Under the pieces are notes generated by a model. The model was not told where the DNA came from. It saw nothing but the letters and a program-made list of their open reading frames with translations, and made no database searches. The position numbers were made by a program, and so were the translations under genes. From positions 169,880-233,879 of the forward strand of contig DF236998.1 of assembly GCA_000708835.1 (NCBI GenBank): 64,000 bases of DNA, given 5' to 3'. The DNA is from Klebsormidium nitens (lineage: Eukaryota; Plantae; Klebsormidiophyceae). Numbering within the stretch: position 1 is the first letter of the stretch; each line of letters opens with the position of its first letter. Below are positions 1-64,000 of this stretch, in pieces.

Positions 1-1370
1 TTGATTCGCGATAGAGGTATACTGCAGCTTGTTTACTGCTCAAGAACAGTGTTACAAGCAGCGCCACTAGTGGCGGGCAAAGTCAATCGTTGCAAGCACT
101 GCTAAGAAGTACATGAACTCGGAAAAGAAAAGGATGCCACTGACACTGTGCGTGGAATTTGGCTATAGCCATGCATGATGATTACCGACATTCAATCGCA
201 ATTAAGCTCCTTGCAGTCATGGATTCAAGCTATAGCGATTGTTATCATGCTGAAGATTTGGTCACATGCAACCTGATCGAGCACCCTTTTTCAACTTTGA
301 TGACCGAATAAGTTGAATGTAATGTTCAATAAGGTTGAATATTAAGGTAAATGGGAAGTTTAGATTTAACAATCGACTATTGTGGCCGGCAGCACGTATA
401 TATTTACAGCTAGGTCCGGTTGTATTATCCGATTATGTTGATCAAATCAATCTGGTGCGGAGCACCTCAGGCTCTCTCACGATTGGGGACCCAGTAGCTC
501 ATGATTGAATTCAGCGATATGCACACAAACTTCAATGCAGACGTACAACTGACACGATCATCCAATCGACCGCAACAGTGGTTTTAGACGGAACATGAGG
601 TCCAAGTCGTAGATGTAGAGCTCGCTCAGCTTATGTTGCAACCGTTGAACGTACTCGACGCTCCAGGTTGTCATTGTCCCCATGAACCCATCCGATTGCA
701 TGACCCATCATTTGACTGCACGTAGCTCATGCAGGCGGCCCTCCGTGAGTCATCTTGAATCATGTCCGGCTCAAGCTAGGGTGTTCGTCCATAACGTATT
801 GAGAAGAATGCGATCCCCGGAAGGCTACATGTCGTGGCATCCTGGCTAGTATACGAGAATCTCTACCGTATCTCTTTGCTGCGCAAACCTAAGGCTAGAT
901 ATGTAACGACTCTACTCTGATCACGTTGCATTCGATTCTCTTTTCCATAATCCGTTCGACGCTTATAATTTAGCCTCAACTTAAGGCTGAGGAATGTCCG
1001 GCGACCTTCAATCTGAGGATATCTCCACCTGTCGTTTCCGAAAGCCTTCGCTTGCTACTGATTCTATACTCTTTCGAGCTTAGCTATGGATGCAATTTGG
1101 AGTTTACGTACCGGAGCTCTAGCTGTCTGATCTGGTGGCCGTCGCGCAGGCGATTGATGTCAATCTTGCGTTATGTTTGTTGAAGCCGCTCTGGCTGCGT
1201 TGTCTACCGGGCATGAATCTCGTCACCGACTTTTATGCTACAAAGAATGTGTTTGTGCTTCACTACAGGTTATTAGATAACTTATGATTGCAACGGGACC
1301 TGTCGCGACTTGAAAGCAGCCCTCTCTAGTTCGTTTGTCGCCCCAGCCCCCACCTCCGCTCTTTATTTTC

Positions 1371-1605
1371 AACCCCGACAGCAAACCCGATTCGGAATGT
1401 GGGCTCGAAAGCCGGGTTAGAGTCCTCGGTTTCTATTACCGGTCACCACCTTCCCCACGAGGCACTATGCACTTTACTCCGCTCCTTCGGTTCCAACCCC
1501 GACAGCAAATCCGATTCGATATATGGGCTCAAAAGCCCGGTTAAAGTCCTCGGTTTCTTTCACCACCTTCCCCACGAGGCGCTATGCACTTTACTCTTCC
1601 CCTTC
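1371..1605. repeat. Diverged ~120-bp tandem duplication spanning the last codons, stop codon and 3' UTR of the XBAT gene
   Basis: CCCCGACAGCAAA(C/T)CCGATTCG...CTTCCCCACGAGGC(A/G)CTATGCACTTTACTC occurs at ~1373-1478 and ~1497-1596. Both copies encode SKVHSASWGRW* on the minus strand. Confidence 0.9.
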
Positions 1606-4600
1606 GCAACGGTCACTGGCACCGGGGTTAACGGGAGTGCCGGCTCGGTCTTTTCCAGGACAGGTGTTAACGCCTCGAGCTGTTTTATCTCCGTCCGGCA
1701 GAAGGGGCACGCGGGCGGGGGCGCGTGCGGGCTCGCGGCGCTCGGCTTGCAGTGGCAGCACAGCGCGAGCGTGCACATCGCGCACAGCCGGTGGCCGCAC
1801 TCGCGCACCTTGAGGAGCGAAAAGCAGACGGTGAGTTGATAGTCAAATCAAGGAAAGCCACGGACGCGACAACAATTCGAAGAGAAGAAACGAACGGAAG
1901 GTTTGACTTCTAGAAAGATATAAATCGTTGTTTTCCAAGCTGTTGCTAGGCAAAGAAGAGAACCAAAACGTAAGGATTTAAGCGCTTGACATTTAGGAAC
2001 GTTCCTGAGAATCCCTTTACACAATCATTGTCGACGATGTCCTAGAAAATCTGAGGCGATCTACAATTGCGAAGCGACTCGCCGTTTCGTAAAGGTTGCT
2101 TTTAGAAGAAGATAGAGCGTGGCCAAACGGCTACGGAACTCACGCGCGAAGGAACGGACCGCGGAATCGGAACCCTACATCACACCGGAAGCAAGTAGAT
2201 GAACTGGGATTCGCAATTACCCTAGAACCGTGGAACCCTGAAACATTGACAGAAATTAATTTAGCCGCTGCCCACCTCGATGTTGCACAGCCGCTCGAAG
2301 CAGATGCTGCACACGTCCGCGTCGTCCTTGTCGGACGACGTCTGCGCGTCCGCATCGTCCGCCACGTGGCAAATCTCGCCGTCCTTCCCGAGCGCCTCCT
2401 TCTCGGTCAGCGTCTTCACCTGCCCCGACTGCGTCAGCTGCGCCTCCGTCAGCGCCTGCTCCAGCAGCGCGCGCGCCTGCAACGGACGACGTCAGGATGA
2501 CGTCAGCGGTGTCCCTTCCATTCCAATACCGTTTTTCTGCCTCGTTTCCAACGTGTCAACAATTCAGACGGTCGCTACTTCCTGTCCGAGCATCCCGAGT
2601 AAGGTCAGATTCTCTGTTTCTCATTCTCTGTGAAAGATACGTCAGACCTCAAGTGAAAGGGCGCACTTTGCACTACGGCATCGGATAGATTCTTCAGGCT
2701 GATTTTGCGGCTAAGCTTGATCCTGCTTCTTGGCACATGACGTCACCGTTCTTTTCCACGTCATCTCTTGGGGGCCTCACCGAAGCATTCAGTTTGGCGA
2801 CGAACTTCCAGGGGCTCGGCCAAACCAGAGGCTCGGCGGTTTGAGGGTTTAACAGCGCGGCCACGGCGTCGTGGCCCGACTTCAGGGCGACCACGTAAGG
2901 CGTGCACCTGAGGGAAGGTCGCCAGAGCTTCAGTTTTACGTCGTCTGGCTGGAGCGAAAATGATCTCGTGATATTAACGTTGACAAAAGGAATGATTGTG
3001 AAAAGCCTGTTTGTATCAAAGATGCTAGATCAAAAAGAAAGGTCTGATTTCGGCTATCTTCGGCTTCGATATGCCAACGACAGTCGTTTTGATGTCTTAT
3101 ACTTCAAGCGGATAAGGGCTGAATCCTCAGAACGAAGACCGACGGTATCTTTTCCGTTCAACAGCATCCGCTCCTAGCACCGAGATTGGACACGCAGGTA
3201 CTGAATCCCCAGAACTTCCCAAAGTCAAGATTCTGTACTCACCCGTTGGCGTCTCTGACGTCTCGACTCGCCCCCCAAGCGATCAACTCCCGTACGCACT
3301 CTATGCTTCCGCCCCTCGCCGCCCAATGAAGCGCCGTCGAAGCCCTGTCGAACAAGAAAGAGCTCTCCATCAGCTGGTCGAGTTCGACGAGAAAATTATC
3401 AGAAAGCCGCAGTGCGACAGTAGAAAGAGGAGAAATTAATCTGGCAACTTTGATATGTCAGCTGTGCTGAATGATTGAGATTCAGCCTTTGTCACGTATC
3501 ATATTCTCGTGACAAAGGCTGAATCTCATATCTGCACCATTCGCTTCATGTTGCGGAGAATACTGATTGAAAAGAGAGAAACTGTCTTCGATCACGCTTC
3601 CAAGGGGAATAAGCCTCCAATCGAGGGATTGATGGAATACAATTGCGCACGCGTTCGTTTCGGACAATTCTTCATGTAAGCTACTTTTCGTTTGGTAGGG
3701 GCTCGGCCACCGGCGCATAAGCGGAAGGCGCACTTACTTGATAAAACAGGAAGAAAGTTTGGAGCGGCAACGGAGCCTTGGACGGTCCGAGAGCTTACCC
3801 GTTGGCTGCGGACGTGACTCCGGACACGAGCGCACCCTGCTCGAGCAGCGCCTGCATGGTGCGCGCGTGCCCCGCGCGCGCAGCTTGGTGGAGCGGCGTC
3901 GCGCCGTTGGCGTCGCGGACGTTCACGAAGCGCGCGAATCCCCTGGACACGGAAAAGATTGGTAGGGCTAAGTCAGATTCAACGGGTGCTTTTTGTGTTT
4001 ACGAAGCGTGCGAGTCGCTGCAAAGAAATAGAATGTATTCACAATTTTGAATGTCAGCATCCAGGGTTGTTGATCCCACAACAGTCACACGATCATCAGT
4101 GCACTTGTATTCTGGTGATGCTCTTTGGAACATTAGTATGAAGAGCGCTTGTCTTATCAGGGCCTAGCAAACGCATACCCCTAGACCTGAGCAGCTCCGC
4201 TCTAGCGTATTAGGCTCCTCTTACATTGTAACAGGGAGAGAGATAGCAATTACGTAAGAGAAAGCCGCTACGGAAAAGGCTCTGTAGCCGGGCTTAAGGC
4301 TCAGGCTAGTTTATCATGACCCACTGAGCAAGCCGTTCTGGCCTGTCTCGAGAAACAAGAATTGTGGTCGGACATCCTTCAACTTGACTCCGCTAAGAAA
4401 CTGAGCCCGGCTGCCGCCATAAAACAAGGGTTAAAACCTCGCCCAACCAGCTCACGTCCATCCGGGATCCCGCTACAACCATGACCCGGGGTTTGGAGTG
4501 GCGTTAAGCAAACCCGGTGGTGGGTTATGCTCACCAAGAAGCCGCGATCGTGCCGCCCTGCGCCGCCGCCAGGATCCGCCGCACGCACTCGGTGTGCCCC

Positions 4601-6998
4601 CCCCGCGCGGCGAAGTGTAAACACGTCCTCCGGTGCTTGAAGTCGAAGCACAGCATGTTAGCCCCGGCCTCGAGAAGTGCCCCGGCGCAATCCCACCGGC
4701 CGCTCTTGCACGCGAGCATGAGGGGGGTCTGGCCTGAGTAGTTGGCGCAGTCGAGGCGGGCCCCCCGGGCGAGGAGCAGTTTCAGGACCTGCGGAAGATC
4801 GAGGAGAAACGGGTCACACGCCGGCAAGAGAGAAGTGCGGGAGAACAGTTCGTTTCCAACTTTCGTCGAAGGACGAAAGTTGGATCGGAGGACGACAAAG
4901 CAAGCTGACATCAGCTGGTTCTGCCAGGGTGGGTCTGGAAGGTTTGTAGGGCAAGTACACCCGGGTCAACAAGTTTTGTAACCAAACCCGGATGACGTGG
5001 CAACTCCGACGGGTTATGGTTACGAAATTAAATGGTTATTCATGAGACCTAACCCACGGCTGTGCCAACTCTATATTAGTCAAAATAAACCCTCNNNNNN
5101 NNNNNNNNNNNNNNNNNNNNNNNNNNNNNNNNNNNNNNNNNNNNNNNNNNNNNNNNNNNNNNNNNNNNNNNNNNNNNNNNNNNNNNNNNNNNNNNNNNNN
5201 NNNNNNNNNNNNNNNNNNNNNNNNNNNNNNNNNNNNNNNNNNNNNNNNNNNNNNNNNNNNNNNNNNNNNNNNNNNNNNNNNNNNNNNNNNNNNNNNNNNN
5301 NNNNNNNNNNNNNNNNNNNNNNNNNNNNNNNNNNNNNNNNNNNNNNNNNNNNNNNNNNNNNNNNNNNNNNNNNNNNNNNNGTAGAGGCACTCAGGGCAGG
5401 TTGGTCAAAGCGTTCCTGGACATTTTCTTCATTGTTGAAGAAAAGCTTAGGAAACGAGAAATTGAGAAAGCCGACAGAAGGTGGCCGTGAAGCTTGACTG
5501 TTGGCAGAGCAGATTGCCACACCCTTACTTTCGTTGTCCTCCACGCCAGAAGGCACTCTGTGAGCGAGACTTACAGAAGCAGCTTTGCCAATGTTTCGCC
5601 TTTTCCGACTCCTCGTTTCTTAGACATAAAGTCCAGATAATTATGGAAGCTGCACCTCGTTTAGTGGCGCATGCGCAGGTCAGAGCAACCCCTCGATTTC
5701 CATGCCAAATCCAACCGCTTTTGGAGAGCGACCGTTTCGATCAAGCTCAGCCAAAGCCAGCTTCTTCCATGTGCAAAAGCTGGTTCCACTAATTTCCTAA
5801 AGAACCTAGCTCAAAACAGCTCAATAACAGTTCCGTAGAGCAGAAAAGCCTCAAAGCATGCATTGGTCCTCGACTAAAAGAAACATGCGTGCCCTCAGGC
5901 AAATGGCAAGCGTGTACAAAGCAGGTTTCCTGGTATAGCTCAGAAGACGGGAACAACGCTCACTGCGTCGTGGACAGGCGTACAAAGTACGATTGTTACT
6001 CCAGAAGCTACAGCGTTTTGAAGCAGAAACAGGCGTGCAGAAACAGGACGTAAGGTTGCTGACATACTCCGTCAGTATCAGAACAGCATTCCTTCACCAA
6101 CCCGGAGGAAGTGGGTCATTGGAGAAGGCGCCCAATGGCAGGAATGCATGAAGCGCCGTAGCGGGACCGCTTCAGGCTTTGCAATGGCAAGGTGCCAATT
6201 GTAGCGCGTTCTTTACTGTCCAGAATCTAGAGTAAAACTCCTCACGCCCAATCCATTTACATAAGTATTAACGACCTTTACAGTAGATCATGGAGGTGCT
6301 CCAACCACTAAATGCAACAGTCTCATCATAAGAATGCAATCTAGTTAGTTCACTTGGGGGGGTGTCCGGCAGCCGGGAAAAGCGGAGACTCCGAAGCGAG
6401 CGCCGCAATGGGTATCCGCCAGAGTATGCAGTTATATCCAACTAGAATGTGCGCCATGCATGCTTACGAAGGCCCAATGCCATGCCGGCTGCAATGCAGT
6501 GTCACTCGTTTCCAGCAAAAAGTTGAGCATCAGTGCTTAGTGCGGTGCTTCTTTGTTTTTCGGAGTGATGCGCTGACTGCCTAGTTGCTTCCACCCTCCT
6601 GAGACCCGCACTCATTGGCCGATGCCATACTGGGCCAATGAGCGCAGGCTTTCATCTACTCTTCGCAGAACAAAGAATTTTCGTGGGCACCCTTCGTTGC
6701 CCATTTCATATCAACAAAATCATCCAGAAATGAGACAAATGACGTAAACAAACCTGCCCACTTCAAGTCCACAGGACAATCCAGAAACTAGACAGATGAC
6801 ATAAACAAACCCACTCACATCGATTTGGCCGTGAATCGCCGCCACGTGCAGTGGGAAGTTCCCCTTGCTCATCCCATGTGGCCCGTTCGCAAGCGCAGGA
6901 TCCTCCGCTATGCATTTTTCTGCCCGCCCTAGATCCCCATCCCTTGCCGCAGCATGCAACCGGTCCCCCCTGCTGGGCAGGCCCAGAGTTGCGCCCAT
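1560..6998 (-). CDS. XBAT31: Ankyrin-repeat RING-finger E3 ubiquitin ligase, XBAT31-like (7 exons, ~418 aa)
   Basis: Exons 6819-6998, 4535-4788, 3799-3942, 3243-3344, 2781-2907, 2276-2476, 1560-1808. All introns are GT-AG, phases are consistent and the total is 1257 nt. Protein has an MG start, ankyrin repeats (PLHVAAIHGQ, TPLMLACKSG, TCLHFAARGGH, TPLHQAARAG, TALHWAARGG), the XBAT31-type motifs SWGFARFVNVRD and AEPLVWPSPWKF, and a split RING (CSICFERLCNIEVRECGHRLCAMC...CPFCR). Confidence 0.92.
5095..5380. other. Assembly gap (286 N) inside intron 1 of the XBAT gene
   Basis: Run of N. The ORFs called across it are artefacts. Confidence 1.
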
Positions 6999-8345
6999 TA
7001 ACACCGGGGGGAGTTGCACTGCCCGCCCGGGTGGGAACGGGCTCCTTCTGAACGTGTGGCAGATTGACTCTAGCGGTTCAGATGCGTACGCTTGCTGCGC
7101 GAAATTGGCAGAGACTCTGTCCCCAACTAGGGGAGCGAAAATAGGGAATGAAGAATTGGTGCTCCTTTCACCTTGCTTCCTCTATCTTGTGCCCGGCCGC
7201 CTTTTTACTGGGTCTACTCTTCACAAACCTGTCAAGCAACTGAAAGTTGCCGCCTTTTCGTCACTCCGTCCCTCCGGTTTCTTTCTCTGGGGCCCTCTTT
7301 GTAATCAGAGACTGCCACAGCAAAGAGAGTTGTCGCACTCTTTCCTGAAGATGCGGGATTGCAAGCTGTTCTGCAAGATATTCTGGAAGCACAAGTCCTG
7401 CTGAGAAGTCTCACATTGCGGCTCTCTTTTGCGCCCAAGTTGTCAGCCCTTCTGAATTTCTCGAACTGCTGTGTCCCTGTTTTCTTATTGTTGACTCATT
7501 GATAAATAAAGCGGCCACGAACCAGTAGATAGTTGTTCGGAGTCATAATTTGGCAGAGGAAAGCGAGATCCATACTGCGGGCCAAAACCTAGATCCGGTC
7601 AACTGCACTGATGCATCATTGTTGATGGCCCAAAGTCTTGAGAGGTTGAGGGCAATGCGAATGTTCAACTTGCAGTTTAGCCTTTAGGCTTCACGCCGTA
7701 AGTTGGAACAAATCCTGTCGTGTTGTCAGCTGCGTCGAAATATACTCTTATGCTGACATCAAGATATCAACCTGCACTAGCGCCGCGCCACTTTGCTCAC
7801 CGCGTTCTGATCGTTGACAGTCTCCAATGCCAATGGAGTGATACATATGCGCGAGTTCCCGGATTCGGCGTGTGCAGGAATGACCTCATTGAATACTGCA
7901 GTAGCATGCAAGTGTAAGTACCGCTATAGGAAGTGTGGGTTTTCATAGTCGCTGCAACCGCCGCTTGATTTGTGTATGTTCCTCACCGTTTTATCGACGT
8001 CCAGATGCTTTGTTTGTAGATCATCGGACGGCTCACAACTCACGTCAAGCACGTCGACGCATGTGCAAAAATTGTTGACGACTTGACGCCCACGATGCAG
8101 CCACGTCGCACTCCATTGGTGCCCTGCGCTCAGAGTCATTGCCAGCTCGACCTCAGGCTAGAGCCTTGCTGCTTGCAGAAACTTTCGAAGGGTCGCCTGT
8201 CAGTTTTGCCTGAACGGCTAGCACAAAACTACATATACTACACTAGATCCTGAGTTGCAGTTTTCTCTGGCCTGCTCCATAATCTCCTCTTTCTCGAAGG
8301 CGCTTTTTGTGTGCATGCTGAAAGAAGGCTAAAAGCTCGTTTAGA

Positions 8346-11300
8346 ATGGAGAGCACATTCTGCCCGTGCTCTCAGCCCACTTTCGTACGCCCTATCTCAA
8401 AGTCATGCAGCTCAACAAAACCCACCGCCCGTCAGGATCCTCTCCCGTTGTGCCACCTGGCGCCGTCCAATCTGCGCCCCAGATCTCAAAGACAGAGCTT
8501 AAAATCGGCAGCATTTAGAACACCGAGCATTGAGAAGTTACAGGACCATTTTGATTCCAAACGGATTCCAGATACTGATGAAGTTAGCAAGCAAGGGAAA
8601 CGGCGGCGGGGGCACAATGTCATGCGGGCAGCGCTGGCTCAAGAAGATGGGTCCAAGGTGGTCGAGAAAATTGAGGTTATGGAGCCCGGTACTCCAACAG
8701 TAGAAACTGGGTGAGGTTGCGAATACTGCACTTCTACTATTCGAAAACTTTCTCATCATCCATCCAGCACCTCTTTGTCAAAGCACAGGGCATAAAAGCA
8801 TGGTTCACCAAAAAGTGGTTCGTGGGTTTCTTTAGGCTTCGCTGACGATTGGAGTTTGCAAATCTTGAATTTTGGTACGTCAGATTGGTTGGAATGCCCG
8901 TCCTTTTAAAAACATGGTAAATCTTTTAAGCTTATCCTTAGTGAGATGTCTGTCAAAGGGATCAACAATACTTTACATCACCGCTTTTTCAGAAGCTGTC
9001 CTGTCTCACCAAGCAGACTGCCAGTGGGAACTGAGAATGTCGGGCCGGGCAGCTTTGAGAACTTGGCCGACTGCCTCTCAACATTTTTGTGTACATTGGG
9101 AGCAACGTCGTCAGCACTCTGCTTATACCACCATTCATCATGGTCATTTGTACCATCTTCTTAAGCACTTCCTTCCCTGATCGTTCGCCCTGTTTCGCCA
9201 AGGCCAGTGCGGTTTCAACGGGATTCCAATCCTCAAATTCTGCGCTTGTGGCCTATGTTTTTCAATCCTCGATTTGAACCTCCCTGCAGGTATTGGACGT
9301 GGCGGGGTTATAAGATCCGCTATCAGCAGGCTGGCGGTAGCGGCCCGGTTCTTTTGCTAGTGCATGGGTTTGGTGCTAATTGGTAAGCACGCCCAGCTCG
9401 CAGATTGAATGGAGCCTTGATGGTTATCTTGATGATTTGTCGACCTGATTGAGTCAAAGAAACATGGGCTGTGATAGATTCCTGCAACTTTCCGTTGCAA
9501 CCCAGGCCAAGCTCGTCCTCGGCTTTGGGTGTAAAGGTGACTGTGGCCCTGCTTTGTTATTGCTTCAGGGGTTGAACTTGAGGGGTTCAATTTTGCAGAC
9601 ACATGATCAAATGCTGTTATGACCCAGAAGACTAAGAAAGATATTGAACCGGTGGCGAATGCGTCAGTGGGTGCTTGACTTTTGAGATGGGCTTGTTTGC
9701 AAGCTAGCCCCATCTGAGCACAAAAGCGCAGATTGCACCATCTCTATAAAAGCAAGCGAAATCCTCCTTGATCGAAACAATTGCCCTACAGTGGGGTCCA
9801 AGCAGAGGAGAAGGAAAGTACAAGTACAAGATTCTCGAAGACGTGAATTACGCTGGCAAGAGATCACAAGGTTGACTATCCACCGCTCTCTGCAGCGACC
9901 ACTGGCGGAAAAACATGCCGTACCTGGCTCGAACGCACCGCGTGTTTGCGATCGACTTACTCGGATACGGCTACTCCGACAAGCCGAACCCGCGAGACTT
10001 TCCGGAAGGCACTCTGTACACTTTCGAAACATGGGCGCAGCAATTGCTAGACTTTTGTGACCAATTCGCGGGGGGGCCCGTCTTCATGATATGCAACTCG
10101 GTTGGGGGTGAGTGCCGTTCTCCGCCTTCTCGTCCCATCCTTCTGTTGGACAGTGCGCAGGAAGTGCAGTCAGCGCCTGGAGTATGCAAGGTGGCTGGAT
10201 TTGTCTGTCACGGTTGACTTGAAGTTACACAAACTGGATGGAACCATGTAAAACCATGCGTTCACACAAAAGCAATCTGACCGGCAGGGCAGGCTCAGTC
10301 CGCTGCTGATTGTCCACATATAGTGCGACAAATTTTGGGGTGCCTAGAAATCGTCAGTCTCTCAGCCGTCCAAGAAGCAAGTTTTCGCGCCCTCGCGACA
10401 TCGCCGACCGGCCTGACGCCGCTCCGTTACTTACAATAAAGCAAGGCGACCGCGCTGAGTCAGTCACTTAAGAAACCAATGAAACTCCGAATCCTTCATT
10501 GTTTCCAAACTTGCCATTAAGGTCTGACTGGGCCATCGGCAGGCCACACGTGGATTTTCATGTCCCAAATGCTAACAATGATGTTAGTACTTGTCATCGA
10601 ACCTTTTGATATCTTCTGTCGATGAGATGTAATAATCACATTCAGGAGAACCCACAGATTGCGGAATTGCCCCCGTAGGTTTGGGGGATCCCAGGGGCCA
10701 ACGGACCGCAGCACACAGTCCTCTACTTTTACCACATAATGGATCCGGCAGAAATGGTTGAATCGTTTCTTTTTGTCCACGAGTCAAACCAAACCTCAAT
10801 GTCTTAACCATAAGCCGTTGATGTGTGTACGTCTGGCCGGCCTTTGAGCCGCTGTTTATTGGCCCCACATGGTGCGTTGCTCTTACAGCACAACAAAACC
10901 GGCAGAAGCTTTGCCCCAAGTTTCACAATATTTCTTGTTTATCTGCATCTGAACCTGATTCACGATGTCTGCAGGTTTGGGGGGTCTGCAAGCCGCCGTC
11001 GATTGGCCCAACATGTTTCTTTGCTCTTACGGCACAACGAAAAATAATAAAATACTGTTCCAGATTTCACTTCGGAGCCTATCTTTCATATATAAACCGA
11101 ATTATCATGTCTGCAGATCTGGCCGGTCTGCAAGCCGTCGTTGATCGGCTCGACATGGCGCTCTGCTCTCACGGCACTAAGAAACTTTCTCAAAAGTCTT
11201 ATACTCCGAATATAAACCTGGCTAAGATGTGTGCAGGTTTGGCGGGTTTGCAAGCCGCCATCGACCGGCCCGAAATGGTCCGCGGTCTAGTTCTGCTCAA

Positions 11301-13031
11301 CATCAGCCTGCGCATGCTGCACATCACCAAACAGGAATGGTGGAAGAAACCGTTCGTGAAGGCGGTCCAGACCGTGCTGCGCGGTACCAACCTGGGGCAG
11401 TCGTTCTTCAAGTCGTTGGCCAGCAAGAAGGCCGTCAAGAGCATCCTCCAGCAGGCGAGTCGCCTGGGATGCCCGGGAAAAGCGCTAGAGGGTCTTGCTT
11501 TGCTTATGGGTTTGGTCTTGAAGCCGTACGTTTACTCGGGTAACGTGTTGTATGGATATCCGTGTGCATTTGGAGCCTTGTTACTCGAGTGTCGCTTCTC
11601 TTCCTCACGCATGTGTGCAAATGGCCATTTTTCTGAGGTTTGATTTAGTCAAGTTTCTCCGCGTGCAAAATTCTGTCCTGGATACTGTCAGACGAAAAAA
11701 GTGGAGCTCCGGAGTTGCTTAGATTGGCGACAGAATCCGGGATGTATGTGCCCGAACCACTTCGAAAAATAAGCACTCCACATTCATTGTACTTGTCCAA
11801 TTTCAACGGAACCTCTGGCCGAATTCCCATCGCAACAGATCTCGAGGTCCTGTATTTGTCTTTTCGGCCGTTATCGCCCGTGATGCTTCTTTGGGACCTC
11901 CGTTGATTCGCCCTGACGTCATCAGCTGCCCATTCCCGCCTTTGCTGACGTGACACCTCGCCGTCACTATCGAAGTAGAAAGTCCGATACCAGGACCGAC
12001 TCTTTGACACCTTTGTCTGCCACTGGGTCTTTAGGACGTTAATTTTTTTCCAACTCGCAGCCCTGCTGACGTCATCTCCTCCAGACATGTCACAACGACT
12101 TGCGTCGTCACAGTCGAACCAGTCGACCTTCGTTCCAGAATCCCGTTTGAACACACTTCACCGATTTGCCCTCACGTCATAACCTGCCATCTCACGCCTC
12201 TGCTGACGTCATCTCCCGCAGGCGTACCGCGACGACTCCGCCGCGACCGACGAACTAGTCGACTTCATCCTAGACCCGGGCCTCCGGCCACTTCAACGCC
12301 TCTGCTCTCCAACAATTCACTGACCCGCTCTGACGTCATAGTCAACCCTCTGCTGACGTCACCGTGCGCAGGCATACCACGACGACTCCGCCGTGACCGA
12401 CGAACTAGTCGACTTCATCTTGACACCGGGTTTACAACCGGGCGCCGCTGACGTGTTCCTAGACTTCATCTGCTACTCGTTCGGGCCACTCCCCGAGGAG
12501 CTCATCCCGCGTGCCACATGTCCGATCCTGATTGGCTGGGGCGAAAAGGACCCGTGGGAGCCCGTCGAGCTGGGGCGCGCGTACGGCGAGTTTGACAACG
12601 TGGAGGAATTCGTCGTGTTGCCGAATGTGGGGCACTGCCCGCAGGTCAGTCGTTGCATACTTACTTTAAGCGGCTGATTGTGGTTAGCATTCCACTCGTC
12701 CGTAATCACGGCTTCTCCTGAGCAACATGCCGGTTCCGACGAAATCGTTTTCGTCCGTTAGTCACTTTGCTGCTGTGTGAGATTAGTCCAAGTTGGGTCA
12801 TATCAAAAGTGGCAGGCTGCTCGGGAGATGCTGTATGACAAGGCCGCAACCTTTGTTTCAATGCTTCCAGAATACGTGTCAAGAAGAGGTGTCCTCAGAA
12901 CGTTGTTGTGGTTTCAATGGTTTTGGGCATGATCTTGACTGAAAAACTGTCTGTGTTCTTCATGACAGGACGAGGCGCCGGACCTGGTAAACGCTCTTGT
13001 AGAAAAGTTCGTCGCAAAGCATTTTGCATAG
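8346..13031 (+). CDS. Chloroplast-type alpha/beta-hydrolase, pheophytinase-like family (closest to the Arabidopsis At5g19850 type; 6 exons, ~407 aa)
   Basis: Exons 8346-8710, 9290-9382, 9896-10107, 11237-11454, 12372-12644, 12969-13031, total 1224 nt. Motifs: WTWRGYKIRY, LLVHGFGANCDHWRKN, AIDLLGYGYSDKP, nucleophile elbow CNSVGG, WGEKDPW, VGHCPQDEAP. N-terminus is Ser/Arg/Pro-rich and transit-peptide-like. Intron 4 has a GC donor. Confidence 0.93.
10810..11300 (+). repeat. Four tandem ~120-144-bp units, each covering the acceptor region and start of hydrolase exon 4 (three decoys plus the functional copy)
   Basis: Equivalent junctions at ~10830 (TGTAC|GTCTGGCC, AG lost), 10974 (CTGCAG|GTTTGG), 11116 (CTGCAG|ATCTGG) and 11236 (functional, GTGCAG|GTTTGG). 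Each is followed by a degenerate GLAGLQAAIDRP-like sequence. Confidence 0.88.
11905..12430 (+). repeat. Tandem decoy copies of the branch point/acceptor and 5' part of hydrolase exon 5
   Basis: TGCTGACGT at ~11942, 12064, 12201, 12352. Acceptors at 12084, 12221 and the functional one at 12371. The copy starting at 12222 encodes AYRDDSAATDELVDFILDPGL versus the real AYHDDSAVTDELVDFILTPGL. Confidence 0.88.
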
Positions 13032-13929
13032 GTCAATCACAGTGTTGCGAGCATTCTGCACAGAATGCTCGCAACATTCTGTGTAGAATGTTGCGTAGGT
13101 TAAAAAGGTAACACAGAAAGTTGCAGATGCGCTGCATCGGGGGACGAGGTATAAATGCGAGCGCACAGATCTTGTTCTTACATGATGGCCGTTTACGAAT
13201 CAGATTGTTACAATCAAGTGTCGGCTTTCAAGTCTGATATATCATGGATCGTACTGCGCGTAGCCGCCTGGCCCTATACCTACCTATGCAATCGGGCATA
13301 TATCACTAAAGCTCACTTAGTAAACATTAACCTCGCATGCGCAACATCATTCATGTAGTGCATACTTATGCACATGCACAGCATCACATGGCACGTAAGC
13401 ACGCGGCCACACTGTGACCGCACACATCACGCGTCTTGTCTTCAGCTGCGGTTCAATGCACGATCGCCGAACCTTCACACGATAATCCTGTACTGCCCAC
13501 AAAGCAGCAGTCGGATGGGAGGTGATGGTATGTGCAAACGACAGTTAAAAAACCAGCATGTGACATCATAATTGCAAATCATCAAGCGAACATACCTTTC
13601 TTGCTTGCCGTCATGCAATGTTGCATCAGCTGAGGAAACAAACACACACACTCATATATGTGTGCCATGAGAAGCCTATGGCCTATTTGGCTACGGCGAG
13701 AACGAAAAGGGACCATCATTAGCGATTGTCTGAAGCACCCAAGCGGGGTGCAAATCCATCACGCTATCAGATCTCAAGATTTCCAGCAGTGTGTCCAGTA
13801 AACGTCAACCTTCCACCTTTTTGCACTCCTGGAAACAACCTTTTGGGCAGGGTTATATCAGGAAAATGACCGCACACACACTGCAGACCTCTACCTTCTG
13901 AAATATATATTTACACTGCAAGCAAGCGG

Positions 13930-22464
<8,535 letters not shown>

Positions 22465-22927
22465 CTGCCCTGGCACCCGTTCCAATGCGTGAGCCCCAAT
22501 ATTGTGGGCGCAGCGGCACAGCACGTCAGCCTCAGGTTTTATGGCTGGCAAAACATGGAGTCGATCGGAGCGCAGCTTGTGAGTTCTACGTAGATTTTGG
22601 AGCTGCTGCAGTGGTTTTCAAGCAACCGTTATCGCCCCTGATTCACGAGCTTCCCGCCAAAATCTGGATCCTCGAGTCGAAAACCGGTCCGATAACGGTA
22701 CTTCTGCGTCCAAAAGTTGGGGCAGGTTATGCGCCGTTACCGAGCAGAGCCCCGCGGCCGGGCCTTCAGCGCCTGCGCAGTGCACGGCCAGGCTGACCGC
22801 GAAGATGGTAATGGATACGCAGGGCTGAATAGAAATGCCGCTCTAGTTTTACTGCAGCGAGCATGCAGCTCGTTCGCCGATCAAGCCTGTTCTTTTCCTA
22901 AAGTTAACCGGTCCGAAGGGCGCAGAC

Positions 22928-25900
22928 ATGGCGTCAACACGCCCCTTTCTCTTCGTCCAGAACACCGGCACATTGTGTTTGGGCCCAAGGCTACGAAATT
23001 CATGCCGCCCCCACGTTCAGCCCATCGCCGCCCTTGTTGATAGCTTTCGTGCGCTGAGCGCATGTCCCTCCTCGGCTTTCATGCCATCAAGTCTTTCAGG
23101 CGGGAAGACCAGCCCCTTCTTCTCGGAAGCCTGTTGCTCAAAGGCACGTTTTCTTCCCTCAAACAAAGATTCCTTGGAGAATGCGTCAAGAAAACTGGAG
23201 GGACTTTTTAAAACTGCAGCGCTCGAAAGACGTGCGTTCTCAAGCAATTCCCAGCTGGGCAGTCGCATCGTGACGGAGCTTTTGGACAGAAGACGAGGAG
23301 AATTGCAAAGCAGGGGCATCAGGAGCATTACGGCTGCTTACAGACCAGCTGGTGCTCCTGGTGGTATGGAGGGGGAGGCCCCTCAAATACTCAGACCACA
23401 AGTGAGTCATTGCTTGCATCATTTCTTCATCTTGTGACCACCTGCCCCATCAGCGGCCCTTTTCACAAATGCGGCACAGCGCGGCCTTCCCAATCGGTAT
23501 GTCGATCTTGGACGCCCAGTGCGGAGTGACAACGGGTTCGAACCGTCTGAATGGGCTTTCCTTGTTGAGGAAATTCTCTGTTCGACTTCTTGAATTGCAC
23601 AGCTGTCCGACTAGGAGTCCATCCCAGGTTGATATGCTATGTCTTGACTGCCTCCGAAAAGGCCGCTTCTGGGGTATCTGAATTACCGTACTGCGATTGT
23701 GAGTTCGCATAGAAAATAATAACTTTACCCCAGGTGGAAGTTTTCAGGAAATTATCTGTTGCCTGGTCGAAAGGTTGAAATGAAAAAACAAGGATTCGCG
23801 GCGTTGGGGTGCGAACTCAAGTGGCAGTGCGGTACAGTTAGCGCTTTGACAGGATCCAGCTTTACTTCGAACCATGGCACGTTAACCTTACCGGGTGCCG
23901 CAAATGCGGGCCCTGCTCGAAACACATGACGTTTGGCCTGTTCCTTCTGTGACCATCCATCTGATGGCCAGTTGATCTGAAGGACTTCAAGGCGTATGAT
24001 GATCCAGCAGTCTAAGGATGATTGAGGCGAATCTGGTTCCTCATTTCACGATGCTGCGAAAATTGCAAGACTTTGGTCTTTCAATCTTTCGTGTCTTGTC
24101 AGCCGGAGACCTGTCAAGATTCTTACTCTCCAAGCCTCGTGTCCTGCTGCCAGGTGGCGATCTATTGGGACCTGGATAACAAGACTCCCAACCAGGACCC
24201 CCGCGTCGTGGCCGACCGCATCCGTGCCATTGGGGAGCGCTTTGGCCAGGTCAGCAACGTCATTTCGTCATTGCTCCCATCTTTGTTCAATTCACGTACA
24301 ATCTGCGTGCCAAGAAGATATATTGTCTCGCTCTTTATTCAAAAATTCCGATGTCGTCTGGTCCGACGGAAGTCTGTTTCGAGCATTTGACGCTGTTATG
24401 ATATCCTTTTATACCTAAGAACAAATTCGGGCTGCCGGAACATAGATTAGAACGAAGTATGAACAATCTCAACCGGCTCTGTCAGGTCAAAGAGTTCCGG
24501 GCGTATGCCAACCGCCACACATTCCAGCACATCCCGTCGTACGTCCGGGAAGAAAGGGAGCTTCGGAAGCAGGTCCGGTTAGAGGAGCGGCAAGGGGTTC
24601 GGGTTTCGGACGAACCCTATCGGTGCGGGGTTTGCGGGGCGAAGCTGAAAACGGCGGACAAACTGGAGAAGCACTTCAAGCAGCTGCACGAAAGGGAGCG
24701 CCAGAAGAAGGTCAACAGGTGAGAGATAGGCGGCTTAGTTGGGGGGCTGGGCGAAAACCTGCTCAATTTAATCAGCGGCTCTTCAGTTTAGACCAATTTG
24801 ACCATGTTAACGGCCCTCCTCTTGAACGAAGGCCAGGGCCTCCTTGAAAAGACCCTCCACGCTCATCTGCCAGAGCAACAACTGCCCAATGAACCTGTGT
24901 TGCACAGCTGTTCCACTTTGTGACCCGACTCAGACTTGCGGCGTTTTTAAAATGGAACGAAACAAGGTTTGTTGCCACGACTATCCGTCTCTTCCAGAAC
25001 ATGGGGCCTCAATAAGAGGAGTTCTTCCAGGGACACCCTCGCTTGTCAGATCTGTGGTCCTTTGCGGGCCAGTTTCAGATTTCAACGATTTTCCTCATTT
25101 TGAGTCTATCCCCCGTTCTAGAGCGACGGTCCTGCATGCCCCGGCAGAGTTCAGAACTTCCATAAACGAAGGCATCCCCGTCAAAGCACCTTCTCGCGCA
25201 TCCAACAGGGATAAAGAGCCGAATTTTCAGACTTGAACCCAAAGAAGCTAGTTTTCATATTCATTACGCCCTGGCCGCCCTAGAAGGGAATTGATGGCCC
25301 TCGACAAAGCTTGAACAACGGCTGTCTTTCGGTTCGCAAAACGCAGATTGTCAGTAACATAAGACCGTTCTAGTCGAAGTTCTGGTTTGCAGATCGGTGG
25401 TGGTACTCCAAAAGGAGACGCGGGTCCTTTCAAGACGTCTTAAGACCCGGCCCAAACCGACGGTTCTCGTTCGCTCTGCAGGGCGCAGAGCCTCAGCAAA
25501 AAGAAACCGTCACAATCGAAGCGCCTTTTCGCCAAGATCAAAGAGAAGGACGCACGCAACACGTACTTCGACGTCGCTCGTGACATCATCACGCCGAAAG
25601 TGGGCTACCGGCTGATGTCAGACCTGAAAAGCCGGGGCGTGCGCGTGCGGGAAGTAAAGGATCAGTCACAAGCCGCGGACGCGGCGATCATAAGCGATCT
25701 GGAGTATCTCCTAACCAAACCAAACCACGTGAGTCGTTGGGCTGAAGCCCTTGCGGTTTCGATGCTTCGATTGGACCTCCGATCGGACTCTTTTGGTCAT
25801 CCGGGCATCCTCGTGGTTATTGGGTGGCAGTCTTTTCGAACGTGCCGTCTCTATTGCTGAATCGTTGAAAGGTCGTTTCGCTGGAGAAACGTGATTCGTA

Positions 25901-27542
25901 TCTCAGGTCAATGTTGTCCTGCTACTTTTGAAAGGGCTGAATGTGAAATTCTCATCAGAGGCCAGGCCATCAGACCCCAATAGCTCGAATGGAACAAACA
26001 AAGAGAACTTTGACAGGAAAGAAACGCACTCCGAGTGGGTCGTGCTGGTTTTGGACGGCTCCGACTTCGGACGCTGGCGCGAGTGCGGGCGTCCGAAACC
26101 CCTCAGAGTCACACAGCCCAGGCCATCAGATCCCAATACTCGGATTAACCAAAAAACAACACAAATTTTCAGATCAAACTGATTCGCAGGTCCAGTCGGT
26201 CGTACTGGCTTCGGACGACTCCGGCTTCGGACGTGTTCTGGCGCCGGTACAGACGTCCATTGCCCCAGTACTCAGAACCCGCAAAAGCAAAACATCAATT
26301 TCATACAATCACAAGACAGCAAGATTGACTCATATGCAGGTCGAGTCGGTGGTGCTGGTTTCGGACGACTCTGACTTCGGACGCGCGCTGGCGCGGGTGC
26401 GGGCGTCCGAGCGGCGGGTTGTGGTGGTCGGGGAAAAGCCGGGGCTGGTCAAGTCGGCGGACGTGCTGTACCACTGGTGGGACGTGCACGAGGGGCTCGC
26501 AAACCGGCCCGACTACCGGTGCGTGCTCATTTTTGCTTTCTTGGGTTTAGGGTTTAGGGTTTTCATATTTTAGCTCTTTCTGAAGCTCGGTTTGTTTCCG
26601 CTCTTAGACAATTTGCCAGGAAGCTTTCCGTTTAAGCCAGGCTCAGCCCATGAACTGATCTGGCACCCAGTGCGCTTGAGTGATCTTTCCGCAACATAGA
26701 CATTGGAACAAGTGAGGGGCTTGCAACTTCGCCCAACCACCGGTGTGTGCTCTTTACTTGTGACCTGTCGCGAGCTCCACAGCCTCAGATACAAATTGAT
26801 GGCATCTTCAAGCATACTTGCAAGAACCACAGGTGTTTTGGGCCCTTGATCATAAATGGTTCTGGGCTGGCTATGAGCTGGTTGAAAAGAGGCTAAGCGT
26901 CCAGTAACCAGACTTGGGCGGTAATCAACCTTGGAATAAGGCGAAAGCCCGGTTTATTGTCCAATAATCTGGAACTGAACTCTGGTTATCAGCCTGGTTA
27001 CCGGCCAAAAGTTCCTGTACGTTAAGTGAAAGGACGAGCCCCGGCGCAGACATCTACAATGGCCAATGTGCGGCTAGAGGGTTGCTCCTCGGAGGTTGGG
27101 GCGAAAGCAGCGAATGGGCAAATCGAATGGATGTTTGACACACCGTCTGATGAAGTCGCACCGTCATCACGCCTTGAAAGCGTTTTCAGCTTGTTCCGGC
27201 AAAGTAGTCGAGCTTGCGCATCCAGTAGTCTGCTCGTCATACATGAATCAAAATCATCTTGATCGTCCAGACGTTGCACCCCGTTTTCCTCTTACAATGA
27301 CGGTGCGTTTCCGTTTCCATTCTTTCAGGTGTCCGCCGGAACGCTTCGAGCATCGGCAAGGGCCCCGAGTGGGCGGACTGGAGGCCCACGAACTAGAAGC
27401 GGACGATTACGAGGAGTTCGAAGAGTTCGGCGAGGGCGATGAGTTCGGGGGACTAGACGAGTACGGAAACTACCGTGACGCTGACGTGGACGAGATTCTT
27501 TTTGGAAGGTCTTTCGAGGAGTCCCGAAGTTGGCGGCGGTGA
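22928..27542 (+). CDS. NYN (PIN-like nuclease) domain protein with an embedded C2H2 zinc finger, probably organelle-targeted (6 exons, ~480 aa)
   Basis: Exons 22928-23401, 24154-24249, 24486-24718, 25482-25728, 26340-26518, 27329-27542, total 1443 nt. NYN motifs VAIYWDLDNK, EFRAYAN, QAADAAI, VLVSDDSDF, VVVVG; C2H2 finger YRCGVCG...LEKHFKQLH; acidic C-terminal tail. Resembles the Arabidopsis At4g12240/At5g52010 type (from memory). Confidence 0.88.
25955..26420 (+). repeat. Three tandem ~150-160-bp units covering the acceptor and start of NYN-gene exon 5
   Basis: Junction equivalents at ~26029 (AG lost; EWVVLVLDGSDFGR), 26189 (CGCAG|VQSVVLASDDSGFGR) and 26339 (functional; VESVVLVSDDSDFGR). CCAGGCCATCAGA(C/T)CCCAATA is also repeated at 25962 and 26118. 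Confidence 0.9.
26543..26563 (+). repeat. Short interstitial telomere-like repeat GGG(TTTAGGG)2TTTT in an intron
   Basis: Direct read of the sequence 25 nt downstream of the exon 5 donor. Confidence 0.7.
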
Positions 27543-28978
27543 TAAGCTCAGGACGGAAGGGGATAAGTGATGGGGGATGAGAATTCGAGGAGATTCACAA
27601 AGGTTTATGAATGACGTGAACGTCGTAGATGCGTGCTTCCTTTTGCGACACATAACGGGCTGATTCGGCTTTTGCAATAGCTGCCACCTGTTCTGTCGGG
27701 CACGAAAATTGAAAGCCCAGTGCAAACTAATGCAGAGAAGGGGCCAGCAGTAGTTCGATCCGCTCATTGCTCACGGATAGTGTATATACGGCTTTGCCTC
27801 TCACCGCCTTCGCATATGCCTTCTCGCCCAATCAATACCCTTGCACAATCCTGACAATCGTGCAGTGACAACGTTAGCCGAGCGAGATTGTTTGAACTAT
27901 ATGAATCGCCTTTCACAAAGAATCGCCTGCGTTGCGATCTCAAGTTGCAACAAACCGTGTGTTTTCTTCCGAGGCTCCAAACCCGCCGCCATGGGAGAGT
28001 AAAAAGTTGTGAAAGGAGAAAGGCCCGGCGACCCGAATAGCTGAGGTCCTCAAATCGTTACAGTCCAGGACCCTCTGCGCGCTCGGAAAATTGCATGACG
28101 ACATTGAGTCCGACTGCAGTTCCGCTGCACAGCATCCGCATGCACAGTCCGCTGCAACACACTCGACACTGGTTGCGGAAGCTTTGGGTTGAACCTAACA
28201 AGCATGCCAAGGGCGGCCACAGCTCCTTTGCAAGTGTCCATGACGTCGCGCATTAGGTATGTCAGCTGAGATTGTCTGAAGAACTGAATGGCCGGCGCGG
28301 CTCTAAGCAGCGCGCCGGCCCATGCGTAATAATCGACGACGCGTCTGATTCCAGGAGATGCCTTGATGAAAGACCACATGACCTGCAGCCCGCGCCTGGC
28401 CTGAAACCTTGAAACACCTCTATACATATATACAAATCATGCACGCGGCCAGAACAAAACCGCAAACAAACGTGCGGTATGATTGTTGCGGCGGTCGCTT
28501 CTCTTAGCATAACTGGCTCAAGCACCCCATAGACGCAACCAGGGTTTTGTTACTACCGTAAAAGAGGGGGTCAGGCGCTAAGGTACGTATACTCGCTTTT
28601 CGTTTGGCATGCTCGCGAGTGTCATGAGTGGCGGCTCGCGCTACAGCTCGGTAACCCGACACTTGATCATGCATGTTTGTTAAGTTCGGGAGGCGCATAA
28701 TGGGCGCTTAGTGATCGAGGGCTATCTCGCGCGGCCGCCAGGCGCCTACGCGGGGTTTACGAAAGGTTTCGGGCAAACTGCTGGAGCACTGACGTCGAGC
28801 GCCTCGGCTCGACGAGTAACATGCATGCTGGGAATCGCCAAGTCAAGCACAGGGCGCTCAAACGCTTGAACAAAGCCCTTGAACAAAGACTGGCAGCAAT
28901 TTTGGTCGTCTCCGCCCGCCGCCGCCGCCCTTCTACTACGCTTCACAGAGACTGAGAAGGGAAGTGTGGAAGGGCGCC

Positions 28979-30503
28979 ATGACCAACTGGACTCTCTCTC
29001 TGCTGCCCTCGAAGGAAGGACAATCTGCACAGTCCAAAAGCAAGCGGAGACGCGATGATCAAACAGAAGACCTCCTCACGGCAGCGAAGCGCGCGCGCAG
29101 GGTGGCGCAGCGGAAAGAGCGCCTGCGAATGTTTGGACTGCACAGCGTTGAAGGATGGACGGAAGAAGACTTCCAGCCAGATATGCTGCAAAGCACAGCT
29201 GAACAGCTGTTGGTCAGAGGCGTGCTTGCTGTCGAAGATGGCGACCATGAGAAAGCTCTTGAGTTCTTCAGGACGGGAGCTTTGTCCCGAAGTGTCACCA
29301 GCATGATAGAGCTAGCTCGCTCTCTCCTGTTCGGAGCACTGCACGGTATTCCAAGCGACGCGGACGCTGCAAGTGTGATGCTGCAGGTGGCAAAAAAGCA
29401 GAGCCATGTATCTCCTGGTCTGTTCGAGGAGTGCGACCAACAGACTGCAGAGCTGACGCTAGCAAAAGCTGCGGTAGCTGAGAACGACTTGCAGAAAATG
29501 GTGAGCCTCTTGGGCAGCAGAAACGAAGAAAGTCTTGAGATGATTGCGGACGCTCTTGCAGACATGGCGAACGACAAGGAAGGCTTGAAGGCGATAGCTG
29601 ATTGTCAGGGCAGCTTGGAGAAGCTGACAGCTCTTTTGGGCAGCAAAAACATAGACGTACTGCGTCCGGCCGTCAGCGTGTTTGCCGACCTGACCGCTGA
29701 CGACGAGAGCAGAAGTGCTGTCGCGGCTCTTCCGAGCAGTCTAGAGAGGCTGGTCGCCCTCTTAAGAAGCAAGTACATCCGCGTTCAGAACCTGTCCGTA
29801 AGGGGTCTTGCAAATCTCGCGATTGACGGGGAAAATCAGGCAAAGATTGTCGGTCTGCCGGGCGCTTTGGAGGGTTTGGTTGAACTGTCACGTAGCGAGC
29901 ATGTGGAAGCTCAGGGGAACGCCGCAAGGGCTCTCGCCAATCTAGCGCTGGACTTGGCAGCCAACAGGAAGGAAGCCCATTGCCACAACACCACACAGTC
30001 TGGAGAGACTAGTGGGGCTCTTGGATACGGAGGATGCGTATGTGCCTATGCAAACGGCGCGCGCTCTTGGGAACCTAGCGTGCAACGCGGAAAACCGGAA
30101 GGCCATTGCTGCGGTGCCGGGGAGCTTGGAGGCTGTCACAAGACTGCTGTCCAACAAGAACCAGGAGGTGCAAGAATGGGCAGCGTTCGCGCTTGCCAAT
30201 CTGGCCGCGGGAAATCGACGCAACAGGGAGAGGATTGCGGCAGAGTCTGGAGTTTGGGAAGCTCTTGCGGATCTGATGGGCAGCAAGAGTGCAAGAATAC
30301 AGGAAGAGGCCACGAGGGCCCTTGCTGAGCTCGTGGTTGACAGCGCAAACGTGAAGGCGTTTGCGGCAGTGCCGGGCAGTGTGGAGCGAATTGTGCGGCT
30401 CTCGAGCAGCAACAATCTAGAAGTGCAGAGAGATACCAGCAAAGTTCTCGTGAACCTAGGCAAAGATGAAGAGATCGAGAAGTTGATTGCGAAGGTGCGG
30501 TAG
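28979..30503 (+). pseudogene. Intronless Sel1-like repeat + armadillo-repeat (Vac8-like) gene with a 4-nt frameshift (pseudogene or sequence error)
   Basis: ORF 28964-30328 carries ARM repeats up to ...ARALANLALDLAANRK. The repeats continue in another frame (IATTPHSLERLVGLLDTEDAYVPMQTARALGNLA..., stop at 30503). The shift coincides with the GGAA duplication at 29967-29974. Confidence 0.7.
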
Positions 30504-31934
30504 GGCGGCACCAGTGAAGGTGCTATAGAACGGTCTTCGTAAGTAGTGAGCGTCTTAACGGTACTTGGAAGCAATCTGTGGATGCATTTTGAAGAAGGAT
30601 CAAACGGGATAGCTTCATGCATGGTGATCTTGCAGATTCAGTTTTGCCTCGTGCCTAGCTTCTGATATGAGAGGACGTTTTGATCGGTAGGTGAAGTAGA
30701 CAGAGCAGCATGGATAAGTTTTTCGTCTATCTGGACAAGGCTAAATCCCAGTCTGTCTTGATTTCTTCTACCACTCTAGTTCCCTGTAACAAAGGAAGCG
30801 CAGCTTCTTAGCTACGCTCAAGCCTTCTTTGTTGAACTCTTGCACTCACTCATAGTGAACGATAATCGGGCGCCTCGAAGCGGTCGATACCTCTCCATAG
30901 TCAAGTAGCATCATATACTACAGAAGACAGGTATCGATGGTCCTGCGATATCTTCCCTGTAAGTTGATAGCAGCCATAATGATCTCCGATCTGGATCTAT
31001 GCGATGCTTGCTTGATGTGCGTGGTTTTATGCATGTCAGAAACGCGCGTCCGATTCATAAACCACAGAACAAGAGCGCAGGATACTCGTATCACTAGGAC
31101 TGTGGAGCAGTCCGAGCTTTAAAATCGTGGAAAGTTCGTGGAATCCATGTACGGATCTGAGACAGTACATCAGCCCATAAGGAGTCATGCCGATTTCGTG
31201 TAAGTAGATTTACTTTTGAGACTCTGATTTTCGGAATCGGAAGAAGCAGGTCAAGCTACGTCTCAATTGTGCTTCTTGCTTCGATCTGCAATCATTCAGC
31301 GGCAGTACTCCTTCTCAACGTGGCATGCGCACGAGCTATCGGGATGCCATCGCTTTAAAAGTAACACGTTCTGATGTGCAGAACCGGAGCACCTTACGCA
31401 ATCATGATCTGTTTATCAGTTTCTTCAGCCCTCTTTTCTCATACTGCACGGCGTTCCATATCGCACCAGCGACTTCATCATATTTAGCAACCGCGAGTCA
31501 GGTAGAATTACCTTGCTTCCGCCTGTGTTTTGGCCATCCGTACAAATAACTACTGAACCATGTAGAGAAACAGTGCTTGACAAAGGCGATTACTGCGATC
31601 GGCGTTCTCCGCATGTCGCGCTCGCGGCTTAGCGCGCTCACCTCGCGCGCGGCCGACGTTCGAGACTTCCTAAAACCCTTGTGCACGGAGCGGCCGCCAC
31701 GTGAGATGGTCCAGCGTGCACCACAAAGATCGTACCTAGTACGGTACCAGGCACTCACTATGGATCAGAGTGTTGAATTGTTCAGGTGTAAGCAGGGTGG
31801 AAGGCCAGGCGCGGACTAGGAGAGGATGTTCTTCTGAACAAGCTTCGTGCTTCGAAGTTGCAGAGCGGCTGCTGCCTGTCAGCCTCAGCTTAAATAGACT
31901 ATGAGCGGACCTAGCGCTGCAAACAGGCATAACC

Positions 31935-33725
31935 ATGGTGCTCTCATGGCTTCTTTCTCTGTGGTCTCCTGCGATAGCTTCTAAGCGGTCCCACTCTGAG
32001 CTTGAGGGCCACTCCGACGATGAGGCAGAGCGCTTGCAAGAAGAGGAGCAAAGTGCAAAGCGCCTGCGCATTATTGGTTTGTTCAACAATGAGGAATGCA
32101 CCGAAGAGCACTTTGAGCCAGACAGGTTGCAGAGCACAGCGGAGGTGCTCTTCAGCAAAGGAGTGCTTGCGCGGGAAAGAGGGGAAGACGCAGATGCCTT
32201 TGAGTTTTTCAGAATGAGTGCGGTAGCTGGGAGCGCCAACAGCATGATAGAGATGGCACGCTATTTTCTAGCTGGGACGGTTTGTTCAAAGGACGTCATT
32301 GCCGCGCAAGCGCTGCTGAGAGCCGCAAGCAAGCACAGCTTTGTGGACTCTGAACTGCTTCAAGACTGCGAGGATAAAACTGCGGAGATGGCAAACGCCA
32401 GGCTGCCAGCAGGCGCTGCATTCCCGAAGATTCTCGAGCTATTGTGCACTCTGGACAGCGAACGCATCGATGCGCAAAGGAGCGCCAAAGACATGCTGTT
32501 TGAGCTAGCCAGAAATGAGGACTCGATTCAAATACATTGGCTGGTGCGCCTTTTGGGGAGCGAGAACGAGATCCTGCAGGAAGTGGTGGCGGATGTTGTC
32601 AGCGATTTAGCGGAGGGTGAAGAGGACGGGCCTGGTCTTGGTGCGCTTCCAGGCCTCCTAGAGCGGCTGCTGGACCTTTTGATGAGTGCGCGCGCGCGCG
32701 CGACCACAATGATCATGGCGGCTGTGGCACTTGAAAACCTGGCAGTGGACGCAAAGAATCGGGACAAGATCCTGGCTGTGCCGCGAAGTTTGGAGTGTCT
32801 GACGACGCTTCTCTGGGGTCGGAGCGCATTAACACTGCAAAATGCGGCCGCGGATGTTTTGTACAATTTGGCTCAAGGATCAAAAGCTTCCACCGTTCTG
32901 AGCGCAATTGCATCTGGGCCGGAGACTCTGCGCAAATTGGCCAACCTTCTTAATGGCAGGCCGGGCTTGAAATCATCAGAGACCTTAGGGGCATGGGCGC
33001 TCGCGAGCTTGGCACTTGACACAGAAACTGGGAAAGCTATAGCGGCAATACCGGGCAGTCTAGAGGGTTTGGTGCGCCTTTTGGGAAAAGATAACACGGG
33101 GCAGGTTCAGGAGCAGGCCGCGAGGGCCCTTGCCAACCTGGCGCTCGAGTCGAGCAACAGCAGAGCCATCGCGCGCGCGCCGGGCGCGGTCGCGTGCTTG
33201 GTTCCCCTCCTGAGCAGCCCTAGCGCGGGCGCGCGCATGCGCGCCGCGCGCGCGCTCGTGAACCTGACGTGCGAAGTGGAGAACAAGCCGCGCGTCGCGA
33301 ACACGCCGGGGACGTTGGACGCGCTCGCGCGGTTGCTGAGTTGCAAGAGCGCGGTCCTGCAGAAGTTTGGCGCGTGGGCGCTCGGAAACCTCGCACACGG
33401 CCCGAAGCTTAAAGCGCAAATCGTGGCGGTGCCGGGGTGTTTGTGCGGGCTGGTGGGGCTTCTGGGCAGCCGGAAGGCGAAAGTCAAGGGATACGCCGCG
33501 AGGGCGCTGGCCAACTTGGCAATCGGGGCGGCGAACAAGAAGGCGATTGCGGAGGTGCGGGGCGCTTTGGAGGCTTTGGTTCGTCTCGAAGGAAGTTACG
33601 ATGCGGAAGTGCGGGGGCAAGCCAAGAGGGCACTCAAGAATCTCGCGGGGATGAAACAGAATAGGGTGAAAATCAACGCGGCCCGGCTCGGCGGTGGGGC
33701 TCTCTTAAAAGCTGGGTGTCCGTGA
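31935..33725 (+). CDS. Intronless Sel1-like repeat + armadillo-repeat protein (596 aa), paralog of the upstream gene
   Basis: Uninterrupted ORF with repeated L..LV.LL.S....Q..AA.AL.NLA units. N-terminal Sel1-like helix pair (AFEFFRMSAVAGSANSMIEMARYFLAG...KDVIAAQALLRAA) is aligned with the upstream paralog. Confidence 0.9.
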   Translation: MVLSWLLSLWSPAIASKRSHSELEGHSDDEAERLQEEEQSAKRLRIIGLFNNEECTEEHFEPDRLQSTAEVLFSKGVLARERGEDADAFEFFRMSAVAGSANSMIEMARYFLAGTVCSKDVIAAQALLRAASKHSFVDSELLQDCEDKTAEMANARLPAGAAFPKILELLCTLDSERIDAQRSAKDMLFELARNEDSIQIHWLVRLLGSENEILQEVVADVVSDLAEGEEDGPGLGALPGLLERLLDLLMSARARATTMIMAAVALENLAVDAKNRDKILAVPRSLECLTTLLWGRSALTLQNAAADVLYNLAQGSKASTVLSAIASGPETLRKLANLLNGRPGLKSSETLGAWALASLALDTETGKAIAAIPGSLEGLVRLLGKDNTGQVQEQAARALANLALESSNSRAIARAPGAVACLVPLLSSPSAGARMRAARALVNLTCEVENKPRVANTPGTLDALARLLSCKSAVLQKFGAWALGNLAHGPKLKAQIVAVPGCLCGLVGLLGSRKAKVKGYAARALANLAIGAANKKAIAEVRGALEALVRLEGSYDAEVRGQAKRALKNLAGMKQNRVKINAARLGGGALLKAGCP

Positions 33726-34738
33726 AAGTTGACTGATAAAGAACTGTGAACGAACGACTTGTCGGTTGAGAACTTTGAGTTGTCCGCTTTGGGAGTTCCT
33801 CATGCGAACCTCTGGCCGCTTTTGATCGCTGCAAACGGATTGCATCACCCCAAACGATTAACTTGGCCCCGAAACAGCCTATAAACGATCCGATCGCGCG
33901 ACCTTGACATTCGCATCTATACATCACATCATTGACTTGGATGCCTGATCATGTGCAAAGGTACCTGATATAAACCTGAAAGTGTGCGGCGAGCTAGTTT
34001 ACGGCTTGCGCTTCAATACTAGCTGAGCGAAGTGAGAATCTGAGCAAGACGTGCCACGTGTTCCGGCGCGTGTTGGGCTCGCATGCAGCCCGCGGGGCAT
34101 ACTTTAAAACGTGCACATGATGTAATTACTGTTTACATTCAATCTGATCCGACCGGCCATCGCATCCATGTGCATTACCGCGCTTAAACGCATATTGAAG
34201 CAAACATTCGCGCCCTTAGTGCTCGGGCATGTGGACTGGGCATCAGCATGATGAGCGTGTATCTCGGCCCGGATAATCGGAGCGGTTTTGATATGAGTGA
34301 AAACGGGGGACGGCCGGCAAACGATTCATTAAAAGGACTCGTTTACAAAGCTAGTGTTCAATGAACCATTACAATCTGGTGACCGTCGAACCTAGACGTG
34401 TTGCTTACAAGGACCTTTGATCTCTCCCGCTCTTGACTCAAAGAGATGCTGAACATATAAGGTCGCTCGCTACTAAGTTGGATGTGTGGAGGCGGCCTCG
34501 ACTGACTTCACAGCGCGGGCAACATCGATATACGTGTGAAAAGTGTCTGCTCACCTCTTCGTCAACCGTTATCTCCTTTTGTGACCCTGGGTACGCCAAC
34601 ACCTTTCGCCCTTCAAGATAGCTGCTCTATACTGTAGATTTAATCTTCGCCCAGGGCAGGAATGTACAGTCTACCGCATGTAATTTCCCTGAAGGTCATC
34701 TAGTCTAACCTGATTTAGAACCTAAAAGCACTTTCTAG

Positions 34739-37700
34739 TTATCGCTTATGGGCTTTCGCAACTGCCACTACTCTCCGCGCCGCCGCAGTGATGTCCGCAC
34801 TCCGGTCGTGTCCGAAGATGGCGTCCGAAAGAACGACGGCGCTCGCCAAACGATCGCCGAGATACCGTCCAACGTCCTCTGCGCGGGTTCGACGAGTTTG
34901 TTCAGCAGTGGCTTTGATGCAGTTCTCAGAGGCGAATTTTCACAGAATGCTACTTTCGTCACCTGCTTGGACTTCGAAGCCGACGAAAAAAGATGATGTG
35001 GCTCGTTGCTCTATCCTGCTTCGCGTCAGTTTTCGAAGTCAGGCTACAGAAGGACATCGGCACCGTTCACAAAGCGCTTCATCACTCCTTACTTTCGGTG
35101 AGCTTGATTGAACAGCGACTGAATAACCGCCTCGACAATCTGCAATTGATGCACAAAGGTTCCAAAACTTCGTGATTATAGGTTTTACGGAGTAAGCTTT
35201 ACGGTTTTACGGATTCACCATTTTGTCGGTCAAGGTTGTTCCGGTGTTCTCACCTTTCCGGATTCCGTGCGAGGCGACCAGCGACAGCGGCGGATCTTGA
35301 AGGCTCGCGAGCGGTCGGCGGAGGGCCCGGAGTGTCGCTTCCGAAGCGGGGAAGACCTGCACAGGAAAAAAGTGATCCGTCAACCAGATCTGGCGAGGGC
35401 TTTACGTCTTACGTGACACTAAGAGAAAACCCAATGACACGCCATTCAACAGAAAGTCGGCTAGGAAGGAAACTTCATCGTGCTGGTTGCCAGAAGCGCT
35501 TAGGAATTCAGGGTTGTACCATACCTTTGTATCCTTCGTGCCTTGGATACGAAGGCCTACTAGCTGGAGAAGAACACGTTTCCTAGATCCGTTCAGCCGA
35601 GGGAGGAAGTGGGGTGTGACGATGCGTGGAAAGGAGACAGTGCGACTCTCTGATGACGACACGGCACCAAAAATCGTAAAGCAGCGAGTCTATGTTATTG
35701 CTTGTACGATACAGCGAATCAAGGGTGTTTGACTGAGAGGGTCCTCTCATTCAACCCCTGCGTCCCAGCTACAGAAGGGTCAATCTCGGACGATTGGACC
35801 TGAGTGTCCAGTCATCTCTGCGAAAGCTCGGAACGAAAGTGGCGCCATAGAAGCGCATGACGACGCGAAACAAGTCAAGCAAAGTGGATTCGAGAGCGCT
35901 GACGTCAGCGTAAGTATGTCTCCTCGAGCGAGGGGTACAAAGCACTTGAATGAAGCATTTTGGCAACAAATGACCCCAAAACAGCGTAGCTCACCTTCAC
36001 AATTTGGCAGCCACTCCTATGAGCGGTCCAGATCTGCAGAAAACCAGAACCCCTTCAGACCTTTCGACCAGTAGCAGGATGCCAAGCAAGAGAGTCCGGA
36101 AAGTGGTAGCCGGGACCTTTGATGGGTTGACGAAGCCAATCAGACCAAAGTTTAAATTAGCGCCTGTGGCTTGCGGGTTGCCGAACGAGTTTCGGAAAGG
36201 GTTACTGATCGGTAACTTAACGGGTTACTGACTGGGTTGCAGAACCGAACCGGCCGAACGCCGGCGCCGAACGTGCTCATGAATCTGTTGAGGGTAGGAG
36301 AAGCCCCGTGTATCTGCTTGCAATGCTAACACGCGGAGGTCGTCAAAATACGAGCCTGATCAGTGACAAGTGTCGGTTCGAGCAAAGGATAGCACACCGA
36401 CGCTCAGGCATCAAACGACGCTCTGAATCCTATCAACAATCGCTCAATCAGACAAAAGGATCTCGGGAGCTAACGCCACGAGACCTTTGTTGCGGCTTCG
36501 CATACACCCAAGCTGATTCAATCCTATACCGTCTGCCCGTGTGCGTCAGAGAAAAGGAGGACACATAAGTCCGACAGAAGAAGAGTCGCGCAGAAGCGGC
36601 AGATTGTTTTGGCTGAGCCCCTCACCTCGGTGGGCGTCATTGCCCCCGGGATGTACAAAACGTCCAACTTTTTCTGGACGTCCACAATCTCCTGCATTCA
36701 AGTAAGAAGAGCACGTGCTTTACGCTTCTCCATGCAAAAGGTGGATAACAGCGGAGAATCTGCTTCACGGGGAGACCCGTGGTTTCAAGGTCCAGGTTTG
36801 CGATCTTTCGGCAGTACGGAATTCATTTTTCGCAATGGAATCGAGCAAAGAAAGATCACGTTGATAGTGCGGCACTGAAGGTAGGATCAAAAGTGGGTCT
36901 TATCTCCTTCTTTGCGTTGGGAAAAGCCTAGCTGATTTGGGGCCACCTGTATCGGACGGGTTTAGGATCGCATTCACAAATAGAAAAAGAAGCCGGAAGA
37001 AAGCAAACAAACGCCGGAACAAGGACTTCAGGCCCAAACAGCTGGTGACAGAGGTAACCCCTCGTAAACGTGGAGTTCCATATCCTGCCGCAAATTGAAA
37101 AGCATGCTTCTTTTGCATGTGCGTCGATCTCAAGGAAGAGTAGAAGCCGGCAATGAGAAACAAGACTCGATTCTCTGAATAAGAAGCCCTCTGGATAAGA
37201 AGGACACGCCTGGGGGACGGGTACGGTTGGTATGATGGTAAGAGTAGGTCCGGGGGCGCGAAGCGGATGATTGTTTGGGTTAAGGGTTTCGGTTTGTTCT
37301 TGCCCGGTAGAATGTCCTTACTATTCATGCGGCTTATTATTGATCAATTTTGAAAGTTATCGATAGAAGACCCACCTCATTGAAGATTGGGCTCATGACG
37401 AAGTGCGCCCCGGCCTGTGCCGCAGCTGCCGCCTCCTCGGCCGTGTAAATCGTGCCGACCTGGACACGTGTGGCACGGTGAGCGTGACACGTGGCATTCC
37501 AAGAGATGCAGGGGGGTGGACATTTGGATGCTACATGAGAGCTTTGTGCATGCTAGCCTTCGGATCTGTCGCTTTCAATGTCCAAAGGCAAGCATGCAAG
37601 GTCGATGCTCAAAGTTGTCCACGAGCCTGAAGATACTAGGGAGCTAGCAACAACGAGAAACAAGCTCTGCGGGCTTTGATTTCAGAGACTTACGCCAATA

Positions 37701-39250
37701 ATCGCATTGGGGAACTCGTCAACAAGCGTCTTAACACTCTGCAGAGGGGAAAAATCATTAGTGTACAGACAAACACTATTTTTCGACCGCTTTCGAGAAC
37801 AATCGTGTGCAACGGACGATGAGAAAAGCAATCAATTCCCTCCGGCGCTTCCCCTCTTGCGGCACCCTACAAAAATTTCTTACGACTCAAGCAGATTAAA
37901 GGATCATGCCGACAAGCGATCAACCGAAAAACCTCTGGCAAGCGACTTCTGGTCGGACGAGCCGCTTTTGAACGGTTTGGTTGGGCGGAAGCGAATCCCT
38001 AGCAGGCGAGTCGATTCCGTCAAGAGAGCGGAATCCGCTCACCTCCAGAGCACCTGGCACGGTCATCGTCAACTCCAACTGCAGCCATACAAGGTATACG
38101 TGACTGCCTGGATCGTTCCTTCCACTAAAGTGCACTTTTTCCGATGTTGAATCCAACCCTGGCATCGCCAAAGGGACTTTGTTTTTTGGACTGAAGTGAT
38201 ACTTTCGGAAACCGTGACGGCGAAAAGAGGAGAAATGCAGTAGACTGGCAAAGTTGGGTATTGAATGAACGTTCGCCTGATTTCCGATAACGACGGAGCC
38301 CCCAGGGGCTGCCAATCAATCTCTCAAAGGCTGAAGCCAAAACATGCAGGAGGGATGAGTAAGAAACAACAGGCTCCATTAAAACACAGATCGTTCGTTA
38401 TGTCAGTGAATCATGCAGGGCACTGTCGTCTCAGCAGAAGGTTGCGGTTTGAGACCTGTGATTACCTCTCCGATGTTCATTTTCTGGCGGTCTTCAAGGA
38501 CCTCAGACTGAGCTACGCACACGGCTGTGACAATGCAAAGGAGCTGTAGACCGTGAGGAGGCTGCTTACCACTGTGACGCCGCCGTTTAAGGCCGCTCTT
38601 GCAGCATTCAGCGCAAGATCCTGGTTCCTGAACAAGTAGTTGATGTGAGATTGAGCCCAAGGCTAAATTGGTCAAGCCCTTCAGCAGTTCCTGATCTTTC
38701 CAGTACGGATAGAAGGTTGACTTACTCGACATTGAGGCCAGCAAAGCAAGATGACAGTCAAGAGAAAGCATGGCCGCTTGTTTCCTTTCCCAAGCCTCAA
38801 ACTTGAGGCGTGTAGCCCAGGAGAGCCCCTCTGAGAAGGTGTCTGAGACAATGCTCACATCTAACCAAGTGAATCACGGGAGGCAAGTGCTTCGAAAGCA
38901 TTGCAGCAAGAGGTTGGTCGAAAACCAAAACCTGCCGACTATGAAAAGCAAACTTCCAACTCACAGCGCTCTCGATCGATAATGTATTCTGGGTTGAACA
39001 GCGACCGATTCATCAGAATTCTTTCAAGAGAAAGTGACTGAGGACTTACTCTATCTTGACGCACGCTATGATGCCAGTTTCGATGACAGCCGAGGCTGCC
39101 TTTGCTGTGCCACTTGGCGCTTCCTCACCGCTTCTCAGATGCGCCACCATGTCATTTGCAATATTCAGTACGAATTGCCGGTCGGCCATGTCTATCACCA
39201 TACTGACGTTCTCGAGGAGTGTGCCGTATTCGGCAGAAGACCTCTCGGAG
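34739..39250 (-). CDS. EDA: KDPG/KHG aldolase (Entner-Doudoroff aldolase family); apparent 1-nt frameshift; 5' end uncertain
   Basis: Exons 39050-39250, 38570-38627, 38043-38078, 37694-37738, 37376-37459, 36626-36691, 35995-36033, 35254-35355, 34739-34878. They give ETGIIACVKIENQDLALNAARAALNGGVTVLELTMTVPGALESVKTLVDEFPNAIIGVGTIYTAEEAAAAAQAGAHFVMSPIFNEEIVDVQKKLDVLYIPGAMTPTEIWTAHRSGCQIVKVFP/ASEATLRALRRP...LVASHGIRKEDVGRYL...AVVLSDAIF. One C is missing at 35348-35350. Confidence 0.9.
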
Positions 39251-39587
39251 CTGCCACAGGAAATGGGGTCTTTTCAAAAGATAAGAAAGGTGCAGAAGAT
39301 AAGAAAGCACCTATCCAAGAACTTTGTCGGCCTGGATCCCGACAAACACCTCTAACAGAGCGATCCAAATCCTTCGGTGAGTCTCATCAGAGAACACTAT
39401 AATAAAGCGGAGTATGAAGTCTTCTGATCAGCAAGTAGTCCTTTACTTTGCAAGTTCACTAGTTGCATCAAATACCTGACCTGCTACTTTCCTATGTGGG
39501 ACTCCATGAAACTAGCGGGCGCGGCACGCCTAGTCTATGTCACAGGATAGGTTTCAGGCGCAGGGTACACTGTTGATTGTAACACTT

Positions 39588-40622
39588 TCAGGTCAAACCA
39601 TGTCCTCCAGCCAAGACGCATTTTGGAAACAATTCTGAAACTGCGGAATTTACGCACCAGTTGCCAGAATTCGACGTGCGATCCCACATGCGTACCCAGT
39701 AGTCAACCAAGGACTGGGCTGCAGCTAGATGTGACAGCTGCTCTCTATATGCTCTTGACCATGGATCAGGTGGTGTCAACGACCGCAGCTCAGCGACCTG
39801 CACCCAAAGTTGTAACACCGAGAGAGACACAGATTGACGCTCGTCATGGATCTTGAAGGGAGCCCAGGTGCCAGCTGGGCAGTCTTTAAGGCCAGGCGTT
39901 GTTTTGAAAAAGCGCGCCAGCTTCTCGAGTTGCGAGCGCAACACCGTCTCGGGGAAGGTCCCCTCAAAGCGGCCGTGTAGAAAGTCGTCCATTAAACCTC
40001 TACATTCTTCTACAAATGCTGCGGACCGCTCTGGATCGAGCGAACTAGGACCCATTCCGAGAAGGGGCTGGAGCTTTGAAAGGAAGGCCATCAAGTCAAA
40101 GGGGCCCTTGGTCCAAGCTTCCTCAGCTGGAGCGGAGTAAACATAGTCAAGGTTCAAAACTTTCGTTGCTTGAATGCCCCCGACTTCGTCTGTTGCTGTC
40201 GCAGCATTGCGCTTCCTTTGCTTCCTCTTGTTCTTCTTGTTCTGAGGTTTGAAGCCCAAACCTTCTTGACATCTATTGGTGGTTCGCAGAGATGAAAATA
40301 CTGAGGTTCCTATTACAGAATTCTTCACCCATGTTGGCAGATGATGTTTCAAAGCTGCTTGGATGTTGTCACTATGACTCCGCAACTGAGTGCCGTAGTG
40401 GACATCATCTGTCCACAATCCCCAATTCAGGAACAAAGAGGAATGCCTTTCACGTGCGACTTGCCCCGGACCACCTCTGAACAAGCCCTGACGGCGGAGA
40501 CATGCGCTTGCAACGCAAGAAACACGCGCCAAACGGGAAGCTCTTGTCTCCACAGAAAGACACCCGCGAATGTGCGAACTTGCTGTGCTATCCAGGCGCG
40601 CCATGACTGCGTCCGCCATCAT
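39588..40622 (-). CDS. 344-aa ORF of unknown function; either a separate gene or the 5' exon(s) of the aldolase gene
   Basis: Long open frame with protein-like composition, an Arg/Ser/Ala-rich N-terminus and a basic cluster (NKKNKRKQRKR). A donor at 39657 (TG|GTGCGT) is phase-compatible with the acceptor at 39251. Confidence 0.6.
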   Translation of the reverse strand: MMADAVMARLDSTASSHIRGCLSVETRASRLARVSCVASACLRRQGLFRGGPGQVARERHSSLFLNWGLWTDDVHYGTQLRSHSDNIQAALKHHLPTWVKNSVIGTSVFSSLRTTNRCQEGLGFKPQNKKNKRKQRKRNAATATDEVGGIQATKVLNLDYVYSAPAEEAWTKGPFDLMAFLSKLQPLLGMGPSSLDPERSAAFVEECRGLMDDFLHGRFEGTFPETVLRSQLEKLARFFKTTPGLKDCPAGTWAPFKIHDERQSVSLSVLQLWVQVAELRSLTPPDPWSRAYREQLSHLAAAQSLVDYWVRMWDRTSNSGNWCVNSAVSELFPKCVLAGGHGLT

Positions 40623-41140
40623 TGTCCAATTTTGTCATGGATACAGGCGCTGCCGCTGGGACGTGCCAAACAGAGGCGCGCTCTGCTTGCACCACCACAC
40701 CATCAAAAGAAAGCAATGAACTTCATTATGAAGGGCAGGAAGGGCTTGAGGAATCCCTCAGATTCGACCAGAACTTGGCAGAAGTTTTGAGGAATCCCTC
40801 AAAAATGCGGCCGCGCCGCATTGACATCCATGATTGGAGTGACTCATGGCTGGCAATGGTAGTAAGTTTAGAAGCGTCTGAAACAGTTACCGAGACGGTG
40901 AAATGAATAGAAACAGTATCGCTTCTATGCTCATCAGACAATATCCATCAACTTAAAAGGATCTAATACCTATAAGGAAGTACCCGGGGCAGCAACTTAA
41001 CTAAAAGACCTAACCAAAAAATATGACGTGCCCTGCACCCGAACCCGAAATGCGGATCAGAAGAAGCTCTTTGACAGATCAACGATAGCTTTGTGATTCC
41101 TCAAGCTCAGCTTGGAAGCTACGCCGTCAAACCCTGCAGA

Positions 41141-44100
41141 ATGGCGGCTATGCAGGGAGAGGCAGATGCTGCTGGGGTCAGCGAGCTGCCTCCAAAGCCG
41201 TGGAAGCAAAGGCGCTCAAAAAGGAGCTCCGTTGAAGGGCCAATAGAGCCAGCCGACATTGAGATCTTTGAAGGGAAAGTACAGAGTTCTAGTGTCCCTT
41301 CAGCAGTAAAGCCTACTTCTGTGGCTGGTTATACGAAAGTGCGAACTGGGGATGGGTTCCAATTTGCTGTGCCAACAGTGGTGCTGTTGGAAGCTGAGCA
41401 AGTGAAGCTGATGCTCAATTCAAATGGTGAGAATGATTTATGAAAGTGAGGGAAACTTCTGAGTTGGGAGCTTACCTGATCACTCATAGTCAAAGGTCAT
41501 CAACAATCAGTCAACGATTTGGCACTGGCCTTGATGACGTTGCGTACAGGTCAATGTGTTAAACTGGAGCGACTTTCTGCCATATCTGAAGGGTGCAGGC
41601 TGGGCAACCCTTGGCAGGTCACTAACAATCTGTCAAGATTGTGCAAAACAATCTTGAACACATTTTTTTAAGCATCAATTACCTACATCGTCCAACGTTG
41701 GGATGTAAATTGAGGCTCGGACTTGCCACAGAACTAGGAAGTTACTTGCTCAACAGCCATGAATATTGAGGGAGGCAACAGCAATGCTTGTCAACTCGCA
41801 TTCCTGTCCCTTGTTGTAATCTTGGCCTTGAATTGACATGACGGCTTCTGATAGAGTTTCATAGCTCAGGTTATTTCATCGTACTAGGAAAGTTGTGAGA
41901 TGCTGAACCTGTGATCTAGCCGGATTTCAAGTTGTCGATCCTGACCAATCGTGGCAAGTGCCTGACCAATCGTGGCAAGTGGCTACAGTATGATTCAAGA
42001 ACAATAAGATTTGTTTGGGCTTTTGCTCTCCCTAACGAAGACTCTCTACCTTTGTTCACAGCAACATTCAAAGAGAAGGCGGAGAATGTCGTTTATTTTC
42101 AAGAGATCAGAGGAGAGGTACGCTCTCAGTGCACGTGTATCTGCTATATTATCAAACAACCTTCTTGTCAAATTGCTTTTGCAAGTTTGCTGCATCTATC
42201 AATATACCCTGTTTGTCTTATACACTTCGCAGTCTCTTGGCTAACACAACCAGAACCTAAGGAGTATTTCTTCCTATGCAACTATCTCCTGCTGAAGTGA
42301 AGCCCTGATTGCCCTGCCACTGAGTCGATTGGAAAAACATGCATTCAGATTTCGCCAAACATGTCAACTCTTATATATCATAGGCACCGAGCTTTTAGGG
42401 TCTTTTGACTTTTTCAGAGCAAGATTCTGAGCAGGCTTGTAAGTTCAAGCCAACTTGAGAACGCTCCCTGTCATTGATCGTGGAGAATCCGTCTAGAGAA
42501 GACGTTGTGAAGGAACTGTGCTATATCTTATTTGACAGATCAGGATTTTGCTAACCTTCCAAGAGTAATAAGAAGATTAAGACATGAAGGGATGCACTTC
42601 CTTCCTCCTGCTCAACCGGTTTCGAGATGTGAGTCACAGAAGGGCTAAGGACCTCAACACTCTATTCCTCAGGTCTTGGAGGTCGTCCTCCGTTTCTGTT
42701 TTGAGGAGTATCTGAATAAGGCCCGAGTGGAGCAGCTGTACGGAGCGTCTGGTCCCCGACCCCGCCTCGCTTTCCATTTTGAGGTGGGTGTGGAGCACTT
42801 TCAACAAGGAAATCAAGGCTTCATCCATTTTGAGGTGCTACATTTTGTTGTAAGTTGTGCTGAATCTCATGTCTAAGACGTCTCGTTGCATGATGTGTGA
42901 GATCAAAAAACACCATTCAATCTTCTGAATTAATAGAAGATCTCAGAGACCACGTCAATGGACAAATGTGCGGAATCAGCAGCAATTTCTCACTCTGTTC
43001 AGATTGAGTCGAACCGTTTCCACGCTGTGTAGATTCGAACGGATGTTTTATAAGCCTTGAGGAACAAGAGCATCACTTGGCTCGGACTGGTCAAGACAGG
43101 AAATTGACATGAAACGAACGATGGATCATCCTACCCGTTTTGACGGCAGGTTGCGCCGGCACTAGCCATGGAGATCATCTCTGCGGCGCACTTCCTGGGA
43201 CTGAAGGAGCTCCTCCAATTGGCGGCCGCTATGGTGGCCCATCACTTGTCGGGTGAGCCCTTCAGCTCCTGGTTGAAATTGCATGATTTGTTTGGATCGT
43301 AGAAGTACTGGCCGTCCCTCACGACTTGGTCACCAGAGTGCAACGCCATAAGACTCCGTTGGGAACGCCCTCATGAGTGGCGGCTCGCGTACGCTTGTTC
43401 AACGCGGGAATGACGAGCCCAGAATGTTCGAAAGCTTTAAGATTGCCCTCAAGTTTCTCACAGCCAAAAGCGAGAGTCGAAGAACTTACTCATTATTGAA
43501 ACAAAGTATAAGGCTTGCAACGTTCGGTGCTAAGTTACTGCAGCCCCCGAATGCTCACCAATCTGGGTATAAAAGGGGCATACCTGAACGCGATCTCGAC
43601 TTCCAACGCGATCGAGCTCACTCTCTTTGCAATATCTCCTCGAGCGTCGCACCTCATCTTACTGCTCTTCGTTCATAAAAACTCACGTCAGCAAGCTCCG
43701 CTTGCAGACGTTCCTGACGTCAGCACGCTGCCCAAGGACCTCGCCTGGGTTGTGGCTCAGCAGCTGAGCCTTGAGGGATTGCTCGAGGCAGAAGACCGGG
43801 AGGACTTTCAAGCAATCGGTCTCGGTGAGGCGCACCTCCAGTCCGTTCTGTCAGGGCTTTACGATTTCAGAGCTTCAGGGTGTTCGGGTCGGAGCCTGCC
43901 GCTAGGTTGCAGCAGAAGAAGTTGACACGAGACGCGAGGCGCTCTCCAAAAGGCTCACTTGAAGACCAGGAGAGACGAAGCTAAATGGGGCATCCATTTG
44001 TTGAGGAGTCTAAACAGACTCCCCGTGTATGATGAGAAGTCGAGCCGTTGCTGCTACAACAAGTTGCGGAGATCAGGCAGACGATATTCCAAAAGTCCCT

Positions 44101-47100
44101 GCTTTTGTAGCAGTCCGGCTTCAGAAGAACTAGAGTCCTGCTTTCAATCCGGATTAAAGAATTCTTAGGATGTCCACGGTGCCCACTGTAAGCCTGATCG
44201 CTGATGAAGCGAATTGTGCTCCTCCTCCTGAAATTGCTGTAACGTGTGAACAACCGTCTATTTGCATGGTTTCTGGCAAACGTCGCTGGCGCTGTGCCCT
44301 CGTTTCTAACGGGCTTGAAGGCGTTCCCCAGATGACAGCCCTATCTCGGAGAGGCTATGCCGAACCCGCGCTAAACCGGGACCTCTCCCTTAGGCCTTCC
44401 AAATTAGTTCCGATTTACAGCACCAGAGTCTTGCTTCTGACTCTCGCAATCAACTTTTGAAAAGAAATATAGTCGAAATCAAGCCTGCTTTAGGAGACCA
44501 TTTGTCGCTCCTTTGATACAGATACCAGCTCTATACGGGTATGCTATGCCGTACCCGCGGCTGGACCGGAACGTCCTCCTTAGGCCTTCCCGAATACTTG
44601 GACCTGGGAGAGCGGGGGACCGGAAGGCAAGCTGCTTTAGAAACCGATCGTCGCTCCAATTGCACAGATACCAGCCCAATCTGGGAGGGGCTGTGCCTGG
44701 CCCGCGGCTGCACCGGGAACTTATTAACCTCTCGGGAATACTCGGAGCTGGCAGAGCAGAGAAATCAAAAGGCAGCTTGATTATGAAACCGATCGTCGCT
44801 TCTTTTGCGCAGATACCAGCCCTATTTGGCAGCGACTGTGCCGTACCCGCGGTGGACCGAGACCTCTTCCTTAGGTCTTCCGGAACACTCAGAACTGGCA
44901 AAGCGGGAGAAAGGAAAGCAAATCTAATAAAGAAACCAGTCGTCGCTCCCTGTGCGCAGATACCAGCCCTATTTGGGAGCGGCTATGCCGCACCCGCGGC
45001 TGGACTTGGACCTCTTCCTTGGCCTTCCGGAACAATCGCAGCTAGCAGAGCGGGCAAACCGAATGCAGGCCTGATTGAGAAACCGATTGTCGCTTCGTTT
45101 GCGCAGATACGAGCCCTATCTGGGAGCGGCTGTGCCGTACCCGCGGCTGGACCGGGACCTCTTCCTTGGGCCTCCCGGAGCAGTCGGATCTGGGAGAGCT
45201 GTCGCCCTTCGACCCCGCTGCGCCCGACTATTGGAAGCGCGTCTACGTGACGCACGACCTGCACTTCGCCTCTGTCCTGCAAACAGAAGGCGAGCCATGC
45301 GCGTTCCGCCTCTCTTTCTGCGTAGAAACGGTGTGAGCCAGGGCTTGCGCGCAATCCCGTTTGTGTCCGGTCAACGTTCCCGTAGGACTGGCGTAGCCTG
45401 CCCGTTCCTGAGGTTCAAGACTTCGTCGACTTGCCATCTCTCCCTTTGCCAAAGGTACAAATGGATGAACTCATGAGAGTTCTATTGCTGGAATTTCGGA
45501 TGGTGGAAAATTTAGGCAATTTTTTTTGTGCCCCGAGAGCAGTGTGTATCCCAGTAAATTCAGCCACTCGTTCTGTTCCTTGCAGAAAAGTTTCCTGCCT
45601 TCTGTGCGAAGCTGCAACGCTGGGGCCGTTTTGCAGCTTTCCAGATGGTAAGATTGCTCAAGTCGGTGTTCAAGTGGCGGCTTCATGTGTTACCGACAGC
45701 CCACTTCTTGGCGGTCCGAGCGTCCGTTGTTCCTGACGTACTCGCCCCGTCGTATCTAGCTCGATGTCGTTCCCCCAACCTTTCAATAGACGCCAGATAT
45801 ACTACCAGTGCTCCTCATTCTGCCCGCCCCACCACTCTGCACGTAAAGGCGCCTTGTATCTTTGAGAAATACCGTCAAGAAGCCAGTTCAGTACGCCAAT
45901 CACGCTACTTCCTAGAGGTTTCATCAAACTGAGCCTTTGCTCTCTCCAGAATCTTTTCATCCTTATTCCTCTTTGGAGAAATCCCAGCCCGAAAGGAAGC
46001 TCCGTGGCGGGTCTGAGAGAAACGAAACGACTTGTGGCAAGCTCCCAGATTTTTGGGATCGAGCCACCGTTAGACCACTTCATAGACTGTTCATAAATCA
46101 GTAACATCTGCTTTAAGGCATTTCCTTGTAACGCAGGTTGGACGTCCCTTTTACGAGGACGTGCTTCTTCCTTACTTTGGCGAACACGCGCTGGTCCGCT
46201 ACGCTGCTCTCTTCCCAGAGCTGAGATGGCTGTGTGAGACAACGCCCCTCGCTTCGTGTCATTTTTTATTGACACGAACTGCTTGCGGAATACTCTGCAC
46301 CTTTGCTTCGCCCGCTCCAGACTCTCAATCGCAAGATGTGAGGCTTTCGATTGTTATGGCTTTCATTAGGATTGCCGTAAGTGGCGGATTGCTGACGTTG
46401 ATTCGCGAGGGCTTGTCTTCAGAATTATGCCCGAGCTCCCCTGCGTTTAATCGGCGGTGGGCTTTTCCTGCAGTGCTCAGTCAACTGGACGGCAAAGTAC
46501 TTCAAAACCAGGAAATAAAGGTTGAGGGGACGACGCCTCCCTTCGACTTCGAAGCGCTTCTGTGGGCCCTGCCAACCTGTCAAGTCTTCGACGCGAGGTT
46601 CATCAGGTATGATGTTTCGAAGCATGAGATCAAGGAGAATAATGTTGAGCCTTACTCCAACTGACACGAAAAACTCTAAGCCCAGAAAAAGTACCTGCTC
46701 TGCGCTTCTACCCGCCCTAACCCCCATACGAACCCTACCCGTCTCAGTGCGGTTACCTTATTATTATCTGAGCTTATTATTATCTTTCTTGAGTTCGCTT
46801 TTCTAAGCAAATAAAGGTGGTAGCGATGGTGAGCTGCGTGTGGTGCGATCGGTTGGGCATCTGCTTGGGCAGGGCATCCATTGTTTTCAAACCAGCCCTT
46901 TACTGTGTTTCGACACCACTTTGGGACGTCACTCAAAATGCTGTCCCAGCTGCGCTTGTGGAAGTGCTTGGCAGCCCTTCAGGGTTTGAAAATCTCCTGC
47001 ACATGTGACACTTGCATAATAATAGCTGAGCCTCCAGAAGTCTTTCTGCAGCGACTCGCGTGCCCGCAGCGCAACCACTGATGAGGCAGTCGAAAGCGGT

Positions 47101-50100
47101 GGCGAGGCGGATGCGCTCAGCAGGGGCGTTGGAGCTTACGGAAGGTGTGGAGATCACTCGCAATTACTACCAGGATTCGACATCATTACATACATAAAAG
47201 ATAGCATCATTTTTGTGCGCGACGGGCCAGGATTCGGCTACAGATGGCTTTCCTGGGAGGCTACGCAACATTTGCGCGAGTGCCCTCGGATCCGGTTTTA
47301 GCTGAAGGTGTAGCTAGGATGCTCGTTATCAACTCGGATGTTTGGGGTCCGAGCAGGGACTGGACCGGATTCTGCTTCCAACTGGCCCTTGATAGATTCA
47401 GAGATCGCTCTCGTTGTTTGCACATGAAGCGGATGCATTACCTATCTTGTCGGTTTCCCGGATGTTTGCTGCGACGTCCGACAAACTTTTGTGCACCTAG
47501 GAGCAGGTCAGGCGAAATGGTATAGACGCGAGACCGCATTTGAGCCGTTGAAATATCGGGTTGGCGACTTGCGAGATGTTAGCATTGTATGCATCTTGAT
47601 TGGGAGGATGGTGAGAGTGCTTTGAAGATGTACTGCTTTTGCGGGCACAGGTTTTGGATTATGCAATTCGATTTGCTTGCTTTTGAGGCAAGTGGACTGC
47701 TAGAATGCTCGTAAATCTAACATGAGGGCTTCTCACAACGCGGCTCGAGATTGGATTTATAATAAATCGACAGCTTCTTTTCGGCAAGGGTACAGGGCTC
47801 CATTCACGTCGCTATTACCCCTTAACCGCTCATAAGTTGACTTCCAAACTATTGTTAGAATTGCATCTGTTCGACAATTTAACATACCCGGACCTTTAAC
47901 TTTGCGATCGTCGCTGTAGGCTACGGATGTCACAGCTCAAGCTTGCGTACAACCCCCTCACCAGCGAGGAGCTGTGGGCGATACTGCGGTCGCTTCCTAG
48001 CTCCAGGTGAGGACCACTGGTTTGAGAAACCCGTTAAGGCAATTACTCTTCGGGTCAAGGTTGAAAGGGTTGCTGCAGACCCTGTAACTGAAATTGTCTC
48101 GGCCCATCTGCTTGCCTCAGAGCACTAAGTCGTGTACTACCGTTTGCTTCTTATTTCAGGGGAGAGCTGCGTAGACACAGCGATGAAGGACATCAGCTGC
48201 CATAAAGATTGTGTGACCGCAATAGCAACTTTGGCGTATCAAAGCCACAAATCCCCAGCTTCGTTCCGGCCGCAAATGGTATCAACGATCGGGTTCCTGT
48301 TCAGTTCGAGTTTACGGATGGATTCCCAGCAACTGTTCACAAAAAAACGGCAGCTCCTGACTTTCCGCAGCTCTTTTGCAGCCTGAAGACGTTGGACCTC
48401 AGTTACTGCGATCTCGACTCTTCCTCGGCTCCGCTCGACGTGCTGGAGGGCCTGCGCGGCTCCATCTTGGAAGCACTTTTGCTCTCAGGTACGTTTTGTC
48501 AGGACACTTTCCGTCCCTCCCTTTCCTTTTCCCTTTACATTGCCTCCATTGCGGCCCTTTCGCGAGCAAAATGTTCCCCTGATCTTGCACGGCTCTGAGG
48601 ACTTATGAATCTGGTTCCCCCTGGATTTTAAGGTGCGTCTCGAACCTGGGGCGCTCTCGAATTGCCGGCTCTGAAGTCCAACCCGCAATCCGCTTGTAAA
48701 CCAATCTCCGTTTGGTTCAAATGTTTGTTGACTTTGTCGTGACTTCGGGCAGAGATACCAATTCTCAGTTGGTCCAGCCATTGCTTTTCGAGCAGGGAAC
48801 CCCTTCGGCATGCCTCAGCGAAAGCCCGAGGAGATTCCGGTCGTCGAAGGGTCCTGGCGGAAAGTGAGCGGAATCTGGCGGAAGACCGTCCAAACCGCGT
48901 CCCCCCGGCGCGCGCCGAAAGCGCCGCCCAAGAAACCGGCGGCTCGGAAAAAGGGCCCGGTAAAGCGGCCCGAGTGGAATCTCTGCTTTGATAACGTGGA
49001 AGGAGACGGGGGGGAAAGCTCGTCTGCGGCACAGACCCCGGTTGGAGATGACTCGGGTGGAGCTAACCCGGGTGGAGATAAGCCGGATGGAAAGAAACCG
49101 GTCGGAGCTAACCCGGGTGAAGCTAACCAGGGAGGACCTAACCCGGATGAAGATATCTCGGGTGGAGATAACCGGGGTGAAGCTAACCCGGGAGGAGCTA
49201 ACCCGGGTCGAGATGGTCCTGGTGGAGATACCGCGCGAGCGGTCGGGGGGAAAGGAACGAGTCGCGATTCGGAGGAAGACCGACCGGCCACATCTTCTGG
49301 GGCAGGAGATGCAAAACGGGGCCCCGAGAGCTGTCAACCGAGTGAGTCAGGGGCAGAAAGGAACTCCGTAGATGCATTTCCGGGCACCTCTTTGCGAGAG
49401 GGGGGGGCAAGTTGTGGTCCGGAGCAAGTAACCAGCTCCTCGAGGCAGAGCCCGGGCGATAATGAACCGGGCGCGTCGACGGCAGGGGAAGCGAGTCAAA
49501 GCGCGCCTCATCGGACGGAACAAGACGGCGGTGGCGCGGGGGATCTTGCAACAGAGAATGGTGTCCCGGACAGTGCTTCGATTCGGACGGCTGACCCCGA
49601 TCGGAAGGGCAAGGACAAGATCGAAGACGGGACGCCAGGAAGCCCTCCGTACCTTGCGGAATCGTCGGAACACACGGCGGACCGGAAAGGCAAAGCGAAA
49701 GTGGACGAAGGCCCTTCAACCGTTTCCGATCCTCCTGTTGATGACGCTTCCAGCCGGACGGAAACCAGCGCCTTTCCCGGGGAAGTCAGAAACGGCAGGC
49801 ATAACGGCGCGGAATCGTCCGAAAAGTTTCCCTCGCCCGAGGTCGCCTCGACCGCCGCTGACGTCCCCGCCATCATTTTCGGTTCGATCCTGACGTCACT
49901 CCCGCCGACGCTCAAGAAGCTCGCGCTCTCCGACTGTGGCCTGGGGGACGTCCACGTGGCGCAGATCGTGCGTGGGCTGACGTCAGCGGGGTGCGCGCTG
50001 TGGGAGCTGGACCTGTCGCAGAACGAGGTCTCGGCGCGGGGGGCGAGTGCCGTCTTTGTTTGGCTCCAGGTGGGGGTGGTTCTCTGAGGGGTCCGTCCTC

Positions 50101-51703
50101 CTGTTTTGAGTTCTTTCTTTTAGTCAAAGACGGTCTGCACATGGTCATTTCGTGGGTGATTACGAAATTGGTCCCAAACCCAATGTGCCGCCTTTGAGGG
50201 CTCCAGGTGACTACCGCTTCAGGGGACGTTCGTCTGATGATCTTCAAATCTCGTTCTACTTTCGTCAATCCCGTGGTTGACCGTTCCTTGCTGGGGGTTC
50301 GCGGATCGGCCTCGAATATGTTCGACAACAAATCAATTATCCCTATATGCAGAGGGCGGTCTTCAATCAGGTCTTGGTGAGGACGCGCTTTTCTTGACTT
50401 GGTGTTGACCTCAGGCTGTCAATTAGTGGCTGATGAAGTCGCTCTGTCTTCGCGCAGCACAACGATTCTCTGCGTCACTTGAGCCTGGCTCAGAACAAGG
50501 TGACCAGCACATGTACGGACGACCTGTTGGGCGCGTTGCAGAAAAACACCACGCTTTCAAAGGTGAGGTCATGCTTACGTACTTTTCAGATTCTCGACTC
50601 AATTGGTGTCATCAAATAGACCGAAGACTTTTCTTCCATCTTTTGCGCGTTCCTTGTCTTCAAGCCTAAGCCGGACTTCTAGGATAGCTGTTTTCGAAGT
50701 GCTGCATGATGCGGCAATCAACTCTCTTTTTCTGCACCCATAAATCAAGGTATATTCTGAAGATCAAAGGTGCCTTTACCTTCTTCGGTACTGCACATCC
50801 GCCACAATTGACCTTCCCAACCGTAGCCCAGCCAGACAAGTTGTGTGCCGTCGGATGAGGTACATCCGGGCCATCGAACGGGCCAGCATTTGCTCTGTGC
50901 CAGATCCTGCGATCGGGTCAGATCGAACGCGCTTTCTTGAGACGGTCAGCTTTAGCCTTAGTCACTCAGCAGTAAAACCGTCCTCTTTGTCGCTTAACCA
51001 CCTGCAATTTCCAAAGGACCTCGGTGACCTCTGCCGGTGGCTCTTGTATTGTGCGAGCGACTTGAGACCCCTCTTGTTCGGTCGTTCAAGCCTAATCGCA
51101 TGTGCCTGTGAAAGGCTGCCCAAATGGTTTACTCTTCTACACCAACACGACCGTCTTTAACCAAGTTCCACGTCGCAAAGGCGGGTTCCTTCCCGGCCGT
51201 TGAGAAGATTACATCCCGGATATAGTTGCCTCCCTTATTGACATGACATGTTCCAAAAACGGTAAGGCATTTTTATTCGTGATTCTATTGGCTGAAACCC
51301 TTACCGGGTTGACCGCGTTGACCGAAACCGAAACTTGAACGACTAACCCCCTACTAACCACAGCATATTCCCTGCTTCAAAAGCTAAAAACTTCTAAACC
51401 CCATATGAAACCCTTCATCGCAAAAATCACAAAACTTCCAAGGGGGAGGACATTCTAGTTCGATTCTGTGCTGACTGGAAAACGGGATTTGTGCAGCTTT
51501 CATTGGCGGGGAATTACTCCTTCGGCGAGGAGCGCGTCTCCGAAGTTTTGGAAGCTGCCCGCGAGCATGCTGAATTGCTTGTGGCCCTAGAGACGGCCAC
51601 AGTTTTCAGCCTGGATCTCTCCTTCATTGACGTCACATACGCAGCTAGGAATAGGTTCCGAGACACTTATGCGGGTGTTGCACAATTGGACCTTCGAATA
51701 TGA
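41141..51703 (+). CDS. Elongin-C/SKP1-like (BTB fold) domain + BC-box/cullin-box-like segment + RNI-like leucine-rich repeats
   Basis: Well-supported exons: 41141-41426, 42062-42117, 42673-42783, 43150-43252, 43708-43824, 45107-~45289/45330, 48382-48488, 48796-50069, 50458-50562, 51497-51703. Tentative exons: 46137-46233, 46474-46606, 47052-47144, 47920-48006. Elongin C-like YTKVRTGDGFQF...FKEKAENVVYFQEIRGEVLEVVLRF...EVAPALAMEIISAAHFLG; LRRs LKTLDLSYCDL, LKKLALSDCGL, LWELDLSQNEV, LRHLSLAQNKV, LSLAGN. Confidence 0.8.
41940..41981 (+). repeat. Perfect 21-bp intronic tandem duplication containing a CTGAC branch-point-like motif
   Basis: CCTGACCAATCGTGGCAAGTG x2. Confidence 0.95.
44320..45190 (+). 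repeat. Six-unit tandem array (~146-bp period), each unit an acceptor plus the first ~70 nt of the exon at 45107
   Basis: CAG|AT junctions end at 44331, 44521, 44667, 44812, 44959 and 45106 (functional). Spacings are 190, 146, 145, 147, 147. Each unit is a degenerate DTSPIWERLCRTRGWTGTSSLGLP. Confidence 0.95.
49090..49235 (+). repeat. Coding minisatellite (GANPGG/GDN-type peptide repeats, CTAACCCGGG motif) in the disordered insertion of the LRR protein
   Basis: Repeated GGAGCTAACCCGGG(T/A)GGAGA units translating to GGANPGGDKP...GANPGEANQGGPNP...GEANPGGANPGRDGPGGD. Confidence 0.85.
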
Positions 51704-52798
51704 ACGAGCGCAAGCTTATGTACGGTTCGTCTTGCCGTGACATTGTTTGTGATTCCGCTAGTCGCGATCAGGCCTGTAGTTATTCCAATTGAGAGCCTGC
51801 ATCTCGAGAATAAAGTCACTCGTGCGATTTCTTCATTTCCCTAGAAATTTGGTGCACGTGACTTCCAGATTTGGTGAAAGACTTACGTCATATAGGTCAG
51901 GACATCTTGTATAGAGCTTTCAAGGGGTCGCAATGGTCCAACGAAGATCACTGTAACCCGACTGTCAATGTATTAGGCATTCCATCTGGACTTGTATTAC
52001 GCCCGTCAAAATATATTTTTAACAGTGTGCCATGCCTACAATTGTAGGACTCGGCATCAGTGTGCTGCTTTTCCTCGCACAAGCACCTCACCAGATTGCA
52101 CTCGCTGCGGGGTGTTCGACAGAAAGTAGCGCGCACAGGCTGACCTGGAAACGTTCCAACATCATGGTGTTGCTGAGTAAGCCACCGCGTCGCAATTGTA
52201 ATCCAAGCACCCTCGGTGCGACGCAATCTGATTTAGATTGCTTGATACGAGTTCATAGTTTATGCACATGGAATTGCGGTCTTAATTGGCTATGTATGCA
52301 ATTGTTGCACAGACGGACATATATTACAAACAGAACGCACTACTGTAGAGTCCCTTTTCCTCAAAATTTGTGTAGCAGCAGCTTGTGTGGGAGGGAGTCC
52401 AAGATCGATCATGAGTTTGAAGGGATCCCGCTGGACCGTGGAATCTGACCTCGTCAAACCGCGCAGCCAAATTTTATTAACCCCCTTGTCTTGACTCAAG
52501 GTCAATCGCACGGTCAGAAACCAGTCATTGCCCATCGCGAACGGTAGAAAGAGCCCAGTCACCATGTTGGTCTCAGTTTAACCGCATAACATGACCCAGT
52601 ACTGAACCCGCATCCGGCTTGAGGAAGATTCCCGTATATGGAGCTTGAAGGTTCAGCACACCAACTGAAGCTGGTGAGGAGGGAGAACAGCGGCCTTTTA
52701 GTTGCGCTCACAAGCCGTGCTGAAGCTCTCGAACATTGCATGTAAAGCAGCAGATGCTGAAAGCCTTCTCGTTGATAAATAGCGCGCAGCGACAAGCG

Positions 52799-55459
52799 AT
52801 GGCGTCCATCGGAGGACAGTGCTTGTGTTCTGCAGTCAAGTTTGAGATCCATGATGTGGAGCCTGCCATTCAGGTGAGAACGTCGTTGTGCTGATAAATC
52901 GATCGTTTGCTTGTCCTCCCATGAGTTTGTTAGGCGGTGGTGCATACAGCCACTGCGATGATACGGTGCACCAAAAGTGTGCGCTCAGAATATACCGTCA
53001 GAAGATCGTGAAATACTTGGCGTCAGAGAAGATTAGCTAAGTCGGCGTCAGAGAAGAATGAGTAATCCGGCGTCCATCTGCGCTGCCACTGGCAGCAGCA
53101 GATGAGTAGCTCTTGGGTGCAGAGACATGGTGGTGGCAAGATTCCTGCATGGAGCATTGCTAGTCTTTCATGTCACCTGCAAGTTTTGTCAAGATACACT
53201 ACGTCAAATGATTTACATACAGGCGGCCGGGAGTACTCATATAGCTTAATCAGCAAACGCATGTCGGAAGCCACTGACATCACATCAGTCGGTGCCTAAT
53301 AAGTATGACTAACCGCGTCTTCTGAACATTTGATACATTCTTTGCAATCAGCAAGCAGAGTCCTCAAGATCTGTTGCTCAAACTCTCCTGCTTTTTGCAA
53401 CAGTGCTACTGCCACTGCGAGACGTGCCGGAAGGTCCGCTCAGCTCCGATCGTCCCTTTGATGTTGTTTCCGATTGATCTTCCTTATGGGTTTGCCGACA
53501 AGGAAGGGAAGTGAGTATCGCCCTCTGTTGTTTCTTCTTGCCCTACCTGCCAGTGATATACCTGCCGGGCTGCTTTGTGTAACTTGCGCCAAAGCTACTT
53601 ATCAAAGCACTTCCCAAACTGGATCGTGCCCCCCTTGCCCTTCTTTCTCCGCTTGGTCTTTGCTTTTACTTTCTGATCGAACCCCGTCTCTCATCAATAG
53701 CCTGGCGACAAAGCTGGCCGCTGCAACTCTCGGATGGGAAAAGAGGGAAGCTGTTGTGACTCTGCTGGTGTGATGATGCTTCACCAGAGGTCAAGGAGTT
53801 GAGGGCTCACCATAAGATCCGAACCTTATGAGCAGACGTTTAGAAGCACAATCTGCGGCCACCATTGTCCAGCACCAGCTGCTCTACTTGAATGCAGGCA
53901 ACATCTGATCAGTGTAATATCTCAATGGCCCTGACCTCGTATGCTGAAAGGCAGGTGCTTTTTCATGGGGCGAACAGCGGCTAGCAAAGCATCATTTGCA
54001 GAACGCGTGATCTCGCTGTTTCTGCCCAGGTTCAAAGTCACCGAGGGGGCCGACTTGGTAACCTCGTACAACCACACGCACACCGGACCACGACGAGCGT
54101 TCTGTAAACGGTGAGCGCCAATGATCTCCGTATCTGTTCCTTTTGAGCCTGCCTGATCCTTCCAGCTCGTGTTGGTATTGTAAATGACTGACATCTTGGA
54201 TTGCCTGACGACTGACTGCGAAAGTCTGTCCAAGAGTAGAAACCGATGGGCTTGTTTCAGGACGGGGCAAGATGGCTTGTGCTCTTGGTTCCCCTTGGCT
54301 TCTTACCTTTTTGGGTCTGCGAGTGTCTTTGAACGAGTGTGATCCCGCTGGAATCCTGACAGATCAGTACCACTGCAGGTCTGGCCATATTCTGCTTCTG
54401 GAGCGGCCTCGTTGTGCTTTTTGTGTCTTGGAAGCTTATTCAAGCTTACCCAAGCTCGGACACATTAGACCCCCAGGAACATGGGAGATTGCTAATACGC
54501 TCTCTGGCAGATTGCAAAACCTGGTTCGTTCACGAAAATTGTGCTGATCTTAAGTAACCTTTGTAATTTAACGCTGTCCCTTACAGGTGCGGCTCAGCGG
54601 TTTTCAACTGCGGGAAGTGGATTGCCATTTTCCCTAGCACAATCACGTCAGGCGCCTCCTTCAAGTAAGTATTGAATCCTGCCCGAAGAACAAAAGAAGG
54701 GCGAGACGGGGAGGGGGGAAGGAAAACTGACGGGTTCTGAGGAGATGACATCAGGGCTGGTCGGGTGGGTGGGAGACCCTGCTTGAAGAATGTGTTGTCT
54801 TGAAAGCTCACGGCAGTGCCGGCAGACTCTTTCGTCGACTTCGCAGAACTTCTTGAGGAGTACACCTTCCAGCTCAGTGTCTCTCTTCGAGATTGGAAAC
54901 TCAGGTTACTCAAGGGTTGGAGGCCATTTTTCTTGTCGGTCCGTGACCAACAATGGTTTGGAGCCTTCGGAAAGCTTCAAAGAACGGTAGAGAGGTTTAT
55001 GTGGCCTTTGTGGAGCGTTGTACTGATGAGCTGTCCTGATGAAAGCTGAGGTACAAAACGGCCAAGTCTCACGAATCTTGACATACAAAGCTGATCTACA
55101 ATGCTGATCCTTTATGATGAGGAACCAGAAGGTCCGGATGGAGTGCTCATCATGGAAGCGCTCTAAAATCAAGTTTGCTGGCAGTTGTCAAGTCCGTTTC
55201 TAATCAAGAGCCCAGGCACCTTCTGTCCCGAAACTTGAGAGTCGCTTGATCTTATGAGGTAGCACAAGATTTAGGAAAGAACGTTTTTCTTTCTGTCGCC
55301 GTGCATTTTCTGTAACATACCTGTGTGCTTGCCCCTTGCAGGCCGGAATGCCACATCCACTACGAAGATTCGATCATGCCAATGCGCGACGGTCTGCCAA
55401 AGTATGCTCAGGGTCCCGAGTCACAAAAGCTGGAGGAAGACAGTCCCGAGAAGCCATGA
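52799..55459 (+). CDS. GFA/Mss4-like (CENP-V family) zinc-binding protein (5 exons, 152 aa; possible 15-aa extension from ATG 52754)
   Basis: Exons 52799-52873, 53404-53510, 54030-54110, 54587-54664, 55342-55459, total 459 nt. Sequence: MASIGGQCLCSAVKFEI...CYCHCETCRK...RRAFCKRCGSAVF...FKPECHIHYEDSIMPMRDGLPKY. All seven GFA-type cysteines are present. Confidence 0.92.
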
Positions 55460-56585
55460 GAGACGTTGGGTACTGAAGCTGACGTGACCCCTGTCCGTCT
55501 GATTCTGTTCGCTAGACGCGCGCAAGTGAAGGCTAAGCAATGAAGGGGCTCGCTAGACAAATAGGAGCGATACGGAGCACGCGCTGGCAAGTCGAGTTGT
55601 TCACAAGGACGATGCAGCTCCCGATTGGGTGTTGCCGAGCAACTTCAAGATACGGAGACTCTGCGCATAGAAGTCAACATACCGGGTCGATGCAGTGAGT
55701 CATGGAGAGCATAGATTCTTAGCCATATGCATAGTCTACTTGAAGAATCTATGCAGCTTTGCAAGCTTGTCCATGCATGGCAAGTAACTTTATATGGGTA
55801 CATGACAAAAGAATCAACTTTTGACGACGGTACACAATTCGAGTTTATATCGCCCTGCGCGCCTGGATCTTATGCCAGTGATCCAATCGTCCAAAACTTT
55901 TGAGTTAAAAAAAGGAAACCGTCGTGGCAGGGCCTCGCAGATTTATATAATAGCGGAATACAATACGGGCCAGCTCTGTAGTATATAGCGCATACACGCT
56001 ATAAGTTAAGGATACACAGACTAGTTGGCATGGGTTTCTCCATGTCTGCGCAGATCCGATCCATGCCTTTGATATACGCACGGGCTTTAAGAGAAGTGTC
56101 CATCTTGGCTTGATTGAGTCTGCGCGCGCCACTGAACGTTGGCCGCCGTGCCCAAACGCCCTAAAAATAATCATGACCTACTGCATGCCGCCATGACAGC
56201 TATACACAAGCCTCTAGGATGAGGACTACGCTAATGTATGATTAACCAGTCAGGCCTTGACTGGAATACAGTACACTGTACCGCATTTGTTGAGGACTGT
56301 TATCCTTCATACGGTCCTGCATGCAACTTCTTCTGAAGGTCGTCAGGTTATGGCTTTTGCTCCCTGCGATTGATCTATCCGGGTCTACCATAATCTTCGG
56401 TGTACAACACAACTACGCCTAACGCTTCGTGATCGCACATCTTATGTACACGTACTAGATAAAGTCATAAACCCTATGTACATTGTAAGGATGGCATACA
56501 CCTCTCTTTTGCAGCTTGCTCCTATACAACGGCTGAGGGTATGCGGATCTCAAAGCTTAGCCTGTCTTCATACACAGCGTCCAAA

Positions 56586-59500
56586 TTACGAGTTTGAGAC
56601 CATCGATTCTGTTTCCTTGACAAACCCCTCTCCGGTCCAATCCTTGTCATTGGCCAGGCCAACTCGGGCGGCCTTCTTTGCAGCAATGGCCTCCTTTTGG
56701 CGCCTCACCAGATCCGTATGGGTAGTGAAGTATTGCAGACTGTGCCTGTAGAAGGCAAAACGGCGAAAGACGTCCAATAAGCGACAGGCAACGAGGAATT
56801 GCGAAACTGAGGCGTTCGCCAGAGGGTTTCAAGAATGTTTGGTTGACGCCCAAGTGAGAAGCTGCTCCAAACCAGGTGGGTCAGCCCTCAGCAGTAGAAA
56901 ATCCCTTTGACGACAAACCATTCAAGGAACCTAGATCTGGATCGACCTTTTGACCCGTCAGCAAACCAGACCATCAGATTGCAACCGCAGACAGGATAAC
57001 AAGGAACGATTCGATGAACGGTACGCTTCCATTCAAGCTGCCATCTGTCCTTGCAGAACGAGACGCCCATTAAGACCAGCTTCGCAGCCAGCACGTGCTA
57101 TATACGCGGTACACTGGAGTCTCCGTCGCATAGCTTACCCACGGAACTGCTCGATGCTGGAGAAGTTGTGCTGCTTCATGAACTCCTGGAGCCCTCCGCA
57201 CAGCTCCTTCACCAGGGGGTACCCGTGCAGCATCACGCCCGTGCACACCTGCAATCGCGGTATCAGCTAAGTACGGGCTTTGACAACCTTGTCCCAAACA
57301 CTTGACTGACTTCTTTCCGTACCTTGAAGTTGAAAGGTGGCCGCAAATGCAGGCCTCTTCATCTGGACCGGACACGAATTCAGTAAGAGGATACTAAGTT
57401 TGTAATTGTAGTGCAGAAGCATTCTTTGAAAGACCTGGTTGTGACCGCTTGACACCTAAGTGATATCCTTGAAATATGTCCTTCAGTAACCGTTGTGAAA
57501 TCCGGGCCCATCCCAGCTCTTCTGACCCCGCCTACAATGGAGCCGCGGTCGAGGCTCTCAAGCTCAGTTGCTTCAAGAGCAAGAAGTCGATCACGCAACC
57601 TCTCATCATAAGCATGTCCCACGACTGCACTTCTCAGACCCTTCAAGATCTCATGAAATGTCGAGCTCACATGAAGCGCAGACACTATCAAATAAGACGT
57701 GGACTGCCTACCTGCACCGTCGCCCCCAGCAGAATGAACTCCGCCGCGCTCTCCCAAAATCAAGACATGTTTTCAGAAGTTGCCAATCAATAGGGGCATT
57801 TTTCCTTGCCTTGCTTTGTTTCATTACGAGTTTACATTCAACTTCAAATCACCCGAGTGAAACCGATTCGCCTACTTGCACCGTGCTCGCCCCCAGCACG
57901 ATGACCTCCGCCGCATTCTCCAAGATTAAAAAAAAAAAGGCTTTTGGAAAGCTCTCAATTAATAGAGCATTTTTCGTTGTTTGCTTTGTTTCGTTTCCAA
58001 TCGCATATCACATCTGAATCACCTGGTAAACTCAATCGAATACAAGTCACCCAAGTGAAACCAATTCGCCCACCTGCACCGTGCTCGCCCCCAGCAGGAT
58101 GAACTCGGCCGCGTTCTCCCCCGTCTCCACGCCCCCGATCCCGGACAGCGTCTTCCCTTGCCCCGGGAAGTCGCGCTCGATCATCTTGGAGATGTTCATG
58201 CACCGCGCGAGCGCGATCGGGCGCACCGCCTTGGACGAGTAGCCGCCGGGGGTGGAGTAGCCCTCGACGCACGGTTCCGGAGCGAGGGTCTTCAGGTTGA
58301 TGCCCATGACGCTCATGATGGTGTTGATCGCGGCCACGCCCTCGCAGCCCTGGGCGAGCGCGGCGCGCGACGGCTGCGGGAAAGCAGGCCAGTCGTTCAA
58401 GCAAAAGTTGCAATTTCACTTTGTTGTTTCTCCCCAACCCGTCTTCTGTCCATATAATATCATGTTACTGCAGCCCTGAGCAGTGACGTGCTTGCTTGGA
58501 TTTGAATTCCTTGATTGCGCAAAAGAAGGCATAAGCTGACGCCACTCTGCAACGTTTAAATACTCCTCCTTGGTAGTTATCATTCTTGCAGCAGCACGGC
58601 TTGCAGCAGGTGCGGAGAGCAAAAATCGTCCGATCCATGAGAACCAGTCGCTTTCAAACAAGTTCGCTTCTTCTTCTCTTCACTCCAAAAACCCTGGAAT
58701 CCTGACATTGATGTGAAGGCATGGATCAGAAGAATTGACATTTGAAGCAAGAAATCTTTTGGCACACCAATACAAGTCCCTTAAACTCACCACGGTGATG
58801 TCGGTGATGTTGGGCGTCATCTTGGCCCACACAGGGACCGTCGCTTTGGCGTTGATCCAGCCGCACACCTCCGTCAGCAGCTCTGGATCCTGTCCCATGG
58901 CCGCACCCATCTTGCGCTCGGGCATCCCGTGAGGGCAAGAGAAGTTGATCTCGAACGCGTCCACGCCGACCGATTCGCAGCGCTCGATGATCTCTTCCCA
59001 GGCGCCGCGGTTGTACTCCTCCATGATGGAGGCGATCAGGACCCTGAGAGGGAGGTTTGGAAGGAAAGGTTACGAATCATAGAGGCACACGAATGTAGGG
59101 TGTAGGGCGTAGGAAGGCTGAGCTTACCAATGTATCGGAGAAATGAGTCAACTTCTCATGGGTGCCAAAGAGCTGCGGAGGCAGTGACTTGAATCAAGTT
59201 GCAACATGCTAGTGTTGTCTAAGCAGTAGCCTGCCTTTGACACCATGTGGACAGGGCAAACGACAGTGTCTGCGCGGGAATGGAATTGAAATTAATTATT
59301 TTGTACCGATCCTTATGTCTCATCTACCATCAATGGCCAGTGCATCTCTTTGCCCCACGATTTCGTTGGTGAGTTTCACCACAATGGACCACCGCCAGCT
59401 GCAAAGCAAGCAATTGCTGCAGCTGAAAGCTTACACCCTGCACTGCATGTCAAATATGCACTTCTGAGAAAACTTCTTCTTGTCCAGATTGAAGAGTACG

Positions 59501-60430
59501 TCTCCGTTTTCCTCACCTGTCGGGATACTCCTCTTTCAGCTGCTTTAGCTCAGCCAGCATGGTCTCAAACGGCCGGTCGGAGATGAGCTCGATGTTTTGC
59601 CAGCCAATCACCTCCTTGCCACCCTGGGCCTTCAGCTTGGCGTACCGCGGGGTCACATTGATCACTTTGCTGCTGTCCAGGGACAGCGTCTTGCAGATGA
59701 CTCCCCCCCAGCCCTCGTCAAACGCCTGTCAAAAGGGGACTTGGTTAGGAACATTGAATGATGCAGCTCACAAGGTTCGATGCTGCAGGGACACTGCCTG
59801 AATGTCTTTCGATCGACGCAAGCTAGATATGCAGACTAAGGTCTTCCGGTTTGCTTTAAGCAATTGGACCACTCCCATGGGAGAGCGACTGTAACCGGAC
59901 GGATCAACACATTTCAAAACGCCTCACCATGCGAGCCATGTTGCCATTGGCAAAGCAACTAAATGATAATTCCGCGATCTTCACTTGCGAGGCAAGTAAT
60001 TGAAGCTAAAAGAGACGGAGATGCAAGCTCGTGGAAGCCTTACCTTTTTCATCACCTGGTAGTTCGTACCCGGAGGACCAGAGCCAATCACAAAGGGGTT
60101 TGGAAATGTGATCCCATTCACTTTTACAGAAAGATCAGGCCCGTCAACTGCCTTCCCATCTTTCAATGTTGCAATCTTTGGTTTGCCATTTCCAGCCCCA
60201 TTTGCAGCTCCATTGCCCTCAGCCGCTCTAACTCCAGGATTTCCACACCTTTTCTTTGCAATTTCACTGTGAAAGACAAATGTTCTGGCAGGCAGTTGTG
60301 GACGCAGACTTGACAAAGAGGGCAGGGGCTTCAGCGTCTGTCTCAATTGTGCAACGCTCTCCCCCCTGTTGCACCTTGCAACGCCCAACTGGAGCTCTGC
60401 TGCCCTGGCGGCGATCAGAGATGCTGCCAT
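56586..60430 (-). CDS. PYD1: Dihydropyrimidine dehydrogenase, chloroplastic (6 exons, 472 aa)
   Basis: Exons 60044-60430, 59517-59725, 58791-59043, 58074-58373, 57139-57248, 56586-56745, total 1419 nt. Motifs: FPNPFVIGSGPPGTN, GWQNIELISDR, EINFSCPHGMPER, WAKMTPN, AAINT, GGYSSKAVRPIAL, LSGIGGV, VQVCTGVM. Transit-peptide-like N-terminus. Confidence 0.96.
57700..58125 (-). repeat. Three copies of the 3' end and donor of PYD1 exon 4
   Basis: AAEFILLG(AS)TVQ|GT with donors at 58073 (functional), 57875 and 57711. Spacings are 198 and 164 bp, and adjacent intron sequence is also repeated. Confidence 0.9.
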
Positions 60431-60793
60431 TGCTGGCCACCTCGAGTTTTTGGACTCTGCTAGAGGATCCTAGGTACTTTGCGTCTCCGGGTTCTGAGAT
60501 GCCTTCTTTTCAGCTTTGAGGTTGATTCTGAATACAGCGTTATTTTCTTCCAAGCTCAAAAAACGCCTGCAGTCAGAATAGCCCAAATGTGCACCTTGAA
60601 GCGAGCTTCTGTCAGTGTAATAGCGGAAGGAGGGGAGCAGCACAAGCAGGAGCAGCAGATGCCCTCTTCTACAGCAATTGAAAGCCTGCCAAGATTCAGG
60701 AAGATGTGCGCGGCGGCCTTTCTTGGTTGTGCTGACTCATTTGGGAGGGGGTCTGATGTCAGCTCAATCAACATGCCTGCCCCGGCCTTCCGA

Positions 60794-60802
60794 TTAGGGT
60801 TT
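60794..60802 (-). promoter_or_regulatory. Telo-box (AAACCCTAA) upstream of PYD1; a second one at 61616-61624 upstream of RCC2
   Basis: TTAGGGTTT on the plus strand at 60794-60802 and 61616-61624, both in the divergent promoter region. Confidence 0.45.
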
Positions 60803-60837
60803 CAGAGCTTCTTCCTTCTTCCTTCGCCAAGCCCGGG

Positions 60838-61587
60838 CCAGTCTCACGCCCGTTTTGAGAAAACCTCTCAAAACACCAGCCGGTCGGTTTGGACAAAATG
60901 CTCAAAAGTGCCGGCCGGTTTTTGAGCAAATTGCTCGAAATAGCCGGTCGAGTTTTGATCAAATCGCTCGTATTCTAGCTGCGCCATCCGAAGAAAAGGT
61001 CATTGAAAAGGTTCGAATTTGTGGAAGCCCCGGGCACACACTAAAACCAAAAGGACTTGCTCGGTTGTCACTCGCAGTGGTGTAACCCTAAAGCGGGAAG
61101 GCCCGGTTGCCCCTGGAAAGTGCCCGGTTGTCCCAGGGTTGCCAGCGAGACCCTAATGTCACAGGCAGGGCCCGGTTGCTTCTCGGGTGCCACGGTCCCT
61201 AAACTACTAGTCTAAGAGGGAAGAGTCCGTTGTCCCCGGGAAGTTGCGGCCGCCCGTCGCCCCGACCAACCACCGTCCTTTATGTACCGCGATCCCGGCG
61301 GTCTTCGCGATCGATGTTGTGGGTCGCGATGGTCCACCTGCATCGACGGTGGAGATTTCCCAAAAACTACCCGCACGTCGCGACGGCAGACCCGGACGGA
61401 CCCGGTCGCAAATTTGAACAATTTGTTCGTATCGCACGACGCAGTTTTGAGCATTTTCTCCAAAAAGACGCGACCGGATTCGAACGATTTGTCCAAAATT
61501 GATCGCCGTAATTTGAGAGCTAGAGTTTTACTCAAACTTTCAAATTGGTGTTTCGAGAGGTTTTCTCAAAACGGGCCGTGAGTCTGG
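60838..61587. mobile_element. ~750-bp element bounded by ~42-bp imperfect inverted repeats with inverted subterminal repeats (MITE/foldback-like) in the PYD1-RCC2 divergent intergenic region
   Basis: Left arm 60838-60878 is CCAGTCTCACGCCCGTTTTGAGAAAACCTCTCAAAACACCA. The reverse complement of right arm 61546-61587 is CCAGACTCACGGCCCGTTTTGAGAAAACCTCTCGAAACACCA. No clear target-site duplication and no transposase. Confidence 0.55.
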
Positions 61588-61777
61588 GTTGCCTTCGCAC
61601 AATTGAAACAGGGAATTAGGGTTTGTGTGCTGAGCTGTGATTTTGAGTCTGAGGACGGTTTCATTGCTTTCTGTGCAGACCTTTTGGCGCCATCTGGACT
61701 CGGGCCTGAACAATTTAGCAAGGGCTGATTGCATCCAGCAGTTGTGCCCCCAACTTCACCGTAAGGCTGCTGCTCCA

Positions 61778-63706
61778 ATGAGCTCCAGCGCTGCAGCGGG
61801 GTCGTCTGGACCCAAAGCGGCGGAAGCGGGCGAACTCTTGTTTGCAGGTATGGCCTGCATTCAACCGCTGAATGAGTTCAGCCTTGCCACGCAATTGCAT
61901 TTCCTTCGTGCCAATTGGCTTGCCCACTTTGGCCTCTCTCAATCTGGCACAAAGTGAGTTGCTGATGCTAGTGGTACAAACCTTTGTGTTAGAGATGCAG
62001 GTGCAAGCGAGAGGTGCACAAACAGGTGTGCGCACTCAGTGTTGCATATGAATCAGAAGGGGCAACATGTAGGGATGAGGCAGTGGTGCAGTCAATCTAC
62101 AAGCAATTGCCACTGGCAGCCTTTGATATTCTTCGGAGTCTCCTACGTGCTACGTGTCTCTTGAAGCCCAGACACGGACCAGTCTTGCATAGCTGGGGCC
62201 CTTCCTTGATAAAGAATGAGGGAAGGCCAATTCAAAGCCGCCAAAGAGTATCAAACTGGTGAACTGGTTGACCTGAGTAACAGACAATACCCAGCAAATG
62301 TAATCTCTATACAGAGCACACTGTTGTTCGATCTTGCGCAGGTGTCACAGACTGGACTGGTGTCGGAAGGACTGAGAAAGCAAAGCTGACTCCGGTAAGT
62401 GACCTACGTCTAAGTCTGAAACTGGCAAACGACACCCTTCACTTACCTACCTGGGAACATGCTCGTTTGAATGTGGGCTTGAAATTGATTTCTTTGTATG
62501 CATGAAGGACCTGATTGAGCAAGGCGCCAATAGCAACACTTCTCGAACTTTTCAAATTCGACATGGGGCTCGTAGGCTTGTCCTTTTAAGAGTGAACATA
62601 TTTCACAATCTCAATTTGCATAGAGAGACAACTTAAGCAGTCGCCACACTTGACCTTTTCGGACTCTCGTTATTAACCGCATGGTGTCATGGAGGCTTGT
62701 GTTTATATTCTGAAGGTCACGTTGGTTTCTGGTTCAGGACGCGAAAGCCGAGAAGGATGCAACCTACCCCGACCTGAGCCTGCCTACGAGACTGGAGGCC
62801 GTCAAGGACATTGACTTCAAAATTGTGGCGTCTGGGTCAGGTAAGGATTCATCCATTAATACTTAAAGAGATTATTCTTGATTGAGTGGATAAAATTTCA
62901 GAGACATTCAGCAGTTTACGTGTACCCATTGTAAGCGGTCAAGAAAGAAGAAAGCACGGGCCTGACACCCTACTTAGACACATTAGAAGGACATGGGGCC
63001 CTCAGAGAGGACCTTGTGTCTTTGGAGTTAAGCTTCACGGAACTGATCCCATTTCATTTCAGGTCGTCTGAGAAAGTCGTTTTGCTTTGAGTCTGCCAGC
63101 GAGTTCTGCAATTGCTCGATGTTCAAGCGCAGTCGGGGAACTCCGCTTGTTTCAGTCATTGTGAGAGTAATGATGTGTCGCTTCTCAATTGCAGCATCGG
63201 CGCATGCTATTGCGATTGATGTGGACGGGCAACTGTACACATGGGGGAGAAACGAGGTGAGAGACGGGCCGGTTGACAAGCGCCTAGCGGCTGCACATAT
63301 CAATCTGGAGAGTTGACCACTTGATTGGCAAGTTTCGTAAGCAGTGCATTAGGTGCTTACGACCCGGACTCTACGACCTTCTTTGGGTGACCATGTGGTT
63401 CGAACTCCATGAGACTTGCTTCGAATTACATCGTACATAGTCCATCCATTGCCAACAAAACAAGCACTGGGTGCCAGGCGCACATACACGTTGTTTTTTG
63501 AAGCAGGAAAACGAGCTTTCAGAAAAAGACAAACCTCTCGTGCCAGGAGGCTCGACAATCGAGACAACCGTTGGCACGACTCACGAAATCCTGAGATCGC
63601 CTCTGTCTATCCACGAAGGCTTCCTTTATGTCTTGCAGAACGGGCAGCTTGGGCACGGCGACCTTCTCCAGCGCAATACGCCAACAGTTGTCGAGGCTCT
63701 GAAGAA
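61778..63706 (+). CDS. RCC2: RCC1-repeat protein, RCC2/TD-60-like; 5' part only, continues beyond the window
   Basis: Exons 61778-61847, 62342-62394, 62738-62840, 63195-63256, 63639-63706, with consistent phases. Sequence GELLFAGVTDWTGVGR...VASGSASAHAIAIDVDGQLYTWGRNENGQLGHGDLLQRNTPTVVEAL matches the RCC2 N-terminal blades. Confidence 0.9.
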
Positions 63707-64000
63707 GTGAGGACGACCGAAACACCGTTGAAACCTGCTGGTGATGCACTCGCACTCGATTCTTTGAAGAAAGGGCGCTACTCTGCATGGAGTTGGGGCA
63801 CATCGAGATGCACAAAAGGAGTCGAGGAGGGCTCAAATGCTTCTTCTTTGCTTCCTTCCTTTCCTCGCTTCTTCTTCCACTTTCGCTTTCCGTGTCCTCG
63901 TCAGGTCGTTGTGCTTTACGAAACCCAGTAAGCAAACAACGGACAGTAAACACAGTGTTGCTGCATATCTCCTGTCTCTTTCTTAACATTCGACTATTTC

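Follow-up and report, generated by a model that had tools for sequence, protein, structure and literature searches.

The question raised by this locus is whether a single gene of the alga Klebsormidium nitens encodes both a cullin adaptor and the substrate receptor that would dock on it. The cullin-RING ligases of Cul1, Cul2 and Cul5 use one chain for the adaptor and another for the receptor that bears the box, a fusion of the two being confined to Cul3-BTB proteins; Cul2/Cul5 ligases have Elongin C (ELOC/Elc1) as their adaptor, and in yeast it serves Cul3 ligases. A first-pass annotation of the window (the whole 64,000-nucleotide stretch of contig DF236998.1 analysed here) described an Elongin C-like domain that continues without a stop into a BC-box/cullin-box region and RNI-like LRRs, and treated the single chain as a departure from the norm, although a single chain is already the rule for Cul3-BTB ligases (PMC3597819).

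Positions 41141-51703 of the window form one gene on the plus strand, with 15 exons and a coding sequence of 3021 nt that specifies 1006 aa. The reading frame is uninterrupted between the ATG at 41141 and the TGA ending at 51703, and all of the peptide stretches quoted in the first-pass annotation were located on the plus strand within this one ORF. The features of the gene are as follows.

Exon 1, 41141-41426, plus strand: aa 1-95; disordered N-terminus and a conserved PPKPWKQRR...IEIFEGK motif, followed by the beginning of the BTB-type fold (GYTKVRTGDGFQFAVP...).
Exon 2, 42062-42117, plus strand: ATFKEKAENVVYFQEIRGE, aa 96-114; Elongin C-like FxE...F.EI segment, profile-aligned to Elongin C.
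Exon 3, 42673-42783, plus strand: VLEVVLRFCFEEYLNKARVEQLYGASGPRPRLAFHFE, aa 115-151; helix A3 and connector.
Exon 4, first half, 43150-43200, plus strand: VAPALAMEIISAAHFLG; helix A4, the end of the Elongin C-equivalent part.
Exon 4, second half, 43201-43252, plus strand: LKELLQLAAAMVAHHLS; BTB-fold A5 helix, SKP1 H6-like, which fits the BC-box core LxxxAxxxV.
Exon 5, 43708-43824, plus strand: DVPDVSTLPKDLAWVVAQQLSLEGLLEAEDREDFQAIGL; first half of the F-box/Elongin A-like box, in which LPKDLAWVV fits ΦPxxΦxxxΦ.
Tandem array, 44543-45199, plus strand: 147 bp, 4.5 copies, a duplication of the 3' end of intron 5 together with the first ~95 nt of exon 6.
Exon 6, 45107-45289, plus strand: DTSPIWERLCRTRGW...DYWKRVYVTHDLHFASVLQTE; box region, second half; the next intron is GC-AG.
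Exons 7-9, 45586-45647, 46137-46233 and 46474-46606, plus strand: first LRR block, with junctions from contigs.
Exons 10-12, 47052-47144, 47920-48006 and 48382-48488, plus strand: first LRR block; exons 7-12 encode aa 286-478.
Exon 13, first part, 48796-49860, plus strand: insert of low complexity, about 340-390 aa long (aa ~480-835).
Exon 13 end, exon 14 (50458-50562) and exon 15 (51497-51703), 49861-51703, plus strand: second RNI-type LRR block and conserved C-terminal tail.

In spliced RNA contigs from four runs of four studies, the exons of the adaptor domain and those of the LRRs lie on one mRNA of ~3.4 kb. The junctions from exon 4 to exon 13 were read directly in these contigs (43252/43708, 43824/45107, 45289/45586, 45647/46137, 46233/46474, 46606/47052, 47144/47920, 48006/48382 and 48488/48796) and their splice dinucleotides were checked, the intron 45289/45586 being GC-AG. 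Two single contigs, X11 (3407 nt) and X9 (3274 nt), start upstream of exon 4 and extend through the LRR exons, and a loose contig end before 43148 proved to be the 3' end of exon 3, joined to exon 4. The junctions of exons 1-3 and 13-15 are based on GT-AG sites and contig-length arithmetic rather than direct contig reads, together with gapless alignment to orthologues and the presence of the same exons in a contig of a related alga. The continuation without a stop from the Elongin C-like domain into the LRRs is thus borne out by spliced contigs and a complete ORF as one transcript and one protein. Three boundaries of the first-pass annotation required correction: the exon 1/2 junction, given as NSNGATFKEK, reads ...NSN-ATFKEK...; the exit after DYWKRVYVTHDLHFASVLQTE is at the GC donor at 45290 and not further downstream; and the acceptor of the IWERLCRTRGW exon is that of the last of the tandem copies, at 45107, which is the only acceptor of the array used in the contigs.

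The algal model is collinear with land-plant proteins (E 8e-71), and its second LRR block aligns with the orthologues at E 4e-23. Collinear orthologues of 611-709 aa are present in Selaginella, mosses, a liverwort, ferns and Ginkgo; the homologue searches returned no angiosperm members. The KPWK and E..K of the exon 1 motif are invariant across 11 orthologues, whereas the exon 13 insert, which includes tandem repeats of 15/60 nt at 49037-49230, corresponds to ~40 aa in the orthologues. Comparison of exons 3-5 with the related alga gave dN/dS values of 0.03-0.07 at dS ~0.9-1.5 (exon 3, 92.5% identity and dN/dS 0.03; exon 5, dN/dS 0.07), with purifying selection at its strongest on the core of the adaptor and on the box's first half. 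The 147-bp array and the low-complexity repeats inside the span, and the failure of domain pieces searched singly to match Pfam, could feasibly reflect chance exon-like ORFs in a repeat-rich region, or a small Elongin C-like gene wrongly merged with an LRR gene, but such an artefact is extremely improbable and is ruled out by the spliced contigs covering both parts in several studies, the complete ORF, an order of parts that is identical and collinear in 11 orthologues, and the same exons in the related alga.

The locus is one expressed gene of a conserved streptophyte family with members in Klebsormidium, bryophytes, a lycophyte, ferns and Ginkgo, and the fusion of an adaptor fold, a box and LRRs can be regarded with high confidence as its architecture, which has persisted from a time before the colonisation of land by plants. 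Literature searches returned no paper on the family. The architecture is not unique to the alga: the same arrangement is conserved in land plants, where two orthologues already carry the database name "BTB domain-containing protein", which counts in part against the first-pass annotation, since it named a common and already annotated architecture as grounds for rejection. A family member is present in Physcomitrium, in which knockouts are routine.

Structure and family scans were run on the orthologues, which are ~35% identical to the algal protein, rather than on the spliced algal protein itself. When the orthologue profile was searched against the PDB, Elongin C was the top match over its whole length (residues 14-110; E 2e-4), followed by SKP1 (E 0.006-0.05), and no classical BTB proteins were among the matches. 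An AF2 model of an orthologue, in which residues 1-43 have a pLDDT of ~30-35 and residues 45-220 one of 80-90, superposed on Elongin C with Z 10-10.9 and an rmsd of 1.6-2.7 Å over 77-95 residues, and on ASK1 with Z 9.8 (residues 45-223); Foldseek and Atlas searches were concordant with an Elongin C-like fold. The model has the core BTB elements (B1-B3, A1-A4) of the short, monomeric Skp1/Elongin C class and opens with a strand at residue 47, after the disordered tail, with no N-terminal β1/α1 dimerisation element. Over the N-terminal 280 residues no Pfam model reached its curated cut-off: the orthologues score 13.8-17.2 bits against the 20.5 bits of the Pfam BTB model expected of a Cul3-type BTB domain, and at most 16.9 against 29.8 for Elongin_A. 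Similarly, PF01466 (SKP1 α7-α8) found no match in the orthologues, and Skp1_POZ matched only 2 of 11, at E 0.16. The PxPN motif of SKP1 is absent from B3 (orthologues IRFPD, alga VYFQEI), and in AAHFLG a His replaces the Asn of the AANFL/AANYL of Elongin C and SKP1, which was counted against a ligase-receptor function; both traits are conserved family-wide. With Elongin C the nearest solved protein by profile and by fold, the first-pass assignment of the N-terminal domain stands. These data place the adaptor fold in the Elongin C/SKP1 branch of BTB folds, with no dimerisation element and with an A5 helix of its own.

VIA alignments stop at model residue 150, the equivalent of Elongin C's last residue, and a helix follows A4 immediately in the model (residues 151-163, pLDDT 88-90), encoded in the same exon (43201-43252). 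SKP1 matches cover profile positions 95-129, such that A4-A5 align with SKP1 H5-H6. This helix is missing in Elongin C, a free protein of ~100-112 aa that ends after A4, and is present in SKP1 and other BTB domains (PMC1257465). Since LKELLQLAAAMVAHHL aligns with SKP1 H5-H6 and Elongin C has no A5, this segment, initially taken for the BC-box of the receptor, is better read as an ordinary BTB-fold A5 helix, and the alternative offered at the time, a SKP1-type C-terminal helix after AAHFLG, is the better description. A 'BC-box docked in cis' and an 'A5 helix' may be the same structural element.

Some 10 residues past A5, three short helices and one longer helix form a region resembling an F-box or an Elongin A box, the three short helices being predicted in models both with and without the adaptor fold. 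Weak matches to Elongin_A (PF06881), over profile positions 1-76 of 105, were obtained for 8 of the 11 orthologues, the best score of 16.9 bits (E 0.0067-0.009) falling below the gathering score. Pfam F-box and F-box-like models gave sub-threshold matches (E 0.11-0.18) in one or two of the 11 members, and the F-box of FBXW7 aligned without gaps over 47 residues at E 1.3. In the VHL-box consensus a BC-box, (S,T,P)Lxxx(C,S,A)xxxΦ, is followed 8-23 aa on by a Cul2-box, ΦPxxΦxxxΦ (PMC3355856). The alga and 9 of the 11 orthologues carry, at the homologous site, the core LxxxAxxxV with LPKDLAWVV 12 aa on, although the alga has E at the first BC-box position, where the consensus has S, T or P; a motif pair of this kind also occurs in 7-10% of shuffled sequences. 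No Cul5 box (LPΦP) was seen. What survives of the proposed BC-box/cullin-box is thus the fit to the pattern and the weak Elongin_A matches, set against scores that all lie below curated thresholds and a pair that also turns up in shuffled sequences. Modelled together with the adaptor fold, the box residues reach a pLDDT of 84-90, as against 66-74 when that fold is left out, a gain which hints that the predicted helices are packed in cis on that fold. The gapless alignment with a true F-box could, conversely, indicate that the box binds a free SKP1/ASK, or the Elongin C-like fold might take a BC-box partner or Elongin B, such that the protein would bridge or dimerise ligase modules rather than dock on itself; the linker from A5 to the LP motif, of only about 10-12 residues, could constrain a cis arrangement. 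Arrangement in trans is nonetheless improbable given the lower box pLDDT in the model of the box alone, and A5 would already fill the site kept free in Elongin C for a partner, as may be deduced from PMC1257465.

The LRRs are of the RNI type, as first proposed. LRR_6 matched the end of algal exon 13 at E 2.1e-6 and the Selaginella protein at E 1.5e-10, and exon 12 gave a weak LRR_1/LRR_6 match. The orthologue LRR model forms an RI-like solenoid that matched RanGAP1, NOD2, NLRP3 and RNH1 with Z 15-16; F-box LRR proteins were absent from its structure matches. The repeats are therefore of the ribonuclease-inhibitor/NLR type and not of the FBXL type. With matches that extend to tropomodulin and axonemal LRR proteins (Z 13-16), the BTB-type fold and helices could do no more than cap an RI-type LRR protein or serve it as an interaction module, the whole being a scaffold akin to RanGAP, tropomodulin, N-DRC or CARMIL-type proteins that neither binds a cullin nor takes part in ubiquitylation. 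The sub-threshold scores of every ligase-box match are in keeping with a scaffold, as are the family-wide His in AAHFLG and missing PxPN, and cullin binding is lacking in many BTB-fold proteins (PMC1257465). This explanation is on balance unlikely, although it is the strongest of the alternatives: the nearest BTB-fold relatives by sequence and structure are the two dedicated cullin adaptors, the module that follows resembles precisely the boxes that bind those adaptors, and that module is under the strongest constraint in the protein.

The reading preferred here, tentatively and with slightly less than even confidence, is that the protein is a single-chain cullin-RING ligase substrate receptor, which is plausible because this uncharacterised protein has been kept all the way from the alga to mosses, ferns and Ginkgo. 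The helical box would pack in cis against the adaptor fold, in the way that an F-box packs against SKP1, or a BC/SOCS box against Elongin C, yielding a single-chain receptor; the adaptor fold, perhaps with the box, would dock on a cullin N-terminus, and the LRRs would hold the substrate. CUL3 or CUL1 would be the most likely partner, since Cul2 and Cul5 have been described as animal-specific (PMC2785787). The working mode would be that of Cul3 BTB-3-box adaptors, but from the Elongin C/SKP1 branch of the fold.

Several established systems resemble the family in part. Elongin C is the best match by profile and structure, shares the short BTB fold without a dimerisation extension, and has the segments F-x-E...V-x-F-x-E-I...VL and AA-x-FL in common with the algal family; the algal protein differs in its A5, in the His for Asn of AANFL, and in that the fold is the N-terminal module of 1006 aa and not a stand-alone protein. 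In SKP1/ASK1 with F-box LRR proteins (SKP1-SKP2, ASK1-MAX2/TIR1), the order of modules (adaptor fold, LP-type three-helix box, LRR) is the same and ASK1 superposes with the A4-A5/H5-H6 correspondence, but SCF receptors comprise two polypeptides, SKP1 has the α7-α8 and PxPN that the algal protein lacks, and the LRRs are FBXL-type rather than RI-type. The region past A5 weakly matches the box of Elongin A/Ela1; Elongin A, however, has a TFIIS-like N-terminus, no LRR, and its box and Elongin C on separate chains. VHL-box proteins pair a BC-box core with ΦPxxΦxxxΦ, a pattern fitted here by motifs 12 residues apart, and in Elc1-Rad7 (PDB 5zb2, among the fold matches) the receptor Rad7, a separate chain bound to Elc1, is an LRR protein. 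Cul3 BTB adaptors (BTB-BACK-Kelch, SPOP) similarly carry on one chain an adaptor fold, past its A5 a helical box, and a substrate repeat domain, BTB-Kelch proteins having been described as single-chain analogues of Skp1/β-TrCP1 (PMC3597819), and 166-173 model residues aligned with BTB-BACK proteins in the Atlas shape search. Their BTB domains are nevertheless long and dimeric with good Pfam scores, whereas the algal family is sub-threshold and closest to Elongin C/SKP1, with a box that resembles an F-box or Elongin A box in sequence rather than a 3-box/BACK. The 43 BTB-LRR proteins reported from UWE25, an endosymbiont related to Parachlamydia (PMC1257465), also unite a BTB fold and LRRs in one protein, but are bacterial, probably effector-type, the likeness noted being one of architecture.

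What the algal family adds is an Elongin C/SKP1-branch fold fused to an F-box/Elongin A-like box and substrate-type repeats. It is conceivable, though rather doubtful, that the family is a surviving single-chain Elongin C/BC-box (or SKP1/F-box) module, which keeps the A5 that free Elongin C lost and gets in trans as its partner's BC-box, and which assembles with plant CUL3 or CUL1. If the family binds no cullin, it would still be an uncharacterised, strongly constrained streptophyte protein that makes unusual use of an Elongin C fold. Marín argued for a late origin of BC-box ligases, separate in animals and in yeast, a view that would be falsified only by further Cul3/Elongin A complexes in animals or plants (PMC2785787). 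Binding of a cullin by the algal family would bear directly on that late, separate origin. Were the family indeed such a surviving module, Elongin-type ligase modules would not be an animal and yeast invention, and a direct model would be at hand relating two-chain adaptor/box systems to one-chain BTB/3-box systems, in a family that would allow the idea that the BC-box is a detached A5 helix to be tested.

The gene at 41141-51703 on the plus strand, which the first-pass annotation described as an Elongin C adaptor fused in one chain to a BC-box/cullin-box region and a leucine-rich repeat (LRR) receptor, has a eukaryotic gene structure with a GC content of approximately 50%, and every peptide stretch quoted in that annotation is present in the window on this strand. 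Logan contigs from four runs, each of a different study, were placed on 43145-49140, where the spliced joints were identical in all four runs.

Splice joints read from the RNA contigs, and the non-canonical intron
43252/43708, plus strand: exon 4/5 joint, four of four runs
43824/45107, plus strand: exon 5/6 joint, four of four runs
45289/45586, plus strand: exon 6/7 joint, GC-AG, splice sites checked, four of four runs
45647/46137, plus strand: joint, four of four runs
46233/46474, plus strand: joint, four of four runs
46606/47052, plus strand: joint, four of four runs
47144/47920, plus strand: joint, four of four runs
48006/48382, plus strand: joint, four of four runs
48488/48796, plus strand: joint, four of four runs
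45290-45585, plus strand: intron 6, GC-AG, joint in four of four runs

Single contigs of 3407 nt (run X11) and 3274 nt (run X9) extend from more than 250 letters 5' of exon 4 into the LRR exons, and the loose contig end before 43148 corresponds to the end of exon 3. With the remaining introns modelled from GT-AG sites, the 15 exons give one uninterrupted coding sequence of 3021 nt (1006 aa; ATG at 41141, stop ending at 51703), the length of which agrees with that of the contigs, leaving approximately 60 nt of 5' UTR and 320 nt of 3' UTR. Since spliced contigs bridge the adaptor and LRR exons within a single open reading frame, the possibility of two adjacent genes is ruled out, and the proposal of one transcript encoding one protein holds. 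Some of the proposed exon boundaries required correction: exons 1 and 2 join as NSN-ATFKEK, and exon 6 extends from the final acceptor within a 147-bp tandem array to ...LQTE, where its donor is GC. An apparent joint at 49140 that 'goes back 37' is a stretch-end artefact, the 23 'between' letters being the window's own next bases. Low-depth unspliced contigs from run X1 cover introns (43795-45135, 47116-47947 and others; for example, a depth of 13.9 versus approximately 180-220 for spliced contigs), which suggests pre-mRNA or some intron retention.

Two repeat-rich features lie within the gene.

44543-45199, plus strand: 147-bp tandem array of 4.5 copies, each unit made up of the intron 5 polypyrimidine tract and acceptor plus ~95 nt from the start of exon 6
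48796-49860, plus strand: low-complexity insert of ~340-390 aa between the two LRR blocks, rich in G/A/N/P/D/E/S, with 15- and 60-nt tandem repeats at 49037-49230

The last acceptor of the array, at 45107, is the only one used in the RNA contigs; the copy just 5' of it reads, by eye, into an in-frame TAG. At least one extra partial copy is present 5' of exon 6 in a related alga (metagenome contig L001, 15576-15629). The insert is the sole large difference in the alignment with land-plant orthologues, which have approximately 40 residues at this position.

The family is conserved rather than an algal one-off, and is already present in databases, albeit uncharacterised. An exhaustive HMMER search with exon 1 returned three relevant sequences, namely a 104-aa ORF of a related alga (62% identity), a fern protein (Adiantum nelumboides MCO5563097.1) and an 88-aa fragment, with no full-length algal protein among them. 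Word searches from these matches led to full-length orthologues of 611-709 aa in Selaginella and Physcomitrium (both named 'BTB domain-containing protein' in UniRef), Ceratodon, the liverwort Calypogeia, two Adiantum species and Ginkgo, together with several transcriptome entries. Local alignment showed the algal model to be collinear with these proteins (aa 4-483 versus Ginkgo, 36% identity, E 8e-71; aa 843-993, E 4e-23), and orthologues served as proxies for the full-length algal protein in the Pfam, AlphaFold and fold searches. Queried with the Selaginella and Ginkgo proteins, the word searches, which require shared 5-mers, returned no full-length algal protein and no chlorophyte, angiosperm or non-plant member, a pattern that is no more than suggestive of absence from angiosperms, chlorophytes and non-plants. 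Literature searches on BTB-LRR proteins or this family found no paper devoted to the family. The N-terminal motif PPKPWKQ(R/K)...(I/V)E(I/V)(F/Y)E(G/S)K (41186-41272, aa 16-44) is retained without exception from the alga through to Ginkgo and is predicted to be disordered (pLDDT ~30-35); it could serve as a nuclear localisation signal or a short linear motif. In the A. nelumboides gene model the N-terminal unit (KPWKQKRK...EIFEGK...fold start) occurs three times before a jump to the C-terminal LRR tail, reflecting either tandem exon duplication or mis-assembly or mis-annotation.

The adaptor domain is distributed over four exons of 18-37 residues each, and for this reason single-exon Pfam and PDB searches gave nothing useful on it. 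The orthologues' domain profile, when compared with all PDB sequences, matched Elongin C best (E 2e-4 to 3e-3, approximately 18 distinct constructs) over essentially the whole chain, followed by SKP1 proteins (E 0.006-0.05), chiefly via H5-H6; no classical BTB protein was among the PDB matches listed. Pfam BTB and Skp1_POZ were sub-threshold in the orthologues. An AlphaFold2 model of Physcomitrium residues 40-307 (pLDDT 80-90 over residues 45-220) retrieved Elongin C and SKP1 first with Foldseek, then SPOP, KLHL and KEAP1. With VIA-align, residues 45-150 of the model span Elongin C end to end (Z 10-10.9, rmsd 1.6-2.7 Å, 77-95 residues) and residues 45-223 match ASK1 (Z 9.8); the Atlas shape search concurs. 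On these profile and structural matches the predicted N-terminal domain is therefore well supported as an Elongin C/SKP1-class fold, in keeping with the hand alignment to Elongin C made previously.

Elongin C terminates at the FLG position, whereas here the same exon runs on with LKELLQLAAAMVAHHL, initially read as a BC-box or, alternatively, a SKP1-type helix. This segment is predicted to be helical (pLDDT 88-90) and aligns in the profile with SKP1 H6, and thus is the regular terminal (A5) helix of the BTB fold, which SKP1 and other BTB domains possess and Elongin C does not (PMC1257465); its sequence likewise agrees with the BC-box core LxxxAxxxV (consensus, as for the Cul2-box below, from PMC3355856). 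The place of an A5 helix in cis would be that of a BC-box provided in trans, in which case the two alternatives are a single element.

Evidence for the identity of the box (aa ~186-285), the helical region that follows, is weak but consistent. In Pfam, Elongin_A (PF06881) matches 8 of 11 orthologues over profile positions 1-76, beginning just after A5 (best E 0.0067; 16.9 bits, with the cut-off at 29.8), F-box or F-box-like models match one or two of the 11 (E 0.1-0.2), and the FBXW7 F-box can be aligned to 47 residues of a 56-residue core with no gap (E 1.3). LPKDLAWVV fits the Cul2-box ΦPxxΦxxxΦ 12 residues past the BC-box core (published range 8-23), and the pair is present in the alga and 9 of 11 orthologues, although 7-10% of shuffled sequences also contain it at some position. 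Both AlphaFold2 models predict three short helices and one longer helix, with a pLDDT of 84-90 when the adaptor fold is included versus 66-74 when it is not, a gain that hints at intramolecular packing. No match to the SKP1 C-terminal extension (PF01466) was detected, and a language-model search with the box region gave uninformative scores of 0.75-0.79 to unnamed clusters. A PDB match to an Elongin A fragment (4hfx, E 1.2) was set aside.

The RNI-type assignment of the LRRs was correct: LRR_6 matches the end of algal exon 13 (E 2e-6) and the Selaginella protein (E 1.5e-10). The second AlphaFold2 model, of the box and first LRR block, was aimed at F-box LRR proteins or Rad7 aligning with the box included. 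At Z 13-16, its match list was filled by RI-type LRR proteins, namely RanGAP1, NOD2, NLRP3, ribonuclease inhibitor, tropomodulin and axonemal LRR proteins; FBXL proteins were absent from the matches listed, and the receptor part differs in kind from F-box-LRR proteins. Neighbouring ORFs have no bearing on the single-chain protein, and an Rfam scan of the whole window gave no matches.

31935-33725, plus strand: 596-aa ARM-repeat ORF (Arm, HEAT, ARMC5/PUB-type ARM repeats; Arm E 7e-16)
39588-40622, minus strand: 344-aa ORF just upstream of the gene, no Pfam match

The metagenome contig of the related alga has the same exons as the K. nitens gene, and was compared with it at a dS of ~0.9-1.5.

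dN/dS against the related alga
Exon 3: 0.03
Exon 4: 0.04
Exon 5: 0.07
Exon 6: about 0.2
Exon 8: about 0.2

Values are lowest in exons 3-5, which places the strongest constraint, among the parts measured, on the adaptor core together with the first half of the box.

The gene thus encodes a conserved, expressed single chain in which an Elongin C/SKP1-class adaptor fold with its A5 helix leads into a box-like helical module and RI-type LRRs. The original observation is upheld and its interpretation is supported in part, for the adaptor fold and the LRRs, with the BC-box recast as A5. In the proposed mechanism the box would pack in cis on the adaptor fold, the resulting unit would dock on a cullin, and the LRRs would bind substrate. 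A non-ligase LRR scaffold is an unlikely but sizeable alternative; the structural neighbours of the LRRs lie outside the FBXL proteins, and the adaptor domain has Elongin C as its best match. Use of the modules in trans is distinctly improbable: the A5 helix would already fill the place that Elongin C leaves open for a partner, and the box is modelled with higher confidence beside its own adaptor fold. An artefact is scarcely credible given four concordant runs and collinear orthologues. Cul2 and Cul5 have been described as confined to animals (PMC2785787), which would leave CUL3 or CUL1 as the candidate partners of a cullin-docking adaptor-box unit; CUL3 would parallel yeast Elc1-Ela1 and Elc1-Rad7. 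With Cul3, single-chain adaptor-receptors are already the rule, as 'single chain analogs of ... Skp1/β-TrCP1' (PMC3597819), and therefore the principle is known and it is the building blocks of this family that are unusual.
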